Below, piece after piece: positions 1-64,000 of a stretch of DNA of 64,000 nt (positions are counted from its first letter, which is position 1; the number at the start of each line of letters is the position of its first letter). This stretch comes from Myxococcota bacterium. Its GTDB lineage: Bacteria > Myxococcota_A > UBA9160 > SZUA-336. Under the pieces are notes generated by a model. It was not told where the DNA came from. It saw only the letters and a program-made list of their open reading frames with translations, and searched no databases. The DNA is taken from positions 768,001 to 832,000 of the forward strand of contig CBDFGR010000003.1 in assembly GCA_965247115.1 (NCBI GenBank), written 5' to 3'. Both the position numbers and the translations under genes were made by a program.

Positions 1-801
1 TTCAAGCTCCTGTACCTGTTCGTGGATGGCGTCGCCGAGCGCCTGCACACCGGTCAGCGTCGCGAGATGGTGCTGTGTGCCTGGGGCATCACCGACGAGG
101 GCGAGAAGGTTCTCCTGCACCTGAGTCCGGGCACGAAGGAGGACACGGCGAGTTGCACGGCCTTCTTCCAGGACCTCAAACGTCGCGGCCTCGAGGATCC
201 GCTCCTCGTCGTCACGGATGGAGCCCCCGGTCTGATCCGCGCGGTCGAGGAGTGCTTTCCCCGGGCGGAGCGACAACGCTGTTTGGCCCATCGGATGCGC
301 AACCTCGCCTCCAAGATCTCCGAGCCCGACTGGCCGGAGTTTCGCGCCCACGCCAAGGCCTGTTACGAGGGACCCTCGCAAGAGGTCGCTCGTCTCCTGC
401 GCGACGACCTGGTCCGACGCTACGAGAAGACGTTACCTACGGCCGTGCAGTGCTTCATGGATGATTTTGAAGCCTGCATCGCCCACTTGCGCTTCCCGGT
501 AAAACACCGTCGCGTGATTCGGACGACGAACTTACTCGAGCGCCTCTTCCTCGAAGAGCGCCGTCGCATGAAGGCGGTCGTACACGCCTTCGGAGAGCGT
601 GCGGTCTTGAAGCTGATGTATGCTGCGTTGATCCGGAGCGCCGAGTCCTGGCGGGGCATCGCGATCAGCGCCTTTGAAGCCCGACAGCTCTCTGTGATTC
701 GGGAAGAGCTTGACCAGAACCACGAACGCCGTCAGGCTCCCGCCATCCCGTCACGCGAAGCCAATCCCCGGTCCCGCGTTTCCAGCAAGAACCGGACGTG
801 A
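1..801 (+). CDS. IS256-family (Mutator) DDE transposase, 5'-truncated by window edge
   Basis: Motifs YLFVDG, LKRRGL..PLLVVTDGAPGL, QRCLAHRMRN, IRTTNLLERLF.E.RRR. Confidence 0.93.
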   Translation, partial: FKLLYLFVDGVAERLHTGQRREMVLCAWGITDEGEKVLLHLSPGTKEDTASCTAFFQDLKRRGLEDPLLVVTDGAPGLIRAVEECFPRAERQRCLAHRMRNLASKISEPDWPEFRAHAKACYEGPSQEVARLLRDDLVRRYEKTLPTAVQCFMDDFEACIAHLRFPVKHRRVIRTTNLLERLFLEERRRMKAVVHAFGERAVLKLMYAALIRSAESWRGIAISAFEARQLSVIREELDQNHERRQAPAIPSREANPRSRVSSKNRT

Positions 802-803
802 CC
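1..803 (+). mobile_element. IS256-family insertion sequence, right portion (left end outside window)
   Basis: Transposase ORF runs to 801 and ends inside an IR-like terminus ...TTTCCAGCAAGAACCGGACGTGACC (ends 803), typical of IS256-family ends. Confidence 0.85.
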
Positions 804-813
804 CAGGCCAGTT

Positions 814-1423
814 CTACCAGCGTGCGGGTTTTGTGAGCGCGCGGCCTCCTGGTAGCACCAGTGGATCGGGGAACTGGTGCTGGAGATAGCGAGGGGACTT
901 AAGCTTGAACGTGTGTCCCGGGATCAGCTTTTGGAGTTCTTGGTTCTGTCTTGCGAAGGGGAATGCGAAGAAGATCGATTTCTCAGGATAGAGAGCTTGG
1001 GCAGTCCGCACGGCAGGGGCTAGATCCGTGTCGCCAGTCACCAGCACTGCGATATCACATTGGTCTGCATCGAAGATCTCAAGAAGCCTGCAGGCGATTG
1101 CTACATCGGTTTCCTTTTCTTCGTATGCAGGTCTTGAACTTGAACCGCCCAAGCTTGACACGCACACCCGTGGATTTGAGCGCTTCAATATATAGTTGGT
1201 GTCGAGCGGTCGAACCCGGTCGATAGTGGTCTCTGTGGTGAGCGAGCGCTGAGAAGTAGTAGATCCTCTCAAGGGTCGCAGTTCGTCCGATCACGGGGAG
1301 ACACGACTCGAGCAACGATCTGAGATTCAGCCACCGCGTGGATGGATGCTGAGGCAACCTCCGCTCGATCTCCTTGGCGGAGTGATAGACGTTGAAGCCG
1401 TCAACGAGGAAGACGGTCCGCAC
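814..1423 (-). pseudogene. NYN (LabA/DUF88, PIN-fold) RNase, frameshifted near 1125
   Basis: N-half VFLVDGFNVYH...IYYFSA...LGRFK (ORF 1079-1423) and C-half YEEKETDVAIA...VLVTGDTDLAPAV (ORF 814-1272) are in different frames at ACC TGC A TAC GAA. Confidence 0.85.
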
Positions 1424-1441
1424 GCTAGCCCCTTAAATCGA

Positions 1442-1500
1442 GAAACCCCCCAGGCCTTAGCCTGAGGGGGACCAGCGCGCCCGTAGGCCCGGCTGGGGAT
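1442..1500 (-). ncRNA. Putative structured leader/small RNA upstream of NYN gene (two hairpins)
   Basis: Minus strand: CCAGC..gcC-UACG-Ggc..GCTGG (UNCG tetraloop), then CCCCC(T)CAGGC-UAAG-GCCTGGGGGG followed by TTTCT. Confidence 0.45.
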
Positions 1501-1554
1501 GATGTATATTACTTATCGTCCCAACGCTGCGGAAGTCAAGTGGGGATTTCACCG

Positions 1555-1594
1555 AACTCTGCTAAACGGGTAGTCACCGTTTAGCAGAGTTTTA
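1555..1594. terminator. Strong hairpin, probable intrinsic terminator
   Basis: Perfect 15-bp inverted repeat AACTCTGCTAAACGG (1555-1569) / CCGTTTAGCAGAGTT (1577-1591) running into a short T tract; lies downstream of the tRNA-like gene. Confidence 0.65.
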
Positions 1595-1661
1595 AGCCCG
1601 TAACACGCGAAAAACTGGCGTATTGACGCCAGGGAACCGATAATACGGCCGAGTCTTAACC

Positions 1662-1752
1662 GGGTCCCCCGGGAGGGGGCTCGAACCCTCAAGACGCGGA
1701 TAGCGTCGCCCGGTTCCAGACCGGGTGCGTTTGCCAATTCCGCCACCGGGGG
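1662..1752 (-). tRNA. Class II (Leu-type body) tRNA-like gene, atypical anticodon loop TC-TGG-AA
   Basis: Acceptor CCCCCGG/CCGGGGG, D-arm TGGCGGAATTGGCAAACGC, anticodon stem CCCGG/CCGGG, long variable arm GACGC..GCGTC, T-arm GAGGG-TTCGAGCC-CCCTC, discriminator A, 3' CCC rather than CCA. Confidence 0.75.
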
Positions 1753-1884
1753 GTGTCCTAGGCGGATCCGGGGAACGGAGAAGTGGGTGGCCAACCTGAG
1801 CCTCTTCGCCCCCGGACCCTTGGGATCAGGGACGACTAGACGCCCCACGGCCCCTCGCCCGACCTGCTATGCTCAGGGCACCCC

Positions 1885-2157
1885 ATGCAGTGCTTTCTTG
1901 TGGCCATTCCACCGGGTAGCTCCATTAAGGCCCCGTCCATCGGCGAGACGTTTCCCGAACACCATCAGATCATTCCAGGTCTGGTATGGGCCGTGGCAGG
2001 CGACCAACGCACCTGCGTCGATGTGTGCGAAGCACTCGGCATAGGCTCAAAAGAGGGGCCCGAGACGCTCGGAGTGGTTGTCAGGATGGACGAGTACAAC
2101 GGGTTCGCCGACCGTGCTCTGTGGGAAAAGCTGAATGCATGGGAGACGCATGAATAG
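1885..2157 (+). CDS. Small hypothetical moron protein
   Basis: 90-aa ORF opposite to phage late genes, overlapping next ORF; globular-looking, ends YNGFADRALWEKL. Confidence 0.65.
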   Translation: MQCFLVAIPPGSSIKAPSIGETFPEHHQIIPGLVWAVAGDQRTCVDVCEALGIGSKEGPETLGVVVRMDEYNGFADRALWEKLNAWETHE

Positions 2158-2374
2158 TCCCGTCGTCCCCATTCAGCCCCGCGGCAGACCGAGCGGAGGC
2201 AATGGCGGCGGCGATTCCATCGAGGGGCGCTTGCGCGCGGTGGAGCAGCAACTCGCTCGGATCGAAGCCGAACTGCGCCATGTCGCCACAAAGACCTGGG
2301 TGCTCGGCGGCCTGCTCGGTGGCATGGGATTCGCCGCTATGTTGACGATCGCCATCATGAAGCTGTTCCTCTAG
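2150..2374 (+). CDS. Small coiled-coil plus C-terminal TM moron protein
   Basis: GGNGGGDSIEGRLRAVEQQLARIE..LRHVATK followed by a hydrophobic helix. Confidence 0.7.
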   Translation: MNSPVVPIQPRGRPSGGNGGGDSIEGRLRAVEQQLARIEAELRHVATKTWVLGGLLGGMGFAAMLTIAIMKLFL

Positions 2375-2757
2375 ACCGAGCCCCCACGGGGTCGCCCGAC
2401 ACGAGTCTCGCGGCTGTGCGGCGCCTCCCCGTACTTCCAGCCCTGGACATGGAGCCGCGTAGGCTCGTAGTCCTGGCCGACGTACGTGTGGTACTCAGGC
2501 CGCTCGTGCTCGGTCCGCTCGATCGCCATCTGCCGTCCCTCGGGCGTGTCGAAAACGATATCGATCGCCTCCCCCCACCCGGACCCGAACTGGTGCTTGC
2601 TCTTCTCGTGACCGCCCACAAGGGCGTTCCGCTTCTCGGTGCGGCATCCACCCGTCACCGATCCGCCGTACCAGCAGCAGAGCTGCCAGCACCAGAGGAC
2701 GAACTCGCCTACATCGACCCAATCGATCTGGTGCGGCTCCGAGAGAGGTAGGCTCAT
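2371..2757 (-). CDS. Peptidase M15A-like zinc peptidase (endolysin candidate 2)
   Basis: VTGGCRT..RNALVGG...SKH....GEAID ... LHVQ motif set; ATG at 2757 overlaps upstream stop (ATGA). Confidence 0.75.
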   Translation of the reverse strand: MSLPLSEPHQIDWVDVGEFVLWCWQLCCWYGGSVTGGCRTEKRNALVGGHEKSKHQFGSGWGEAIDIVFDTPEGRQMAIERTEHERPEYHTYVGQDYEPTRLHVQGWKYGEAPHSRETRVGRPRGGSV

Positions 2758-3164
2758 GGCGCCAGCGAACGCATCATCCAGCCCGGCTTCCTCTTGTTGT
2801 GCCGGCAGCGCAGGCCCGCTTCCGGGCCGCAGGTATCGTAGGCGCCGAAGTTTCCGCCCACGAAGACCGCGCGGTGGTAGAGGAACCGGACCCAGCGCCA
2901 GCGCCACGGCAGGGATGTGCGGATGTTCTCCTTGAGCTCCCCATCGGCGTCGTTCTTGCGCTGCCACGTCATCGAGCCGGCCGGGTGACAGCGGGTGCAG
3001 TACCTCCAGTCGTGGATCCGGCAGGCCCAGCGGAAGTCGAAGCCGAAGAGATCGTCTGGTGAGCTCGAACAGCCGTCGTCCTGGAAGTGCTCCGGGATCT
3101 CTGCAAGCGTCCGCTTCGCCTCCTCCGGGATCGGCCGCTGCAGTCGGCCGTCTAGGAGCCCCAT
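2754..3164 (-). CDS. Prokaryotic phospholipase A2-like protein
   Basis: DGCSSSPD..FGFDF..AC.IHDW.Y...AD matches the His-Asp catalytic motif of actinobacterial/fungal secretory-type PLA2. Confidence 0.7.
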   Translation of the reverse strand: MGLLDGRLQRPIPEEAKRTLAEIPEHFQDDGCSSSPDDLFGFDFRWACRIHDWRYCTRCHPAGSMTWQRKNDADGELKENIRTSLPWRWRWVRFLYHRAVFVGGNFGAYDTCGPEAGLRCRHNKRKPGWMMRSLAP

Positions 3165-3182
3165 TCCCTTCTCACCCCCCGC

Positions 3183-3461
3183 TCACTCATCGACCTTGAC
3201 GCGGACCGTGATCGGGACCTCGTCCGTTACAGCAGCGGATTTGTCGCTGCATCCGACCCGCGGGACCTCGTCCGCCACGGCAGCGGGTTTGTCGCTGTCG
3301 CTGCATCCGACCCGCAGGGCGTTGCCCATGACCTCGAGCTCGGCCTCGGCGCCGCCTTCAAAGCCGCAGACATCCCACATCACCCAGCCGTGCTCCCCTG
3401 GCCCGATATGCATCGCACAGGCGGGCAGGAGCAGCAGCAACGCGATCATCGCGAGCCCCAT
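3183..3461 (-). CDS. Lipoprotein in lysis cassette (spanin-like)
   Basis: Hydrophobic signal with lipobox LPA-C; internal duplicated RVGCSD..AAV.DEVP. Confidence 0.6.
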   Translation of the reverse strand: MGLAMIALLLLLPACAMHIGPGEHGWVMWDVCGFEGGAEAELEVMGNALRVGCSDSDKPAAVADEVPRVGCSDKSAAVTDEVPITVRVKVDE

Positions 3462-3881
3462 TTATGATCCCTCCGATACGGCCGACTTGTCGTCGAATTC
3501 CAGATGAACGTGACCGACAAGGACGCGCTCTCCCTTACGTTCTCCGGTCCGGATCTCATGCAGGTGCTCTTCGTAGACGACGTCGTACCGGCGCTTGCCG
3601 TGCTTCGCCTCGAGGCGCCCCTGGATCCGGCCAGCCCATGCCGGGCCCTCGATCTCCCACGGCCTAACGATGTTCCACACTCGGATGTCGAAGGCCTGGT
3701 CGTCGTAGTGCCGGCTACCCTTCTTGTGCTTCCCATCGTTCGCGCTCGTGATCACGATGCGGCCGTCGGTCATCACGGGGGCGGTGTCCTGCGCCGCGTG
3801 GAGCATCGCAACCACCTCGGGCTCGAAGTGGCCAGCGTTCAGCTGCACGTCGCCGTTCTTGATCTGGAGCATGGACCGCAT
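3462..3881 (-). CDS. Peptidase M15 (Hedgehog/DD-peptidase fold) endolysin candidate 1
   Basis: VITSANDGKH..GSRHY...AFDIR ... HVHLEFD zinc-binding motifs. Confidence 0.8.
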   Translation of the reverse strand: MRSMLQIKNGDVQLNAGHFEPEVVAMLHAAQDTAPVMTDGRIVITSANDGKHKKGSRHYDDQAFDIRVWNIVRPWEIEGPAWAGRIQGRLEAKHGKRRYDVVYEEHLHEIRTGERKGERVLVGHVHLEFDDKSAVSEGS

Positions 3882-3928
3882 GGAGCACCTCCTGGTCGAG
3901 CACGCCTCAGCCGGAAGCGGCGATCAGA

Positions 3929-4219
3929 TCACCGCGGTTGAAGGCACTCCTGCCACGTGCGCCCCGTCTCCAGCACGCACTCCTCCGCCTCGTCTAGCAT
4001 CTTCTGGCGCATCTTCTGCTGCTCGATGTAGGTCATCACCTCGCCGAAGACCTTGTTCTGGACTTCGGCCTGGGAGGCGAGAGCCCCGCCGATCTGCTCG
4101 TGCACCTTCGCCGCGGACTCTTCGAAGGCAACGCGCTGCCCACCCCAGTAGAAGAGGCTTCCCGTCGGCGTGATGATCGCGAACGCCGCGCCCACGACCT
4201 TTCCCCATCCGTTCAGCAT
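3929..4219 (-). CDS. Single-TM coiled-coil protein (holin or i-spanin candidate)
   Basis: GGAGG RBS before ATG 4219; N-terminal hydrophobic helix then helical region; first gene of lysis region. Confidence 0.6.
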   Translation of the reverse strand: MLNGWGKVVGAAFAIITPTGSLFYWGGQRVAFEESAAKVHEQIGGALASQAEVQNKVFGEVMTYIEQQKMRQKMLDEAEECVLETGRTWQECLQPR

Positions 4220-4265
4220 GTCCGCCTCCCTCGTCGGTCCTGCTGCATGAGCCTTGCCGCAGGAT

Positions 4266-4573
4266 CTAGGGTCCTGGAATCTTCGTAATGAGGGCCGCGA
4301 TGAGTTGCCCTCGGGTCTTCCCTGTCTCGTCCGCCAGCCCGTCGATGAGGCCGCTGATGAACTCACCGAGCCCAACGCAAGCGCACGTGTAAACGAGAGA
4401 TTGGTGCGCGATGGGCCTGGGTCAATCGTGGCAACTCGCCGGCGCCCTTTGTCGCTCCGAGAGCACCATGGCATGTCCCGAGCGTCTCGTTTCTGGACCG
4501 AGTATCAGAATTACGGACTCGGACGGGACGATCGCAGCCACCATCAATGGAGTGGTCGCGCTGAGTCGATCAT
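4266..4573 (-). pseudogene. Degraded tail-fibre assembly chaperone paralog
   Basis: ATG overlapping tail-fibre stop; C-terminal frame LIDGLADETGKTRGQLIAAL resembles LVDELATATGQTRDQIKTK of 6499-6747, but the N-terminal part is broken by stops/frameshifts. Confidence 0.45.
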
Positions 4574-6498
4574 CAGAGCTCCGCGTCGACGTCGATGTAA
4601 GCGCCGTTCGTATTCGACCGAAAGTGAGACCCGTGCCCAGCAACGAAAGGAGTACCACTCACGTCAACTGCGACCCTAAGACGGTCGAACGGGGCCGTGT
4701 TTCCCAGGGCCAGTGTAATGGCGGTCGACACCACCGCTACCGACAGATGCTGAACCTCAAAGTCTGTTGCACTCGACACACTCGCAGTTGGCTGGACTCT
4801 TTTTGGTCGAAAGAGAAGGACGTAGAACCCTGTGTTGGTGTCCTGACAATAGCCATTAGCCAGAACGTCGTTCGCATCACCATTAATTCGCTCAAAGTAT
4901 CTCACTGAATCACGGAATTCCTCGTCCCAGCTCTTGAACTCGAACTCCGTCGCCCTACGGCCTACTTCCAGCTGGACGCGAGACCAACGCATGTCGGCAG
5001 TCCCGCTGGCCAGCAGATTCGCCTGATTGGAGGTCGCCAGCAGATTTCCTGCCTGCCATCCAACGCTGCCGTGAAATGTCGTTCCGCTAGCGACGGCGAA
5101 TGCAACGCCCAGCCCTATCCCCTCGTCTTGCAACCACGTCCCAGCTACATCCCCCGGGATCACGATGGTCTTGTATTCCCAGGTACTAGCTGCGTCGATC
5201 GTGTACTCGGCGAGGTACGTTCGATCCGCCGCACCGTTATGAAGCGAGACGCAGTACGTCCCGGTCAGCGTAGAGTGCGCCCAGAAGCTCAGTGTTGCGG
5301 TCTTCGCACCAGCAGCGCCATACGCAAGGCGATTGACGATGTGACCTTCGATCCGTTGCTGCCACGCAAAGGCGTCGCCCGCCGCCATGGATGCCTGGGC
5401 GGTATCGACGTCGCAGATCATGGAGTGTTCTGACTGTTCATCCGGCGTCAGCGTGGATTGGTTCAGGTCTATCAGGCCAGCGCCGGATGTGAAGGTAAGC
5501 GCAAAGATTCGATCAGGACCGAAGGCGTTGTTCGCGATCTGGTTGAATGCCGTCCCGCGTTGCCAGAGGTCGAAGTTCCCATTCATGAAGAGGTTGCGAC
5601 CGCGCTCGAGCGGGGCGCCGCCAGACTGCGCCGCTGCGAACTCGACCTTCCCCCACGCGTGGTAGTTCGTGCCGTCGTAGTAGAAGTAGGCGATGTTGAC
5701 CGCGTTCGCGGAGGTGTCCCAGCCAGGCTCGACGCCTCCCTCCCAGCGCACGGTCGCCGGCCAGGTGACAGCCCTCCCACCCGTCGCGTCTTGCGTCATC
5801 CGGACGGCCAGAAGCGCCGGTCCCCTCGGAGCTGTGAAGGTGAAGGACACGGCTTCGGTCAGCGTGATCTTCGCCTTGTGACCGACCTTGAAGTCGATCG
5901 TCGCGGCGCCGCCTGAGAACGTGATGGTCTGCTCGTTCAGCAGTGTCTGCGTGAGCGCGGTATCGAGTTGGTCCGCAAGCTCCCCGAGGAAGGTCAATGC
6001 CTCGAGATCCCCGACCCTCACCTTGTTGAAGTTTAGGAGCGTCGAGAAGTCCGTCACGATGGCGTACTCGCGCTCGTTGAGCGTGGACTCCTGGTAGTTC
6101 CCGGTAAGGGTGAAGTTGTCCGTCCCGATCGTGCTCGAGAGGTAGTAGAGGATTCCGGAGTTCTCGATCGAGAAGGGATCCCCGGCGGCGACGCTCGACG
6201 AGAAATCTAGCCCGTTGGACGCGGTCGCCAGCGTGTCGATGACGACCGTCGTCCCCGACCCTCCCCCCGTAATCGTATCGCCGGCAGCAGGGAGCGCTCC
6301 GGAGGCTCGGTAGAAGAAGAGCTGCGAGCCGCCCGTGTCGTCGCGGACGAAGACGCCAACTCCATCCACACCCCAGGACAGGGCTTCGGCTGCAGTGAAG
6401 GGGCCGCCGACCTTCGAGAGGTAGTCGACCGTCCAGATGTGGCGCACGACAGCCGAGCCGTTCTGGACGCGGACCGTACCTTGGTTGAGCTGTGCCAT
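4573..6498 (-). CDS. Tail fibre / receptor-binding protein
   Basis: N-term GTVRVQNGS, QDATGGRAVTWP module, C-terminal RNLFMNGNFDLWQRG...VQLEVG..ATEFE carbohydrate-binding-like domain. Confidence 0.85.
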   Translation of the reverse strand: MAQLNQGTVRVQNGSAVVRHIWTVDYLSKVGGPFTAAEALSWGVDGVGVFVRDDTGGSQLFFYRASGALPAAGDTITGGGSGTTVVIDTLATASNGLDFSSSVAAGDPFSIENSGILYYLSSTIGTDNFTLTGNYQESTLNEREYAIVTDFSTLLNFNKVRVGDLEALTFLGELADQLDTALTQTLLNEQTITFSGGAATIDFKVGHKAKITLTEAVSFTFTAPRGPALLAVRMTQDATGGRAVTWPATVRWEGGVEPGWDTSANAVNIAYFYYDGTNYHAWGKVEFAAAQSGGAPLERGRNLFMNGNFDLWQRGTAFNQIANNAFGPDRIFALTFTSGAGLIDLNQSTLTPDEQSEHSMICDVDTAQASMAAGDAFAWQQRIEGHIVNRLAYGAAGAKTATLSFWAHSTLTGTYCVSLHNGAADRTYLAEYTIDAASTWEYKTIVIPGDVAGTWLQDEGIGLGVAFAVASGTTFHGSVGWQAGNLLATSNQANLLASGTADMRWSRVQLEVGRRATEFEFKSWDEEFRDSVRYFERINGDANDVLANGYCQDTNTGFYVLLFRPKRVQPTASVSSATDFEVQHLSVAVVSTAITLALGNTAPFDRLRVAVDVSGTPFVAGHGSHFRSNTNGAYIDVDAEL

Positions 6499-6747
6499 CT
6501 ACGGGGTCCTTGCTCTCGGCCTACGGCGGTTCCTGATCTTCGTCTTGATCTGGTCCCTCGTCTGCCCGGTAGCCGTGGCCAATTCGTCGACGAGGACGTC
6601 CAAGACGGCGTACCCTTCTAGGTCCTCGTCTGTGGCATCGGTGGTGAGGAGGAGATTCGCGGTCCACTCCGCCTCGATCTCGTCGATCTCGGCCTGCCTA
6701 AGATTGACGCGAATCCCGTTTACCATCCTGTGAGTGGCGGTGGCCAC
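6499..6747 (-). CDS. Tail fibre-associated small protein/chaperone
   Basis: HRMVNGIRVNL..AEIDEIEAEW pattern, between J and fibre. Confidence 0.65.
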   Translation of the reverse strand: MATATHRMVNGIRVNLRQAEIDEIEAEWTANLLLTTDATDEDLEGYAVLDVLVDELATATGQTRDQIKTKIRNRRRPRARTP

Positions 6748-6749
6748 GA

Positions 6750-8015
6750 TCAGGGTCCTCCGATCCCGAACAGCCGAATGCGTCCCGAGCTCATGTTGCC
6801 CGAGCTCATCAGGATCCGGATGTCCGTGATCTGGGACCCGCTGCTCTGATTACCGCCAAAGAGCGAAGTCTGCGAGGTGTTGCCCGCCGCGTCCTGCACA
6901 CCCGTCCCGATGATCCCGAAGCACGGTCCTCCTGACGCCATCCCGTATATCTGGAACTTACAGTTCCAGCCCTCGCCCGTAGCCGTGCCCACTCCCTCAT
7001 TCACCGTACTGCCATTGAGGGCAATTGCGGTGGCACTGTTAAGCTGTCGAGTACCCAACCCGAATTCGTTGTGGTTCAGGCACCGCCAACTATACGTAGT
7101 GGTCGTGAGAAAATTGCTGCCACCATCAGTACTGACACGTACCCACACGAACGTATCATCAGTAGCCGGTACAAGATCCTCGATGAAGACCTCATAGGCA
7201 CCGTACCCCTGGTCGATGTCGAAGTCCGCAGTAGCCGTGCTGCTCAGAGCGGTGTTAACGAGTTGCTCGCCCTGAGTCATCTTGATCATCTCGTCCAGGC
7301 TGAGCGTGCCCAACGTGATGCGATCGGCTGTGATGGTTCGGGAGGCTATATCTCCCGCAACGATGGTCGCTGCCGCAATCTGAGTTGTGGTGATCGTTCC
7401 AGCGACGAGCTTTCCACCTGTGATCGTCGCGCTGGCGATGTTGGCGGCCTGAATCGTGTTCGCCGCGATTTGCGTGGTGGTGATCGTCGCGGCCGCGATC
7501 TCTGTGGCAGTGATCGTATTCGCTGCGATCTTGGCGGCGGTAATCGTGTTGGCGGCGATCTCGCCAGCGGTGATCGTGAGGGCCGCGATCTCGGCCGCCG
7601 TGACCGCATTCGCCTGGATCTTGGGCGTGGAGATCGAGTCATCGGCGATCTTCGTCTCGTCGATGATCGGGATGTCCGGGAGCTCGAGAATCGCTGTCGA
7701 GTGCGTGAGCTCGGAGCTGACGTTCAGCAGCGCCGGGGTCTCGGTGAAGTCGTCGTAGGCGGCGACCTTCAGGTAGTAGGTCGTCCCCGGCTCGACATCG
7801 ATGATCGCCGGCTTCGCGTTCCCCCGGTAGACGAGAGTCGTCTCGTCGGTGGCAAAGCCCGGGCTCTTGCTCATCCAGACCAGGATCCCGGCCCAGTCCG
7901 CGTCCACGGGTGTCGCGTAGCGGAGGAAGAGCGTCTCGAACGTCGAGGTGATCTGGACGTTGCTGAGCGCCCGCGGTGCCGGGTTCTGCACCGTCAGGAG
8001 CGTGAACTCGCTCAT
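6750..8015 (-). CDS. Central tail fibre (J-like) C-terminal part: FN3, ITA.KIAA repeats, receptor domain
   Basis: FN3 motif EPGTTYYLKVAAYDDF; 10-aa repeats. Confidence 0.8.
   Translation of the reverse strand: MSEFTLLTVQNPAPRALSNVQITSTFETLFLRYATPVDADWAGILVWMSKSPGFATDETTLVYRGNAKPAIIDVEPGTTYYLKVAAYDDFTETPALLNVSSELTHSTAILELPDIPIIDETKIADDSISTPKIQANAVTAAEIAALTITAGEIAANTITAAKIAANTITATEIAAATITTTQIAANTIQAANIASATITGGKLVAGTITTTQIAAATIVAGDIASRTITADRITLGTLSLDEMIKMTQGEQLVNTALSSTATADFDIDQGYGAYEVFIEDLVPATDDTFVWVRVSTDGGSNFLTTTTYSWRCLNHNEFGLGTRQLNSATAIALNGSTVNEGVGTATGEGWNCKFQIYGMASGGPCFGIIGTGVQDAAGNTSQTSLFGGNQSSGSQITDIRILMSSGNMSSGRIRLFGIGGP
7320..7660 (-). repeat. 30-bp degenerate tandem repeats encoding I(A/T)ANTITAxx
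   Basis: Period-10 aa repeats IAANTITAAK / IAAATITTTQ in ORF 6750-8015. Confidence 0.85.
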
Positions 8016-11000
8016 CCCAAGGCGCCGCGATGTCGATAGCCGACCTGGATCTGGAACTGGCGCAGGATCGTCTTGCCCCGACGCGCAGCGTCCGCTCGCT
8101 GCTTCTCGATCGTGTAGGTGTACTCGGGGTTCCGAACGCTGTCCTCGCGAACGATCTCGTCCGCGCCGGCCAGGTCGACGATCCGGACCAGGTAGGAACT
8201 CCGGGAGTCGAACGGGAGGTCGTCGCCGCCAGGCTGGGCGATCGGGTCAGGGATTCCGTCCGGGGCGTTGAGACGCCACGTGAAGTGCGCGTCCCGCCCC
8301 TCGAAGTCCGTATCGTTCCCTTGCCCCAGGAGCTGCAGGCCCGTCACCTTGAACGTGGGAGTGGGGACTTCCGCGCTATTGAACGAAACCTCCGTCTTCG
8401 TCACGAAGGCAGAGAAGACACCGCCTGGCGAGAGCGAGCGAGCGCGCACGTCGTAGCGGGATCCATCGACCAATGGTCCGATGCGCACGTGGTCCGCAGT
8501 CCCTGGTAAGAGCGGTTCGACCGTCCACTCGCCAGGCAATTCCGGCGGGATCGGGTGCTCACGCCACTGGATCTGCACGTGAGCCGCTTCGATGCCGGTC
8601 TTGGAGGTCGGGATCGAGATCTCCACGAGAAGTCGGTCTCCCGCCACTACAGCGTTGCCAAGCGTCGGGACCGGAGGGGCATCAAACTTGTCGTGGCTGA
8701 TCTGCGACTCGAGCTCCGGGATGGGGCCGGTATCCGAGTCGTAGACAGCCTCGGCGTAGGGGATCAGCACAAGCTTCGCGCGAACTCCGTCGAGCGGCTC
8801 GATGCGCTTGAGGAGCATCGGAAAGGTCCCGATCACGGTCTCCACGACGTAGACCTGGTCCCCGACGACGGGCTGGTCCTCTGTGTTGGGAATCGGTGTG
8901 GAGAAGGTGACGAGCGTCCCCGGGGTCGCCGGGTTCGTGATGCCCTGGAGCGCCGTTGCCCCGGGAGGGCTCGAGGCCGAGAGTTGGAGTCGTGCCGAAT
9001 AGGTCTTCGCCGCCTCGTACTGGATCTCCTCATCGAGCACGACCGACACGACGTCCGTCCCCGAGGTGTTCACGGTCTGGATCCGGCCGTAGCCGACGCC
9101 CACCTTCATGACGTCGTCCACGAGCTCGACACGGTCGCCGACCTGGGCAGTGAGGTATTCCCAGTCCATTTCCCGCTCGACGCGTTCCGAGCGGAGCCGG
9201 CCCTGAGCGATGTGAAAGCGGCCGTGGCGCCAGAGACGGGCCGGGTTGGTCTGTCCCGGCACGCGGATGACCTCGAATTTGGAGGCGACGGTCGTGCCGC
9301 CGGCGCCATCCTCCGAGAAGCCGTCGTCGTACACGACGAGCTCGTCCGGCTCGTACTCCTTCTCCTCGTTCAGGAACGGTAGCTTGACGGCATGGGGCAG
9401 GTCCACGAAGTCCCGCTGGCCTCCCGTCCCGGCTGTGTTCCGGGGAGACACGTGCATCGAGGCGACGGGCTTCTTCTCGTCGATCGCGACGGAGTACTTC
9501 CCGTCGATCTGCGTGAAGAACCCTCGGCCCGCCGACATGATCTGGCGCAGCGACTCGATCCGCCGGCGCTCGACGTCGTGCACGGCGTCGTAGCGCCAGT
9601 TTTCGGCCTCACAGAAGGCCGCCCAGGACTGGAGCTTCGTGAGATCGACCCGCGAGAGAGGCACAGGGCGGGAGTTCGAGGAGCCACGCAGGACCTCGAG
9701 CGCCGCCCAGGCGGGGTTCCCGCCGAACTCGACGAGCGGAGCCGTGATGCCCTCCGCATCCGCGGTCGGGTGGGTGGGGTCGTAGGCGGGCAGCATCGCG
9801 CGCGCGAGGCAGTTAAAACTCTCGATCGTTCCCGAGAGCTGGTCGGTCGCCTTGATGCGCAGCGCGATCTTCGCGAGCCCGTCGAGCTTGATCGGGTCCT
9901 CGCTGCGGATCGAGCGCAGCACGACCCAGATCGCCTCGTCGTTCTCCACCCCAGAGGCCACGGCGGAGAAGGTCGAGCGGACCCGGACGTCGTACTGCCC
10001 CGAGGCCACGTCCCACGTGAACCCGATCGAGAAGGGCGTGTCTGTCTGTCGGACGATCTCCCAGGTGTCATGGATCGCGAGGCCCCCGATGCGGGGCGAG
10101 CCCTGCCCCGCCGGGATGCGCTGGACGCCTGCGGGCGTGCCCTTGATCGAGGACACGTCCTCCCAGGGATCCCCGCTCCCGGTGAGCCGAAACTGCAGCT
10201 CGAACCAGCGCCAGCCGAAGCCGACGGTCCCCCGGTTGTTCCTGCGGCTGAGACCCCGCAAAAAACGGACGTCGACCCCGATCTGGTCCACTGCGATGTC
10301 CGTGGTGCGCGTGTGCCAAGGCCCGCCGATCGCCGCCTGCACGCCGAGCGTCGTCTGGTTGTCCTGGAGCTTGACTCCGACGCCCTCCTCCTCGATCTGG
10401 GACGAGTAGAGCGTGATGGGCGGCGCGCCGGGGAAGCCCTGCCGCACCTCGGTCTCGACGTCGTCGTAGTCGCTGAGCGCGGTCTTCCCGATCCGGAACT
10501 GGTCTTCCGGCAGCTCGAGCGGGCCGAAGCCGGGAACGAACAGCAGCCGGAGGTAGTGGTCGTCGCCGACCACCTCCGTCACCGGGTTCAGGAACCACGG
10601 CTTGATCCGATTCGTGCCGAAGTGGCTCCAGATTGGGCCGCGGTTCGCGAGTTGATTCTTCGCACCTGAGAGTGTCGGGCTACCGCGTTGATCGGTCCCG
10701 TCGCCACCATCGTCTGGGCGTGAGAGGGCGTTGGTGATGAGCTGCGTAGTGAGAGTAAGCGCACCAGCGATGGCTACGTCGACAACGGCCCCCGTGATCG
10801 CTGCGGCGGTTCCACCTTGAGAGAATCCGAAGAGGTTGACCAGGAATGCTGTGATCGGTTCCGAGGCCGGCTGCGCGATGACGCCAACGAGGGATCCTGG
10901 TGCGGGCTTCAGCTCCTCAGCTCCTGGGAGAATCGGAAGATCGTCGATGGCGAATCGCAGCTGACTCGGTGGCACAGTGCCGAAGCCCACATGCTGCGCG

Positions 11001-11119
11001 ATCTCGCGCAGGCTCAGTCCCGGTTCAAGATCGAAAAATGCGCGCTGGGAGGTGAGCGGATGCTCGACCGCTACGACTCTGACCGTATCCGGATGTACTC
11101 GTGGATCATCGGTTCCCAC
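8012..11119 (-). CDS. Tail tip/host-specificity protein J (with N-terminal gpI-like domain)
   Basis: 1035 aa; GPI..HFG..RI.P, IALRIKATDQLSG, NPAW, FN3 domain; position after NlpC/P60. Confidence 0.88.
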   Translation of the reverse strand: MGTDDPRVHPDTVRVVAVEHPLTSQRAFFDLEPGLSLREIAQHVGFGTVPPSQLRFAIDDLPILPGAEELKPAPGSLVGVIAQPASEPITAFLVNLFGFSQGGTAAAITGAVVDVAIAGALTLTTQLITNALSRPDDGGDGTDQRGSPTLSGAKNQLANRGPIWSHFGTNRIKPWFLNPVTEVVGDDHYLRLLFVPGFGPLELPEDQFRIGKTALSDYDDVETEVRQGFPGAPPITLYSSQIEEEGVGVKLQDNQTTLGVQAAIGGPWHTRTTDIAVDQIGVDVRFLRGLSRRNNRGTVGFGWRWFELQFRLTGSGDPWEDVSSIKGTPAGVQRIPAGQGSPRIGGLAIHDTWEIVRQTDTPFSIGFTWDVASGQYDVRVRSTFSAVASGVENDEAIWVVLRSIRSEDPIKLDGLAKIALRIKATDQLSGTIESFNCLARAMLPAYDPTHPTADAEGITAPLVEFGGNPAWAALEVLRGSSNSRPVPLSRVDLTKLQSWAAFCEAENWRYDAVHDVERRRIESLRQIMSAGRGFFTQIDGKYSVAIDEKKPVASMHVSPRNTAGTGGQRDFVDLPHAVKLPFLNEEKEYEPDELVVYDDGFSEDGAGGTTVASKFEVIRVPGQTNPARLWRHGRFHIAQGRLRSERVEREMDWEYLTAQVGDRVELVDDVMKVGVGYGRIQTVNTSGTDVVSVVLDEEIQYEAAKTYSARLQLSASSPPGATALQGITNPATPGTLVTFSTPIPNTEDQPVVGDQVYVVETVIGTFPMLLKRIEPLDGVRAKLVLIPYAEAVYDSDTGPIPELESQISHDKFDAPPVPTLGNAVVAGDRLLVEISIPTSKTGIEAAHVQIQWREHPIPPELPGEWTVEPLLPGTADHVRIGPLVDGSRYDVRARSLSPGGVFSAFVTKTEVSFNSAEVPTPTFKVTGLQLLGQGNDTDFEGRDAHFTWRLNAPDGIPDPIAQPGGDDLPFDSRSSYLVRIVDLAGADEIVREDSVRNPEYTYTIEKQRADAARRGKTILRQFQIQVGYRHRGALG

Positions 11120-11466
11120 AGACGCGTCCTATACGGCTCGAGCACGGAGCCCGCGGCCTTTCTGGAGTGCAGCATCAGATTCTCTGCCACGACCAGGCCC
11201 AGGTGAGAGATCCAGCCGTGGGCCTTGAAGGTGACGAGATCACAGAGATCCGGGATGTCGACTATCTCGTAGGCCTGAGCCTTGTTCGAGATCAGATCGT
11301 GCAGCGCGGAGCGATCGTCGATGTTGTAGTCGAAGCTTGGAAGGCGGACGCCGAGCTGATCCCCGACGACCAGACGCACGAGCTGCCAGCAATCGGCCGT
11401 TTCAAACGGGATCCCGACGTACTGGCTCACCCATTCGGGCGGATGCCGGGACGGGACCACACTCAA
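11071..11466 (-). CDS. NlpC/P60 tail tip protein (gpK-like)
   Basis: YVGIPF...DCWQLV ... HLGLV...MLH catalytic Cys/His pattern. Confidence 0.85.
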   Translation of the reverse strand: MSVVPSRHPPEWVSQYVGIPFETADCWQLVRLVVGDQLGVRLPSFDYNIDDRSALHDLISNKAQAYEIVDIPDLCDLVTFKAHGWISHLGLVVAENLMLHSRKAAGSVLEPYRTRLWEPMIHEYIRIRSES

Positions 11467-11930
11467 AACGCTCCCGGCGTGGTCTTGGGATCAAATCGGT
11501 AGCCGGGATAGGCGTCGTTCAAGAAGTCATCCACGAGGAGGTCGACCTCGACGCCGAGCTCCGAGTACCGCGCCTGGCCCCACTGGAAAAGAAAAGGGCC
11601 GTGCTGGACCGTCGTCGGGTCCGAGATCGAGACGAAGTCGATCTGGGTCGTAGGCGCAGAGGAAGTGCTGCGGATCGCGTCGATCAGATCTCGCAGGACA
11701 TTGTCGACCACGAGCGTGCCGCGTGGCTCCCCCTCGGAGAAGTCGGCAGGCAGCGTGATGGCGACGTTGCGCGCAATCCATGTCTCGCCACCGGGTCCGA
11801 CCACGTCCTCGGTGTTGTCCACCAGCCGCACCGGCTCTGGGAGCTCGTCGTGTGTGATCGTGACGAGGGTCAGGATTCCCTCCGTGGAGCGCGGCTTCAG
11901 CGTCTCCCGGGTGAACGCGTCGGTGGGCAT
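11463..11930 (-). CDS. Minor tail protein (DUF1833/gpL-like)
   Basis: LVTITH..L.EPVRLV.N, LVVDNV...L, YP..RF.P...PG.F. Confidence 0.8.
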   Translation of the reverse strand: MPTDAFTRETLKPRSTEGILTLVTITHDELPEPVRLVDNTEDVVGPGGETWIARNVAITLPADFSEGEPRGTLVVDNVLRDLIDAIRSTSSAPTTQIDFVSISDPTTVQHGPFLFQWGQARYSELGVEVDLLVDDFLNDAYPGYRFDPKTTPGAF

Positions 11931-11932
11931 CG

Positions 11933-12298
11933 CTATGCCGGCAGCCTGACGACAGCGAACTCGATGTTGACGTTGTCGGCCTCGAAGTGGAGCTTGTTGG
12001 TGGTCTGCCTCCAGCCAGAGGTCTTGTAGGGTCCGAAGATCCGGATGCCCGGGCGTCCCCCTACCGCAGCGGGCACAGAGGCGGTGGCATCGCGCGTACG
12101 GTGCAGCGAGTCCGGGATCGACGTGATCGTCACGTTGTGCGCGCCGCCCGTATCGACATTCTGGGCGATGATCATCTCGGTTCCGGTGAGCGCCGTCTCC
12201 TCCTTGTTCGTGACATCGGCCGCGACAAAGGGGAGATTCTTGCCTGTATAGTCGACATTCCCGACTGCAACGACGGCAATGTGATTCTGGCGCAGCAT
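11933..12298 (-). CDS. Virion structural protein, paralog of 15868-16218
   Basis: Shared AAD.TN.E...TG.E.IIA.N...AH.VTITSI.D...RTR...FG....GW.Q...KL.FEAD. Confidence 0.75.
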   Translation of the reverse strand: MLRQNHIAVVAVGNVDYTGKNLPFVAADVTNKEETALTGTEMIIAQNVDTGGAHNVTITSIPDSLHRTRDATASVPAAVGGRPGIRIFGPYKTSGWRQTTNKLHFEADNVNIEFAVVRLPA

Positions 12299-12311
12299 TG
12301 CATGCCCCCCG

Positions 12312-12671
12312 TTACGGCAGGATCAGGAGCGACATGACGCTCTGCCAGATCGGCCCATTGCTGTCTACACCGATGGACGTCCACTCAGACGGAGCCAGGA
12401 AAGCAAACGACACTGTCGTGCCATCGATGGGATCCTTCCAATCGAAGGAGTCAGAGCCCTCTTTCAGCGTCGTGATGTAGAACGTCTTGAAGGTCGACCT
12501 CTGCGCGTTCGTGAGCTTGATCAGCACGCCGGTCGGTTCCGAAGCAACTGTCGCCCGCCGCCTGGTCTTGAATGGTCCCACGGAGACGGGGGAACGCAGA
12601 ACCGCGTCAACCCGCGAGTGTCGGACTCCGACGAATATGTCCTGAGGAAGCGTCGCCGGCCAGGTGGGCAT
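12312..12671 (-). CDS. Distal tail protein (gpM-like)
   Basis: MPTWPATLPQ, GP.KTRRR, F..FY...L..G...F.W.DP; directly after TMP. Confidence 0.85.
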   Translation of the reverse strand: MPTWPATLPQDIFVGVRHSRVDAVLRSPVSVGPFKTRRRATVASEPTGVLIKLTNAQRSTFKTFYITTLKEGSDSFDWKDPIDGTTVSFAFLAPSEWTSIGVDSNGPIWQSVMSLLILP

Positions 12672-14699
12672 TCACCGTCTCGTGGCGCGTCGCGGTACGT
12701 CGAAAGTCTGCTCCATTGTCTGGCCCAGCCGGCCTGTCTGCATGCTCCGTGAAGCGACGCTCTCGATCACGATCTCGATGTCGCGGTCGAAGGCGGACTG
12801 TCGCTCTCGGGCGGACTGCACGTCGACGGGCTGGCCGTTATTGATGACCGTCACATTGAGTCCCCTGCCGCCGCCGCCCGCGAACATGGAGAGCGGAATC
12901 ACAGCTTCCGGCCCACGCTCCCCGATCATCGCAAACGTAGGGCGACGCACAACGCCACCCTCTGCGAGGCCCAAGATCTTGCCCAACGCCCCCACTAGGC
13001 CGCCCGTGCCAGTTCCTCCAGCTCCTCCAGTTGCGGTAGCACCGCTAGAGCCCGCCGCGACGCCGGCCTGGATAAGCCGCTGCGTCGTGATTTGCTTCTC
13101 GATGGCTAGGAGCTCCTTCCGCGTCTGGATCTCGTCCTTGAAGAACTTCCCAAGGGTCCGCTCGATGATGAGCTCCGCTGACTTGGCAGCGATCAGCTGC
13201 AAGACGTTCTGCAGGAGTAGCTGTCCCGCCTCGCCGGCTTCCAAGCTCCCAGACAGAAGACCTTGGAGAGGGCCCTGCACGATGCCCTCGAGGTCGCTTC
13301 GCATCGTTTCGTACTGTTCGATCTGGGTTTCGAGCTCGTCCCTGATGAGCCGATCCGTCTCCGCCTGCCACTCCTTCTCAAGGGTGATCTGTCGCGCCTG
13401 CTCCAGCTGGCCGACGGTTGCGGCTCTCGCGCGTTCGATCTCCGCGGCGCTCTTGCCAGCAGCCTCACCCCACTTCTCGAGCTCCTCGGTGGTCTGCTGG
13501 ACTTTGAATTCGAACTCCCCGATCTCGAGCTTGCGGAGTTCGTCGGCAACCCGCTGGATCGTCGCCTCGAAGCGCTGGGCCGCCTTCTCCTGTTCCTTGC
13601 GGGCACGCCCGAAGGCTTGGATCTCTTTCTCGCTCAGTCCGAGGCCTGCGCTCTCCGGGGCTTCCACCGCCGCGCCCTCGCGCGCACCGAGCCTGCCGCG
13701 AAGATCGTGGAGCTTCCGCTGCGCCTCAAGCTCCTTATTGATCCGATCCTGGACCTCGGCCTTCTGGAAAATCCCGCCGAAGATCCCCACCTCGATCGGC
13801 GGCAGATCCCGCAGTCGCTCGAGCTCGGCCTCGGTCTCGGCGATCTGACGCTTGAGTGCGCTCGTACCGAGAGAATCGAGGTCGCGCATCCCTTCGATCC
13901 AGCGACCAACGGCGACCGCTGCCTCGATCGCGCTTTCAGCCCAGTCGCGGATGGTGTCAGCATTCTCCGCGATCGCGATCGAGGTCTGTATCTGTAGGAC
14001 CTGAGACAGATCGGACAGCTGGTCCTTCGCCTCGACCAGACCGTCGACCATATCCTGAGTCATCACGGCCCCGAGGTCCTGCGCCCGCTGGCGCATCCGA
14101 TTCAGCTCGTCCGAGCCGTTTTGCAGGACCTGGATCAGCCGCACGCCCTCGGAGTCGAAGAGCTTGAAGGCGAGGCGCACGCGTTGCGTCGGATCCTCGA
14201 CCTGGGAGAGCGCGTCTGCGACCTTGCCGAGAGCGTCCTCGGCCGAGAGATTCGATGCGACCAGGTCCTCTCCGAGAATGGCCTCGAGCTCTTTCAGGGC
14301 AAAGAGCGCCTCACCAGTGCCCCGACGGGCTTCGCCCAGACGACGCGTGAAACGCTGCATGCCCATGTCGAACGTGCGGATATCCACACCCGCACGCTGG
14401 GCGGCAAAGCGAAGCTCCTGGAGCGCCTCGACATTGATCCCGAGTCGCTTCGAGGCTTTGTCGATCGAGTCCGCGAGCTCAAACGCGCGCTTCGTAGCGA
14501 CAGCGAAGCCCGCACCTATGACGGCAGCGCCGGCGGCGATGACGCTGGCCGGTATGGCGGCTTTCCCGAGAGCCCTCCCGATCCGAGACATCCGGCCCTT
14601 CGCCCCGTCCAGCTCTCGCTCCACGAGCCGCAGCTGTCGCGTGAAGGGCTTCTTGTCGAGGCCCAGGACCGCGACCATGCTACCGACCGGGGTTGGCAT
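12672..14699 (-). CDS. Tail tape measure protein
   Basis: Helical Ala/Gln-rich 675 aa, LQELRFAA, LF.SEG..L, C-terminal AEGGVV..PT.AMIGE.GPEAVIPL. Confidence 0.92.
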   Translation of the reverse strand: MPTPVGSMVAVLGLDKKPFTRQLRLVERELDGAKGRMSRIGRALGKAAIPASVIAAGAAVIGAGFAVATKRAFELADSIDKASKRLGINVEALQELRFAAQRAGVDIRTFDMGMQRFTRRLGEARRGTGEALFALKELEAILGEDLVASNLSAEDALGKVADALSQVEDPTQRVRLAFKLFDSEGVRLIQVLQNGSDELNRMRQRAQDLGAVMTQDMVDGLVEAKDQLSDLSQVLQIQTSIAIAENADTIRDWAESAIEAAVAVGRWIEGMRDLDSLGTSALKRQIAETEAELERLRDLPPIEVGIFGGIFQKAEVQDRINKELEAQRKLHDLRGRLGAREGAAVEAPESAGLGLSEKEIQAFGRARKEQEKAAQRFEATIQRVADELRKLEIGEFEFKVQQTTEELEKWGEAAGKSAAEIERARAATVGQLEQARQITLEKEWQAETDRLIRDELETQIEQYETMRSDLEGIVQGPLQGLLSGSLEAGEAGQLLLQNVLQLIAAKSAELIIERTLGKFFKDEIQTRKELLAIEKQITTQRLIQAGVAAGSSGATATGGAGGTGTGGLVGALGKILGLAEGGVVRRPTFAMIGERGPEAVIPLSMFAGGGGRGLNVTVINNGQPVDVQSARERQSAFDRDIEIVIESVASRSMQTGRLGQTMEQTFDVPRRATRR

Positions 14700-14700
14700 C

Positions 14701-15051
14701 CTACTCGTCCTCCTTTGTGCCCTCGCCAAGCTTGTCGACAATCATGTCGCGCAATTCGTCCCCGCTCATCGGTTCCAACGGATCAAGATCCACATTGGAG
14801 AAGAACCCGATCAGGTCCGCTGGACGGAGATGCTTCTTAGAGTGCGGCCAGAGCAGGATCGTCGCCAGCGTCGCAGCGCGGTAGTCGTCGCGGCGATCGC
14901 CAAAGCCCTCGACGCGCTCAAAGGCCATCCACTCGGCGAAGAGACGTGAACTCCCGATCTCGTCGAGAAGCTGGTCGGGATCGAGCCGGCGGAAGTGTGC
15001 CGCTAGACGGAAGAGGAAACGTCGCTCGGCTGATCCTCGGAATCTTTTCCC
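14701..15051 (-). CDS. Tail assembly chaperone gpT portion (reached by -1 frameshift)
   Basis: -1 frame after GGGAAAA reads RFRGSAERRFLFRLAAHF...LFAEWMAFERVEGFGDRRDDYRAA. Confidence 0.85.
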   Translation of the reverse strand, partial: GKRFRGSAERRFLFRLAAHFRRLDPDQLLDEIGSSRLFAEWMAFERVEGFGDRRDDYRAATLATILLWPHSKKHLRPADLIGFFSNVDLDPLEPMSGDELRDMIVDKLGEGTKEDE

Positions 15052-15443
15052 AGCTCGTCGACGTGCTCCTCATCCAGCGCAGAGAGCCTGCCGATCACCG
15101 CAGAGATGCGCTCGATCACCTTCGGGTTCTTCCGGTTGAGAAGCTCCACGTCTTCGAGTTCGAACTTCTGCGATCCGTCCTGCTCGATCGTGCCCCGCAC
15201 TACGACGTGCGTGTCGTAATCCTTGCGCAGCCGGATTTCTCTGCCGTCGTTCAGCGTCACCACATAGCTGTCCTCGACGGAATGGTCGGCGATCGAGAGT
15301 TCTCGTAGCTCCGAGCGTTCCAGCGCCGTCAGACACCGGCATAGGATCTTGCCGCCCCATTCGGGGACTTCGACCTCCTCGCGCTCCAGGTCGTCGGCGC
15401 GCAGCACCTGGTCGCGACTCAGATAGCTACCGTTCTCAGGCAT
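15003..15443 (-). CDS. Tail assembly chaperone gpG
   Basis: LSRDQVL.ADDL..EEVEVPEWGG....R.LT..ER; slippery G GGA AAA near 3' end. Confidence 0.88.
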   Translation of the reverse strand: MPENGSYLSRDQVLRADDLEREEVEVPEWGGKILCRCLTALERSELRELSIADHSVEDSYVVTLNDGREIRLRKDYDTHVVVRGTIEQDGSQKFELEDVELLNRKNPKVIERISAVIGRLSALDEEHVDELGKDSEDQPSDVSSSV

Positions 15444-15451
15444 GTCGTCTC

Positions 15452-15855
15452 CTACTGGCCCGCGACCTTGAGAGTGATGTTCCCTGTGAGCTTGCCAGAC
15501 ACGGGCGAGCTCCGATCAAAGGTCGATACGATGCACGGATAGGACAGCTCGGTCGCTCCAACGTCGGGAAGGACCAGCTTGAAGTTTCGGACAGCGCCGC
15601 TCTCCTCGAGAGACTTCAGGGTGATATGGGTCGCCTGAGCGGGATCCCAGTTGATCTCACCGCTGATCTCTCCACCGTCCAGCGTTCCGGCGACATACTG
15701 TTCGATACCGCCGGGCGACTGGTGGTGGTGGTCTCGAACATGCGCCGGGCGCGTCCGGTGATGGCGAGATCGCGAATCTCGGAGATCGCGGTAAAGACCT
15801 CCGGGGTCGCGGCATCTCCGACCTGGAGCTGTGTTCCGAATGACTTGACGGACAT
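15452..15855 (-). pseudogene. Major tail tube protein, 1-nt frameshift at ~15725
   Basis: MSVKSFGTQLQVGDAATPEVFTAISEI...FETTT and HQSPGGIEQYVAGTLDGGEIS...ITLKVAGQ lie in different frames across an (ACC)4 run. Confidence 0.85.
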
Positions 15856-15867
15856 GGAGACCCCTCC

Positions 15868-16218
15868 CTAGTTGCTGAGTCGGATCACGCCGAACTTGAT
15901 TTCCGCGTGGTCCGCCTCGAAGTAGAGCTTTCCGTCGATCTGCTTCCAGCCGCTTCCGCTGAACCGGCCGAAACACCGATACTCATCTGCCGCCATCGAG
16001 ACCGCCGCGACGTTCCTCGTGCGTCCGAAGTCGTCGGCGATGCTCGTAATGGTCACTGTGTGCGCCAAGAGCCCGGTGTTGTGCGCGATGATCAGCTCGC
16101 GCCCGGTCCACGTAGCTTGCTCGTCGTTCGTCGTGTCCGCGGCCAGCATCGTTATCACGGCACCGTCGTAGTCGATCGGGCCGGGCTCGGCGACTGGCGT
16201 GTGATCTATCCGTGGCAT
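15868..16218 (-). CDS. Virion structural protein (paralog of 11933-12298)
   Basis: Strong RBS, position before tail tube, similarity to 11933-12298. Confidence 0.75.
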   Translation of the reverse strand: MPRIDHTPVAEPGPIDYDGAVITMLAADTTNDEQATWTGRELIIAHNTGLLAHTVTITSIADDFGRTRNVAAVSMAADEYRCFGRFSGSGWKQIDGKLYFEADHAEIKFGVIRLSN

Positions 16219-16221
16219 CGA

Positions 16222-16455
16222 TCAGTCCTCCTTGCTTGTGAGAGAGGATTTCCGAGTTGCCCTGCTTCTCGCGGCCGCGGGCGCTGCTTTCACCGTTGGC
16301 CCCGCCGCCGGGGCATAAGGCGGCGGCGGAGGCGGCTGATGGTAGTTTCGGAGGTGCGCCTCCATCGTCGCGAGGTCCAGTGTTTTCAAGGGACAGGAAT
16401 CACACTCGTAGTTGTCGTGACCGGCCCACTTCCCGACCGTGTATCCCTCTGGCAT
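16222..16455 (-). CDS. Small C2H2 zinc-finger-like protein
   Basis: YECDSC-x12-HLRNYH; GGAGG RBS; Pro/Ala/Lys tail. Confidence 0.65.
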   Translation of the reverse strand: MPEGYTVGKWAGHDNYECDSCPLKTLDLATMEAHLRNYHQPPPPPPYAPAAGPTVKAAPAAARSRATRKSSLTSKED

Positions 16456-16466
16456 CCGACCCTCCC

Positions 16467-16907
16467 TCAGATCAGAACGGAATCCGGCGATTGCGCCAGG
16501 ACCTCGTACTCGATCGCATACTGAAGTTGAACCGCGAAGAGTCGGCTCTGCTCTCCGCTCGCGGAAAAGGCGGTCTGCACGAGCATCTGATCCTTCACGC
16601 CGCTGAGGAGGCCATTGCCCATCGATTGCTCCGTCTCCAGAGACATCGCGTCGGCCTCGACTCTTGTGCGCGCGATCAAGGTGATGAAGACGGACAGCGT
16701 CCGCACCTGGGCGTGCATCCCGGGACCGCCCTCTAGATCTCGGATCTCGATGGTCTCCGGCTCACCCGGTTCGACTACTACCGCCGGAATCTGATTCTGA
16801 TTGACCGACTGGACCTGGTCCTCGAACACCGAGGCCGCGGGACTCCCGATTTCGTTCACCCGGCTGGCGATGATCTCGTCCAGGATCGTTCGACGATGAT
16901 GCGGCAC
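16467..16907 (-). CDS. Tail terminator (gpU-like)
   Basis: H.R..I, PAVVV, RTLSV.I, position in neck module. Confidence 0.7.
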   Translation of the reverse strand: MPHHRRTILDEIIASRVNEIGSPAASVFEDQVQSVNQNQIPAVVVEPGEPETIEIRDLEGGPGMHAQVRTLSVFITLIARTRVEADAMSLETEQSMGNGLLSGVKDQMLVQTAFSASGEQSRLFAVQLQYAIEYEVLAQSPDSVLI

Positions 16908-16911
16908 TGCT

Positions 16912-17532
16912 TCACTTTCGCGCGCGTAGTTTCTGTATCTCCCGCGTCACCTTTTTTGGGAGCTCCCGGCGCGCTGTCCGGAACGCCACCTTGAAGAACT
17001 CGAGCCGCGGCTGGAGCCTTGCGCGATCGACCAGCGCGTACAGGACACTGATCGATGAGGTTCGGCCGACCCGCTGTAGGATGACCGTCCCCCTCCGGTT
17101 GACGAAGCCTCGCCCACCCGGTTTGACGACCTCGGCGGGATGCAACCGCTTCGGCACCCGCCCGCGCTTCCCGCGCTTGACGGAGATCGGAATCGCGAGC
17201 TTGCTCCCGAACGCCAGATGATCGCCGTCGAGCGCGCTGATCGTGGAGCCGCGTTGGTGATCCTCGAGGATCTCGCCCGTCTTCTTCCTGGGGAAGAGCC
17301 TCACCTCTAGGCGACGAGGCGAGGCGCCTCGAAAGGCGAAGCCACGGTCCGCAAGGAAGGCGCGCGTGCTGGGTCCGGAGAATCGGAAGACACGCCTCAC
17401 GTGAGCCGCTTCCGCATCCCGCATCTCGAAGGCCGTCTTGTTGAGAGCGCCGGCGAGGACGCGGGGCAGATCTCGCTTGTCGAGCTCGCGCAGCGTCTTC
17501 TCGAGCGAGCGCGTATCAAGCTCGAGGCTCAC
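16912..17532 (-). CDS. Tail completion protein (gpZ-like)
   Basis: Basic protein, ALNKTA motif, neck position. Confidence 0.7.
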   Translation of the reverse strand: MSLELDTRSLEKTLRELDKRDLPRVLAGALNKTAFEMRDAEAAHVRRVFRFSGPSTRAFLADRGFAFRGASPRRLEVRLFPRKKTGEILEDHQRGSTISALDGDHLAFGSKLAIPISVKRGKRGRVPKRLHPAEVVKPGGRGFVNRRGTVILQRVGRTSSISVLYALVDRARLQPRLEFFKVAFRTARRELPKKVTREIQKLRARK

Positions 17533-17840
17533 ATGACCTTCTCCAGGATCAGCTCCGCGCCGCCGTGCCCGTCAGGCTTGATATCTACCACCCGATAGCC
17601 CTTGCCCCGGATCGTGAACGTGTCCCCGAAGTCCGGCTTCTGATTGAAGTCGGCAAGACGGACCCCTAGCACCGGCGCGACGGAGCTCACCGGCACGCCA
17701 TCTGCAATCGAAACGATCTCGTGCGCCTCGTCGAAGATCTCACGCAGGGTCTGCATTCCCTGGACATGCGTAACGTTTTCGCCGAAGACGCGGTTTGTCG
17801 CCTTGAGTACGCGATCCGCGAGCGTCGCCCACTCGGTCAC
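17529..17840 (-). CDS. Head-tail joining protein (gpFII-like)
   Basis: FGE.V, IFD, GD.F.I.G..Y.V....PDG.G...L.L. Confidence 0.8.
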   Translation of the reverse strand: MTEWATLADRVLKATNRVFGENVTHVQGMQTLREIFDEAHEIVSIADGVPVSSVAPVLGVRLADFNQKPDFGDTFTIRGKGYRVVDIKPDGHGGAELILEKVM

Positions 17841-17854
17841 GACAGGCGCCTAGA

Positions 17855-18871
17855 TCAGGTACGGCGCAGCGGAATCAGGACGCGCGGTCGGGTGCAGATG
17901 TTGAGGGTCTGCGTCTGAACCCGGACCGTGCGCTTGTTGTCGCCGTCCGTTCCGTCCGGATTCACCCGAGCGTATCGCGGCAGACCAACGGTGTTGACCG
18001 TATCGAAGTACTCCGCTGGCGCATACCGCGTCAGGTAGAGCTCCGGCACACCGACTGGGAAGACGTGAGCCTTGTCGTCGGCCACGTACTTCGTCCCACC
18101 AACCGCCCCGCGGTACTCCTCCCAGGTGATCCCACCGAACTCGACCCGACGCCGCGCGATGCGACCGCTGAGATCGCGGGCATCCTCGAAGTTGAGCTTG
18201 TTAGCTCGGTACTCCGCATGTGCGGTGAGACCGTCGAAGAACTGCGACGAGCACTGTGCGAAGATGTTGGTGTAGGGTAGCCCGCCGAGCTCGTCCTCAA
18301 TTAGCCGGATCACTGTGGAGCAGTGTTTCCGCAGAACTCCGGCCGCCGGCGAGGCGTTGTCGAGATCGAAGCCGAGCTCCGTCTGCGCCGTCACCCCGAA
18401 CGTGGTGAAGAGGTCGATGAGGATGCTGCCATCCGCATCGAGTACCTGGCCCTTGAGCGCGCTGATCCTCTGGTGTTCGATCGTCGCGTCGATGCTGCGC
18501 GACATGCGCAGATTGCGGCGATCCATCTCGGCGACGAGGGTATCGAGCTCGGACTCCGAACCGAACGCTCTCACGTTCTGGATCTCGTCCGCATTAACGA
18601 CATCCTCCATCGCCACCCGAGCCGTCGGAATGTCGATCAGATCACGGCCGTCCTTCACGTTCTGGATGCCCGGCGCGCCGCGCTCGGTCGTCTGCACGAG
18701 AACCAGAGTGTTCTTCTGTTTCTCGACGGACACCTTGGACGTACGGACCCCATCGTTCTCGAAGATTCCGAGTTCGCTGATCCGCGTCGGGATGTGCGGC
18801 ATGTCGATCAGCCGACTGGTCATCGACTGCATGGTGAACGCATCGTTGTCAAAGATTTCGAATCCAGGCAT
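17855..18871 (-). CDS. Major capsid protein (lambda gpE family)
   Basis: F.NDAF...S.T..., LGIF..., RAFGSE, T.EH.R..ALKG..LDADG, APA....VNT.G.P.YA, RP.VL. Confidence 0.95.
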   Translation of the reverse strand: MPGFEIFDNDAFTMQSMTSRLIDMPHIPTRISELGIFENDGVRTSKVSVEKQKNTLVLVQTTERGAPGIQNVKDGRDLIDIPTARVAMEDVVNADEIQNVRAFGSESELDTLVAEMDRRNLRMSRSIDATIEHQRISALKGQVLDADGSILIDLFTTFGVTAQTELGFDLDNASPAAGVLRKHCSTVIRLIEDELGGLPYTNIFAQCSSQFFDGLTAHAEYRANKLNFEDARDLSGRIARRRVEFGGITWEEYRGAVGGTKYVADDKAHVFPVGVPELYLTRYAPAEYFDTVNTVGLPRYARVNPDGTDGDNKRTVRVQTQTLNICTRPRVLIPLRRT

Positions 18872-18889
18872 GTTCCTTCTGCCTCCTCT

Positions 18890-19549
18890 CTATCGAGCGA
18901 TGATGCCCAGAGCCGCGAGCGCCTGGACCCCATTGGTTTTGTCTGCCACCGCGATCCCCGTGGGCCACACGATCTCGGCGGCGTTCACCTCGCAGTCGCG
19001 CACGAACGCGACGTCCTTGGCGTCGACGCCATCAGGGGCCGTCTTGTCGCCACGGAGGATGCCCTCGATGATCTGCGATCCATCGGTTCCGGCCCCGACG
19101 AACTGGACAAACTTCTTCGAGGCCTGCGTGACTGTGATCATGAAGAAGTCACCGGCCGCAAAGTCCGTTGCGCCATCCGCCAGCGTGAAGGCCAGACCTC
19201 CAGCGCTGAAGGCTGCCGCCACGTCCCCGGTTTCGACCAACAGGCCATCCGGATCCCGCACCTCGAAGACACCGGCATTCGCCGCCAGCTCCGTGATAGT
19301 GAGCGTGTAGGCCCCGTCTTTCGCGGATCCAGAGACCGTAATCATTCCCATCACCCCGTCACCGGTGTTACTCGCGTCCGCCACGGCAGCGGCCGTACCG
19401 GCGACGACGCGCCCAAGCACCATCCCGGCAGTCAGGACTCTAGCGGATCCGGATCCGGCAAGGATCGTGATCTCCTCACGCGATCGAGTTCCCGGCGCCT
19501 CGGAGATCAGAAAGGCTTCGGTGTGCTGTTTTTCCGTCAGAATCGTCAT
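18890..19549 (-). CDS. Head decoration protein (gpD-like, with inserted domain)
   Basis: FLISEA.G.RSRE, G.VLG, R.CEV....I.W, L.ALGII.R. Confidence 0.85.
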   Translation of the reverse strand: MTILTEKQHTEAFLISEAPGTRSREEITILAGSGSARVLTAGMVLGRVVAGTAAAVADASNTGDGVMGMITVSGSAKDGAYTLTITELAANAGVFEVRDPDGLLVETGDVAAAFSAGGLAFTLADGATDFAAGDFFMITVTQASKKFVQFVGAGTDGSQIIEGILRGDKTAPDGVDAKDVAFVRDCEVNAAEIVWPTGIAVADKTNGVQALAALGIIAR

Positions 19550-20904
19550 GATGCCTGGCTCTCCTTTCTGGCGCTCTGCGCGAGCGCTTGCGGATTGTTC
19601 CAGCGCTGGTAGATCGCCCGCGTATCGAACGATACGACCTCCCCCTCGCCCACGGCCGTGCCACTCGCGGCTGTGTTCCGCGTCACGAGACGCTCGTCGT
19701 CCTCGGCGCGCATCTTGAGAATGCGCTCGCCGGCGGCCTTCGCGTCGAGGCCTTCCTCGATGAATTCCGCGGCGAGCTGGCCGACCTGCGCGAGCTTGCA
19801 GATCGCATTCACCTCAGCCATGCGATCGCGCTCCTTCTGCGCGCCGGCCTTTTCGCCTTCCGCGCGTGCCTTGTCGAGATCGATGACCTCGGCGCCCTTT
19901 TCCTTCTCGGGATCCGGAGCCGGAGCTGCGGCCGTGACTGGCTCCGGTCCCTGGATGGTCAGCTTGAGCTCCTGCGCATTCGGATTCGCGGTCGGCTCGG
20001 GGCTCGTTTCCTTCTCTTCGGACATAGTCGTGTCCCCTATCTGGGCCATGAGAGTCGGCCCCTGTTGAATGGCGATGCCGAACCTCGGCGCCGCCGCGAA
20101 AGTCTTTTCCATCCGCCCGACGAGCTCGTCGAGCGTGGCGATTCCGTCGATCAATCCCGCCTTCCGCCCTTCCTCTCCGATATAGAGCGCGGCTTCCTGC
20201 GCCTGGACATCGGCCGCGTCCATCTTGCGCGCCTGCGCGACGTGATCGAAGAACAGCCCAGCGGTTCTGTTGACCAGGCCCTGGAGGAAGGATCGGCCGC
20301 TTGGATTCAGTGGCTTGTGAGAGCTGAGGTCGGTCTTACGAGCACCCGATGCGATCTCATTGAACTTGACGCCGCGCTCTTGATCGAACTTGGATTGATC
20401 GACATGGACGACCAGAGCGCCGATACTGCCAACGACCCCGGCATCGGTGGAGAACACCTTATGCGCAGCACTCGCGATCCAGTACGCCGCCGACGCCGCC
20501 TGATCGTTCGCTAGGGCCCAGATCGGCTTTCCGCGTTTGCGGAGACTGAGCAGATGCTCGCCCAGATCTGTCAGTCCCGAGACCTGTCCACCCGGGCTAT
20601 GGATGTCCAGGATAATCCCGCGCACGTTCGGATCGTCGATCGCCGCGTCGACGTTCTGGCGGATCATGTCGTAGTCGTCGAAGAATCCCCGGAAGAGCGA
20701 TCCGACGATTCGAATGATCCGCACCGGGTCGCCTGACGGCTGAGCCTGCGGGCGGCACCAGAACATCTGAACAAACGCCTGAAGCTCCTCGGGATCCGAG
20801 CGCTCGCCAAGCTTCTCGAGCGCATCCCGGAGCGCACCCGGGCCCAGCGTCAGCGGCGCCCGGAAGACATGCTCGGAGAGATCCGGAACGACCTGATCAG
20901 GCAA
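19546..20904 (-). CDS. S49 prohead protease / scaffold (gpC-Nu3-like)
   Basis: ILDIHSPGG, AASAAYWIAS, VGSIG; acidic C-terminal scaffold region. Confidence 0.92.
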   Translation of the reverse strand: MPDQVVPDLSEHVFRAPLTLGPGALRDALEKLGERSDPEELQAFVQMFWCRPQAQPSGDPVRIIRIVGSLFRGFFDDYDMIRQNVDAAIDDPNVRGIILDIHSPGGQVSGLTDLGEHLLSLRKRGKPIWALANDQAASAAYWIASAAHKVFSTDAGVVGSIGALVVHVDQSKFDQERGVKFNEIASGARKTDLSSHKPLNPSGRSFLQGLVNRTAGLFFDHVAQARKMDAADVQAQEAALYIGEEGRKAGLIDGIATLDELVGRMEKTFAAAPRFGIAIQQGPTLMAQIGDTTMSEEKETSPEPTANPNAQELKLTIQGPEPVTAAAPAPDPEKEKGAEVIDLDKARAEGEKAGAQKERDRMAEVNAICKLAQVGQLAAEFIEEGLDAKAAGERILKMRAEDDERLVTRNTAASGTAVGEGEVVSFDTRAIYQRWNNPQALAQSARKESQAS

Positions 20905-22420
20905 CGTCCTCTTCCTCCCCCGTCTCTGGATCCTCCTCCTGTTCCTGCTCGTCGGCGTCCGGCACTGAAGATTGTGGGGACGCGGCGGTGCCGAACGTCA
21001 GCCCGAGGCGGTCCGCCCGCTCATTGTCCTCGGCGATCTCCTCGTCGAGCTGCTCCGGATCCCAGCCGTGTTCGAGGATGACCTTCGAGCGGCTCGTAAA
21101 GCCGGCGCTGAGCGCACGCTCTTGGCTCTTGACCTCCTTGTCCGGATCGACGTACTGCCAGCCCGGAGTGGGCGTCCATTGCACGCGCATCAGCTGGCGG
21201 AGATTTCTGTTCCGCAAGAACGCTGCCGGGATTGTGAGCCGGCCGGCGAGGATCGCCGTCTCGAAGAATCTCGCCCACACCCGCCGGCAGAGCTGAAAGA
21301 TCACGATGTTCCGTTGGACCTGTTCGATCGCGCGGCGGAACTCGATCAATGCCACGCGCGCGCTCGAGAACGTCACGCCCTGGTAGTCGCCGGTCATCTG
21401 CTCGTAGGTCACCCCGGCGCCTGCGGCTGCCTTGCGAAGATGGAACTTCACGAAATCCGCATACGTGCTGTCCTCGGGCGGCTTCGAGAACTCCACATTC
21501 TCGCCAGGAGCGAGCTCCTGCATCGTGCCCGGCTCCATCGCCGCGATCGGGACGTCGTCCGCGTCCAGGCCCTCATCCCCGCCGGCGCCGAGCGGATTCG
21601 AGTCCGCGTCCGGCTTGGTAACGAAGCCCGCGAAGAGTGCCGCAGTTTGCTTGCGCATCAGCTCCGCGTCCTCGTACTTGTCCAGGTCATAGAGCGCCGC
21701 GAGTACGGGAGCGAGGCCGGGCACGCCGCGCAACTGGCCAGGACGCAGAAGCTGAAATAGGTGGAGGACGTTCGATGCGGGTACTTTCGTCCGGAGGCCT
21801 CGGTTGAAGTTCTGAAAGTCGCCTGGGTGGTCCTTGTAGAAGTGATATGCGCGCCGTTTCCCGATTGAGTCGAGCTCGATCCCTGCTTTGATCCTGGAGC
21901 CGCCCGTCAGATCGCGCGTGAACGACGGGTCCAACATCTCCGCTTCCATGATCTGGAGCTGAAGCGGGATCCCAAGCCGGTCACTCGCGCGACGTGGGCG
22001 AAACCGGATGAAGCAGTCCCCGCCCTCCCGGAACGATCGGACGGCCAAGGCCTGCAGACCGTAGAAGTTCTGGCAGCCATCGGCGTCGCATTCCTCGACG
22101 AACTCTTTCCACGCCTCCGTGATCTCCTCGCGGAACTCTGGATCCGGAGCCATCGAGCGCGGGATGATCCCATTCCCGACGACGTTCGCGGCGTAGCTAC
22201 CGAGACCGTGCTCCGCCCAAGCATTCTTCCGGATCATGTCCCGCGATCGCTTGCGGAGCATGTTCACGTCGCCGCCCAGGAGCGCGTTGATGTTCGAAGT
22301 CGTAGGCGCCCAGCCTCGCGCCCTGCGCCCGGAACCTGCGGCGTCCCAGGCCGCAGCCGTTGCGTTGAACTTCCGCCCGTAGCGATCGAACAGGATCACC
22401 GGCCCTCGGCGTGCCATCAC
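20897..22420 (-). CDS. Portal protein (lambda family)
   Basis: LR.RSRD..R.N, GIELD..G.R.AYH, RPGQ.RGVP.LAP, FSSAR, VDP.KE. Confidence 0.95.
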   Translation of the reverse strand: MMARRGPVILFDRYGRKFNATAAAWDAAGSGRRARGWAPTTSNINALLGGDVNMLRKRSRDMIRKNAWAEHGLGSYAANVVGNGIIPRSMAPDPEFREEITEAWKEFVEECDADGCQNFYGLQALAVRSFREGGDCFIRFRPRRASDRLGIPLQLQIMEAEMLDPSFTRDLTGGSRIKAGIELDSIGKRRAYHFYKDHPGDFQNFNRGLRTKVPASNVLHLFQLLRPGQLRGVPGLAPVLAALYDLDKYEDAELMRKQTAALFAGFVTKPDADSNPLGAGGDEGLDADDVPIAAMEPGTMQELAPGENVEFSKPPEDSTYADFVKFHLRKAAAGAGVTYEQMTGDYQGVTFSSARVALIEFRRAIEQVQRNIVIFQLCRRVWARFFETAILAGRLTIPAAFLRNRNLRQLMRVQWTPTPGWQYVDPDKEVKSQERALSAGFTSRSKVILEHGWDPEQLDEEIAEDNERADRLGLTFGTAASPQSSVPDADEQEQEEDPETGEEEDVA

Positions 22421-22632
22421 CAGCCCTTCGTCTTCTCGACCATGCGGATCTGATTCGGGATGGCGTCAGTAGCCACAGCCGGCTTGTCGAGCTCGTTCGA
22501 GATCATCGCGAGCGCATCCTTCAGCTCTGCGATCGAGCGATAGCGTGTGCGCCGATCGCTGTACTGGACATCCAGTTCGCCCGATGCGATCGCGTCCTTG
22601 ATGGCGGTTCTATCGGCTTCGACCCATGCCAT
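22417..22632 (-). CDS. Head completion protein gpW-like
   Basis: AIASG...V.Y.DR...YRSI.EL..A. Confidence 0.9.
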   Translation of the reverse strand: MAWVEADRTAIKDAIASGELDVQYSDRRTRYRSIAELKDALAMISNELDKPAVATDAIPNQIRMVEKTKGW

Positions 22633-22643
22633 CGTTGATTCTC

Positions 22644-24599
22644 CTACCGGCGATCGAGGAAGCTGCTCGTGCTCTTGCGCCGCGTGCGCTTTCGATTCGG
22701 TCTAGGTGGGGTTGGCGCCGCGGCTGCTGGCACCTCGGCGTCGATCTCCACACCGAGGGCCTCGACTCGAGTCGCTTCCTTCTCGAGATCGAATCCCATC
22801 GTCTTCAGGCCCTCGAGCGCGGCCATCGCGTAGACCGAGAGGTCCAACGCTTCGTTGCGGCGGCCCGCGCTCTTCAGCTCCCAGGTGCGCGTCGGGAACC
22901 CAGACTTGTCCGTCCCAGGAACCGCCTTTTCTGCCGTGAGCTGCTGGAAGTACGCCTCGCCGAAGGCCTTCGGAAAGTGAATGTAGCCCGGGCCCGGCCG
23001 CTCGACTTTCTCCAGTCGCGCGTAGATCGCGTCTTTCGCGAGATCGACCTTCAGGGTATAGACCGGGATCTTGGCCTTGTTCTTGATGCTAGGAGCAATC
23101 GGCCAGAGATTCTTCCCGGGCCCGCCACTCCCCCGGATCGCAAACACGTACGCGCGCCGCCCGTCCGGTGTCGCGATGCGGTGCCGGGGACGGCAGAACT
23201 CGTACGCCCGCAACGTGTGATGTCCGCCCGTATCGACGCATGTGGCGCGAACGTAATCGACACCTCCGCGCTCGAGGCGCCTCGGCCGCGAGAGGAATTC
23301 CCAGAGATCATCCCAGACTTCGCCGCCCGAAGGATCGCCGTGCAAGACGTAATGCTCGAGCTTCCAGTTCTCCTCACCGCGTCCCCACGCTTCGACCTGC
23401 GCCTCGAGTCGATCGTCTTGCGTGTCGACGCTCGCCGTCATCACCACCGCGCCGCGCGGAACCACAGGGCGTCCTTCTCGCTCGGGGTAGGCCTCGCGGC
23501 GCGCGGCGATGTTCTCATCGTCGAGCGAGTCATACTTCGCTTCCCATGTCTCCCCGAGATCGGTGTTCACGAAGACCTGGAACTTGACCGGATCCTCTTT
23601 CGATCGGAGGAACCGCTTCGCGATTTTGCCCCACGCGGCATCCGGCGCCGGCGAGTACGCGGCCCAGATGTGGAAGCCCGCGTGTCCCTCGAAGGGCTTC
23701 TCCGCACGCCACTCTCCCTGTGCAACCATCGCCTCCTTCTCGGAATGCTCGATCTGCTCGTGGCAGTTCTCGCAGAGGTAGAAGGCCTCCTCGGGCGATC
23801 GACCATCCCATTTGATCCCGTAGTCGACGTCAGGGCCGCCCCACCGTAGCCGCTGTCCGTGATCACAATACGGGCACGGCACGAAGAAGTAACGCTGATC
23901 CGAGAACTCGAATGCAGTCTCCACCCGCGAGACCCCCGCGATCTTCGGCGAGCTTCCGATGATGTGCTTGTAGTCCCACGCCCAGGTCGTGCGCTTCTTC
24001 CCGAGCTCGATGGGATCGCCCTCACCACCCGCAGAGAGCGGGTAGGCGTCGACCTCATCAAACAGAACGATCCGCTTCGTGAGGCGCCGGAAGCCCCGAC
24101 CGCTATTCGCACCGACCATCGAGAGCACAGCACCACCAATGAAGTGCTTCTTCAGAATCGTGTTGCTCGAGTCCCGACTGCGCGGCGCCGCAATCAGCTC
24201 CTCGAGGACCTCGACGTCCCGGAGCATCGGCGCGAGCTCGTCCTTGCTGTATCCCTCGGCGTCCTCCACCGTCGGCTGCACGACCAGGATTCCGCACGGA
24301 TCATGCTGCGCGTAGTAGCCGATCGCGCAGTTCAGGATCTTCGTGTACCCAACCCTCGTCGACTTCTGGACCGTGACCTCTCGAACGTCCGGATCGGAGA
24401 TCGCGTCCATGATGCCTTTCTGGTAGGCAAGCGTTCTCCAGGTCCCCGCCTCGGCACTCGATTCGGCGGAGAGGATGTAGTTCTCGTCCGCCCACTCGCT
24501 GAGTGTCAGCTTCGGCGGCGGGGCAAAGCTCTGAAACGCTTCCCAGGCTGCGAGCTCAATCCCCTCGAGACGTGGGAACTCAAGCGCCGGTGAAGACAT
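22644..24599 (-). CDS. Terminase large subunit (GpA family)
   Basis: KSTRVGYT Walker A variant, VLFDEVD, CP.C zinc site, VDTQDDR, D.GG, RNEALD. Confidence 0.96.
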   Translation of the reverse strand: MSSPALEFPRLEGIELAAWEAFQSFAPPPKLTLSEWADENYILSAESSAEAGTWRTLAYQKGIMDAISDPDVREVTVQKSTRVGYTKILNCAIGYYAQHDPCGILVVQPTVEDAEGYSKDELAPMLRDVEVLEELIAAPRSRDSSNTILKKHFIGGAVLSMVGANSGRGFRRLTKRIVLFDEVDAYPLSAGGEGDPIELGKKRTTWAWDYKHIIGSSPKIAGVSRVETAFEFSDQRYFFVPCPYCDHGQRLRWGGPDVDYGIKWDGRSPEEAFYLCENCHEQIEHSEKEAMVAQGEWRAEKPFEGHAGFHIWAAYSPAPDAAWGKIAKRFLRSKEDPVKFQVFVNTDLGETWEAKYDSLDDENIAARREAYPEREGRPVVPRGAVVMTASVDTQDDRLEAQVEAWGRGEENWKLEHYVLHGDPSGGEVWDDLWEFLSRPRRLERGGVDYVRATCVDTGGHHTLRAYEFCRPRHRIATPDGRRAYVFAIRGSGGPGKNLWPIAPSIKNKAKIPVYTLKVDLAKDAIYARLEKVERPGPGYIHFPKAFGEAYFQQLTAEKAVPGTDKSGFPTRTWELKSAGRRNEALDLSVYAMAALEGLKTMGFDLEKEATRVEALGVEIDAEVPAAAAPTPPRPNRKRTRRKSTSSFLDRR

Positions 24600-25044
24600 C
24601 TCTCGCGAGCTCGGAGAGTGCCTCATCCACGATCGCGAGCATCGCCCTCTCGTCTCCCTGATTCAGCTTTCTCACGCGACGCCGCAGTTTCGATGGGAGC
24701 GCCCGCAGGCGATCCTTGCAGCGAAGAATCAGCTCCTGCCACCTCGCGACGACATCCTCATGTTGTAGGAGATGACCGCGTGTCTCCGCGTTCTTCAGGT
24801 CCTGCGCTTCCGCCTGGACCCGGGCTAGCTTCGCCCGCTCTCTGGATAGTTCGTCGGCGCCCTGTTCGGCGGGCTGGAAGATCAGCGGCAAGGCCTTCCG
24901 CGGGTCGTAGTAGATCGCCCGCTTCTCGCGCCTCACCGGCTCGATCTCGTGGAGCCGCTTGCGGACCGTTCGATGCGACGAGCCCGTGAGAAGAACCAGC
25001 TGCCCCATGGTCATCGCTGAGAGGCTGACCTCTGACCTCGCCAT
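24580..25044 (-). CDS. Terminase small subunit (Nu1-like)
   Basis: N-terminal wHTH-like, ERA.L...QA....LKN...RG.L coiled coil. Confidence 0.85.
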   Translation of the reverse strand: MARSEVSLSAMTMGQLVLLTGSSHRTVRKRLHEIEPVRREKRAIYYDPRKALPLIFQPAEQGADELSRERAKLARVQAEAQDLKNAETRGHLLQHEDVVARWQELILRCKDRLRALPSKLRRRVRKLNQGDERAMLAIVDEALSELARDVFTGA

Positions 25045-25099
25045 TGCGGCTCACTCCCCTCCTAGCAGCGCCCCTTAAGAGGTCCGTAACTAGTGCAAC

Positions 25100-25150
25100 T
25101 TTGCGCCTCGCGTTACCCGCGAGCGAGGACCGCTGGAGAGGACCCGCGGA
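25100..25150 (-). promoter_or_regulatory. Putative cos (packaging) site
   Basis: Minus strand GGGTCCT (lambda cosQ sequence; 25139-25145) followed by a dyad CTCGCG..CGCGAG, just upstream of terS. Confidence 0.6.
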
Positions 25151-25357
25151 TGTGGCCCGAGGTCACGTACCCCCGGGCCTCAGGTCTTTAGCCCCGGTTC
25201 ATCGCGTCATCTCCTACGCATCTACAGGATGGGATTTGCCTCGTTGCGTTGATCGCGATCGAGACGCGCTCCTCCGCGCCGGAGTACTCCTCGATCTCTA
25301 GCAGCTCCTCGCGGTGTGTCGCCGCCATCTCCTAGAGCTGGGTCTTGACGTCGCCGC

Positions 25358-25825
25358 TTACGCCTCCGGAGGCCACACCCAGGCGCCCTGGTCAAGCTCC
25401 TCATCCCCGTCCTGAGCGCGCTGGGAGTAGCGCGCTCGCACGAATCCAGAGTGGTCCCTGCCAGCGCCGAGCCATACCCGCGGGGCGGTGAAGGCTACGA
25501 TCCCAACGACCCCATCCACGGAATCGTAGACCTGGACGATGATTCCGGGAATCGCTTCGTCGCAACCGGATGGACGGCACTGGACGATGCGACCGATCGC
25601 GAGGCCCGGCATCGGGCCCAAAGGCTCTTCCTCCACGAGCCGCGCATTTGCATCGATCGCGCCCTTCGCGAGGAGGATCAGGCCAGCCGCTGAAGTTTCT
25701 GCATAGCCGTGAGCTTCAGAGATCTGCTCGGCTGTCGCGCCTGCGACCGCCTCGAGGGCCTCGAAGCCAATCTCCTTCAGAGCCGCCAGCTGATTTTCGG
25801 TGACCAAATCACTGAGCTGCTGCAC
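25358..25825 (-). CDS. Phage protein with HhH-like N-terminus and GRIV..PGII.V domain
   Basis: L...GF..LE.VA.A..E.I...G pattern; RBS present. Confidence 0.6.
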   Translation of the reverse strand: MQQLSDLVTENQLAALKEIGFEALEAVAGATAEQISEAHGYAETSAAGLILLAKGAIDANARLVEEEPLGPMPGLAIGRIVQCRPSGCDEAIPGIIVQVYDSVDGVVGIVAFTAPRVWLGAGRDHSGFVRARYSQRAQDGDEELDQGAWVWPPEA

Positions 25826-26238
25826 GTTTCTTCACTCCCCTCTTCGACACTCCCGCACCCAGACCCGCGCGCACTCTACGAGCGGACCTCCGGCATCGAG
25901 CGTTGCAGTGACTTTTACGTCGTACGTACCCTTTGGGGCCGTACTCTTGATGCGAACTTCGCAGTCGTGGTCGTGAAGCCCGTTCCACCGAGTACGGTCG
26001 CGGAGACATCAAGACCGAAATGCCGAACTCTCCCCACAGGGCGGGCTACGGGTGTCGTGCTACGGCGACTTCTCTCCGACCGGGTCGCGGGGTGCCGTAC
26101 CGACACCACTGCGACGATGAGAGAATCGTGCCAAAAGTGTCGCAGACGTCAAGGGGGGCGTATGCGCGAGAGGCGCGGAGAGGCCGCCTCGTTCTACGTG
26201 AACGTGACTCCGATCTACTCGCGTCTACTCGGATCTAC

Positions 26239-26442
26239 TCAGTCGAGGAATCCGCATCGTGTACATCTCGAATCGGGTTCGAGATCACCAACTCGGATGC
26301 GGTAGATCGGCCGCTTGCCAGGCGGAGCTTCGTTCCTCGCTCGAAGCCGCTTCGACTTGATCCAGCGGTAGACCGTGTGTCGGTGTAGGCGCAGTCGCTG
26401 CGCCACCTCTTCGGGTGTCAGCAGTTCGTCGGGATCAGACAT
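26239..26442 (-). CDS. MerR/excisionase-type HTH DNA-binding protein
   Basis: LLTPEEVA.RL.L...TVYRWI....L.A ... YRI. Confidence 0.85.
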   Translation of the reverse strand: MSDPDELLTPEEVAQRLRLHRHTVYRWIKSKRLRARNEAPPGKRPIYRIRVGDLEPDSRCTRCGFLD

Positions 26443-27028
26443 GAATCACCCGCTCTCTCTCCGTTGCTCCGCCCCGATGTCGTAGCAACCCGGCATCGAC
26501 CATCCGCTCTGCGAAGATCGCGCGCCCCTCCGGCACCCAGCGATGCACGCGGTCCTTGTTCCATTCGAACGGCGCGCAGGGCCAAAGTTCCGCCGCGATC
26601 GCGGCGAGCTCGCGCACGCCTGAGCGCCGCGCATCCTCCGAGCACAGCTCGGCCAGGAAGTATGTACGGAACGGCCACCGAAGTCGTCGACTCGAGTAGA
26701 GCTTGCAGATGATCCGGTCGAGTTCGGCCAGCTCTAGCATGGCGATCGCGCGGTCGTGCGCGCGAGAAGCCGCTTGAGCAGCATGACCGCGACCCTTCCA
26801 CCCAAAGGTGCTGTCGACCGGCCAGAGCTCGCCGCAAGCACCGCAGATGGAAGCGTAATCGCTGTCTCGCGCGCGCATGTATCCAGTGTGCCCTTTCGCG
26901 ATGCAGACGGGGCAGAAGCCGCCGAACTGCTGGCCGATCGAGTGCACCGCACCCGCGCCTCCTTGATAGAGACGCTCCGCGCGCTCGGCGTAGTAACGAA
27001 TCGCGTTGTCGGGATGCGAGAATCTCAC
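26435..27028 (-). CDS. Zn-ribbon protein, candidate late-gene regulator
   Basis: CPVC...CGAC plus C-terminal HTH-like segment; Q-equivalent position. Confidence 0.5.
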   Translation of the reverse strand: MRFSHPDNAIRYYAERAERLYQGGAGAVHSIGQQFGGFCPVCIAKGHTGYMRARDSDYASICGACGELWPVDSTFGWKGRGHAAQAASRAHDRAIAMLELAELDRIICKLYSSRRLRWPFRTYFLAELCSEDARRSGVRELAAIAAELWPCAPFEWNKDRVHRWVPEGRAIFAERMVDAGLLRHRGGATERERVIHV

Positions 27029-27228
27029 GCTCGTGCCCAGGTTTATCCCGCGCCTAGCCAGGCATGTCCCTACGCGCTTTCACTTCGACGTCGAACTGTC
27101 CGGGCGTCGTTGCGCCGCCCGCGGCGATCACGATCTTCACCCGATCCTCCCAGAGCGCGATCCGGTCTCGAACGGCCTCGCCGGCAGCGGCGAATCGGTA
27201 GTGACTGGGATTCTGTCTCGTGCGATTG

Positions 27229-27546
27229 TTATATCGTTCCTCCTCCGAACCATTTCATGAAAGTCTCAAGCCGCATGACGACGAGCGCGTCCTTGTCCAA
27301 CTGCTTCTTGCGCTTCACGATGCCGATCGGGATCTCGGACGGTACTGCGCTCGCCTCGGCCTGCAGAGCTGCGTTCACCGCAAGACCGTAGCTCGGCGCT
27401 TTGTTGAGCTTGCACTCGATGCTGAAGCCGTCGACGATGCAGTCGTTCTTCCCGCCAGAGCGGCCGCCGTAGTCCGCGCCACGGCGCTTGCCTCCGAATA
27501 GCCGCGCGATGCGTCGCTCGAATTGTTTCCAACCTGGATCGTTCAC
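27229..27546 (-). CDS. PD-(D/E)xK Holliday junction resolvase-like nuclease
   Basis: WK.FER.IA, D.....IECK, Q. Confidence 0.8.
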   Translation of the reverse strand: MNDPGWKQFERRIARLFGGKRRGADYGGRSGGKNDCIVDGFSIECKLNKAPSYGLAVNAALQAEASAVPSEIPIGIVKRKKQLDKDALVVMRLETFMKWFGGGTI

Positions 27547-27806
27547 GCTGCTCCCTCGTCACTGCCCGGTATCTTCGGCGTCTCCATGATCCCGAACGCC
27601 TGGAGCGTGGTGATGAGATCCGTCTCTGCGGCCTTCGCGCCCTGTGCCGCGCGCTTCTCCTCTTGGACGGTGCCGAAGAGACGCGTAGCAGCAGCCGAGA
27701 CCTTCTGCACTTGCACCTTCAGAGCCGCGTTTTCCGTCTCGAGCTGCTTGATCCTCTTCTTCAGCTCCTGGTCAGAGCTTCCCTTCTTTCGCGACGCCTC
27801 ACCCAT
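27543..27806 (-). CDS. Coiled-coil hypothetical phage protein
   Basis: Overlap-coupled ORF, heptad pattern. Confidence 0.6.
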   Translation of the reverse strand: MGEASRKKGSSDQELKKRIKQLETENAALKVQVQKVSAAATRLFGTVQEEKRAAQGAKAAETDLITTLQAFGIMETPKIPGSDEGAA

Positions 27807-27993
27807 CAGCGTCGCCCGTCTCGGTGACCGTCACGTCGACGCTCGTTCCGATCTTCAGCTTGGCGATAGTGGCGACGACCAGCTGACACACGTGGCCGCT
27901 CGAGTTTCGCAGCGAGACCCGCCACTTCAGGCCGCCCCCTTCGAGGCTCTGCGCAATCTCGGAGACCTGGAAAGCTTCCCTGAACACCTCCAT
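27799..27993 (-). CDS. Hypothetical phage protein
   Basis: RBS, coupled to downstream gene. Confidence 0.55.
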   Translation of the reverse strand: MEVFREAFQVSEIAQSLEGGGLKWRVSLRNSSGHVCQLVVATIAKLKIGTSVDVTVTETGDADG

Positions 27994-28728
27994 CTACTCA
28001 TCTCCTTTCCGTTTGGGGATTACACACGATAGGCCCAAGCTCGAACAACGCGCACGCGCCGATCCAGAGGGTGAGGAGGAACAGCGAAGCGAAGACTCCA
28101 GGTAACGCTCCCCCCCAGTCAGCGTGAAGCCCCGGAGAGTTCCTCTTCGCTGCCCTCCTCACGAGACTCATAACGCATGATCCGGACCGTTCGTGTCGGT
28201 CCGATCGTGAATGCCGATCACATCGGCGCCGCGGTTGTCGCTCTTCGAGTCCACGAAGGCCTCGAGGTTGTCGCACAGGCGCTCGAGGGCGTTGACCAGA
28301 GGGATCGCGATCTTGCCGATTTGATTGACGATCGCCAGCACGACGACCGTGGTGCACAGCATGATCACTCCGAGGATGATCACAGCTTGACCCTCCAGCG
28401 GAGATCTCCGCTGCCCTCCACGCGTACGATGAGCTGCTCTCGTGGATGCTGGAAGAGGCCGAGCTGGTCCACGGCTACAGCAGCTCCTGGATCTCGGCAA
28501 GGTCCCGGCGACCCTTTGCGAGAAGCTGCTCACACCGGCCCAGCAGACGCTCCAAGCGAGAGACGGCCGCCTCGCACGGTCGAGGCTCCCTCTGATGCTC
28601 CTTCCAGGACCTCTGGCAGCTCATGCACCACATGGTCTCTCCAAAGCTGTGTCCGTTCGCCAGGAAGTCCCCCTTCCGTTTCCGCACATCTCGCGCGTGC
28701 TTCACAGCCCTACCCCCTCCCGTGTCCA

Positions 28729-29187
28729 TCAATGCACCGCTCGCTCGGCATCCGGCCGGAGATCCTTCGACAGCACCTCGACCCTCTCGGCACAATGGAT
28801 GCCGTAGAGCACCGAGTACACGCGCAGCCGGTCCAGATCTGCCCTGCCGTTGCCCTTGTTCTTGAAGTAGCCGCCGTTCTGGCCAACGGAGGGGAACTCG
28901 ACGAAATGGTGGACGTGATCCGGCATCCGGACTCCTAGACCAGCTCCAGCTGGTTGTTCCGCCAGCGCGCCTTGAAGATCACGGGCTCTTCCGGAACGCG
29001 GGTCCGCGCGCTGAATGTGGATCTCCGGATCCTCGTCCTCGCGTCCGGGCTTCACTGCAATCGTGATGGAGCAGAACGCTTGCCGTTGGTGCCGCCGCGC
29101 CGCGGTCTCCAATTGCGCGAAGTGCTTGAACACGATCTGCTGAACCTTCGTTCCCATCTTCTCGAGTCGTCCGGCCGTCGCGGCCAT
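28729..29187 (-). CDS. Apparent frameshift fusion of two small phage genes
   Basis: Shifted frame gives SARTRVPEEPVIFKARWRNNQLELV* (stop 28935) followed by AGGAG and ATG at 28926. Confidence 0.55.
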   Translation of the reverse strand: MAATAGRLEKMGTKVQQIVFKHFAQLETAARRHQRQAFCSITIAVKPGREDEDPEIHIQRADPRSGRARDLQGALAEQPAGAGLGVRMPDHVHHFVEFPSVGQNGGYFKNKGNGRADLDRLRVYSVLYGIHCAERVEVLSKDLRPDAERAVH

Positions 29188-29205
29188 CGTCGGTGTGCTG
29201 CGCCC

Positions 29206-29517
29206 TCATGACTCGTCCTCCTCCTCGAGCTTCGCGCCCTGGAACAGCGCGAGCTGCCGCCCGATGTGGTGGAGCTTGATTTCTACGTCGTCGATCGGCT
29301 TCGTCTCAAGTTGGATCGACACCTTTGGGAACTTGATCGTTACGCCAAGCTCACCCGTGTCCGGGTCCGTCTTGAAGATGCATTTGGGCTTGAACTCGGC
29401 GACGGCCTTGCCGCCCTTGATCGAGTCCGAGATCAACGGAAGCTCGGGCAGGAGCTTCGTGTAGATCTCCCCCGAGATCCTTACCGCGAGCTCCTCATGG
29501 TGTTTCTGTTGCGCCAC
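29206..29517 (-). CDS. Hypothetical phage protein ending QLALF plus acidic tail
   Basis: GGAGG RBS; 103 aa. Confidence 0.65.
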   Translation of the reverse strand: MAQQKHHEELAVRISGEIYTKLLPELPLISDSIKGGKAVAEFKPKCIFKTDPDTGELGVTIKFPKVSIQLETKPIDDVEIKLHHIGRQLALFQGAKLEEEDES

Positions 29518-29743
29518 TGCGCTCCTCCTTCTGTACCGAGCGGATCGCCCGCTCGATGGCTTCCTCGTACTCGCGCTGAGCCAGCCCGCGCGCGAGCTTG
29601 CTTCGACAACCGATCAGGTTCTGTCGCGTGCGGTACACCTCGGACGCGACCATCATCGGGACCTGGTCCAAGTGCACATCGCACATGACGACGGTGGGAC
29701 TCGGTGGTACTCGGTGGCGACCCGCTACGCGACACACGCTCAT
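29495..29743 (-). CDS. Small Cys/His phage protein
   Basis: C....VP....MC..H...VP.....VY pattern; ATGA-coupled. Confidence 0.6.
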   Translation of the reverse strand: MSVCRVAGRHRVPPSPTVVMCDVHLDQVPMMVASEVYRTRQNLIGCRSKLARGLAQREYEEAIERAIRSVQKEERSGATETP

Positions 29744-29925
29744 AGCAGCCTCGGCTGGTGCGGATCGCTGGCTCGAGCTTCGTGGATTCGCTGCCGTCGT
29801 CGTTCCGTGAAGACGTGCTCTCCCAAGCGTGCGCCTTCGGCCTCGAGCTGTGGAACGTGCTTGAACACGATCTGCTCCACCTTCATTCCCACCTCCGCCA
29901 GTCGTTCGGCCGTCGTGGCCATCAT
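29740..29925 (-). CDS. Small phage protein, N-terminus paralogous to the gene starting at 29187
   Basis: MATTAERLAEVGMKVEQIVFKH vs MAATAGRLEKMGTKVQQIVFKH. Confidence 0.55.
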   Translation of the reverse strand: MMATTAERLAEVGMKVEQIVFKHVPQLEAEGARLGEHVFTERRRQRIHEARASDPHQPRLL

Positions 29926-29939
29926 CCGTTTCCTCTCGG

Positions 29940-30632
29940 TCAGCCCGTCGTTTCTTGACGCAAGTCCTCTCGGTTGAGCTCGATGATCCCGCCCCCCTCG
30001 GCCAGCCGCGAGAACGAGCGTGGGTAGAGCTTCGCGAACGCATGCGGCCCGTCGCGCGGATGCAGGTTTGTCGTCACGATCGTCGGACGCAAGTTCTTCC
30101 AGCGAACGTCGACAAGGTGGTCCATCTCGGACATCGGCCACTCGTGCTCGTAGGCCGCGCCCCAGTCGTCCACGACCAAAAACGGCACACTCGCGGCACT
30201 TCGGAGCCAGTCCGCATCGCGCTGGAAGACTCGGCGGTAGGCCTCAATGGCGCTCTCGAAGATCGCCCGTTCCCAGCGCTCGGGGTCCGTGTACCAGAGC
30301 CGGAACGCCGCATAGATGGCAGCCACCGTTTTGCCGCTTCCCGTGGGACCCATGATGAGCAGACTCGTGCCCTGGGGAGCCCTGCCCGGCCAGTCCATGA
30401 CGCTGGGCGGAATCAGCTCCGTGTCGACTTCGCGATTGCGGAACATCTCGATGAAGCGCTTCCCGACGCGCAGACGAGCGAGCCACCGCAGAGCGCTCGC
30501 AAACTTCCGCTCGGCCAGGTCGTCTGCGTCGGTGGGCGCTTCGTCCGACGCCCGCGAGGCGCCGCGCCGGGCCTCCAGATCGATCAGGGTGGCGCCTACA
30601 GCCTCGCGCAACGGCTTTTCTAGCTCGGTCAT
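29940..30632 (-). CDS. DnaC/IstB-like AAA+ helicase loader
   Basis: GPTGSGKT, LVVDDWG, PTIVTTN, SRL, DLR. Confidence 0.9.
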   Translation of the reverse strand: MTELEKPLREAVGATLIDLEARRGASRASDEAPTDADDLAERKFASALRWLARLRVGKRFIEMFRNREVDTELIPPSVMDWPGRAPQGTSLLIMGPTGSGKTVAAIYAAFRLWYTDPERWERAIFESAIEAYRRVFQRDADWLRSAASVPFLVVDDWGAAYEHEWPMSEMDHLVDVRWKNLRPTIVTTNLHPRDGPHAFAKLYPRSFSRLAEGGGIIELNREDLRQETTG

Positions 30633-31447
30633 GCTCTCCTCCATGGTGCGTTCACGTCACGACTCTGGGTGCGCGGCGAGGCCCTGGCGCGGGCCATGTG
30701 CGCGCGCAGCTTCTCGTACTGATCGCGGAACTTCGGGACCGAGCGGACGTTGCCGCGCCAGAACGCGGCATCGCTGCACTCGTCTTCGAGCAGCCAGCGT
30801 AGGAGCCGGTGAGCCTCGGACGACGTCCGCTTGTCCAGCCGGAACATGAGATCTGCGGCCTGGACCCAGCCCGCGAACGCCGAAGGCGTTGGCTTGCGGA
30901 AGTCCGGCTCGCGCTTGAGAAGGCCGTCCAGAAACATCTGGGCAAAGTCGTGGCCGGATCCACCGGTGCCGTTGCTCTTGGGCGGAGCACGCGGCGCGTC
31001 GCTCGGCGGAGCCGACGACTTTTTCGCACACGACTCTGGCTCAGGCTCTGGCTCTGGCTCAGGCTCAGGCTCAGGCTCAGGCTGACGTGCGTCTCGCACG
31101 TGAGTCGCATGCGTCTCGCATGCGAATCCCTCCCTTTTCACCGCTTCGGAGCGTTTCACCGTGCTGTCCGCGTGCTTCTCCCAGTCATGGACGAGGAGCC
31201 TGTGCGCCTCGGACCGGTCGAGCCATCGTGTGGCGATCAGCGCACGCAGAAGGTCGCCCGGCTCGCCTTCCCAGGCGATGGACACGGCGATCTCCTCATC
31301 AGACCAGCGCCCGATGTCTCCACGGGGGGCCTGGGTCGCAGTGAAGTGCCAGAGGCACTCCAGGATCCCGACCGCATGGTAGCGTGGGACGTCGAGCGCG
31401 CGGCAGAGGTTCAGTAACTTGGGGCTAGCGTGCGCGTGCCTCAGCAT
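30629..31447 (-). CDS. Phage replication initiator (gpO-like)
   Basis: N-terminal wHTH (HPK-like..AVG.LE.LW..GD....IA..W..HDW), PE-repeat linker, C-terminal D.FW..N..S..K.R.Q domain; upstream of DnaC-like gene. Confidence 0.85.
   Translation of the reverse strand: MLRHAHASPKLLNLCRALDVPRYHAVGILECLWHFTATQAPRGDIGRWSDEEIAVSIAWEGEPGDLLRALIATRWLDRSEAHRLLVHDWEKHADSTVKRSEAVKREGFACETHATHVRDARQPEPEPEPEPEPEPEPESCAKKSSAPPSDAPRAPPKSNGTGGSGHDFAQMFLDGLLKREPDFRKPTPSAFAGWVQAADLMFRLDKRTSSEAHRLLRWLLEDECSDAAFWRGNVRSVPKFRDQYEKLRAHMARARASPRTQSRDVNAPWRRA
31036..31084. repeat. Hexamer repeat encoding (PE)n linker
   Basis: (C[T/A]GGCT)n. Confidence 0.85.
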
Positions 31448-31674
31448 CGTCTCTCTCACCCCCCTTGGCTAGAGCTCTTTGGGTTCCTATGCGCTCCCGC
31501 GCGCCTGGTTCGGGCGTGCCAGGCACGGCGCCCGTTCGTAGAAGGTCAGCTCCACGAAATTCGACATCCCGTCTACGACCTTGGCTTCCAAGTGACGAAT
31601 CCTGGCCGAACCATGATCGAATACGCACCACAGGAACAGAACACCGACGGCGCTTAACAGTTTCGGGTAGGCCA

Positions 31675-31929
31675 TCATGTGGCTCGCTCGGTGGCGCGCT
31701 TGCGAGCTTCCGCGTCCTCGTACGCCAGGTATCTCATGTCATGACGCAGGCACTCTCTCCTCGCGTCTTCAGCCGCGAAGTAGCGCTGGGTCTCGCGGTT
31801 GTGGAAGTAGAACCAAATACGATGCGCCCACTTCGGCCGGCGCAGGTCCCAGAGCCACAGCCACAGGATGAACGCGAAGTTCAGCAGCAGGCCGACGGCT
31901 AGGAGAGTCTCGGTCGTGGAGAACGTCAT
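31675..31929 (-). CDS. Small membrane protein
   Basis: N-terminal TM helix, coupled to 31487-31678. Confidence 0.55.
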   Translation of the reverse strand: MTFSTTETLLAVGLLLNFAFILWLWLWDLRRPKWAHRIWFYFHNRETQRYFAAEDARRECLRHDMRYLAYEDAEARKRATERAT

Positions 31930-32220
31930 GCAGCCTTCACCGATCTCTTTCTCATCGAGCGACTTGACGCGCTCACACCGCCTCCTTCGTGGGATCGGTC
32001 TCCTCAGTGGTCTCGGGAACCTTCAATGCAAGGGAAGCCAGATGCTCGCAGTCCTCTCTGCGCATTGGAAAGCGCAACTCGATCTCGTTCCGCTGGGCCA
32101 CGAACCAAAGCGTCCTGTCATCCAATTCGAATCGGAGCGTCTCGACGTTCAACGGAAACCGCACCATCCCCTCGGGACCATGAAAGAATGAGGGGAAAGG
32201 AGAAGAAGGAGGCATGCGCT

Positions 32221-32538
32221 TCATAGCGGCCTCCGCACCCACCACCGGATCTCCATGCCCTGTTGGGCGTCACGTCGAATCGGCGCGTTCCCATCCACGT
32301 ACTTCGAGGTGTCTGCGAGCTCGGGAAGCCTCCGACCCATGACGTACCGAGAGATCCCCGACAGTTGAGAGAGCCGTCGCGAGCTACGGCCCGGCCAGCG
32401 GACCGCCGCCTCATAGCACTCACGACGCTGCGTCTGGGCCTGCCCCGATCGCTCCACCCGACGGGCAGCAAGCTTGGACGAGTCGTGGTTTGACTTACGG
32501 GCGAGAGCGTGAGGGCCGAACAGACTCTCTTGCCTCAT
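32221..32538 (-). CDS. Winged-helix phage protein
   Basis: LAR....SS..AA, T/S..L......RRL.EL pattern; N-terminal QESLF. Confidence 0.7.
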   Translation of the reverse strand: MRQESLFGPHALARKSNHDSSKLAARRVERSGQAQTQRRECYEAAVRWPGRSSRRLSQLSGISRYVMGRRLPELADTSKYVDGNAPIRRDAQQGMEIRWWVRRPL

Positions 32539-32812
32539 GCAGCGGCTCTTTCCGCGTCTTCGCAGCCAGGAGCTCGAGCTGTAGAAGCGGCGTCACGTAG
32601 TCCAAGCGCGTGACCATGATGGCGATGGGGAGAACGGCTGCGGGGAGCCGTCGGCGCCCGTCCGCTCGCAGCCAGTGGGAGACGTTCGTGAGGGCCGACT
32701 CTACGCTGCCCTCCCAAGAAAAGGCTGCGCGGCACGCGAGGGCAAAGTGCAACCAGGTGTCGGAATCGTCCAACATCTTCCGAACGGCACGCTCGATTTC
32801 GACAGTTTCCAC
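32495..32812 (-). CDS. CII-like regulator candidate
   Basis: GAGGT RBS; S.WL....RR.LP...L......T pattern at the cII position. Confidence 0.5.
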   Translation of the reverse strand: METVEIERAVRKMLDDSDTWLHFALACRAAFSWEGSVESALTNVSHWLRADGRRRLPAAVLPIAIMVTRLDYVTPLLQLELLAAKTRKEPLHEARESVRPSRSRP

Positions 32813-32963
32813 TGGGGGTTACCTCACTTTCGCCCCCACGAAGTTTCTGTTGGCCGTACTTGGCCCTACTCGCGCGTAAGAATGAAGTCCGATGCTTCCG
32901 ACCACCCACCCCTCGTGTAGAATGCTTGGTAGCTACACCGAGACAGGGGCGGGGGAGAGAACT

Positions 32964-33374
32964 ATGAACAGCAGAAGAATCGTTGCCCTCTGCGTGATCC
33001 TCTCGACGATCGGCTGCGTGAATCTCAGACAGCGCGACCGCGAAACCCTCCGAGACATCGAGCGCTACGACCTGAATCCCACGGAGATTCAGATCAAGAA
33101 CGCCGGTCTCGCAGGTGGCCTCGGGATCATATCTCCGGTCTGCAACTGGTATCTCGCATACGGCACGCACCAAACCGATCAGATCCTCGTGGGTTTTCTG
33201 AACCTGCTGACCTGGCCTCTCAGTGTTATCTGGGCGATTCCGCAGTGCGCGGCGGACGCCTTGACGCTGAACAAGCTTGAGACCATCGACTACTACGAAG
33301 ACGATCGTGACGGCATTCGGGAGTTCGCTGCTGCACGTGAACGCTACGAAGGGTCGCACCGGGACGAAGAGTGA
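32964..33374 (+). CDS. Lipoprotein with TM2-like domain (superinfection-exclusion candidate)
   Basis: Lipobox TIG-C; KNAGLAGGLGII...NWY..., hydrophobic LNLLTWPLSVIW; antisense moron in early region. Confidence 0.7.
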   Translation: MNSRRIVALCVILSTIGCVNLRQRDRETLRDIERYDLNPTEIQIKNAGLAGGLGIISPVCNWYLAYGTHQTDQILVGFLNLLTWPLSVIWAIPQCAADALTLNKLETIDYYEDDRDGIREFAAARERYEGSHRDEE

Positions 33375-33451
33375 CCTCACGCCGCCCCCTCCGCTGCGGC
33401 AGTGACGAGAGTGAGGGATGCATGCAACGCCGGTAGAAGGCCGCCTTTACG

Positions 33452-34033
33452 ATGAGCCTCGCAAACCTCTTGATAGGCATTGCTGCCGCGCTCGGCGCGC
33501 TTCTCGCTGCCGGGGGAGCGATCGCCAGCGCTATCCTCATACGGAAGTCGCACCGCGCGGCTACGATCGAAGATCGGCAACCCGTCCTCGAGACTACGCT
33601 GATCCGCTATCGCGAGCCGAACGTCGCGAAGGTCACGATTCGGGTTCGGAATTGCGACCGAGAACGAATCAACTTTGTCCGTCTCGAGGTCGTAAGCCCA
33701 GAGTCGGTGCGCTTCTTCGATTTCGACACCGACCCGTTCGGTCGTCCACAGCCACACGGGGAGCCCCACGACTGGGTACATCCGAGCTGCAGTATCGAGC
33801 CAGCCGACTATGAAGATCGAGAGTTCCTTCTTCAATGGACAGGCGAAGAACTCGCGCCAACCCGGGTTGAGCTTGTCGCATATTTCGATAGTCGCGCCGC
33901 GTACATCGAGAAGACAGGGGCGGGTCACGGAGAGCGCTCGACTCGTTCGGAGTGCTGGTCAGCGCCGAACGGCGGCCCGCTCCTGAGTAGGTCTTCCGGA
34001 GTGATACCCAGGGTTGCTAGTTGGTCTCGATAA
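33452..34033 (+). CDS. N-terminal TM plus Ig-like moron protein
   Basis: TM helix then alternating beta strands VTIRVRN...FVRLEV...SIEP; 3' end overlaps cro. Confidence 0.55.
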   Translation: MSLANLLIGIAAALGALLAAGGAIASAILIRKSHRAATIEDRQPVLETTLIRYREPNVAKVTIRVRNCDRERINFVRLEVVSPESVRFFDFDTDPFGRPQPHGEPHDWVHPSCSIEPADYEDREFLLQWTGEELAPTRVELVAYFDSRAAYIEKTGAGHGERSTRSECWSAPNGGPLLSRSSGVIPRVASWSR

Positions 34034-34188
34034 AGATCGATGAGCCTGACCATGATCCGCCGACTCATCGCGTTTCGCCCCGTTTCGTACATCGTCACGG
34101 CGGCCGGATCCACGCCCAGTTTTGCCGCAAGAGCCGCTTGGGTGATGCCGAGCGTCTGCCTGAGACGCTTCAGCGGATGAGAACTCAT
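33925..34188 (-). CDS. Cro-like XRE HTH protein
   Basis: LKRLRQTLGITQAALAAKLGV...AVT.YETG. Confidence 0.9.
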   Translation of the reverse strand: MSSHPLKRLRQTLGITQAALAAKLGVDPAAVTMYETGRNAMSRRIMVRLIDLYRDQLATLGITPEDLLRSGPPFGADQHSERVERSP

Positions 34189-34196
34189 AAGCACAC

Positions 34197-34225
34197 ATTA
34201 CAACTCATGATGGTGGCGGTGTCAA
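34197..34225 (-). promoter_or_regulatory. Sigma70 promoter for cro (PR-like), overlapped by an ATGGTG/CACCAT dyad (operator candidate)
   Basis: TTGACA (34225-34220), 17-bp spacer, TGTAAT (34202-34197). Confidence 0.75.
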
Positions 34226-34271
34226 TCACCATGTACCAAGCTCTGCGGCCTTAGCTAATCTCTGCTTACTG

Positions 34272-34784
34272 ATGGCTCGACGCATAAAGCAACGCAGAGA
34301 GATTCCGACTTTTGGGCAGGAACTCAAAGAAGCTCGCGAAGCCCTGGGGCTGACCCAGGAGGAATTCGGCGATGCAGTCGACATCTCCCAGTCAGCCGTA
34401 TCGCAGTTGGAGAGCGGGAAGAACGAAGCCGCTGTCGGAACGAAGTTCAAGATCTTCGAGTTTTTGTCTGCGCGAGCGGACTTCCTGAAAGAACGCGGAC
34501 TCGACTACAGGACGGCCATCTCCCTCAACATGAAGAAGGACGCCCCCGAAGTCTATGAGTCGCTGCAGAAAGTACTTAGGGACCAGGCCCGAGCGGTAGC
34601 CGAGCATCTGATCGACGAGATCGGAGCTAGCCGGGTGATCACTCTCGCGTTTGTACCCCCAGACGAGCTCTCCAATTGGATCGATACCCATGAGGAGGCG
34701 AACTACAGGGAGGAGCAGGCGTATCAGCTCTCTAAGGACCTCTCACTCGGGCCATCACCAAAAAAGAAGCCAGAATCCGAATAG
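34272..34784 (+). CDS. CI-like XRE repressor (no S24 domain)
   Basis: FGQELKEAREALGLTQEEFGDAV.ISQSAVSQLESG; divergent from cro. Confidence 0.85.
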   Translation: MARRIKQRREIPTFGQELKEAREALGLTQEEFGDAVDISQSAVSQLESGKNEAAVGTKFKIFEFLSARADFLKERGLDYRTAISLNMKKDAPEVYESLQKVLRDQARAVAEHLIDEIGASRVITLAFVPPDELSNWIDTHEEANYREEQAYQLSKDLSLGPSPKKKPESE

Positions 34785-34826
34785 GCGGCTTGACCGTGTC
34801 TCTTATTTTACGTAATTATCACTTAT

Positions 34827-35291
34827 ATGCGCGGGGCAACTCTCGACCCGAGGCAGCGTCCTCTCCCTGACCGTCTCGCCCAGCTGGACTCTCTGCACCT
34901 GGACAGGGGTGTCTCCTCGAGCTTCGACGAAGGCCACTGCGCACTCGAAGTGGTCGCCTGGCTCGCAGGAGAGGAGCACAGCGACCATCCGCAGTGCACG
35001 AGTACCGCGGTTGGAGCCTTCGTCCGCTGCTGGAATGACGACCTTTCAGACGAGGATCGGGACCGTCTGCTCAAGCCACTGCTCCCCCGCCTTGTGGGAT
35101 CGGCAGGAGATTCCGACACGGAGATCGCCCGCTCCTACCTAGCCCTCGACTGGCTCTGTCGAATCTATACACCCGCATGGCTAGACCTCGTAGAAAGCCT
35201 GAAACCTCATGCCGCGAAGCTGCGTGGACTCGGCGAGATCACGGACCTCGATGTCCACGTCCAGTCGGAGTGCGACGAGTGCCGGCGCTAG
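34827..35291 (+). CDS. Truncated paralog of 36292-37257
   Basis: Near-identical first ~137 aa, then unrelated tail. Confidence 0.65.
   Translation: MRGATLDPRQRPLPDRLAQLDSLHLDRGVSSSFDEGHCALEVVAWLAGEEHSDHPQCTSTAVGAFVRCWNDDLSDEDRDRLLKPLLPRLVGSAGDSDTEIARSYLALDWLCRIYTPAWLDLVESLKPHAAKLRGLGEITDLDVHVQSECDECRR
34840..35250 (+). repeat. ~410-bp direct repeat, copy 1
   Basis: Aligns by eye to 36314-36721 (~90% identity, one 3-nt indel). Confidence 0.95.
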
Positions 35292-36178
35292 AAGAGCTCC
35301 GATTGTCGCGGCATTCGGTGCTCGATCACCTCTGTGACCGTGCGGGAGAGATGGAGTTTGCCCTCCCCGTCCACCGATTGCTCGACGCTCATACGGACTC
35401 GGAGCTGGTCTCCACTTCGGAAGGGCTCGCGCTTAGTCACCTGTGTGACAAAGCCGGGATCTTCCATCTTGACCAAGAAGACATTGGCACCATCGGAGAC
35501 GCGCCACTGATAGCCGCGCCCAGAGATGTCTGGCTGGAGAATCTCCAAGACCTGAACCACCTCATAAGCTGCTTCTTGTGCAGCAGCTATCTGTCGTGGG
35601 CCACCCTCAGTAATCCTCGCGTAGTCGGCAGCGTCCAAAGATTCGACGACTTCACTGCCTTCCATTGCTTGGAAGAGTTCGACTCCTTGGCGAGCAAGCG
35701 GCTTCAACACCTCGTCCAGTGCTGTTACGGTCGTCGTGTCGTTGTACAGGTTTCGCACGTTTCGATGGAGCCGCAGCGTGCGTCCGTCCGGCGCAGTGGC
35801 CTCAATCTCTTCATCAATCTCGACGTATTGCATCTGCTCTGCCTTGCCTACTGTCTTTACAAGACTAAGGAGACCACTTGCAACCGAGCCAGACTTCTTG
35901 ATGAACCCCAGTGTAGTCAAGAGTTGGTTCGCGTCCGACCCCATCAGTGTGTTGACAATCCCGGCGATGTCCAGAACGAGCGAGATATCGAAAGACCTAG
36001 CTCTAACATCTGCTCGCATTCGAACGGTAGCGGCCGTCTCTCGACCATTGATGAGCAGATTTGTCCGCTCACAGATATCGCCCACAGCCTGAAGAGTCGG
36101 TGCCAGCGCGCGAACATCCATTTCGCCAGCCTCAAGTTCTGGCCCGGTGTAAACCAAGCGCAGTACGGCTTCGCTCAT
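35288..36178 (-). CDS. Prophage accessory protein (Y.GP.L...MDV..LAP.L N-terminus; C-terminal QSELF)
   Basis: AGGAGG RBS, 296 aa, lower GC, opposite to surrounding operon. Confidence 0.8.
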   Translation of the reverse strand: MSEAVLRLVYTGPELEAGEMDVRALAPTLQAVGDICERTNLLINGRETAATVRMRADVRARSFDISLVLDIAGIVNTLMGSDANQLLTTLGFIKKSGSVASGLLSLVKTVGKAEQMQYVEIDEEIEATAPDGRTLRLHRNVRNLYNDTTTVTALDEVLKPLARQGVELFQAMEGSEVVESLDAADYARITEGGPRQIAAAQEAAYEVVQVLEILQPDISGRGYQWRVSDGANVFLVKMEDPGFVTQVTKREPFRSGDQLRVRMSVEQSVDGEGKLHLSRTVTEVIEHRMPRQSELF

Positions 36179-36291
36179 CGCGCTACGTCCTCCTGTCCGG
36201 CTGATATCTCTCAGGGGGATAGCGGGCCGACCGGGTCTAGCGGTCGGCCCGCAACAGACTCTAGCACTCAACTACAGGAGATAGTGTAGAG

Positions 36292-37257
36292 ATGCCCGCT
36301 CCCGCCCCTTCCCCTCTCGACCCGAGGCGTCCTCTCCCCGACCGTCTCGCCCAGCTGGACGCTCTGCACCTGGACAGGGGTGTCTCCTCGAGCTTCGACG
36401 AAGGCCACTGCGCGCTCGAGGTGGTCGCCTGGCTCGCAGGGGAGGAGCACAGCGACCATCCGCAGTGCACGAGTGCCGTGGTCGGAGACTTCGTCCGCTG
36501 CTGGAATGACAACCTTTTAGACGAGGATCGAGACCGTCTGCTCAAGCCCCTGCTCCCCCGCCTCGTGGGATCGGAAGGAGATCCCGACACGGAGCTCGCC
36601 CGCTCCTACCTAGCCCTCGACTGGCTCTGCCGGGTCCATACGCCCGCATGGCTGGATCTCGTGGAGAGTCTGAGCCCGCATGCCGCGAAGCTGCGCGGAC
36701 TCGGCGAGATCACGGACCTCGTTCGTGCAAGCGCGGCGCAGCCGATGATCCGTGCTGCGAGGGAAGCTGCGGGGGACGCTGTGAGGGACGCTGCGGAGGT
36801 CGCTGCGTGGATCGCTGCGAGGGAAGCTGCGGGGGACGCTGCGAGGGACGCTGCGAGGGAAGCTGCGAGGGACGCTGTGGGGGCCGCTGCGGGGGCCGCT
36901 GCGAGGGACGCTGCGAGGGACGCTGCGAGGGACGCTGTGGGGGCCGCTGCGAGGGACGCTGCGAGGGACGCTGCGAGGGACGCTGTGGGGGCCGCTGCGG
37001 GGGCCGCTGCGAGGGACGCTGCGTGGGACGCTGTGGGGGCCGCTGCGGGGGCCGCTGCGAGGGACGCTGCGAGGGACGCTGCGGGGGACGCTGCGGGGGA
37101 CGCTGCGAGGGTCGCTGCGGGAGCCGCGGCGGGGGCCGATGCGAGGGTCACCGCGTGGGACGCTGCGAGTGCCGCGCTCGAGCCGACCGTGCTCACGCTC
37201 CAGGATTCGGCACGCGATCTCGTTTGTCGAATGCTCGCGGTGGGGGAGTCCGCATGA
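36292..37257 (+). CDS. Phage protein with C-terminal AA(R/G/W)D tetrapeptide repeats
   Basis: CALE..AWLAGE.HSDHP.C....F.R.WND domain; AGGAG RBS. Confidence 0.85.
   Translation: MPAPAPSPLDPRRPLPDRLAQLDALHLDRGVSSSFDEGHCALEVVAWLAGEEHSDHPQCTSAVVGDFVRCWNDNLLDEDRDRLLKPLLPRLVGSEGDPDTELARSYLALDWLCRVHTPAWLDLVESLSPHAAKLRGLGEITDLVRASAAQPMIRAAREAAGDAVRDAAEVAAWIAAREAAGDAARDAAREAARDAVGAAAGAAARDAARDAARDAVGAAARDAARDAARDAVGAAAGAAARDAAWDAVGAAAGAAARDAARDAAGDAAGDAARVAAGAAAGADARVTAWDAASAALEPTVLTLQDSARDLVCRMLAVGESA
36314..36721 (+). repeat. ~410-bp direct repeat, copy 2
   Basis: See copy 1. Confidence 0.95.
36753..37170 (+). repeat. 12-bp tandem repeat array (consensus GCTGCGAGGGAC)
   Basis: Roughly 30+ degenerate units encoding AARD/AAGA/AVGA/AAWD. 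Confidence 0.95.
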
Positions 37258-37288
37258 TGCGCCGTGCCGAGCGGGCCCGGAGGTCACG

Positions 37289-37516
37289 ATGCGACTGGAG
37301 GAGATCGTGAAGCGCCCTACGATGCGCGCGCGGAACCGTCGCGAGCTCGCGCACGGTCGCCGCGTTGCCCCGACGCCCGACGTGCCGATCGATCGCGCCC
37401 TCCTCGGACCTGAGCGCTGTGTCCTGTGCCGGGAAGAGGCCGCCGACGACATCACGGGCCTTGACGACAAGGGCGTGTGTCTCACCTGCCGAGCGGCCGC
37501 ACGGCTGCGGTTATGA
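37289..37516 (+). CDS. Small zinc-finger phage protein
   Basis: CVLC...CLTC; GGAGG RBS. Confidence 0.55.
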   Translation: MRLEEIVKRPTMRARNRRELAHGRRVAPTPDVPIDRALLGPERCVLCREEAADDITGLDDKGVCLTCRAAARLRL

Positions 37517-37737
37517 GCATCGAGATTATCGAGAGCCGGGCGCACCCCACGATGTGCGCGATGTACTGCACCACCTCCGACGTAGCCTTCGGGCCCGTGT
37601 TCACGTCCCATGAAGAGGCGGAGCGGTTCATCGCCTATTGCTGGCTCCAGACGGGCGATGACCCTCGGGGCGTCGAAGGGTGCGTCCTAGAGCGCCTGGT
37701 CACGGAGATGCGAAAAGAAGAGCCATGCGCCCTTTGA
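37513..37737 (+). CDS. Hypothetical phage protein
   Basis: ATGA coupling; YC.TS..AFGPVF....EA..F. Confidence 0.65.
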   Translation: MSIEIIESRAHPTMCAMYCTTSDVAFGPVFTSHEEAERFIAYCWLQTGDDPRGVEGCVLERLVTEMRKEEPCAL

Positions 37738-37907
37738 TAGTCGCGCCCAAGCCCTTCCCGCGCGTCCCGCAAGACCTCCGCGAATTGCTCGCGGAAATCG
37801 ACCTCTATCTCGCGCAGCGAGAGCGTCAAGCGCGGCTGGAACGGCCGCAGCTCCGCGACCTGCGCGCACGAATCCAACGAGAACTCACGAAGTAAAGGAG
37901 AGATGCC

Positions 37908-38705
37908 GTGAGCATGTTAGATCAGGTCACCACAGGAAGAACGATCCGGCCCCCGCGGATCGTCATTCATGGCAGAGGAGGAGTCGGCAAGACGACCTTC
38001 GGCGCGAGTACGCCGAATCCGATCTTCCTGCCTGCAGAAGAGGGACTCGGCACGCTCGACGTGCCTCATGTTCCCATTCCCACGAGCTACGCCGAGATCC
38101 TCGAGACGATCACGGATCTGCAACGTCAGGAGCACGTCTACCGAACCCTCGTCATCGACACGATCGACCACGTCGAGCCTCTCGTCTGGGAGGAGACGTG
38201 TCGTCGCATGTCCGAGGGGGGGCGGAAGACGTACGAGCACGTCGAGGATTTTGGGTATCAGAAGGGCTACCTGTTCGCCGATCGCGAGTGGACGCAGCTC
38301 TTTCACGCGCTGGACGCGATCCGACGCGACCCCGGCATGATGATCGTCGTGCTCTCCCACAACGAGAGCAAGACGTTCGAAGATCCGGTGATCGGTCCCT
38401 ACGACCGCGTCACTCCGAAGCTCCACAAGCGAGCGAACGCGCTGCTCTACGAGTGGGCGGACATCGTCGGCTACCTGGAGATCCAGCGAGCCACGATCGA
38501 GAAGGAGGGCGCGAAGAGTCGGAAGGTGCGCACCAGCGCCACAACCGGCACGCGCGAGCTCTTTCTCGAAGACACCGGAGCCTTCATCGCGAAGAACCGC
38601 TACGGGCTTCCGATCCGCATCGAGGTGCCCCAGGCCAACCCTTACACCCCGCTCCGTGAAGCGCTGAAGTCGGCGCTCGGAGTCCAGAAGCAGGAGGCCG
38701 CGTAA
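37908..38705 (+). CDS. AAA_24 / Sak4-like phage recombination ATPase
   Basis: G.GGVGKTT, LVIDTID, GY.KGY, EWAD.V, AKNRY. Confidence 0.92.
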   Translation: MSMLDQVTTGRTIRPPRIVIHGRGGVGKTTFGASTPNPIFLPAEEGLGTLDVPHVPIPTSYAEILETITDLQRQEHVYRTLVIDTIDHVEPLVWEETCRRMSEGGRKTYEHVEDFGYQKGYLFADREWTQLFHALDAIRRDPGMMIVVLSHNESKTFEDPVIGPYDRVTPKLHKRANALLYEWADIVGYLEIQRATIEKEGAKSRKVRTSATTGTRELFLEDTGAFIAKNRYGLPIRIEVPQANPYTPLREALKSALGVQKQEAA

Positions 38706-39209
38706 ATGCCACGCATCGGAGCAGCACTTCACGACGTAGAGGACAACGACATGCCGAGAGGAAGCTGGGTCGCTCTTGAGTCCGGCAAGTACCCGTTCAT
38801 GATTACCGACAGCGAGTACAAGCCGACGAAGAGGGGAGACGGGATGTGCTTGCACCTCACACTGCAGTGCATCCACCCAGATCACACCCGAGTAGAGCTG
38901 CGCGACTTTCTGACGCTCGAGCATCCCAATCCAGACACGGTCCGAATCGCGAAGGGTCGGCTGAAGCAGATCGGACTGGCCTGCAAGGTCAGGAATCCCG
39001 ACTTCATCCAGGACAGCGAGGAGCTCCACAACATCCCGTTTGTCGCCAGCGTCTCGAAGGAAGAGGCGGAGGATCCGAAGTACGGAGATGTGGACGGCTA
39101 CGAGAACCGGATTGCCAAGTACAAGCGGATCGACGGCAACGCCCCGATGTCCGAGCCACTGCCAGAGCAGTCGCAGCCTACTCGGGCCTCCGGGGACATC
39201 CTCTTCTGA
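38706..39209 (+). CDS. DUF669 single-stranded DNA-binding protein
   Basis: G.Y...I..SE.K.TK.G.G..L.L, IA...L..I..A, acidic-aromatic tail GDILF. Confidence 0.85.
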   Translation: MPRIGAALHDVEDNDMPRGSWVALESGKYPFMITDSEYKPTKRGDGMCLHLTLQCIHPDHTRVELRDFLTLEHPNPDTVRIAKGRLKQIGLACKVRNPDFIQDSEELHNIPFVASVSKEEAEDPKYGDVDGYENRIAKYKRIDGNAPMSEPLPEQSQPTRASGDILF

Positions 39210-39943
39210 TGGCCGAGCTCCCCCGCATCCGCAGTCCGCAGCCCCAGGTCGCCGACCGGATCTTCCGCGCCCTTGAGAGGCGGGAGGCCGATCGTCCGCG
39301 GAGCGGAAACCTCACCATGAGCGGCATCGGAGAGTGCGCTCGCCACCTCTGGGCCGAGCGAAACGAGCACTCGACGCCGAAATCCAGGCCAGGCCGGGTG
39401 CTCGCGACCTTCGAGTACGGAAACGCGACCGAGTCCCATGTGATCCGGCTCCTCCGCCTCGCGGACTACCTGATCGGGGCGGAGCAGCGTCGCGTCACCT
39501 GTGATCTCGGCGATGGACTCACACTGCGCGGCCGGATCGACGGAACGATCCTCCTCGGCAAGAAATATTCCGAACGGCTGGAGGCGCTGCTCGAGGTGAA
39601 AAGTGCGAAGGCGTCGCAGTTCGAGGAGTGCAAGGCGAAGGGCTACGAGAAGTGGAATCCGAAGTACGCGGACCAGCTGCAGATGTACATGGGCGCGGGA
39701 GGCTTCCACATCGCCCTTGCCTTCGTCTATTGCAAGGACATCTCCGAGCCCTACCCGGAGAAGATCCGCTTCGAGCCAGAGCGCTACGAGGCCCTGAAGG
39801 CGAAGGCACGTCTGATTCTCACCTCCGAGGAGCCGCCCAAGCGCCCCGACGAGGCGACATCCCAGTTCTGCAAGTTCTGCAAGTGGTGTGACGCGAACGA
39901 GTGGTGCTGGTCGCCCGTCGCGGAGACACGCTTCGACGACTAA
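39209..39943 (+). CDS. Cas4-like PD-(D/E)xK exonuclease
   Basis: S.IG.C.R.LW, GRIDG, LLEVKS, Q.Q.YM, C-terminal CKFCKWC....C. Confidence 0.88.
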   Translation: MAELPRIRSPQPQVADRIFRALERREADRPRSGNLTMSGIGECARHLWAERNEHSTPKSRPGRVLATFEYGNATESHVIRLLRLADYLIGAEQRRVTCDLGDGLTLRGRIDGTILLGKKYSERLEALLEVKSAKASQFEECKAKGYEKWNPKYADQLQMYMGAGGFHIALAFVYCKDISEPYPEKIRFEPERYEALKAKARLILTSEEPPKRPDEATSQFCKFCKWCDANEWCWSPVAETRFDD

Positions 39944-40136
39944 GGGGAAGGGCTGTGGAAAGGAAGAATCGTCGCTGTCAGAGAGTCGGAGAGGGTTCGA
40001 ACCCTCAAAGAGCGTCGCGCCGACAGCAAGACGGGGCCTATCGAGATGACCGTGTTCTGGCTTGGTCTCGGGGTCTTCCTCGCGCTGTTCTGTGTTGCGG
40101 CAATGAGCAAGCTATGGGCGCTGGTGCCGTGGTGAG

Positions 40137-41351
40137 ATGACTTCATCTGTCCTCAGCCTTCGCCGCGAATTCACTACCCGCGCCCTGCTCGGACAGGGTA
40201 TACGGGTAGAGATGGCGCGCGATCTGTTCAATGTCCGACAACGCAAGGACTCGGGAGCTTGGTACGTCGATTGCCGGCCCTACGGGCGCATCCAGTGGAT
40301 CATGGTCGAGGAAGTCGGGAAGAAGCCTCTAGACGAGCAGATGGCCCACATGCTGCTTGCCTGGATCAGGGCAGAGATCGCGGGCGGAAAGTCTCCGAAA
40401 GAGGCTGTAGACCCCTATCTCCCGCGCCCGACAGCCCTCGTCCGAGATCGCCTGCCGGCCTGGCTTGAGATGATGAGCGACCAGGTCGAACGGGGGGATC
40501 GTAGCCCCACCTACCTGCGCGAGCTCGTGCGCTACGCGAAGCCGAGCGGCCACTTCTCGCCACTCTTCGAGGTCTCGACCTACGGGATCTCCTACGGCCT
40601 CATCGAGGACTGGACCAAGATCCTGGCCGATCGAGGCTTGGGGCAAAAGACCAGAACGAACGTCGTCGGTGCCTTCCATTCCTTCCTTGGCTGGCTGGTC
40701 AGTCGCGAGGAGATCTCAGCGGTCCCGAAGTTTCCGCCGCAGCCCAAGACCGTCCATCGCCCTCATATCATCCCGCCCGACGTACAGGACGCGATACTCA
40801 AGGAGATCCCCGAGCAAAAGCGCGGGGCCTTCATAACGTCTGTCGAACTCCTCCTCCGGCCTGGTGAGGTTCGCGCGCTCAACGTCGAGAACTACGACCG
40901 CCGAACCAGGGTCCTGTGCGTCGCCCACGCGATGAAAGGCCCCCGCAGAGACGCGCCTCGCAGGGAGACGAAGGAGGGCGACATCCGCTACCGCGAAGCC
41001 TCAGATCGCCTCCATGCTTGGATCGAGCGGTACGTGCCACTCCTGGCCGTCTACGAGGGCGAACGGCCGCTCTTCGCGAACCCGGATGCCAAGGCCGCGC
41101 TCAATCCCAGCAAGCGCTGGACACATGATCCGCTTCGAACGAACTGGAACGAAGCAGCGACACGAGCGGGGCATCCTGGCGTGCAACTCTACGAGGGCAC
41201 GAAGCACTCGACCGCGACTGCGCTGCGTCGCGCTGGTGTTCCACTCGATGTGATCCAGGCCGCTGCCGGACACAAAGACGTGCGCTCGACCGAGCGCTAC
41301 GCGCAGTTAGCCGACGATGTAGTCGCCGACGCCCTCAGGAAACGACGGTGA
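40137..41351 (+). CDS. Tyrosine integrase
   Basis: LRPGEVRAL, TK, YEGTKHS.AT, AGH.D...T.RYA; start may be ~40212. Confidence 0.93.
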   Translation: MTSSVLSLRREFTTRALLGQGIRVEMARDLFNVRQRKDSGAWYVDCRPYGRIQWIMVEEVGKKPLDEQMAHMLLAWIRAEIAGGKSPKEAVDPYLPRPTALVRDRLPAWLEMMSDQVERGDRSPTYLRELVRYAKPSGHFSPLFEVSTYGISYGLIEDWTKILADRGLGQKTRTNVVGAFHSFLGWLVSREEISAVPKFPPQPKTVHRPHIIPPDVQDAILKEIPEQKRGAFITSVELLLRPGEVRALNVENYDRRTRVLCVAHAMKGPRRDAPRRETKEGDIRYREASDRLHAWIERYVPLLAVYEGERPLFANPDAKAALNPSKRWTHDPLRTNWNEAATRAGHPGVQLYEGTKHSTATALRRAGVPLDVIQAAAGHKDVRSTERYAQLADDVVADALRKRR

Positions 41352-41428
41352 ATCTGTCACAGGTATGCCACGGGAGCTGGGAGATGCCGAAAACTGCTAA
41401 ACACGACAGTGAGTTACGCCCCGGTGTT

Positions 41429-41456
41429 GGGGTTCGATTCCCGTGCGCTTCCGCCA
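41429..41456 (+). other. attR core: duplicated 3' end of tRNA-Sec (selC)
   Basis: GGGGTTCGATTCCCGTGCGCTTCCGCCA = T-arm plus the TTCCGCCA end characteristic of tRNA-Sec; no 5' half upstream. Confidence 0.85.
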
Positions 41457-41466
41457 GCTGGCCTTG

Positions 41467-42066
41467 CTACGCCGGCAGCTCGTAGCCGATCGCGGCCTCG
41501 ATATCACACGTACGCTGCACGGCGGGACGCGCCATCATTCGACGGTAGTGTTCGTCCAGGTTCGGGAACTCACCAGGCGCCGGATGAAGCGAGTTCCGGA
41601 AGCGCCAGTAGAGGCGGAAGAGGTGGATATCCGCAATCGAATAGTCGTCCAGCGCCCACTCGCGGGGTCCGAGTCGCCGGTCCGTGATGCCGAACACAGC
41701 ACGGCAGCGGTCGATCCCCTGGCGCCGTGCAGGGTGGACGGTCGCGGCAATGAACGACATCCACGAGATTACCTGCGCCTCCGCTGCGACGTCGCCGTTC
41801 GGGAGCAGAGCAGCTTCGGGGAAGCGCCTGGCCAGGTAGAACAGAATCGCCGCAACCTCGGTCAGCGGGCGGCCATCTACCAGCAGGGTCGGTACCTTGC
41901 CCTCGGGGTTCAGCGCGAGAAACTCGGGCGCTCGGTTCTCATTCTTGGCGAATGAGATCGGCCGGCTCTCGAACGGGACACCGATCTCGTGCAGCGCGAT
42001 GTGCGGCGCCATCGAACTGGACCCTGGCGCGAAGTAGAGCGTCAACGTAGGCGTCGGCATGGGCAT
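41467..42066 (-). CDS. Glutathione S-transferase
   Basis: LYFAPGSSS.APHIAL.E, NPEGKVP.L, E..AI..YL, SIAD..L. Confidence 0.95.
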   Translation of the reverse strand: MPMPTPTLTLYFAPGSSSMAPHIALHEIGVPFESRPISFAKNENRAPEFLALNPEGKVPTLLVDGRPLTEVAAILFYLARRFPEAALLPNGDVAAEAQVISWMSFIAATVHPARRQGIDRCRAVFGITDRRLGPREWALDDYSIADIHLFRLYWRFRNSLHPAPGEFPNLDEHYRRMMARPAVQRTCDIEAAIGYELPA

Positions 42067-42103
42067 TCCTCCGGTGGGCTGCTCGAACGCGACAGGGTAC
42101 CTC

Positions 42104-43459
42104 TCATGCTGCTCGACCGGGTCGCCACGGTCCCTTGCTGCAGGCCACAAGCGCGACGATGACGAAGCAGCAGAGGGCGCAGATCTGGATCCATGCGGTC
42201 CAGCCCCAGGCCTCCACCACCCTTGGCAAGGCCAGGTTGAACACCAGGCCGCTCCCCACGCCGAGCACGCCGGTAATGCCGAAGGCTCGAGCCACGCCGA
42301 AGGGGCTGATGGCCTCGGCGCTCTCGGAGACCAGAGCGCACCACGCCGGGTAGATGAAGCCGGCGAACCAGCCCGTGATGGACCAGGAGAAAGCGAGCGC
42401 GACGTAGCTCGTTCCCACGGGCCGGGAGGCCGCCCAGAGAAAGCAGAGCCCCGTGGACACGCCGCCGAACGCGATCACGGTCTTGCGCACCTGGAGCCGG
42501 TCGGAGATCCAGCCGGAGACGAAGACGCTGAAAGTGAACACGAGCCAGAAGTAGGAGGTCAGGTCCGATGCCTGCGCCGCCTCGATACCGAAGTGCTGCT
42601 GGAAGTAGGTTGGGACGAACATGGCCACCGTGAAGTAGGCGACGCTCCAGAACAAGATCGCGAGGCTCAGGGCCCAGAGCCGCCAGTCTCGGTAGACCAG
42701 GTTGCCGGCGCGCTGCGCGGCGGCGAAGTCCGTGAAGCCGGCCTCGCTGACGGCTGCCGCAAGAGCGTCCTCCCGGTCGTGCACGATGTGACCGCGAACC
42801 CGCATGGAGAGGTCGCGGTAGAAGACCGCCAGTACGGCGACCGTGACGGCGGCGAAGCCACCGGCGATCCAGAACTGCGGTCGCCAGCCGGGCCAAACGG
42901 GGATCGTGCGCGCGGCGACCCAGGTCGAGAGCAGCGCCCCGATCGTGAATGCGAGGCTGAGCCAGGCATAGACCATGGCCCGGCCCATCTGCGGTGTGAT
43001 GTCGCGCAGCGCGGCGTTGACGGCCGGGCTCATGCCCGAGACCACGGTACCGCCGACCACCCACAGCACCGCCAGGGTGAGGAAGTCCGGCGCGAGCGCG
43101 GAGCCCACCGCGATGCCAAGGTAGGCCACCACCGGCCACAGAATGATCGCGCGCCGCCCGTAGCGATCCGCCAGCTGGCTGAAGAGCAACGCGCCCCCCA
43201 CCTGCGTTACGGCGGCCACCGCCCCGACGTACCCCCACTCGCGCAGCGAGACGCCGAAGTCATCGAACATGTAGACGAGGACCGGCCCGATCTTGAGCCG
43301 CTCGAACTGCTCGATCGCCCACGCGAAGATGATCAGGCCCAGCAGCCACCACCGCAGAGCCCCCGTCGGAAAGAAGTCGAGCTCGCGCTGGCGCAGATAG
43401 GACCAGAAGCCGCTGACTGGGGGCGGGGTCTCTTCAGCGGTCGGCGAGGCTTCGGTCAT
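42104..43459 (-). CDS. MFS transporter
   Basis: LADRYGRR motif A, GWISDRL..RK, ~12 TMs. Confidence 0.92.
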   Translation of the reverse strand: MTEASPTAEETPPPVSGFWSYLRQRELDFFPTGALRWWLLGLIIFAWAIEQFERLKIGPVLVYMFDDFGVSLREWGYVGAVAAVTQVGGALLFSQLADRYGRRAIILWPVVAYLGIAVGSALAPDFLTLAVLWVVGGTVVSGMSPAVNAALRDITPQMGRAMVYAWLSLAFTIGALLSTWVAARTIPVWPGWRPQFWIAGGFAAVTVAVLAVFYRDLSMRVRGHIVHDREDALAAAVSEAGFTDFAAAQRAGNLVYRDWRLWALSLAILFWSVAYFTVAMFVPTYFQQHFGIEAAQASDLTSYFWLVFTFSVFVSGWISDRLQVRKTVIAFGGVSTGLCFLWAASRPVGTSYVALAFSWSITGWFAGFIYPAWCALVSESAEAISPFGVARAFGITGVLGVGSGLVFNLALPRVVEAWGWTAWIQICALCCFVIVALVACSKGPWRPGRAA

Positions 43460-43560
43460 CTGTGAAGGGGTGCTCGTTCCCACCAGACTACACGGTAAAC
43501 CGCTGACGCATTCAAGTATATTGATGGAAACGCTGCCGCAAACGCAGGGAAGGTTCCGAC

Positions 43561-45354
43561 ATGATTGTCCAGATCCGTCCGGAGTACAAAGTGGTTACCG
43601 AGACGAATGTCCCGATGAAGACTCGCGACGGTGTGACCCTCTTTGCCGACGTGGTGCGTCCGGACGTGCCGGGCCGTTTCCCGGTCCTCTTGAGCCGGAC
43701 ACCGTACGGCAAGCAGGGAATGGACGACCCCAACGGGCCTCATCACCTCTTCGCGCGCTACGGCTACATCGCGGTCATGCAGGATTGTCGGGGTCGCTTC
43801 GCTTCAGAAGGGGAGTACGACACGATCTTCCAGGAGATCCCGGACGGCTACGACGCCGTCGAGTGGGCCGCACGGTTGCCCTGGTCCAACGGGCGGGTCG
43901 GAACGACGGGCCAGTCATACCTCGGACTCACGCAGTACATGATCGCGTGTAACGACCCGATGCCCCCCTCCCTCCAGGCAATGGCCCCAGTCTCGGCGTC
44001 TTCTGACTACCACGCCAGCTGGATCTACCACACGGGCGGGGCGGCGCTCTGGGGTTGGATGGCGCCCTATGCGATCTTCAAGGGGCTCAACACGCTCGAG
44101 CGGAAGCAGCGCCCCGATCTGTTGGAGGCGATGAAGGAGTACGTGGAGGGAGGCGACTTCTCCGTCCCCCGCCGCACCCGCTTCGGCGGCAACGCCTTCA
44201 CGCCCCTTGCCGAGAAGTGGTACAGGCACCTCCCCATCAAGGATTGGGGCGACCTGCTCGAAGAGACAGCGCCGTACTTCGCCGAGCACGTACGGCACGC
44301 CGACGACGGTGAGTACTGGTACCGGGCCAACGTCAATCGCCATGCCGATAGCGTGACGGTGCCGATGCTGCACGTCACCTCGTGGTACGACATCTTCGCA
44401 GAGGGCGGGCCGAGCGCCTATCAGAGCATCGTGGCAAACAGCCGGTCCGAAAGGGCGCGCAACGGCCAGCGACTCATCATCGGTCCCTGGGGACACCTGC
44501 TCCCCTATCACGTGCCGAGCTCACGGGGCACCGGCGACATCGACTTCGGACCCGCTGCCCGGATCGACCTCAACGAGACGCTTCTGCGCTGGTTCGACTA
44601 CTGGCTCAAGGATCAGGCCAACGGGATCATGGACGAGCCGCCGGTCACCGTGTTCACGCTGGGGGAGAACCGCTGGCAAGAATTCTCCGACTGGCCACCG
44701 CCCAGCATGCGCCAGGTACGATACTTCCTTCACAGCCAGCAGGGGGCCAACTCGTTGCAGGGGGACGGAACGATCGCGACCTTCCCGCCTGGAGAACAAC
44801 CCGCAGATACGTACGTCTACGATCCGAACGACCCCACGCCGTCGCTGGGCGGGAACAATCTGACCATCGACCTCGGGGTACAGGATCAGCGGGCGGTCGA
44901 GGAGCGAAACGACGTACTGGTGTACACGTCGGATGCTCTCGAAGAGCCGCTCGAGATCACGGGACCGGTAAGCGTGTCGCTCTGGGCGTCGTCGTCAGCC
45001 GTCGATACGGACTTCACCGCAAAGCTCGTGGACGTGCACCCCGACGGCTACGCGCAGAACCTCCTCGACGGGATCATCCGCGCCCGCTATCGCGAGTCCG
45101 CGAGTGCGCCGGAGTTGCTGGAGCCGGGCAGGCCGTACCTCTTCACCATCGACTTATGGGCCACGAGCAACGTCTTCTTGCCGGGACATCGAATTCGCAT
45201 CGAGGTCAGCTCGAGCAACTTCCCCCGCTTCGATCGCAACCTCAACACCGGGCAGCCCTTTGGCGAGGGAACCCGAGGTCAGCCGGCCCAGCAGACGGTC
45301 TTCCACCAGGAAGACATGCCGTCCTACATCCTCTTACCCATCCTCCCAAGGTGA
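43561..45354 (+). CDS. CocE/NonD family hydrolase (peptidase S15)
   Basis: RDGV.L..D, RTPY, QD.RGR..SEG, G.SY.G, GPW.H, SSNFPRFDRN. Confidence 0.95.
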   Translation: MIVQIRPEYKVVTETNVPMKTRDGVTLFADVVRPDVPGRFPVLLSRTPYGKQGMDDPNGPHHLFARYGYIAVMQDCRGRFASEGEYDTIFQEIPDGYDAVEWAARLPWSNGRVGTTGQSYLGLTQYMIACNDPMPPSLQAMAPVSASSDYHASWIYHTGGAALWGWMAPYAIFKGLNTLERKQRPDLLEAMKEYVEGGDFSVPRRTRFGGNAFTPLAEKWYRHLPIKDWGDLLEETAPYFAEHVRHADDGEYWYRANVNRHADSVTVPMLHVTSWYDIFAEGGPSAYQSIVANSRSERARNGQRLIIGPWGHLLPYHVPSSRGTGDIDFGPAARIDLNETLLRWFDYWLKDQANGIMDEPPVTVFTLGENRWQEFSDWPPPSMRQVRYFLHSQQGANSLQGDGTIATFPPGEQPADTYVYDPNDPTPSLGGNNLTIDLGVQDQRAVEERNDVLVYTSDALEEPLEITGPVSVSLWASSSAVDTDFTAKLVDVHPDGYAQNLLDGIIRARYRESASAPELLEPGRPYLFTIDLWATSNVFLPGHRIRIEVSSSNFPRFDRNLNTGQPFGEGTRGQPAQQTVFHQEDMPSYILLPILPR

Positions 45355-45358
45355 GACG

Positions 45359-46090
45359 ATGGGACACGGCCTACCGTCCATCCCACTGACAAGCCTGCTG
45401 ATCGTGTTTGCTCCCACCGTGGGCTTGCTCCTCCTCATGCATCGTTGGTCACTCAACGCCCCGAGGGGGCTCTACGCCAACGCGCGCATGCTCGCGCAGC
45501 TCCTACTCGTCGGGTACGTACTCACGTACGTCTTCGACGCCGAGGAGCCCGTCATCATCGGTGCGGTGGTGGCCGTGATGATCCTCGTTTCGTCCTGGAT
45601 CGTGCTACGACCACCCAGGGAACGCGGCCTCAGCTTGTATCTCGTCGTGGTGGCAGCAATCGTGGCCGCGGGCCTACCGATGCTCTTCCTGGTGACCCAG
45701 ATCGTGCTGGAGATGCCGCGCTGGTTCGAGCCCGTTTTGGTCGTCCCGCTGGCGGGGATGATCTTCTACACCACGATGAACACCGTGAGTCTCGCCGCGG
45801 AGCGGTTCGAATCCGAGAAGAACCGCAACGCTGACTACACAACTGCTCGGCGAATCGCGCTCGAGGCCGCGCTGATCCCCCAGACGAACGGTCTGTTAGC
45901 GGTCGGTCTGGTTTCGCTCCCCGGGATGATGACGGGGTAGATTCTCTCGGGTGTCGATCCGCTGATCGCGGCGCGATACCAGATCATGGTGATGTGGATG
46001 CTCTTTGGTGCCGGGGGGCTGGCCGCCGCCCTCTATCTCTCGATGCGACGATTCGGTGAAGCGCCTGGAGGAAGCCCCCAAAGCACGTGA
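45359..46090 (+). pseudogene. FetB/YbbM (UPF0014) ABC permease with in-frame TAG at 45938
   Basis: R...QL..VGY.L, PL.GMI, VGLVSLPGMMTG*ILSGV.P..A.RYQIMVM continues in frame to TGA 46090. Confidence 0.85.
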
Positions 46091-46196
46091 TCCGTGGCAG
46101 CTCGAAGCAGGCTGAGGCGAGCGGGATCGGTTCGCACGGGCGTGCGGTTCAGGCCTCAACCTGACGGGTCGATGACGCCGTCAGCGAGGTCACGGT

Positions 46197-46961
46197 TTGG
46201 GACGAGCTCGAGGACGCATCCTCCTCACCGCAGTAGTGCTGCTTGGCTCCGTCTGGGCCGGCAGCGCTCACGGCGACCAGGTCTATCGCTGGGTCGAGAA
46301 GAATGGATCCGTCCACTTCTCGGATTCTTACTACGACGTCCCACCGGAGTACCAGCAACAGGTCTCCAGGAGTGAGGATTTCGGCGATCGCCTGACCGTC
46401 ATTGAGGGTCTGAACAAGCAGCTCGGACCTGCTCGTGACCCGACCCAGGGAGGTCCACCCGGCGAGCCTACCGAGCCGCAGGACTCCGCGCGGACCGTTC
46501 CCGACCTCTCCGGGATTTCCAACCTCTCCGATTTGTCCGATCTCTCCAAGCTGTCGCTCGGAGCCGGCGCCATCGTCGGACTCGCGCTCCTGTTCCCGGT
46601 CTTGATCTTCGTCGGTCTGGCCATCGCCTCCGTCATCCTGATCAGCGCCTGCAACATGGTGGACCAGGAGCCACCGAGCCTGTGGCGCGGAATGTGGATC
46701 AGCTTCGTCTGTTCGGCATTCCCGAACTTGGTTCAGACACTCCTGTTCTGGGGAGTCGATGTCTCTCGCTTCGGCATCGCAGGCCTGCTCGGCCTTCTGG
46801 TCCTTGCACTGGCGCTCAACGTTCTCGTGCTACGGGGACTGCTCTGCAAGACGTTCGGCAAGGCCGTAGCCGTCCTGTTAGCTCAGCTCCTCATCGCGTT
46901 TGTCATCGGCGTCGTCATCTTCGGTGTCGTTCTCCTTGGCTCCTGCGTGCTCGCCGCATGA
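46197..46961 (+). CDS. DUF4124-type N-terminal domain plus multi-TM membrane protein
   Basis: Signal, VYRW...G.VHFSD....VP..Y; C-terminal TMs. Confidence 0.8.
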   Translation: MGRARGRILLTAVVLLGSVWAGSAHGDQVYRWVEKNGSVHFSDSYYDVPPEYQQQVSRSEDFGDRLTVIEGLNKQLGPARDPTQGGPPGEPTEPQDSARTVPDLSGISNLSDLSDLSKLSLGAGAIVGLALLFPVLIFVGLAIASVILISACNMVDQEPPSLWRGMWISFVCSAFPNLVQTLLFWGVDVSRFGIAGLLGLLVLALALNVLVLRGLLCKTFGKAVAVLLAQLLIAFVIGVVIFGVVLLGSCVLAA

Positions 46962-47079
46962 CAGGCGACACTGGCGCTGACTGTGCGTGCGGCAGCCCTT
47001 TCCTTTTTCGCCTAAGGATCCGCACGACCTCGACCCGATAACAGTCCCCGGGGAACCATTTTCCGTGGGGTGGCTCGCC

Positions 47080-48147
47080 ATGCCGAGATCGCGATTTCGA
47101 ACTATCTTTGTCTATCGGGCGCTTGCCGCCTTCCTTTGCCTGAGCCTTGCCGGTTGCAGCATCAAGGACAGCTACGTTGGGCAGCTGATCGGGCACGGCT
47201 GGTCGCAGAACGAGTTTGAGGGGCAGGTCCTTCGCGGGACGGAGGGACGTGGCGCCGAACGTCTCGCTTCCGAGCGCAAGTTCGATCCCGCGATCAATCA
47301 GTGGGTCGAGCTGCACGGAACTCCAGACTACTTCGTGATCCTGCCAGGAGACACGATCGAGTTCTGCTACATCAAAGAGGATCGAGTCGTCGAGTTCACC
47401 AAGGCGGACTGGATCTCGAGCAGCACGCCCGAGGTGGTCGACGTGATCCCGGAGAGGCTCTCCAATTTCTTCGTCCTCAAGGACAGAGAGCGCCTGGCTG
47501 CCCAGCGAGGGGCCGCCGAGGCCAAGTCGAAGGCGACAGCGTCGGCCCGCATCGCGAGGGCCACGCGCAGGCGCACGCAGGCTGCCAATAGACTGCGGCC
47601 GAATACTCCACAGCGGACGTCTCCCGCAGCTCCCAGCAGATCCTCGGCCAGCGTACCGAGCGTCCCGCGCGGAGGCCGTCTCAACCCGGATTGGCGGATC
47701 GGAGAGAAGCGAAAGCTCGGGATCGGGATCTTCAAGGAGCTGGTCGCGGAGCACTCCGGCTGGAGCATCTGGTGGAGCCAGAGCGGGTCCTTCAGTCCCA
47801 GGTGCTATGCCCAGAAGTTCGCTTTCCAGACCTCGGGCCTCACGCCGCCGTGGGTCGAGCTGGTGATCATGCTGGGCACCGAGAGCCCAAAGACGCACGT
47901 GAGCTTCGAAGGACCGGGCGGATCCGAGCACCAGGGCGCGAAGATCGAGATCGATGGCAAGTACTATGTCTCCGTCTCGGAGGGCGACATTCCCGGCCTG
48001 GAGGGGAAGAGCGCTGACTTCGAGGTGACGATGGGCGCGTGGGAACACCTCGACACGACCACCACTCGAGGGCGGATCGACCTCCGGGGCATCTCTCGCG
48101 CGCACGAGCTTGCCAAGAAGTGCGCCACAAGCCACGCGAGCTCATAG
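47080..48147 (+). CDS. Hypothetical lipoprotein
   Basis: Lipobox LAG-C; two domains with basic linker. Confidence 0.7.
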   Translation: MPRSRFRTIFVYRALAAFLCLSLAGCSIKDSYVGQLIGHGWSQNEFEGQVLRGTEGRGAERLASERKFDPAINQWVELHGTPDYFVILPGDTIEFCYIKEDRVVEFTKADWISSSTPEVVDVIPERLSNFFVLKDRERLAAQRGAAEAKSKATASARIARATRRRTQAANRLRPNTPQRTSPAAPSRSSASVPSVPRGGRLNPDWRIGEKRKLGIGIFKELVAEHSGWSIWWSQSGSFSPRCYAQKFAFQTSGLTPPWVELVIMLGTESPKTHVSFEGPGGSEHQGAKIEIDGKYYVSVSEGDIPGLEGKSADFEVTMGAWEHLDTTTTRGRIDLRGISRAHELAKKCATSHASS

Positions 48148-48187
48148 ATCCCGAGTCCCCCGAGAGCAAGGTCGCTATACTCGCAGC

Positions 48188-48481
48188 ATGAGCTTCCGGG
48201 TTCGCTTCCACGACACTCCTCACTCCGATCGGATCAAGCAGGAGTGTGAGGACATGGCGTCGCAGCTCTACGACGAGTTCCAGGGAACCTCCAAGGTCGA
48301 GCTGAGCCTCAATCGCTCCGGCGAGGACTTCGAAGCGCACGTTCACGTCACCGGCAAGGACATCGACATCGCCGCGGCGGCGCAGCATCGCGCGATTCGC
48401 GATGCGGCCGTCGAGGCGATCGACCGCGCGCGCAAGCAGCTCCGCAAGCACCGGGACAAGCTGCTCGATCGGCACCGCTAA
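48188..48481 (+). CDS. HPF/RaiA ribosome-associated protein (short form)
   Basis: V.F....S..I, V.L.L, AH....G..I.A.A......A..EA.D...KQLRK..DK. Confidence 0.8.
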   Translation: MSFRVRFHDTPHSDRIKQECEDMASQLYDEFQGTSKVELSLNRSGEDFEAHVHVTGKDIDIAAAAQHRAIRDAAVEAIDRARKQLRKHRDKLLDRHR

Positions 48482-48509
48482 GAAGGCGTGAACGTCGGGA
48501 CGTGCGGCG

Positions 48510-49823
48510 CTAGCGCGCGGTGGCAATTCCATCGGGCGAGACGGGGCCGCCGTGACCGAAGATGAAGCCCTGACCGTACTCGATCCCCAGGTCCTGAATC
48601 GCCTCGAGCTCTGAGCGGGTCTCGATGCCCTCCGCGATCACCGTAGAGCTCATCTTCTCCGACAGGCTGCGCAACCCTCGCAGCGCTTCCTGCTTCTGTG
48701 GGTTGCCCTCGATCCCGCGCACGAGAGACATGTCGATCTTCAGATAGCGGGGGTTCAGCTCGAGCGCCGCCTCCAGGCTCGAGAATCCAGCACCGGTGTC
48801 GTCCAGCGCGATTTCGAAGCCGAGCCGCGAAAAGTGATCGATGGCCTCCCGGAAGATCGGATAGTTCGCGATCGCCTGACGCTCGGATATCTCCAGGACA
48901 AGGTTGTGCGGCGAGAGTCCCAGCTCGCCGAGCATCTCCCTCACCCGCGCGCCCGCAAAGTCGGGGTCGTGAATGCTGCTCGGCAGGATGTTCAGGAAGA
49001 GCTTCTGGTCGGGCTGGATGCCCTGCGCGTTGCGGAGGGCCTGTCTGCGGCACAGGTTGTCGAGCTCGTACTCAAAGCCACAGCTCTCGGCAATCGAGAA
49101 CAGGTTGAGTGGGCTCTCTAGACCGCTCCCGGATGGGCCGCGGGAGAGCGCCTCGTAGCCAGTGATCTTCAGGTCCGACAGCTGCACGATCGGCTCGAAG
49201 ACGGAGTCGACCGTCTCCTCTAGCAGCAGACGCTCGAGCGTCTGTGCGCGTTCGCAGCTCGAGCGCTCGAGCTCAAAGTGAGCGGTGCGCAGGCTGGTGT
49301 TGACGAGACCCCGGATCTGGCTCTCGATGCGATAGAACGGGCGGTTGAAACCGATCCCCGAACCCACCGGAAGGTCCGGCGCTCGATACAAGTACGGGTA
49401 GACGATCCCCTTCAGACAGATTGCGACATACGCGCGAAGCTCCTGCGTCAAGAGCGGCAGCTCCTCCGCGTAGAATCCCGTGTTCGACCGGTCCCGGGGA
49501 ATGAAGATCAGGATGTGCTCGTCCTCGAGAGCTCCCGAGGCAACGCGAAACTCGTCGCCGATCTCGTCGAGGAGACGCGTGCGCACACGACCGGCGAGTC
49601 CCTCGATGGTGCGCCGGTACGGCCGGGCGCCGTACAGGCGCTCGATTTCGAGTAGAGGACTGACGTCGATGAGGATCAGCGCAACCGCGCCGTTCTTGGC
49701 GAGTCCATCCGCGAGAGCGGACAGATGCTCGCCGAGAGGTGTCAGGCCCCGTGCGTTAGCGACGGAGTCTTCCGGGCCCCCTGGCAAGGTAGCTCTGCTG
49801 GCCGGGCCGGCTCCCACGCCCAT
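48510..49823 (-). CDS. EAL c-di-GMP phosphodiesterase with degenerate GGDEF-like N-terminus
   Basis: YEALSR, LFLN, LEISE, ALDD.G.GFSSL, LKID, IAEGIET, GQG; start uncertain. Confidence 0.9.
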   Translation of the reverse strand: MGVGAGPASRATLPGGPEDSVANARGLTPLGEHLSALADGLAKNGAVALILIDVSPLLEIERLYGARPYRRTIEGLAGRVRTRLLDEIGDEFRVASGALEDEHILIFIPRDRSNTGFYAEELPLLTQELRAYVAICLKGIVYPYLYRAPDLPVGSGIGFNRPFYRIESQIRGLVNTSLRTAHFELERSSCERAQTLERLLLEETVDSVFEPIVQLSDLKITGYEALSRGPSGSGLESPLNLFSIAESCGFEYELDNLCRRQALRNAQGIQPDQKLFLNILPSSIHDPDFAGARVREMLGELGLSPHNLVLEISERQAIANYPIFREAIDHFSRLGFEIALDDTGAGFSSLEAALELNPRYLKIDMSLVRGIEGNPQKQEALRGLRSLSEKMSSTVIAEGIETRSELEAIQDLGIEYGQGFIFGHGGPVSPDGIATAR

Positions 49824-49859
49824 CTCCCGATAACCGTTTACCGGCGCCTAGATCGGTAG

Positions 49860-49884
49860 GCTTGGTTCAAATCTTGAACCAAGC
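49860..49884. promoter_or_regulatory. Perfect 11-bp inverted repeat upstream of EAL gene
   Basis: GCTTGGTTCAA-atc-TTGAACCAAGC. Confidence 0.55.
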
Positions 49885-49899
49885 GTCAGCGGCCCTTAG

Positions 49900-51174
49900 C
49901 AGGCTGCGGAGAAAGTGACTGGTTGAGGGGTGGTCCTTCCGACGAGGGGGTTCACCGGCCGAGGGGCGGGGCGCGATTCCCGGTTCGAACCGGTCTTGGG
50001 CTCCGCTGATCGCGGGGCGGTTTCGCACATGACCTACGTGGCCTCCAGCAGCTTGCGGATCCGGATCAGGTTGTAGGCTGCGGCCGTGAAGGTGAAGACC
50101 CAGCCGACCCGATCCGTGCCGCGGTGTCGGGTCTTGCGCATCAGCCCCACGGTCTTCATCCAGCCGAAGACCTCTTCCACCCGTTTGCGAAAACGCTGAC
50201 TCAGTTCGTAGCCCCGGTGGCGCGTCGTCCGCCCGTCGATCGCGCTGCGTCGATTCGTCGTGTTCTGCGCCACGTGTGGGGTCACGCCCAACTCTCGAAG
50301 CTCTTCCACGAACCCCTTCGTGTCGAAGCCCTTGTCTCCGCCCAATGTCCTCCGACGCCCGCCTCCCAGACCTTCCACCATCTCGAGCGCCGCTTCGCGC
50401 TCCGCATATCCCGACGCCTGCGTGAGCTTCGCCGCGACCACCAAGCCGTTCCGGTTCTCCGTCACCACGTGTCCCTGGTACGCGAGTCGGGCGCCTTGGC
50501 CTCTCATACCGGCGAGTCGTGCGTCGGGATCCGTCGTCGACGCATGCGTCTGGTTGCTCCGCTTCTCGCCTCGGAAGTTCACCGTCGGGTTGCCCGGGTC
50601 ATCGTCGTCTCTCCGTTCCTCGTCCTTCCGTACGAAGCTCTTCTGGCTCGCCCACGCCTCGATCAGCGTCCCGTCTACCGTGAAGTGCTCCAACGACACC
50701 CATCCCTCGGTCTCGGCCTGCTCCAGCACTGCGTCGAAGAAGTGCTCGGCAATCTCGCCCTTGAGCAGCCGGTCTCGGTTCTTCGTGAACACCGTGGCGC
50801 TGAACACCACCTCGTCAAGCTCCAGACCCACGAACCAGCGATACAGCAGGTTGTACTCCAGCTGCTCCACCAGCTGCCGCTCGCTCCGGATGGTGTAGAG
50901 CACCTGCAGCAGCAGGGCGCGCAGCAGCTGCTCCGGGGGCACGGACGGGCGCCCTACGCCTCTGGCGTAGATCGCGTCGAAGCGCGGCGATAGCCGCTGC
51001 AGCGCCGTGTCGACCATGCGCCGCATCGCTCGAAGCGGATGATCATCCGGAATCCGCGACTCCAGCGACACGTAGCTGAACATCCCGCCCTGAAGCGTCC
51101 CCTGTCCTCTCACGCCTCCCCCTTTGGGGCTCGCTCCCAAGGTACCCTTCGATGAGGAGTTTTTCAGCAGCCTG
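49900..51174 (-). mobile_element. IS5-family insertion sequence (1275 bp) with TTAG target duplication
   Basis: IRs CAGGCTGCGGAGAAA / CAGGCTGCTGAAAAA; TTAG at 49896-49899 and 51175-51178. Confidence 0.93.
50034..51113 (-). CDS. IS5-family transposase
   Basis: MFSYVSLE.R.P.DHPLR, GRPS.PPE.LLRA, VDGTLIEAWAS, GDKG.D, RKRVEE.FGW.K. Confidence 0.95.
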   Translation of the reverse strand: MRGQGTLQGGMFSYVSLESRIPDDHPLRAMRRMVDTALQRLSPRFDAIYARGVGRPSVPPEQLLRALLLQVLYTIRSERQLVEQLEYNLLYRWFVGLELDEVVFSATVFTKNRDRLLKGEIAEHFFDAVLEQAETEGWVSLEHFTVDGTLIEAWASQKSFVRKDEERRDDDDPGNPTVNFRGEKRSNQTHASTTDPDARLAGMRGQGARLAYQGHVVTENRNGLVVAAKLTQASGYAEREAALEMVEGLGGGRRRTLGGDKGFDTKGFVEELRELGVTPHVAQNTTNRRSAIDGRTTRHRGYELSQRFRKRVEEVFGWMKTVGLMRKTRHRGTDRVGWVFTFTAAAYNLIRIRKLLEAT

Positions 51175-51369
51175 TTAGAGGCTCCGCTCGTCCTGACCCT
51201 CGTCTACCGGGATGTCGAGCTCATAGAAGATGCTGATGGTGACATGATCTCCGGACTCGCTCTGAACCAGGTGATGCACCTGGCAGAGCGTGGCCTCGAG
51301 AAACTTGTTCACCTCTTCTTCGAGCTCCTTGGGCAAACCCCGAAACACGACGCAGCGCAGTCGGCTCAC
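51175..51369 (-). CDS. Small hypothetical protein
   Basis: LE.EVN.FL ... ISIFYE; GGGGAG RBS; stop lies in the IS target duplication. Confidence 0.7.
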   Translation of the reverse strand: MSRLRCVVFRGLPKELEEEVNKFLEATLCQVHHLVQSESGDHVTISIFYELDIPVDEGQDERSL

Positions 51370-51387
51370 TCTCCCCCCAAGCAGAGT

Positions 51388-52536
51388 CTAGTAGCGCGGC
51401 ACGGAAGGATCGACTTCCAACGACCAGGCGTCGATCCCGCCTTGCAGGTTCTCGACCTGCGAGAATCCCTTGGAGACAAGCAGCTGGCACGCATGGCGGC
51501 TACGGGCTCCGCTGTGGCAGTGCAGGACGACGGGGCGCTCCTTCCAGTGCTCGAGCTCTCCGAATGCGCCCTCGATCTGACCCAGGGGGATCAGCTGAGC
51601 TCCCTCGATATGCGCCAGCTCGACCTCGAAGGGCTCCCTCACATCGATCAGGAGGAGATCCTCGCCCGCGTCGAGGCGCGCCTTCAGGCTGACGGGCGTG
51701 AGCTCTGGAATCATGCTTGTGCCCTCCTCCGTACTCGCGGCGGCGCAGAACGCCTCGTAGTCGATAGGCTCGGTAATGGTTGGGGATTTCCCGCAGACCG
51801 AGCAGTCCGGATCCTTCGGAATCTTGAACTCGCGGAACTCCATGGCGAGAGCGTCGTAGACGAGGAGCCGGCCGATCAGCGGCTCTCCCTCACCCAGGAG
51901 GAGCTTGAGGACCTCTGTGCTCTGGAGCAGACCGATCACTCCCGGAACGACGCCCAGCACTCCGGCCTCCGCGCAGTTCGGAGCGAGCTCCGGAGGCGGA
52001 GGCTCAGGGAACAGACAGCGGTAACAGGGGCCACGCGAAGCGTCGAAGACGGCAACTTGCCCTTCGAAGCGCATCACGCTGCCGTAGACCAGGGGCTTTC
52101 CGAGCCAGACGGCCACATCGTTCGTCAAATAGCGACTCGGAAACGTGTCGGTGCCGTCCAGGATCACGTCATACTCTTCGAGGATCCGTTCAGCATTCGC
52201 GGCCAGGAGCTTCTCGTCGTGAACGATGACGTTGACGTCGGGATTCTGGCCGCCGAGTCGTTCGCGAGCGACCTCTACCTTCGCGCGGCCTACGTCGGAA
52301 GTGCCGAAGAGCACCTGGCGCTGAAGGTTCGAGGCATCGACGCGATCGAAGTCGACGATACCGAGCGTGCCGACTCCTGCGGCACACAGGTACATTGCGG
52401 ACGGACAGCCGAGACCACCGGCTCCGATCAGCAGCACCCTGGCGTCGAGGAGCTTGCTTTGGCCCTCGGGGCCGACCCCATCGAGCAAGAGGTGGCGCTT
52501 GTAGCGCTCGAGCTGCTCTCGCTTCAGCTCCGCCAT
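51388..52536 (-). CDS. moeB: MoeB/ThiF adenylyltransferase fused to rhodanese (MoeZ/MoeBR type)
   Basis: RY.RH..L, IGAGGLG, SNLQRQ, CYRCL, C.EAGVLG, C..CG, DVREP.E, CHSG.RS, D...P.Y. Confidence 0.93.
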   Translation of the reverse strand: MAELKREQLERYKRHLLLDGVGPEGQSKLLDARVLLIGAGGLGCPSAMYLCAAGVGTLGIVDFDRVDASNLQRQVLFGTSDVGRAKVEVARERLGGQNPDVNVIVHDEKLLAANAERILEEYDVILDGTDTFPSRYLTNDVAVWLGKPLVYGSVMRFEGQVAVFDASRGPCYRCLFPEPPPPELAPNCAEAGVLGVVPGVIGLLQSTEVLKLLLGEGEPLIGRLLVYDALAMEFREFKIPKDPDCSVCGKSPTITEPIDYEAFCAAASTEEGTSMIPELTPVSLKARLDAGEDLLLIDVREPFEVELAHIEGAQLIPLGQIEGAFGELEHWKERPVVLHCHSGARSRHACQLLVSKGFSQVENLQGGIDAWSLEVDPSVPRY

Positions 52537-52690
52537 GACCGGATCAAGGGTAGCCGTAGCTCCGGTACCAGGCAATCCCGCGATTTTGCTAGCTTTCTTC
52601 CACAGGTCCGGTCAGAGAGGCGTCGACGTCCCACACCTGGATGGTGATGTCCCGCTTGACAGCCTTCGATCGGAGCCCAGCGTAGGCCCC

Positions 52691-53056
52691 ATGCACAGCC
52701 CGATAGATCCCACCGAAGCCATCCGCTGCCTACAGCAGCTCTCCGTCGCGGGAGAGCTCGCACGCGTAGACATCAGCGAGGTTGCGCGCGCCGAGGGCCT
52801 GGCGACCGATCGTGTGCAAACGATTCTCGACTCGATGGTACGGGCCGGCTTCGTCGAGTGCTCGCACGACCGCTACCGGCTGGTGCGCACGCCGGCAAGC
52901 ATTCTCGTTGCAGACGTCTGGGCCGCTCTGAACGAGACCGCAGCTGCACCGCGGCCTCGGGGCGTCCCCGGATCGCCGGGCGCAACCACGATCGCGGATC
53001 TTCTCGACTGGGAGTCGAGGATCTTCGAGCACGGGCCGATCGCGCACGCCGCCTGA
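52691..53056 (+). CDS. Rrf2-like winged-helix regulator (no Fe-S cysteine triad)
   Basis: I.E.A...G......IL..M.RAG.V, Y.L.R.PA.I.V.DV..AL, T.IADL. Confidence 0.7.
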   Translation: MHSPIDPTEAIRCLQQLSVAGELARVDISEVARAEGLATDRVQTILDSMVRAGFVECSHDRYRLVRTPASILVADVWAALNETAAAPRPRGVPGSPGATTIADLLDWESRIFEHGPIAHAA

Positions 53057-53075
53057 AGGCGTTGCAGGGCGGGGT

Positions 53076-53183
53076 CTAGGCGTCGCGATCCGCGATGACG
53101 ATGATCAAGCCAAGCACCGCTGGCAAGGCGAACACGGCGAATACGGCGCCGGCCAGGATCAGCACGTGAGTTGGGTCTTCCAT
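53076..53183 (-). CDS. 35-aa single-TM small protein
   Basis: AGGAG RBS; MEDPTHVLILAGAVFAVFALPAVLGLIIVIADRDA. Confidence 0.5.
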   Translation of the reverse strand: MEDPTHVLILAGAVFAVFALPAVLGLIIVIADRDA

Positions 53184-53242
53184 GACGCTCCTAGGAGCCT
53201 CCGTTTAGCAGGCCGGCGGCACGCGGTCAACGAGCCAAGGAC

Positions 53243-54151
53243 CTAGCTCCTCCGCAGGATGATCTGCGCGATCCGCTGGCGATCGTTGCCCTCGGACATG
53301 ATGCTGAGCTTCACGGTCGAGCCGTCTCCCGCGGCTTCGAAGAGTCCGCCCGGGAGCTTGCAGGGAATCCGCATGAAGGCCGTGAACAGGTTGTCTCCAA
53401 GCTCCCCGATCTGACCCTCGAACACGCGTCCGTCCTTCAAGCGGATCCAGAGCTCGTGCTGCTGCTTTCGCTCTCCTTCGAAATCGGGCTCGTAGATGGC
53501 CACCTCGGCCCGCAGGTCGTCGACGGGAAGGCCATCGATCCGGAGCTCCGCAAGCGCCGTTCGAGAGAAGTCCAGCTCGACGGTGGGGGAACCTGCCGTG
53601 AAAGGACGGGTACGGTTCCCTATCCAGTAGGTGATGCGGGGTTCATCGTTCAGCTTGATCGTGTAACTCGATAGCAGGCCCCGCCGCACCTTATCCAGCA
53701 GCTCCGGGTTGAAGAGCTTGGTTGCTCGAGAGCGGCCAAAGACAAAACCATCGAGCGTCGCATCCACGTTGTACACCGCGAGCGCACCGCTGAAGGTCTC
53801 TCCCTCGGTCTGGCCGCACGTCGCAGTGGGTCCATCGTAGAGAATGAACGGATACAGACCGGTCTCGAGCCAGAGCGGCTCGCCAGATGGGTGATCAACG
53901 GGAAAGGCGGTGCGCTGACCGTCAAAACAGAGCTGGTAGTCCCGCGGCTCCGCTATGAACGCCGCGAGCACGGCTCGTCGTCCGTCTCTCCCGAGTGACG
54001 CGTAGAGATTCTCGTACAGCCGAGGATCTTCCCGCAGAAAGCCGTAGACCTGGTAGCGCGGCCGCACGTCGGACAAGCTGCGCGTCCCGCAGCCGAGCGC
54101 AAACGCGACAAGCGCCACGGAGAGCGCGACCCTGCAGCATGTTCCTGCCAT
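53243..54151 (-). CDS. Hypothetical lipoprotein
   Basis: Lipobox ALG-C. Confidence 0.7.
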   Translation of the reverse strand: MAGTCCRVALSVALVAFALGCGTRSLSDVRPRYQVYGFLREDPRLYENLYASLGRDGRRAVLAAFIAEPRDYQLCFDGQRTAFPVDHPSGEPLWLETGLYPFILYDGPTATCGQTEGETFSGALAVYNVDATLDGFVFGRSRATKLFNPELLDKVRRGLLSSYTIKLNDEPRITYWIGNRTRPFTAGSPTVELDFSRTALAELRIDGLPVDDLRAEVAIYEPDFEGERKQQHELWIRLKDGRVFEGQIGELGDNLFTAFMRIPCKLPGGLFEAAGDGSTVKLSIMSEGNDRQRIAQIILRRS

Positions 54152-54283
54152 CCGGTTCTCCACCGCCTCTGCGGATTGGTCGGCCGAGGTGGAAGCCCGC
54201 TTTAGTCAGCAGGCTGCTCCAGACGCCGCAGGATCTCGACCCACCGCTCGAGCAGGCCAACTCTAGGCTGGTGCGAGTTTGGG

Positions 54284-54370
54284 TGGTGCCGGAGGTGGGA
54301 CTCGAACCCACAAGGGAATACTCCCGCGCGATTTTGAGTCGCGTGCGTATACCAATTCCGCCACTCCGGC
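54284..54370 (-). tRNA. tRNA-Leu(CAA)
   Basis: GCCGGAGTGGCGGAATTGGTATACGCA CGCGA CT-CAA-AA TCGCG ... GTGGGTTCGAGTCCCAC CTCCGGC A CCA. Confidence 0.97.
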
Positions 54371-54598
54371 AGCTAAGAGAATCAGGTAGTTAGGGGAAGC
54401 TGGGCACCGCCTAGAATCCCAGGTGACAATGGGTGACAGAATCTAGCTGGCCAGCATGTCCACATCAGCCGGAGAGGGTGCCTGAGACCGGCAGCGGGGT
54501 CGACCCCGCCCTGCCCTGCTCGGGTTCGTGGAGGTGCATACTGTATTCTGCGCGGATGTAGATCACCTCTGCAGCACCCTCAAGCCAAGGAGAACGAC

Positions 54599-55120
54599 GT
54601 GTCCATCTCATTCCACGAGGCGAGTGTCGGAAGCTACCTGCAAATCCTGGACGGGGTCGCCGGAGCTCTCAACAAGGGGGCGGACCACGTCGCCGAAGCA
54701 GGGCTCGACCTGCAAGAAGTCGTCATGACGCGGCTGCGTGACGACATGATGCCTCTCCACTTCCAGGTCGTGTCCGTCGCCCACCATTCGTGGGGCGCGA
54801 TACAAGGCCTTCAGAAGGGCAGCTTCAGCCCACCTTCCTTCGACCTCGACAAGGACTACGCGGGCCTTCGAGCCCTGGTCGCCGAGGCACGCAGGGGACT
54901 CGCCGGGCTCGACGAAGCTGAGGTCGAAGCGCTCGCGGAGAAGTCGATGGTGTTCAAGATGGGGAAGAACGAGCTCCCATTCACGAATCAGAACTTCCTG
55001 CTATCGTTCTCGCTCCCTAATTTCTACTTCCACGCCACGACCACGTACGACATCTTGCGCGTGCTGGGTGTGCCCCTCGGCAAGATGGACTTTCTCGGGC
55101 AGATGAAGATGGGAACCTGA
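54599..55120 (+). CDS. DUF1993 (DinB-like) protein
   Basis: RL..DM.PL.FQV, PNFYFH.TT.Y.ILR..GV.LGK.DF. Confidence 0.92.
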   Translation: MSISFHEASVGSYLQILDGVAGALNKGADHVAEAGLDLQEVVMTRLRDDMMPLHFQVVSVAHHSWGAIQGLQKGSFSPPSFDLDKDYAGLRALVAEARRGLAGLDEAEVEALAEKSMVFKMGKNELPFTNQNFLLSFSLPNFYFHATTTYDILRVLGVPLGKMDFLGQMKMGT

Positions 55121-55167
55121 GCAGCGGCGAGCCTTCCTACGCGGTGAAAGTCATAGGGAGACAAGAC

Positions 55168-55824
55168 ATGAGCAGGCTGTACAGCGAAAAACACCGCGAG
55201 CTGCACGACCGGTTCGATACGAGGAGACTAGCGGACCGGCTGGAAGCGGTAACGGTCCGGAGCGAGATCGACGCAGCAGCGAAGGCCTTCATCGAGAGCC
55301 GCGACATGTTCTTTCTCTCGACGGTCGACCCATCGGGACGCCCCACCGTGTCGTACAAGGGAGGCGATCCGGGCTTCGTCCGTGTGCTCGATGACCAGAC
55401 AATCGCGTTCCCGAGCTACAACGGAAACGGGATGTTCTACTCGATGGGGAACATCGTCGGGAACGAACAGGTCGGGCTGCTGTTCATCGACTTCGAAACG
55501 CCGCAACGCCTGCGTTTCCATGGCGAGGCGCGTGTTGAGACCGAGGACCCCCTACAGCAAGAGTATCCCGAGGCCGAGCTCGTTATACGAGTGGTGCTCT
55601 CCGAGCTGTTCATCAATTGCCCGCGCTACATCCACCGTTATCGGAAGGTCGAGTCATCCCGGTACGTGCCCCGAGAGGCCAGCAAGACGCCGTTCGCCGA
55701 GTGGAAGCGGATCGACGGGCTCCAAGACGTCCTCCCCGCTGCGGACCAAGGCCGGGCCGAGCAGGCCGGTGGGGTGCTGACGATGGCGGAGTACTCGGGG
55801 AAGGTTCAGTCGGGAGAGGGGTAG
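55168..55824 (+). CDS. Pyridoxamine 5'-phosphate oxidase family FMN-binding protein
   Basis: FFL.T....G.P..SYKGG..GFV, YNGNGM..S.GN, VGLLFIDF, NCPRYIH. Confidence 0.92.
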   Translation: MSRLYSEKHRELHDRFDTRRLADRLEAVTVRSEIDAAAKAFIESRDMFFLSTVDPSGRPTVSYKGGDPGFVRVLDDQTIAFPSYNGNGMFYSMGNIVGNEQVGLLFIDFETPQRLRFHGEARVETEDPLQQEYPEAELVIRVVLSELFINCPRYIHRYRKVESSRYVPREASKTPFAEWKRIDGLQDVLPAADQGRAEQAGGVLTMAEYSGKVQSGEG

Positions 55825-55941
55825 GTGCCGCGGTGGCGCGCGGAGGCTCGACCGGGTGCTTTTGAATCGGCGGGACGGGACGATTACTATCGGGGACACC
55901 GGTGGCAGCAGGATTCCTATGCCACGCACAACGAGGGAGCG

Positions 55942-57594
55942 ATGACCGATCAGGCTGTGTCGAGTACCGAGCGGAACCGCGGTCCGGGTGTCGAGACCGA
56001 CTACGAAGTGGTGGTCATGGGGGCTGGTGTGGCGGGGATCTACCAGATCAAGCGGCTCATTGATTCTGGCGTGAAGGCCACCGTGCTTGAGGGCCACGCC
56101 GATCTGGGCGGAACCTGGTACAAGAACCGCTACCCCGGGGCTCGCTTCGACTCGGAGAGCGTCACCTACGGGTACTCCTTCAGCCGGGAGTTACTGGACG
56201 AGTGGCACTGGACGGAGATGTTCTCGCCCCAGCCGGAGACCCTGCGCTATCTCAACCACGTGGCCGAAAAGTTCGACCTCCGCCGCCACATGCAGTTCAA
56301 CTGCTTCGTCGAGGCGATGACCTTCGACGAGCGGACCGACGTCTGGAGGCTCCGTCTCCAGGATGGGAGAGAGTTGACGACCCGGTTCGTGGTGACCGGC
56401 ATCGGCGTGATATCGACACCGACGCTGCCTCAGATCGAGGGGATGGACAGCTTCGAGGGTCCGTCCTTCCACCCACACGAGTGGCCCGAGGAAGGGGTCG
56501 ACCTCGAGGGCAAGCGGGTGGCGGTGATCGGCACCGGAGCAACCGCCATACAAATCATCCCCGAGGTGGCCAAGGAGGCGGCCCAGCTCACCGTGTTCCA
56601 GCGGCGCCCCAACTGGGCGGCCCCAATAAACAACAGGCCGATCTCCGAGGAGGAGATGGCCGAGATCCGTACGCGCTACGACGAGATCTTCGCCAACTGC
56701 GCACGGAGCCCTGGCGGGTTCGAGCACATTCCCGACCGCCGGGGCTTCTACAACGTTCCGCGTAAAGAACGACTGGAGCTGTGGGACCGCCTCTACGATG
56801 GGCCCGGCTTCGGGATCTGGTTGCAGAACTTCGTCGAGATCTTCATGGACGAGGATGCCAACGCCGAGTTTTCCGAGTACATCGCCGACCGGATCCGTCA
56901 GCGGGTCGACGATCCGGAGCTGGCGGAGAAGCTCATCCCCAAGGATCACGGCTTCGGGATCCAGCGTCTTCCGCTGGAGACGGGCTACTTCGAGGCCTAC
57001 AACCGCGAAAGCGTCCTCCTGGTCGACGGCAGCGAGACCCCGATCCAGCGGATCACCCCCACCGGGATCCGGACGACCGACCGGGACTACGAGTTCGACC
57101 TGATCGTCTACGCCACGGGATTCGACGCCTTCACGGGCGCCTTCGACCAGATCAACATCGAGGGCACCGGAGGGCAGAAGCTGCGGGCCAAGTGGGCCGA
57201 CGGTCCCGTCACCTACCTCGGGCTGCTGGTGCACGGCTTCCCCAACCTGTTGATGCTCGGCGGGCCCCAGAGCGCGGCCACCAACTTCCCGCGGGGGGCT
57301 GAGACCGCCGTCGACTGGATCAGTCCCCTGCTCGAGTACGCCTGGAAGCACGGCCATACCCGCGTCGAGGCCACCGCCGAGGCCGAGCGGGAATGGTGCG
57401 ACCACGTCGCCGACATGTACAAGCCGCTCCTGCTGCGCAAGGCCAAGAGCTGGATCACGGGCTACAACTCCAACCTGGAAGGCCACGAGTACGGCAAGAT
57501 GCGCTGCAACATCTACAATGGCGGTGGACCGAAGTACACCGGCCGACTCGCCCAGGTGGCCGCCGACGACTACCAGGGCATCGTCCTCTCCTGA
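55942..57594 (+). CDS. Baeyer-Villiger monooxygenase
   Basis: GAG.AG, GGTW..NRYPG.R.D, F.G..FH...W fingerprint, IGTGATA.Q, ATGF. Confidence 0.95.
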   Translation: MTDQAVSSTERNRGPGVETDYEVVVMGAGVAGIYQIKRLIDSGVKATVLEGHADLGGTWYKNRYPGARFDSESVTYGYSFSRELLDEWHWTEMFSPQPETLRYLNHVAEKFDLRRHMQFNCFVEAMTFDERTDVWRLRLQDGRELTTRFVVTGIGVISTPTLPQIEGMDSFEGPSFHPHEWPEEGVDLEGKRVAVIGTGATAIQIIPEVAKEAAQLTVFQRRPNWAAPINNRPISEEEMAEIRTRYDEIFANCARSPGGFEHIPDRRGFYNVPRKERLELWDRLYDGPGFGIWLQNFVEIFMDEDANAEFSEYIADRIRQRVDDPELAEKLIPKDHGFGIQRLPLETGYFEAYNRESVLLVDGSETPIQRITPTGIRTTDRDYEFDLIVYATGFDAFTGAFDQINIEGTGGQKLRAKWADGPVTYLGLLVHGFPNLLMLGGPQSAATNFPRGAETAVDWISPLLEYAWKHGHTRVEATAEAEREWCDHVADMYKPLLLRKAKSWITGYNSNLEGHEYGKMRCNIYNGGGPKYTGRLAQVAADDYQGIVLS

Positions 57595-57768
57595 GGAGGG
57601 ACCTGGCCCGACCCTGGCGGTTGAGGACGCTGACGGGGAGCTGCTAGTCGGTGCGCCTTTGGAGGGGTCTCCAATGCGCCGGCAAAGGGAGCAGCTAGCA
57701 GAGTCCAGCCTGAATACCTGTACAGTCGGGTTCCAATTTCATGATGTCGACGGCTGGTAGGTGACCGG

Positions 57769-59019
57769 ATGGCGCTTCCGACGCGATACAAGATGATCGG
57801 TGTCCTCACCACGGGGACAATGATCAACTACATCGATCGCGTGAACATCTCGGTCGCTGCCCCCGAGATCATGAGGGAGACGGGCTGGGATGAGGGGCGC
57901 TTTGGGCTGGTCCTATCTGCGTTCCTTGTCGGGTATGCCCTCTTTCAGTATCCCGGAGGCGTCATTGCCGACCGCTGGAGCCCCCGGAGGCTGCTTGCCC
58001 TCGCTTGCTTTGGGTTCTCCTTCTTCACCGCTCTCACCCCATTGGGACAGGGCGGCTTTTTGCTCCTCCTGCTCCTGCGCTTCCTTGTCGGCGGCTGCGA
58101 ATCGGTCAGCTTCCCGACAGCGGCATCTCTCAACTCGAGGTGGATCCCGCGCGAGGAGTACAGCCGCGCCCAGACCGTAACGATTTCCGGCGCGGCCTTG
58201 GGGCAGATGGTGGCCTATCCGTCGACGGCCTGGATCATTGAGAACTACTCGTGGGAAACCGTCTTCTATTTCAACGCCGCGCTTGGCTTCGCCTGGATGA
58301 CGCTTTGGCTGTGGTATTCCACCGACACTCCGCGTGAGCATGCCTCGATCACCGCAGAAGAGCTTCGAGAGATCGAAGATGGGCTGGCGTCGAAGACCGA
58401 ACCCGCTTCTGTCCCGCTCTGGTCCATCGTGAGCACGTCGTCGGTGATCTCGCTGTGCGCGAGCTACATGCTGTTTGGCTTTATCGTCTGGATCTTCATC
58501 CTGTGGTTCCCGAGCTATCTCGTCCAAGCGCGAGGCTTCTCAGTGATGCAGATGGGGTTGGTGGGCATGATCCCCCACGGCGCCGGGTTCATCGGTCAGA
58601 TCACGGGTGGTGTCATCTCCGATGCCCTGTTGAAACGGGGCTACAGCGCCCGGACGGCGAGGGCGCGCGTTCCCGGAACCTGGGTGGGCCTCTCGGTGCC
58701 GTTTCTCGTCGCAGCCGTCATCGTGCAGTCAGGCACGCTCTCCGTCGTGTTGTTCGCGTTCTTCTTCTTCACCCTTTCGCTGGCGGTCTCCGGCTACTGG
58801 TCGCTCCCGCTCGAGCTCAATCCCCGGCTCGTTGGCAGGATCTCCGGCGTGATGAATACCTCCGGCAACATGGCCGGCATCTTTGGTCCCATCACGGCGG
58901 GCATGATCGTCGCCCACACGGGCAACTGGGACTTGCCGTTCTTCCTAGCGGCGGGTCTAGCGGTTCTGAGCAGCCTGATCTTCGTCTTCCTGGTCTCCAC
59001 CAAGCCCGTCGTCTCTTGA
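57769..59019 (+). CDS. MFS transporter (ACS family)
   Basis: INY.DR.N.S.A, Q.PGG..ADR, W.P..E. Confidence 0.93.
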   Translation: MALPTRYKMIGVLTTGTMINYIDRVNISVAAPEIMRETGWDEGRFGLVLSAFLVGYALFQYPGGVIADRWSPRRLLALACFGFSFFTALTPLGQGGFLLLLLLRFLVGGCESVSFPTAASLNSRWIPREEYSRAQTVTISGAALGQMVAYPSTAWIIENYSWETVFYFNAALGFAWMTLWLWYSTDTPREHASITAEELREIEDGLASKTEPASVPLWSIVSTSSVISLCASYMLFGFIVWIFILWFPSYLVQARGFSVMQMGLVGMIPHGAGFIGQITGGVISDALLKRGYSARTARARVPGTWVGLSVPFLVAAVIVQSGTLSVVLFAFFFFTLSLAVSGYWSLPLELNPRLVGRISGVMNTSGNMAGIFGPITAGMIVAHTGNWDLPFFLAAGLAVLSSLIFVFLVSTKPVVS

Positions 59020-59084
59020 CCGTGGGCCGGACAGAGGGGCTATGCTGGATCTCCTCGGCGATGCTGCCGGAACGGAGGAGAGAG

Positions 59085-59426
59085 ATGCCCAACCCCGTCG
59101 TTCACTTCGAGGTCACCAGCAAGGATGGCGCGGCGCTCCAGCGCTTTTATACCGACGCTTTCGGTTGGTCCGTCGATGCCAACAACCCCATGAAATACGG
59201 CATGGTGGAGGCCGAAACCCAGGGAATCGGTGGCGGCATCGGGACGGAGGATCCGGCGATCGTCACGTTCTACATCCAGGTGGATGACCCGGCTGTCTAC
59301 CTTCAGAAGGTGCAGTCGCTCGGAGGCAAGATCGTACAGGAGCCGCAGGATGTCCCCGGTGGACCCACGGTCGCGCGCTTTGCGGACCCAGCGGGAAACG
59401 TCATCGGTCTCGTCAAGGCCCCGTAG
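59085..59426 (+). CDS. VOC/glyoxalase family protein
   Basis: VVHFE, FY...FGW, GG.I, F.DP.GN..GL. Confidence 0.92.
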   Translation: MPNPVVHFEVTSKDGAALQRFYTDAFGWSVDANNPMKYGMVEAETQGIGGGIGTEDPAIVTFYIQVDDPAVYLQKVQSLGGKIVQEPQDVPGGPTVARFADPAGNVIGLVKAP

Positions 59427-59462
59427 GACTTCATCGCACGGCGCCAGATGACCCGGGCCGTT

Positions 59463-60110
59463 CTATCCCTCATCGCCTGCGGATTGGTCCGGAGGGCTGC
59501 TCGCGAGCACGCGGCGGACGGCGGCTTGGAGCGCGGGCAGCAGCTCCACGCCGAACCAGGGGTGGCGAATCAGCCAGTGGGCGTTTCTAGGCGAGGGATG
59601 CGGAAGCGGAAACAGAGCGGGAGCGTACAGCCGCCAGTCGGCGACGCGGTCCACCAGACGTCGGGGTGAGTCACTCCCGAAGATGCGGCGCTGGGCATGG
59701 GTTCCGATCGCAAGCGTCATCTCGATGCCCGTCAGGGCCCGCCGGAACTTCTCGAACCAGAGGTCCGCGCAGCGGGGGATCGGCGGTCTGTCGGCGCCCC
59801 CTGGAGCCTTGCCGGGATAGCACAACCCGACGGGCAGAATGGCGAAGAGCTCTGGCGTGTGAAACTGACGCTCGTCCACGCCTAGCCAGTCGCGGAGCCG
59901 GGCACCGCTGGCGTCGTTCCAGGGGCGGCCTGTCTCCTGAACCCGACGGCTCGGGGCCTGTCCGACAATCAGGATGCGGGCCTGGGAATGGACGCGGAAG
60001 ACGGGACGGGGGGCGTGGGGCAGCTCGCCCGCACACGCCAGACAACCCCGCGCCTCGCGGGCGATGGCCTCGAGCTCCGTACCTGCAGAGTCTGCCAAAG
60101 CGTCTACGAT
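59463..60110 (-). CDS. Uracil-DNA glycosylase family protein (start uncertain)
   Basis: C..C, IVGQAP..RV..TG.PW.D.SG.RLR.W, CYPG, LPHPSPRN. Confidence 0.9.
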   Translation of the reverse strand: MVDALADSAGTELEAIAREARGCLACAGELPHAPRPVFRVHSQARILIVGQAPSRRVQETGRPWNDASGARLRDWLGVDERQFHTPELFAILPVGLCYPGKAPGGADRPPIPRCADLWFEKFRRALTGIEMTLAIGTHAQRRIFGSDSPRRLVDRVADWRLYAPALFPLPHPSPRNAHWLIRHPWFGVELLPALQAAVRRVLASSPPDQSAGDEG

Positions 60111-60147
60111 GCGTTCGATGCCCGACTGAAGTTGGAGAGGATCCGGA

Positions 60148-60513
60148 TTGCCTTTTCGTCTGAAGCGAGTGTACCAGTCGCCGGAGACAGACGATGGGTT
60201 CCGAGTCCTGGTCGAGCGGTTGTGGCCGAGGGGAGTGAGCAAGCAAGCCGCACGGCTGGACCTGTGGTTGAAGGATGCGGCGCCGTCTAGCGAGCTTCGG
60301 CGCTGGTACGGGCACGACCCCAGCCGCTGGTTGGAATTCCGGACCCGCTACCACGCGGAACTCGAACAGAAGAACCAGCTCCTGGTACCACTGGTGAAGC
60401 GAGCAGAAGCAGATCCTGTAACGCTCCTGTTCGCCTCTCGAGAAGAGCGCCTCAACAGCGCGGCGGCGCTGCTGGCGTATCTGCAGCGCGAAGTCAGGCC
60501 AGCTGAGCCGTAG
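60148..60513 (+). CDS. DUF488 family protein
   Basis: KRVY....DG.RVLV.RLWPRG..K, APS.ELR.W. Confidence 0.92.
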   Translation: MPFRLKRVYQSPETDDGFRVLVERLWPRGVSKQAARLDLWLKDAAPSSELRRWYGHDPSRWLEFRTRYHAELEQKNQLLVPLVKRAEADPVTLLFASREERLNSAAALLAYLQREVRPAEP

Positions 60514-60640
60514 ACCCTGTCCACGGGTGAAGTCGGGCAACCTCGCCACGCATCCAACGGCGGGCGAAGAACGACGGGTACAATTGGGCTTTGCGTGCGC
60601 GTCGGCCTGCTAGAGCGGATGTGCCAAAGGAGGGACGGAC

Positions 60641-60862
60641 GTGTTGGAGCTTCTCATTGGTGGATTCGGTCTCTTCGGGTTTGCGGTTGCGATCTCTCTG
60701 GTCGTGCTCGCAGTTCTCTGGTTCATCTTGCCGTTTGCCGTGTTCGGCACGAAGCAGAGGCTGGATCGCCTCATCTCCTCGACGAACGCCGTTGTAGAGA
60801 CACTGGAAGGAATCCACTACGAGCTTCGAGAGCTGCGCGGCGAGCTGACTCGGAGCAGTTGA
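60641..60862 (+). CDS. Small membrane protein
   Basis: GGAGG RBS; TM plus LPFAVFG.K..LD. Confidence 0.7.
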   Translation: MLELLIGGFGLFGFAVAISLVVLAVLWFILPFAVFGTKQRLDRLISSTNAVVETLEGIHYELRELRGELTRSS

Positions 60863-60911
60863 GAGATCCGGGCATCTTGAAGCCGTCCCTGCAACGTGCA
60901 AGGATTCAGGG

Positions 60912-61157
60912 ATGCGCAAGACCCTATCGGCAGTTGCGGCATTGCTCGCGCTCTCTGTGCTGACAGGTTGCACCTCCTATTACCGCGTCCAGGATCCACA
61001 GTCTGGCAAGGTCTACTACACGCGGGATCTCGACCGGAACAGGGGTGGGAGTGTTCAGTTCGAGGACGCGAACTCGGGCAGCGAGATCACGCTCCAGTCG
61101 TCCGAGGTCCTCGAGATCGACAAGGACGAGTACCGGGCGAATACCTCCGAGAGGTAG
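60912..61157 (+). CDS. Small lipoprotein (YgdI/YgdR-like)
   Basis: Lipobox LTG-C; YY.V.DP.SGK.YYT. Confidence 0.8.
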   Translation: MRKTLSAVAALLALSVLTGCTSYYRVQDPQSGKVYYTRDLDRNRGGSVQFEDANSGSEITLQSSEVLEIDKDEYRANTSER

Positions 61158-61169
61158 GCTCCCGCTGGG

Positions 61170-61973
61170 TCAGGGAACCTGAGCGAGCCACGACGCGTCG
61201 TCGAACCAGCGCTTCCGCAGCCGGTCGAGCAGGCCCGTTGCCTGTAACGCGCCCATGTAGTTCTCGACCAGGTTCACGAGCAGTGGATCCCCTGCAGGTA
61301 GGGCAATCCCGATCGGCTCCACGCTGAGCGGCGTGGCTGCCGCGAGTCCGGCGTTCGGGTTGCGAAGCACCGACAGCACGCAGATCGGGTAGTCCGCCAC
61401 CAGCGCGTCGACCTCGTCCTTGATGACCATCTGGACCGCCTCGTCGTAGTTGTCGACCGTGACCAGGGTGGCCTCGGGTGTGACGGCCTCGATGAACTTC
61501 TGGCTGGTGGAGTTCCGGAGTGCGGCCAGCTTCAGGTCGGCCATGTTGATGTCCTCTGCGTTCTCCGCCCGCGCCAGTGCCTCGGAGTTCGTGAGGATCG
61601 ACTTTCCCGATACAATGTAGGGACCTACAAACGCGACCTTCATGTTGCGCTCGAGGGTGATGGTCATCCCCGACATCACCATATCGACCTCACCTCCCTG
61701 CAGGGCACCGAGGAGCTCCGGGAAGGGCTTCTCGACGATCCTCAGCTTGACCCCAATGGCCTCGGCGAGCAGCGCCGCCAGGTCGCGATCGAGCCCGATC
61801 ACCTCACCATCCCGGTTCCTGGTGTTGAAGGGCGGCTGGCTGCCCGACATGCCGACGCGAAGCTCACCTTCTTTGGTGATTCGCGTGAGGATCGGGGAGT
61901 CCTCGGTGTGCGCGGTGCTCGGCGCAGCGAGGAAGAGCGCGGACAGGATGACGAAGAGCGCCGATCTCAGCAT
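61170..61973 (-). CDS. Polar amino-acid ABC transporter substrate-binding protein
   Basis: G.LRVG.....PPF, G.D.D.A, D...SGM.IT.ER, F..PY. Confidence 0.92.
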   Translation of the reverse strand: MLRSALFVILSALFLAAPSTAHTEDSPILTRITKEGELRVGMSGSQPPFNTRNRDGEVIGLDRDLAALLAEAIGVKLRIVEKPFPELLGALQGGEVDMVMSGMTITLERNMKVAFVGPYIVSGKSILTNSEALARAENAEDINMADLKLAALRNSTSQKFIEAVTPEATLVTVDNYDEAVQMVIKDEVDALVADYPICVLSVLRNPNAGLAAATPLSVEPIGIALPAGDPLLVNLVENYMGALQATGLLDRLRKRWFDDASWLAQVP

Positions 61974-62049
61974 GGTGGGAGTCTCCAGTGAGTTGAGTGT
62001 AGACAGGCCGACGGGAGCGAGCCGGATTGTACCTCAGGACCGCCTGGCG

Positions 62050-63261
62050 CTACTCGTATCGCAGCGCTTCGATGGGCGTGAGGAAGGACGCTCTCCGCGC
62101 GGGCCAGAGGCCAAAGAGAAGCCCTACGACGGCGCTGAACGCGAAGGCCAAACCTACGGCCCCGGGGGAGACCAGAGTGTTCCAGCCGGCGAACTTCGAC
62201 AGGGCGGCCGCACCCGCCCAGCCCAGCGCGATGCCGACCAGTCCTCCCACCAGACACAGCACGAGGGCCTCGACGAGAAACTGCAGCAAGATGTCGCGGC
62301 GGGTCGCGCCGAGGGCCTTGCGGATCCCGATCTCGCGGGTGCGCTCGGTCACCGAGACCAGCATGATGTTCATGATCCCGATCCCGCCCACGATCAGACT
62401 CACCACCGCGATGCTAGCTAGTAGGTAGGTGAGGATGAGCGAGGTCTGCTGCTGCGTGTCCAGGATCTCCTGGCGGTTCCGGATACGAAAGTCGTTTGTA
62501 CCACCCGGGCGGATCTTGTGCTCTCGGCGCAAGACCGCCTCGAGCTCCACCATCCCCTGCTCAACGGGGACCCGCTCGGCGATCTGCACCGTGATCGATT
62601 GCAGACGATCGGTGCCGAATACACGGTACTGTGCAGTCGACAGCGGGATCAGAATCTGCTCGTCGGGATTCGACCAGGATCCTTCGGAGCCCTTCTCGTC
62701 GAATACTCCGATGATCTCGAATGGGATGCCTCGAATCAGGAGCGTCCGGTGGATGAGCGCGGCCGGGTTGCTCTCGAGCAGGTCCGGTACGGAAGCTCCA
62801 AGCAGCGCGTAGCGCTGCCTGGCATTCTCATCTCCCGCAGTGAACATTCGGCCGTACCTCACGCGAAAGTTCCGAACCTCGTGGTAGTTCGGCGTTGACC
62901 CGGTCACGTTGAGGTTGACGTTCTGGTTGCCGTACTTGATCTGGAGCTGGCGCCGGATCTCGGGCACAACCGTCGCAATGAGGGGAGCCGCGGCGAGTGC
63001 ATCGGCATCCGCGGTGGTGAGACTGACGCGGGCGCTGGCGGCAACCCCTCGGTGGTACGACTGTCCGGCGTAGACAGTCAACAGGTTGGCACCGAGGGCC
63101 TCGATCTTCTCCTCGATCGCGCGCTGCGCTCCGTTCCCTAGCGCGACCATCGTGATCACTGCGGCAACGCCGATGATGATGCCGAGCATGGTCAGGCTAG
63201 CGCGGAGACGGTTCGCGCGAATCGATTGAAAGGCCAGACCGATCGGCTCGTCGAGCCGCAC
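62050..63261 (-). CDS. MacB-family ABC permease
   Basis: R..LT.LGIIIG, VGGIGIMNIMLVSVTERTREIG.RKA.GA, PI.ALRYE. Confidence 0.95.
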   Translation of the reverse strand: MRLDEPIGLAFQSIRANRLRASLTMLGIIIGVAAVITMVALGNGAQRAIEEKIEALGANLLTVYAGQSYHRGVAASARVSLTTADADALAAAPLIATVVPEIRRQLQIKYGNQNVNLNVTGSTPNYHEVRNFRVRYGRMFTAGDENARQRYALLGASVPDLLESNPAALIHRTLLIRGIPFEIIGVFDEKGSEGSWSNPDEQILIPLSTAQYRVFGTDRLQSITVQIAERVPVEQGMVELEAVLRREHKIRPGGTNDFRIRNRQEILDTQQQTSLILTYLLASIAVVSLIVGGIGIMNIMLVSVTERTREIGIRKALGATRRDILLQFLVEALVLCLVGGLVGIALGWAGAAALSKFAGWNTLVSPGAVGLAFAFSAVVGLLFGLWPARRASFLTPIEALRYE

Positions 63262-63262
63262 G

Positions 63263-64000
63263 CTACTGGCGCCCCGAGGAGCGCATGCCGGGGATCCCCC
63301 GGCCCATCATCCGGTCGACGCGTCGACGAAAGCGCTCCTGGGCCTCCACGAGGCCGGCGCTCGGGAGCAGCAGGACCGCATCCGACTCCGTGAGTCCGCG
63401 CTTGACTTCACTGTAGTCAAGGTCCGTAAGCCCGACTCTCACGTTCCGGGCTTGCGGCCCTGTGTCCGTGAGCACGAACACGATGTAGTCTCCCCCGAAT
63501 ACGGAGCTGGCAGCTGAGGGGGTCGGTCTGTCACGGCGCGGGGAGCCCTCGGCCGGACCGTCGTGCTCAGGAACGCGCCGAGAAGTGTCCCGCTCGGGCG
63601 CACCGACCGGAGCGCCGTTTTCGATCGCCCCGTCGGTCTGCAGCTCGCGATCCGGCCGTCGGAGCTGCGCCTGCACCACCTCCAACGACAAACCGAGCAC
63701 GCGTGCTGCCGAGCTGACATCGCGCTGCGTCCGCAGTGCCGCGTTCGGGACCGCCAGCGCCTGCGTACGACTGCCGATATGGATCTCGACCTCGCTGTTC
63801 ATGCCTGGCTGAAGCAGGCCCTCGCTATTCTCGATCCGCACCAGCACCGGGAACATGGTCACGTTCTGCTCCGTGAACGCCTGTGGCTCGATCTTCGTGA
63901 CGACGCCAGCGAACGGTCGGGTCGGGTAGGCCGCCACCGTCACGGTCGCCCGCAGCCCGGGCGAGATCTTGCCAATGTCGGTCTCGTCGACCAGGGTTCG
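63263..64000 (-). CDS. MacA-like periplasmic adaptor (5' end outside window)
   Basis: VDE.DIG.I, V.A.P...F.G.V..I.P, L.PGM, VP.AAL, V.VG..D. Confidence 0.9.
   Translation of the reverse strand, partial: RTLVDETDIGKISPGLRATVTVAAYPTRPFAGVVTKIEPQAFTEQNVTMFPVLVRIENSEGLLQPGMNSEVEIHIGSRTQALAVPNAALRTQRDVSSAARVLGLSLEVVQAQLRRPDRELQTDGAIENGAPVGAPERDTSRRVPEHDGPAEGSPRRDRPTPSAASSVFGGDYIVFVLTDTGPQARNVRVGLTDLDYSEVKRGLTESDAVLLLPSAGLVEAQERFRRRVDRMMGRGIPGMRSSGRQ

Follow-up and report, generated by a model that had tools for sequence, protein, structure and literature searches.

The described systems closest to the locus reported here are natural tRNAs whose anticodon and amino-acid identity do not agree, or whose anticodon loop departs from that of the host. 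Allo-tRNAs (Mukai et al. 2017, PMC5389517) are irregular bacterial and phage tRNAs of mismatched anticodon and identity, with an 8/4 or 9/3 acceptor/T geometry and mostly serine identity, often encoded near toxin-antitoxin or transposon-related genes and in some cases inactive. In tRNAProX, described with ProRSx from Streptomyces and Kitasatospora (PMC10404621), the identity of one amino acid is likewise joined to the anticodon of another, the body being that of a proline tRNA, the anticodons those of asparagine or threonine, and a special ProRS adjoining. Escape from nucleases has been proposed for phage tRNAs of ordinary body whose loop differs from that of the host isoacceptor (van den Berg et al. 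2023, PMC10264068); the proposal concerns named nucleases, and the parts of that paper used here mention neither C33 nor tRNA-Pro. In E. coli, leucine identity resides in A73 and the tertiary core (A15-U48, G18G19, A20a) and not in the anticodon, which documents for that species the indifference of LeuRS to the anticodon that the initial annotation of our locus had stated for bacteria; the strong proline determinants are G72/C1-G72, A73, G35, and G36, with G15:C48 and G37 as further ones (PMC9976931).

Here we describe an odd tRNA gene from a window of 64,000 nt, the window being the whole stretch of DNA that was analysed. The gene is real and has kept its tRNA structure; it is a hybrid that combines a core of Leu type with a Pro anticodon, and it is part of a repeated module that abuts an insertion sequence. 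The features to which we refer are these, each with the evidence that defines it:

1..801, plus strand: IS256/Mutator-family transposase gene, cut by the window start (Pfam PF00872, E 5.5e-44).
804..1846, minus strand: repeated module of 1,043 bp, made up of leader (94 nt), tRNA gene, terminator-like hairpin, and NYN gene (within-genome blastn).
814..1423, minus strand: NYN-domain RNase gene of the PADLOC HEC-09 type, frameshifted (Pfam NYN; copy alignment).
1610..1632, minus strand, which is the tRNA's strand: terminator-like hairpin CTGGCGTCAATACGCCAG (hairpin 1632..1615), then TTTTT (consensus scan).
1665..1752, minus strand: class-II tRNA gene (ARAGORN; Rfam; minimum-energy fold; the R1 model introduced below).
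1673..1690, minus strand: T-arm GAGGG / TTCGAGCC / CCCTC (copy comparison).
1691..1708, minus strand: long variable arm with flanking bases, a 5-bp stem GACGC/GCGTC and a 5-nt loop (fold).
1709..1725, minus strand: anticodon arm CCCGG-TCTGGAA-CCGGG (exact 17-nt match in phage tRNA-Pro(UGG)).

ARAGORN calls two tRNA genes in the window, a tRNA-Leu(caa) at 54284..54370 (minus strand) and the odd gene, for which the isotype check proposed in the initial annotation returns Pro(tgg), with a called length of 90 nt at 1663..1752 (minus strand); the window copy of the gene is 88 nt long. An Rfam scan of positions 1300-2100 (801 nt) scores 1666..1752 at 35.3 bits for the tRNA family RF00005 (gathering threshold 29; E 1.4e-5), and a gathering scan of the whole window listed only the Leu gene, the speed filters having lost the odd tRNA. 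The minimum-energy fold is the cloverleaf, and the sequence and the fold together bear out the fully paired stems that had been read from the letters: the acceptor stem consists of seven G-C pairs out of seven (1746-1752 with 1666-1672; C1 at 1752), the D-stem has 3 bp and a D-loop of Leu type, and the anticodon stem (1721-1725 with 1709-1713) and the T-stem are each paired at all five positions. The geometry is thus the canonical 7/5 cloverleaf with U8, A14, G18G19, T54-Psi55-C56, and A58, and of the bases expected for tertiary contacts U8, A14, G18G19, A21, TTC, A58, and C61 are all there, U33 being the sole exception among conserved bases. The folding energy is not distinctive alone (z of -1.61, an equally good fold being reached by 12 of 200 shuffles; z is -2.47 for the host tRNA-Leu). 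The other irregularities listed in the initial annotation are each present in the sequence: the long variable arm, A73, a loop reading T-C-TGG-A-A at 1720-1714 with the anticodon TGG at 1718-1716 and C33 at 1719, and an uncoded CCA, A73 at 1665 being followed by C-C-C so that CC is encoded and the final A is absent. About 30 nt past the 3' end of the tRNA lies the terminator-like hairpin, a consensus match only, in a scan that gave three terminator-like sites against 1.1 expected in shuffles.

The whole genome contains 52 tRNA genes and one tmRNA gene by ARAGORN, among them a second copy of the odd tRNA (C2:1627871-1627959) of the same sequence save that the T-arm has four C residues where the window copy has five. 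This C2 copy has the T-arm GAGGG/TTCGAGC/CCCTC with a canonical 7-nt loop; none of its 25 pairs is broken, and of the conserved tertiary bases it lacks U33 alone; position 33 (1719 in the window) is C in both genomic copies. The additional C in the window copy (five-C run at 1679-1675) gives an 8-nt T-loop if the T-stem is held fully paired. The 8-nt loop reported earlier is therefore present in the window copy, but as a private one-base insertion that the C2 copy, with 7 nt, does not share. Run length was checked in independent contigs assembled from four runs (X1-X4) of one sample: the X1, X2, and X3 contigs have five C, and the X4 contig has four together with the C2-type flank, and in one X3 piece the five-C run occurs together with the C2-type base at 1782. 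Because both lengths occur across the run contigs, the length of the C run varies in the population and is no assembly artefact. The window copy is the more degraded of the two, having both the extra T-loop base and a broken NYN neighbor.

The tRNA gene is duplicated together with this neighbor. The module is 98-100% identical to C2:1625827-1628053, where an IS1595 insertion splits the copy, and a third, partial copy comprising only the NYN end (C2:767512-767833) lies in an island downstream of tRNA-Sec with HicB, a methylase-endonuclease fusion, RadC, and IS256. The window copy of the NYN gene has lost 32 nt near 1135; this deletion frameshifts the gene and leaves ORFs at 1079-1423 and 814-1272. 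On C2 it is intact (213 aa), an IS1595-family element standing between it and the tRNA gene, and the protein matches the PADLOC HEC-09 profile over its full length (E 4.3e-43, residues 2-213 of 213); D8, D117, D134, D142, and D144 are invariant in 17 homologs. The "RNase cassette" mentioned in the initial annotation thus comes down to a predicted RNase gene that does adjoin the tRNA but is single, and broken in the window. An IS256 segment (1-804; 804-806 bp, with four further genome copies by blastn) abuts the end of the module.

The window also contains a lambda-like prophage, with a terminase gene at 22644-24626 followed by portal, capsid, tape measure, J protein, and fibre genes to 4573, replication genes near 30-31 kb, and an integrase gene at 40137-41351. 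Beside the integrase, at 41430-41456, is an exact 27-nt 3' end of tRNA-Sec, the real tRNA-Sec being on C2; a partner repeat of this remnant was not found at the tail-fibre end. The tRNA/NYN module, co-oriented with the late genes, occupies the tail-fibre end, with the last phage-like genes on one side and the IS256 copy on the other. The C2 copy of the module is found among the housekeeping genes for PBP1A, amine oxidase, ThyA, and DHFR, outside any prophage. In G002, a genome of the same genus, the gene beyond the insertion directly adjoins that for amine oxidase, and no tRNA gene occurs at the equivalent place in G002 or at three family-level loci, the synteny of the latter three being looser; from the adjacent flanks and the lack of a tRNA in these four loci it follows that the C2 segment is a 3.1-kb insertion. 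The same observations reject an origin as a mutated ancestral chromosomal tRNA, for example the missing tRNA-Leu(UAA). Also rejected is an attachment-site duplicate of tRNA-Leu(CAA), with which the common stretch is only a 22-nt D-arm match at 91%. Compensation of codon usage by the tRNA is weak as an explanation, CCA and CCT making up 33% of proline codons in the prophage and 27% in the host, a small difference. The name "phage tRNA" given at first is doubtful, since the 1,043-bp module sits also in a chromosomal insertion that is not a prophage. The module is mobile cargo, neither an ancestral tRNA locus nor clearly a part of the phage genome.

The core of the tRNA resembles leucine tRNAs. 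The D-arm region matches the host tRNA-Leu(CAA) (54284-54370) at 17 of 19 positions, in agreement with the near identity noted earlier, and the closest host tRNAs are Leu tRNAs at 66-70% identity. R1, a covariance model derived from the C2 copy, scores the two copies at 120.5 and 114.6 bits (114.6 for the window copy), and its best non-self score in 32 family genomes is tRNA-Leu(CAA) at 72.5 bits. Phage Leu tRNAs that begin with C1 score 62-67 bits, below host tRNA-Leu(CAA), so that a closer kinship to this phage type was not seen. We aligned to R1 the two copies, the host tRNA-Leu(CAA), and the 11 best relatives' hits, an alignment of 14 rows that leans towards the R1 structure. In it 99.3% of cells pair, changes on both sides are seen at 15 of 25 pairs (a number reached by none of 500 shuffles), and sliding the partners lowers pairing to 39-61%. 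Pairs peculiar to the candidate are C-G at 1:72 and 5:68 and, in the anticodon stem, C-G at the second pair and G-C at the last. The retention of all 25 pairs through compensatory changes argues for selection on the stem structure, as far as the alignment can be read in this way, and upholds the earlier view that the intact stems reflect retained structure. For the same reason plain decay of a tRNA-Leu is disfavored, and the suggestion of a decaying tRNA-Leu(TAG) fits poorly with 25 pairs left intact despite two-sided changes and with an anticodon arm that is that of a phage tRNA-Pro.

In the anticodon arm, U33 is nearly universal in tRNAs; all other real host tRNAs have T33, C33 being unique to the candidate, and the loop of the host tRNA-Pro(UGG) is TTTGGGA. 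The 17-mer of the arm, CCCGGTCTGGAACCGGG, has five exact occurrences in viral contigs. Two are class-I tRNA-Pro(UGG) genes in tRNA clusters (L125 and L129), both with C1:G72 and A73, and three lie outside any ARAGORN tRNA and look like chance. A survey of viral contigs with a pattern of fixed class-I D-arm and TCTGGAA loop gave 17 loci, 10 of which are tRNA genes (five distinct sequences with three different anticodon stems) and seven of which are without a tRNA; ARAGORN calls nine of the 10 genes Pro-tgg and leaves one unassigned. The loop UCUGGAA, for which a search elsewhere had been proposed, thus recurs in five distinct phage tRNA-Pro sequences (IMG/VR; L125/L133, L129/L145, L131, L132, and L139), of which four have C1:G72 (L139 starts with A) and four have A73 (L132 has G73). 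On the 340-kb jumbo-phage contig of L129, C33 and A37 occur only in Pro(tgg), and Pro(cgg) and Pro(ggg) have T33 and ordinary loops. Among cultured phages we inspected seven tRNA-Pro genes from the top of 355 and 974 matching records, which are not a random sample; A37 is present in five of the six tRNA-Pro(UGG) genes and T33 in all six. From both phage sets, U32, A37, and A38 make up a loop that is common in phage tRNA-Pro(UGG), of which the version with C33 is less frequent but recurrent. The idea of a nuclease-resistant loop raised in the initial annotation is plausible, since phage tRNA-Pro(UGG) genes repeatedly carry this C33/A37 combination. Literature searches yielded no published description of this loop, of a C33 phage tRNA-Pro, or of a long-arm tRNA-Pro.

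The marks of amino-acid identity point in two directions. By the E. coli rules the candidate has the full Leu set (A73, A15 with a U before the T-stem as U48, G18G19, A20a, and a class-II arm) with TGG in place of a Leu anticodon (NAG or NAA), and it also has the Pro set C1:G72, A73, G35, and G36, while the Pro marks G37, G15:C48, and a class-I body are replaced by A37, A15, and a long variable arm. In the host, the two candidate copies aside, C1 is found only in three Pro tRNAs and in an 85-nt Ser(cga) duplicate, and the host ProRS is of the bacterial type (TIGR00409, 569 bits). C1:G72 is nevertheless no proof of Pro identity, since ordinary Leu tRNAs of phage-like tRNA arrays carry it too. 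To our knowledge there is no precedent for a ProRS substrate with a long variable arm. Because of C1:G72, a mark that the initial annotation had passed over, together with A73, G35, and G36, a Pro-charged reading without missense seems at least as likely as one in which leucine replaces proline. Charging with proline is also favored because both ends that ProRS reads bear Pro marks, because the anticodon arm stems from Pro tRNAs, and because leucine at the approximately 6% of codons that specify proline would be costly. On these marks we favor proline over leucine charging by a small margin, and it may well be LeuRS, or both enzymes, that charge the tRNA. The lack of an encoded CCA need not inactivate the gene: CCA is encoded in 46 of the 52 host ARAGORN calls, and the host's only tRNA-Leu(TAG) ends like the candidate in ACC (G being its next base), so that the cell must be able to complete CCA ends.

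Based on these features, we hypothesize, with a probability of roughly one in three, that this structurally intact class-II tRNA of a mobile module is an extra, phage-style reader of CCN codons that is probably charged with proline. A Leu-type core would have been joined to the acceptor-end marks of a Pro tRNA and to the exact anticodon arm of a phage tRNA-Pro; the gene would be transcribed, processed, and given its CCA end; ProRS would compete successfully with LeuRS, so that the tRNA is charged mainly with proline; and the product would serve as an additional reader of proline CCN codons. We posit that the C33/A37 loop may be a phage adaptation, for example for escape from a loop-specific tRNA nuclease or for independence from G37 methylation. 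Should the cell produce and charge it, mobile DNA would here encode a natural tRNA in which the body belongs to one amino-acid class and the decoding end to another; if the amino acid is proline, ProRS accepts a long-arm tRNA and tRNA bodies are swapped in nature. The recurrence of C33/A37 specifically in phage tRNA-Pro(UGG) is in addition a testable lead towards a nuclease or modification of the host whose target is the anticodon loop of tRNA-Pro.

The tRNA may instead be a dead or dying hitch-hiker, a once functional tRNA gene of a mobile element that is now silent or unused and travels with the NYN module as IS elements duplicate it, a reading that we consider somewhat doubtful. It is consistent with C33 and the lack of an encoded CCA, with a scan of 700-2400 that gave no promoter-like site, with the T-loop insertion and the frameshifted NYN neighbor of the window copy, with the IS1595 insertion that parts the C2 tRNA from its NYN gene, and with the absence of a relative in any collection searched. 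The whole gene is so far known from a single genome, in its two copies. A blastn search of the tRNA with its flanks in 61 relatives returned that genome (G000) only, plus a 35-nt match in G021; the R1 search of 32 family genomes gave no relative beyond the candidate's own copies; and no whole-gene relative or match was found in 151 phylum genomes or in phage and plasmid collections. Viral patterns that joined the Leu D-arm to the TCTGGAA loop, or that described the T-arm and acceptor, had no matches; scans with the 5' half found 22 metagenome loci and one viral locus, all with other anticodons; and a looser viral pattern gave, among the matches listed (80 loci), mostly coding sequence and one Leu-bodied UGG tRNA (L197). 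Against a relic stand a C2 copy that retains 25 of 25 pairs and every conserved tertiary base but U33, divergence from Leu tRNAs that is fully compensated, and an odd loop that is a recurrent phage tRNA-Pro loop and no random lesion.

It is unlikely, in our judgment, that the candidate is a missense tRNA which LeuRS charges through the Leu core and A73 and which inserts leucine at CCN codons as a mobile device for mistranslation. The D-arm shared with host tRNA-Leu(CAA), the class-II arm, the Leu tRNAs that stand nearest both among host genes and in the R1 search, and the second Leu-bodied UGG tRNA (L197, with G1:C72 and A73, in a viral contig) all speak for such a molecule, as do the reliance of E. 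coli LeuRS on A73 and the tertiary core without the anticodon (PMC9976931) and the existence of natural dual-identity tRNAs, namely allo-tRNAs (PMC5389517) and tRNAProX (PMC10404621). Against this, the orientation of the first pair, C1:G72, is that of host Pro tRNAs and the reverse of G1:C72, the anticodon arm is that of a phage tRNA-Pro, a constitutive Pro-to-Leu swap at the frequency of proline codons given above would be costly, and there is no dedicated regulator or synthetase beside the gene. Were leucine the amino acid, the module would carry a transferable gene for Pro-to-Leu mistranslation.

Less likely still is a tRNA-shaped RNA that does not take part in translation: it might distract an anticodon nuclease, as decoy or bait, or act as the RNA partner or antidote of the NYN (HEC-09) RNase. 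C33 should weaken use by the ribosome, and the tRNA and NYN genes were duplicated jointly as one module, both of which suit such a role. The NYN protein is a predicted RNase and candidate defense gene, HEC-09 being a MARF1-like NYN RNase (bioRxiv 10.1101/2024.01.29.577857), and irregular tRNAs have been reported near toxin-antitoxin genes and transposons (PMC5389517); in the former source, however, which defined HEC-09, the gene gave no protection against the phages tested. Moreover, none of 80 loci that encode NYN homologs of 41-58% identity, a set that leaves aside the two closest homologs (75-76%), has a related tRNA-like gene: the R1 model gives five hits there, all unrelated to the candidate, and the ordinary tRNAs that ARAGORN calls at 10 of the 80 loci include none that is odd. 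A conserved tRNA-NYN pairing for the NYN family at large is rejected on this ground, and a terminator-like hairpin stands between the tRNA and NYN genes. That the module is a two-part device, in which NYN cuts the anticodon loop of the ordinary tRNA-Pro(UGG) and the hybrid tRNA is its cut-proof CCN replacement, strikes us as very improbable; a tRNA nuclease would then come with a tRNA that resists it, and CCN decoding would be kept for the carrier of the module.

The preferred reading, an extra and probably proline-charged CCN reader, places the candidate between two ordinary tRNA types. With the phage class-I tRNA-Pro(UGG) genes of UCUGGAA loop it has in common U32, C33, A37, and A38, and in two of them an arm identical at 17 of 17 positions; unlike the candidate, with its Leu-type D-arm and 5-bp variable arm, these genes have a short variable loop and a TAGCTCAG-type D-arm. 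With tRNA-Leu(CAA) of the host family it shares the D-arm (17/19), A73, the long variable arm, and the T-loop sequence, but that tRNA has an NAG or NAA anticodon and G1:C72, whereas the candidate has UGG, C1:G72, C33, and at least five stem pairs changed on both sides. The viral tRNA L197 resembles the candidate in its GGCGGAATTGG-type D-arm, long variable arm, A73, anticodon UGG, A37, and A38; it differs in G1:C72, U33, and a mismatch at the foot of the acceptor stem, and at 55.3 bits against R1 it is no close relative. Among the described irregular systems, the candidate has the mismatch of anticodon and identity and the type of genomic setting that are reported for allo-tRNAs, but in 7/5 geometry and with A73 (PMC5389517); identity as an allo-tRNA is rejected, since next to the 7-bp acceptor stem and 5-bp T-stem, U8 and the last C of the T-stem cannot extend the acceptor. 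Relative to tRNAProX, the arrangement of body and anticodon is reversed and no synthetase gene lies beside the candidate (PMC10404621). Like the nuclease-escape phage tRNAs (PMC10264068), the candidate has a loop that differs from that of the host isoacceptor. The candidate is a variant among the known irregular or dual-identity tRNAs of mobile elements.

The module that pairs the class-II tRNA gene with the NYN RNase gene has a second copy on contig C2 of the same genome, within locus L004, and there the two genes are set apart by an IS1595/ISXO2-type element. The insertion site is the hairpin that corresponds to window position ~1592, and 38 nt of this hairpin are repeated in inverted orientation adjoining the insertion.

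L004 8722-9726: IS1595/ISXO2-type element, in the C2 copy of the module

Among 80 loci encoding NYN (HEC-09) homologues, seven (L018, L019, L031, L036, L049, L065, and L067) have an ordinary tRNA gene downstream of the NYN gene on the opposite strand, at a distance of ~60-300 nt in six of them and ~900 nt in L018. Cargo sitting at the margins of islands that integrated into tRNA genes would be expected to show this arrangement.

The host genome has two extra copies of tRNA-Ser(cga), partly truncated, which probably represent attachment sites duplicated by integrated elements. A copy of the end of tRNA-Sec lies beside the integrase of the window prophage. The location of the real tRNA-Sec gene on another contig, together with our finding no partner repeat of the 27-nt tRNA-Sec end at the opposite prophage end, suggests that this prophage is rearranged.

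C3:688608-688692: extra tRNA-Ser(cga) copy
C3:2401143-2401229: extra tRNA-Ser(cga) copy
C3:2329734: full tRNA-Ser(cga) gene
window 40137-41351: prophage integrase
window 41430-41456: 27-nt exact copy of the tRNA-Sec 3' end
C2:761830-761928: real tRNA-Sec gene
window 36754-37175: short-period internal repeat array, self-matching in many registers

The last of these also matches arrays at C3:1214568-1215383 and at several other loci of the genome. Across the whole genome ARAGORN found no tRNA-Leu(UAA) gene, and in long ORFs the TTA codon has a frequency of ~0.41 per 1000.

Outside the host, ordinary tRNA-Leu genes with C1:G72 rather than G1:C72, and with A73, occur in dense tRNA arrays on metagenome and viral contigs (L093, L095, L098, L106, L114, and L115). 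Non-Leu anticodons are carried by tRNA-like genes with a Leu-type D-arm in L102, L107, L111, and L113; the L113 gene (2442-2526, minus strand) has a UGA anticodon in a regular 7-nt loop, C1:G72, and A73.

The anticodon loop UCUGGAA, with C33 and A37, is present in class-I phage tRNA-Pro(UGG) genes of 10 viral contigs, with five distinct sequences represented by L125, L129, L131, L132, and L139. In L129 this loop is limited to the UGG isoacceptor, the Pro(cgg) and Pro(ggg) genes being ordinary. Several Listeria phage records annotate their tRNA-Pro(UGG) gene as 'tRNA-OTHER'. Among the matches listed for cultured phages, A37 replaces G37 in five of the six tRNA-Pro(UGG) genes fetched (L284-L289; phages LP-064, phi36, XacN1, Arash, Xanthomonas X1, and Vibrio VPp1).
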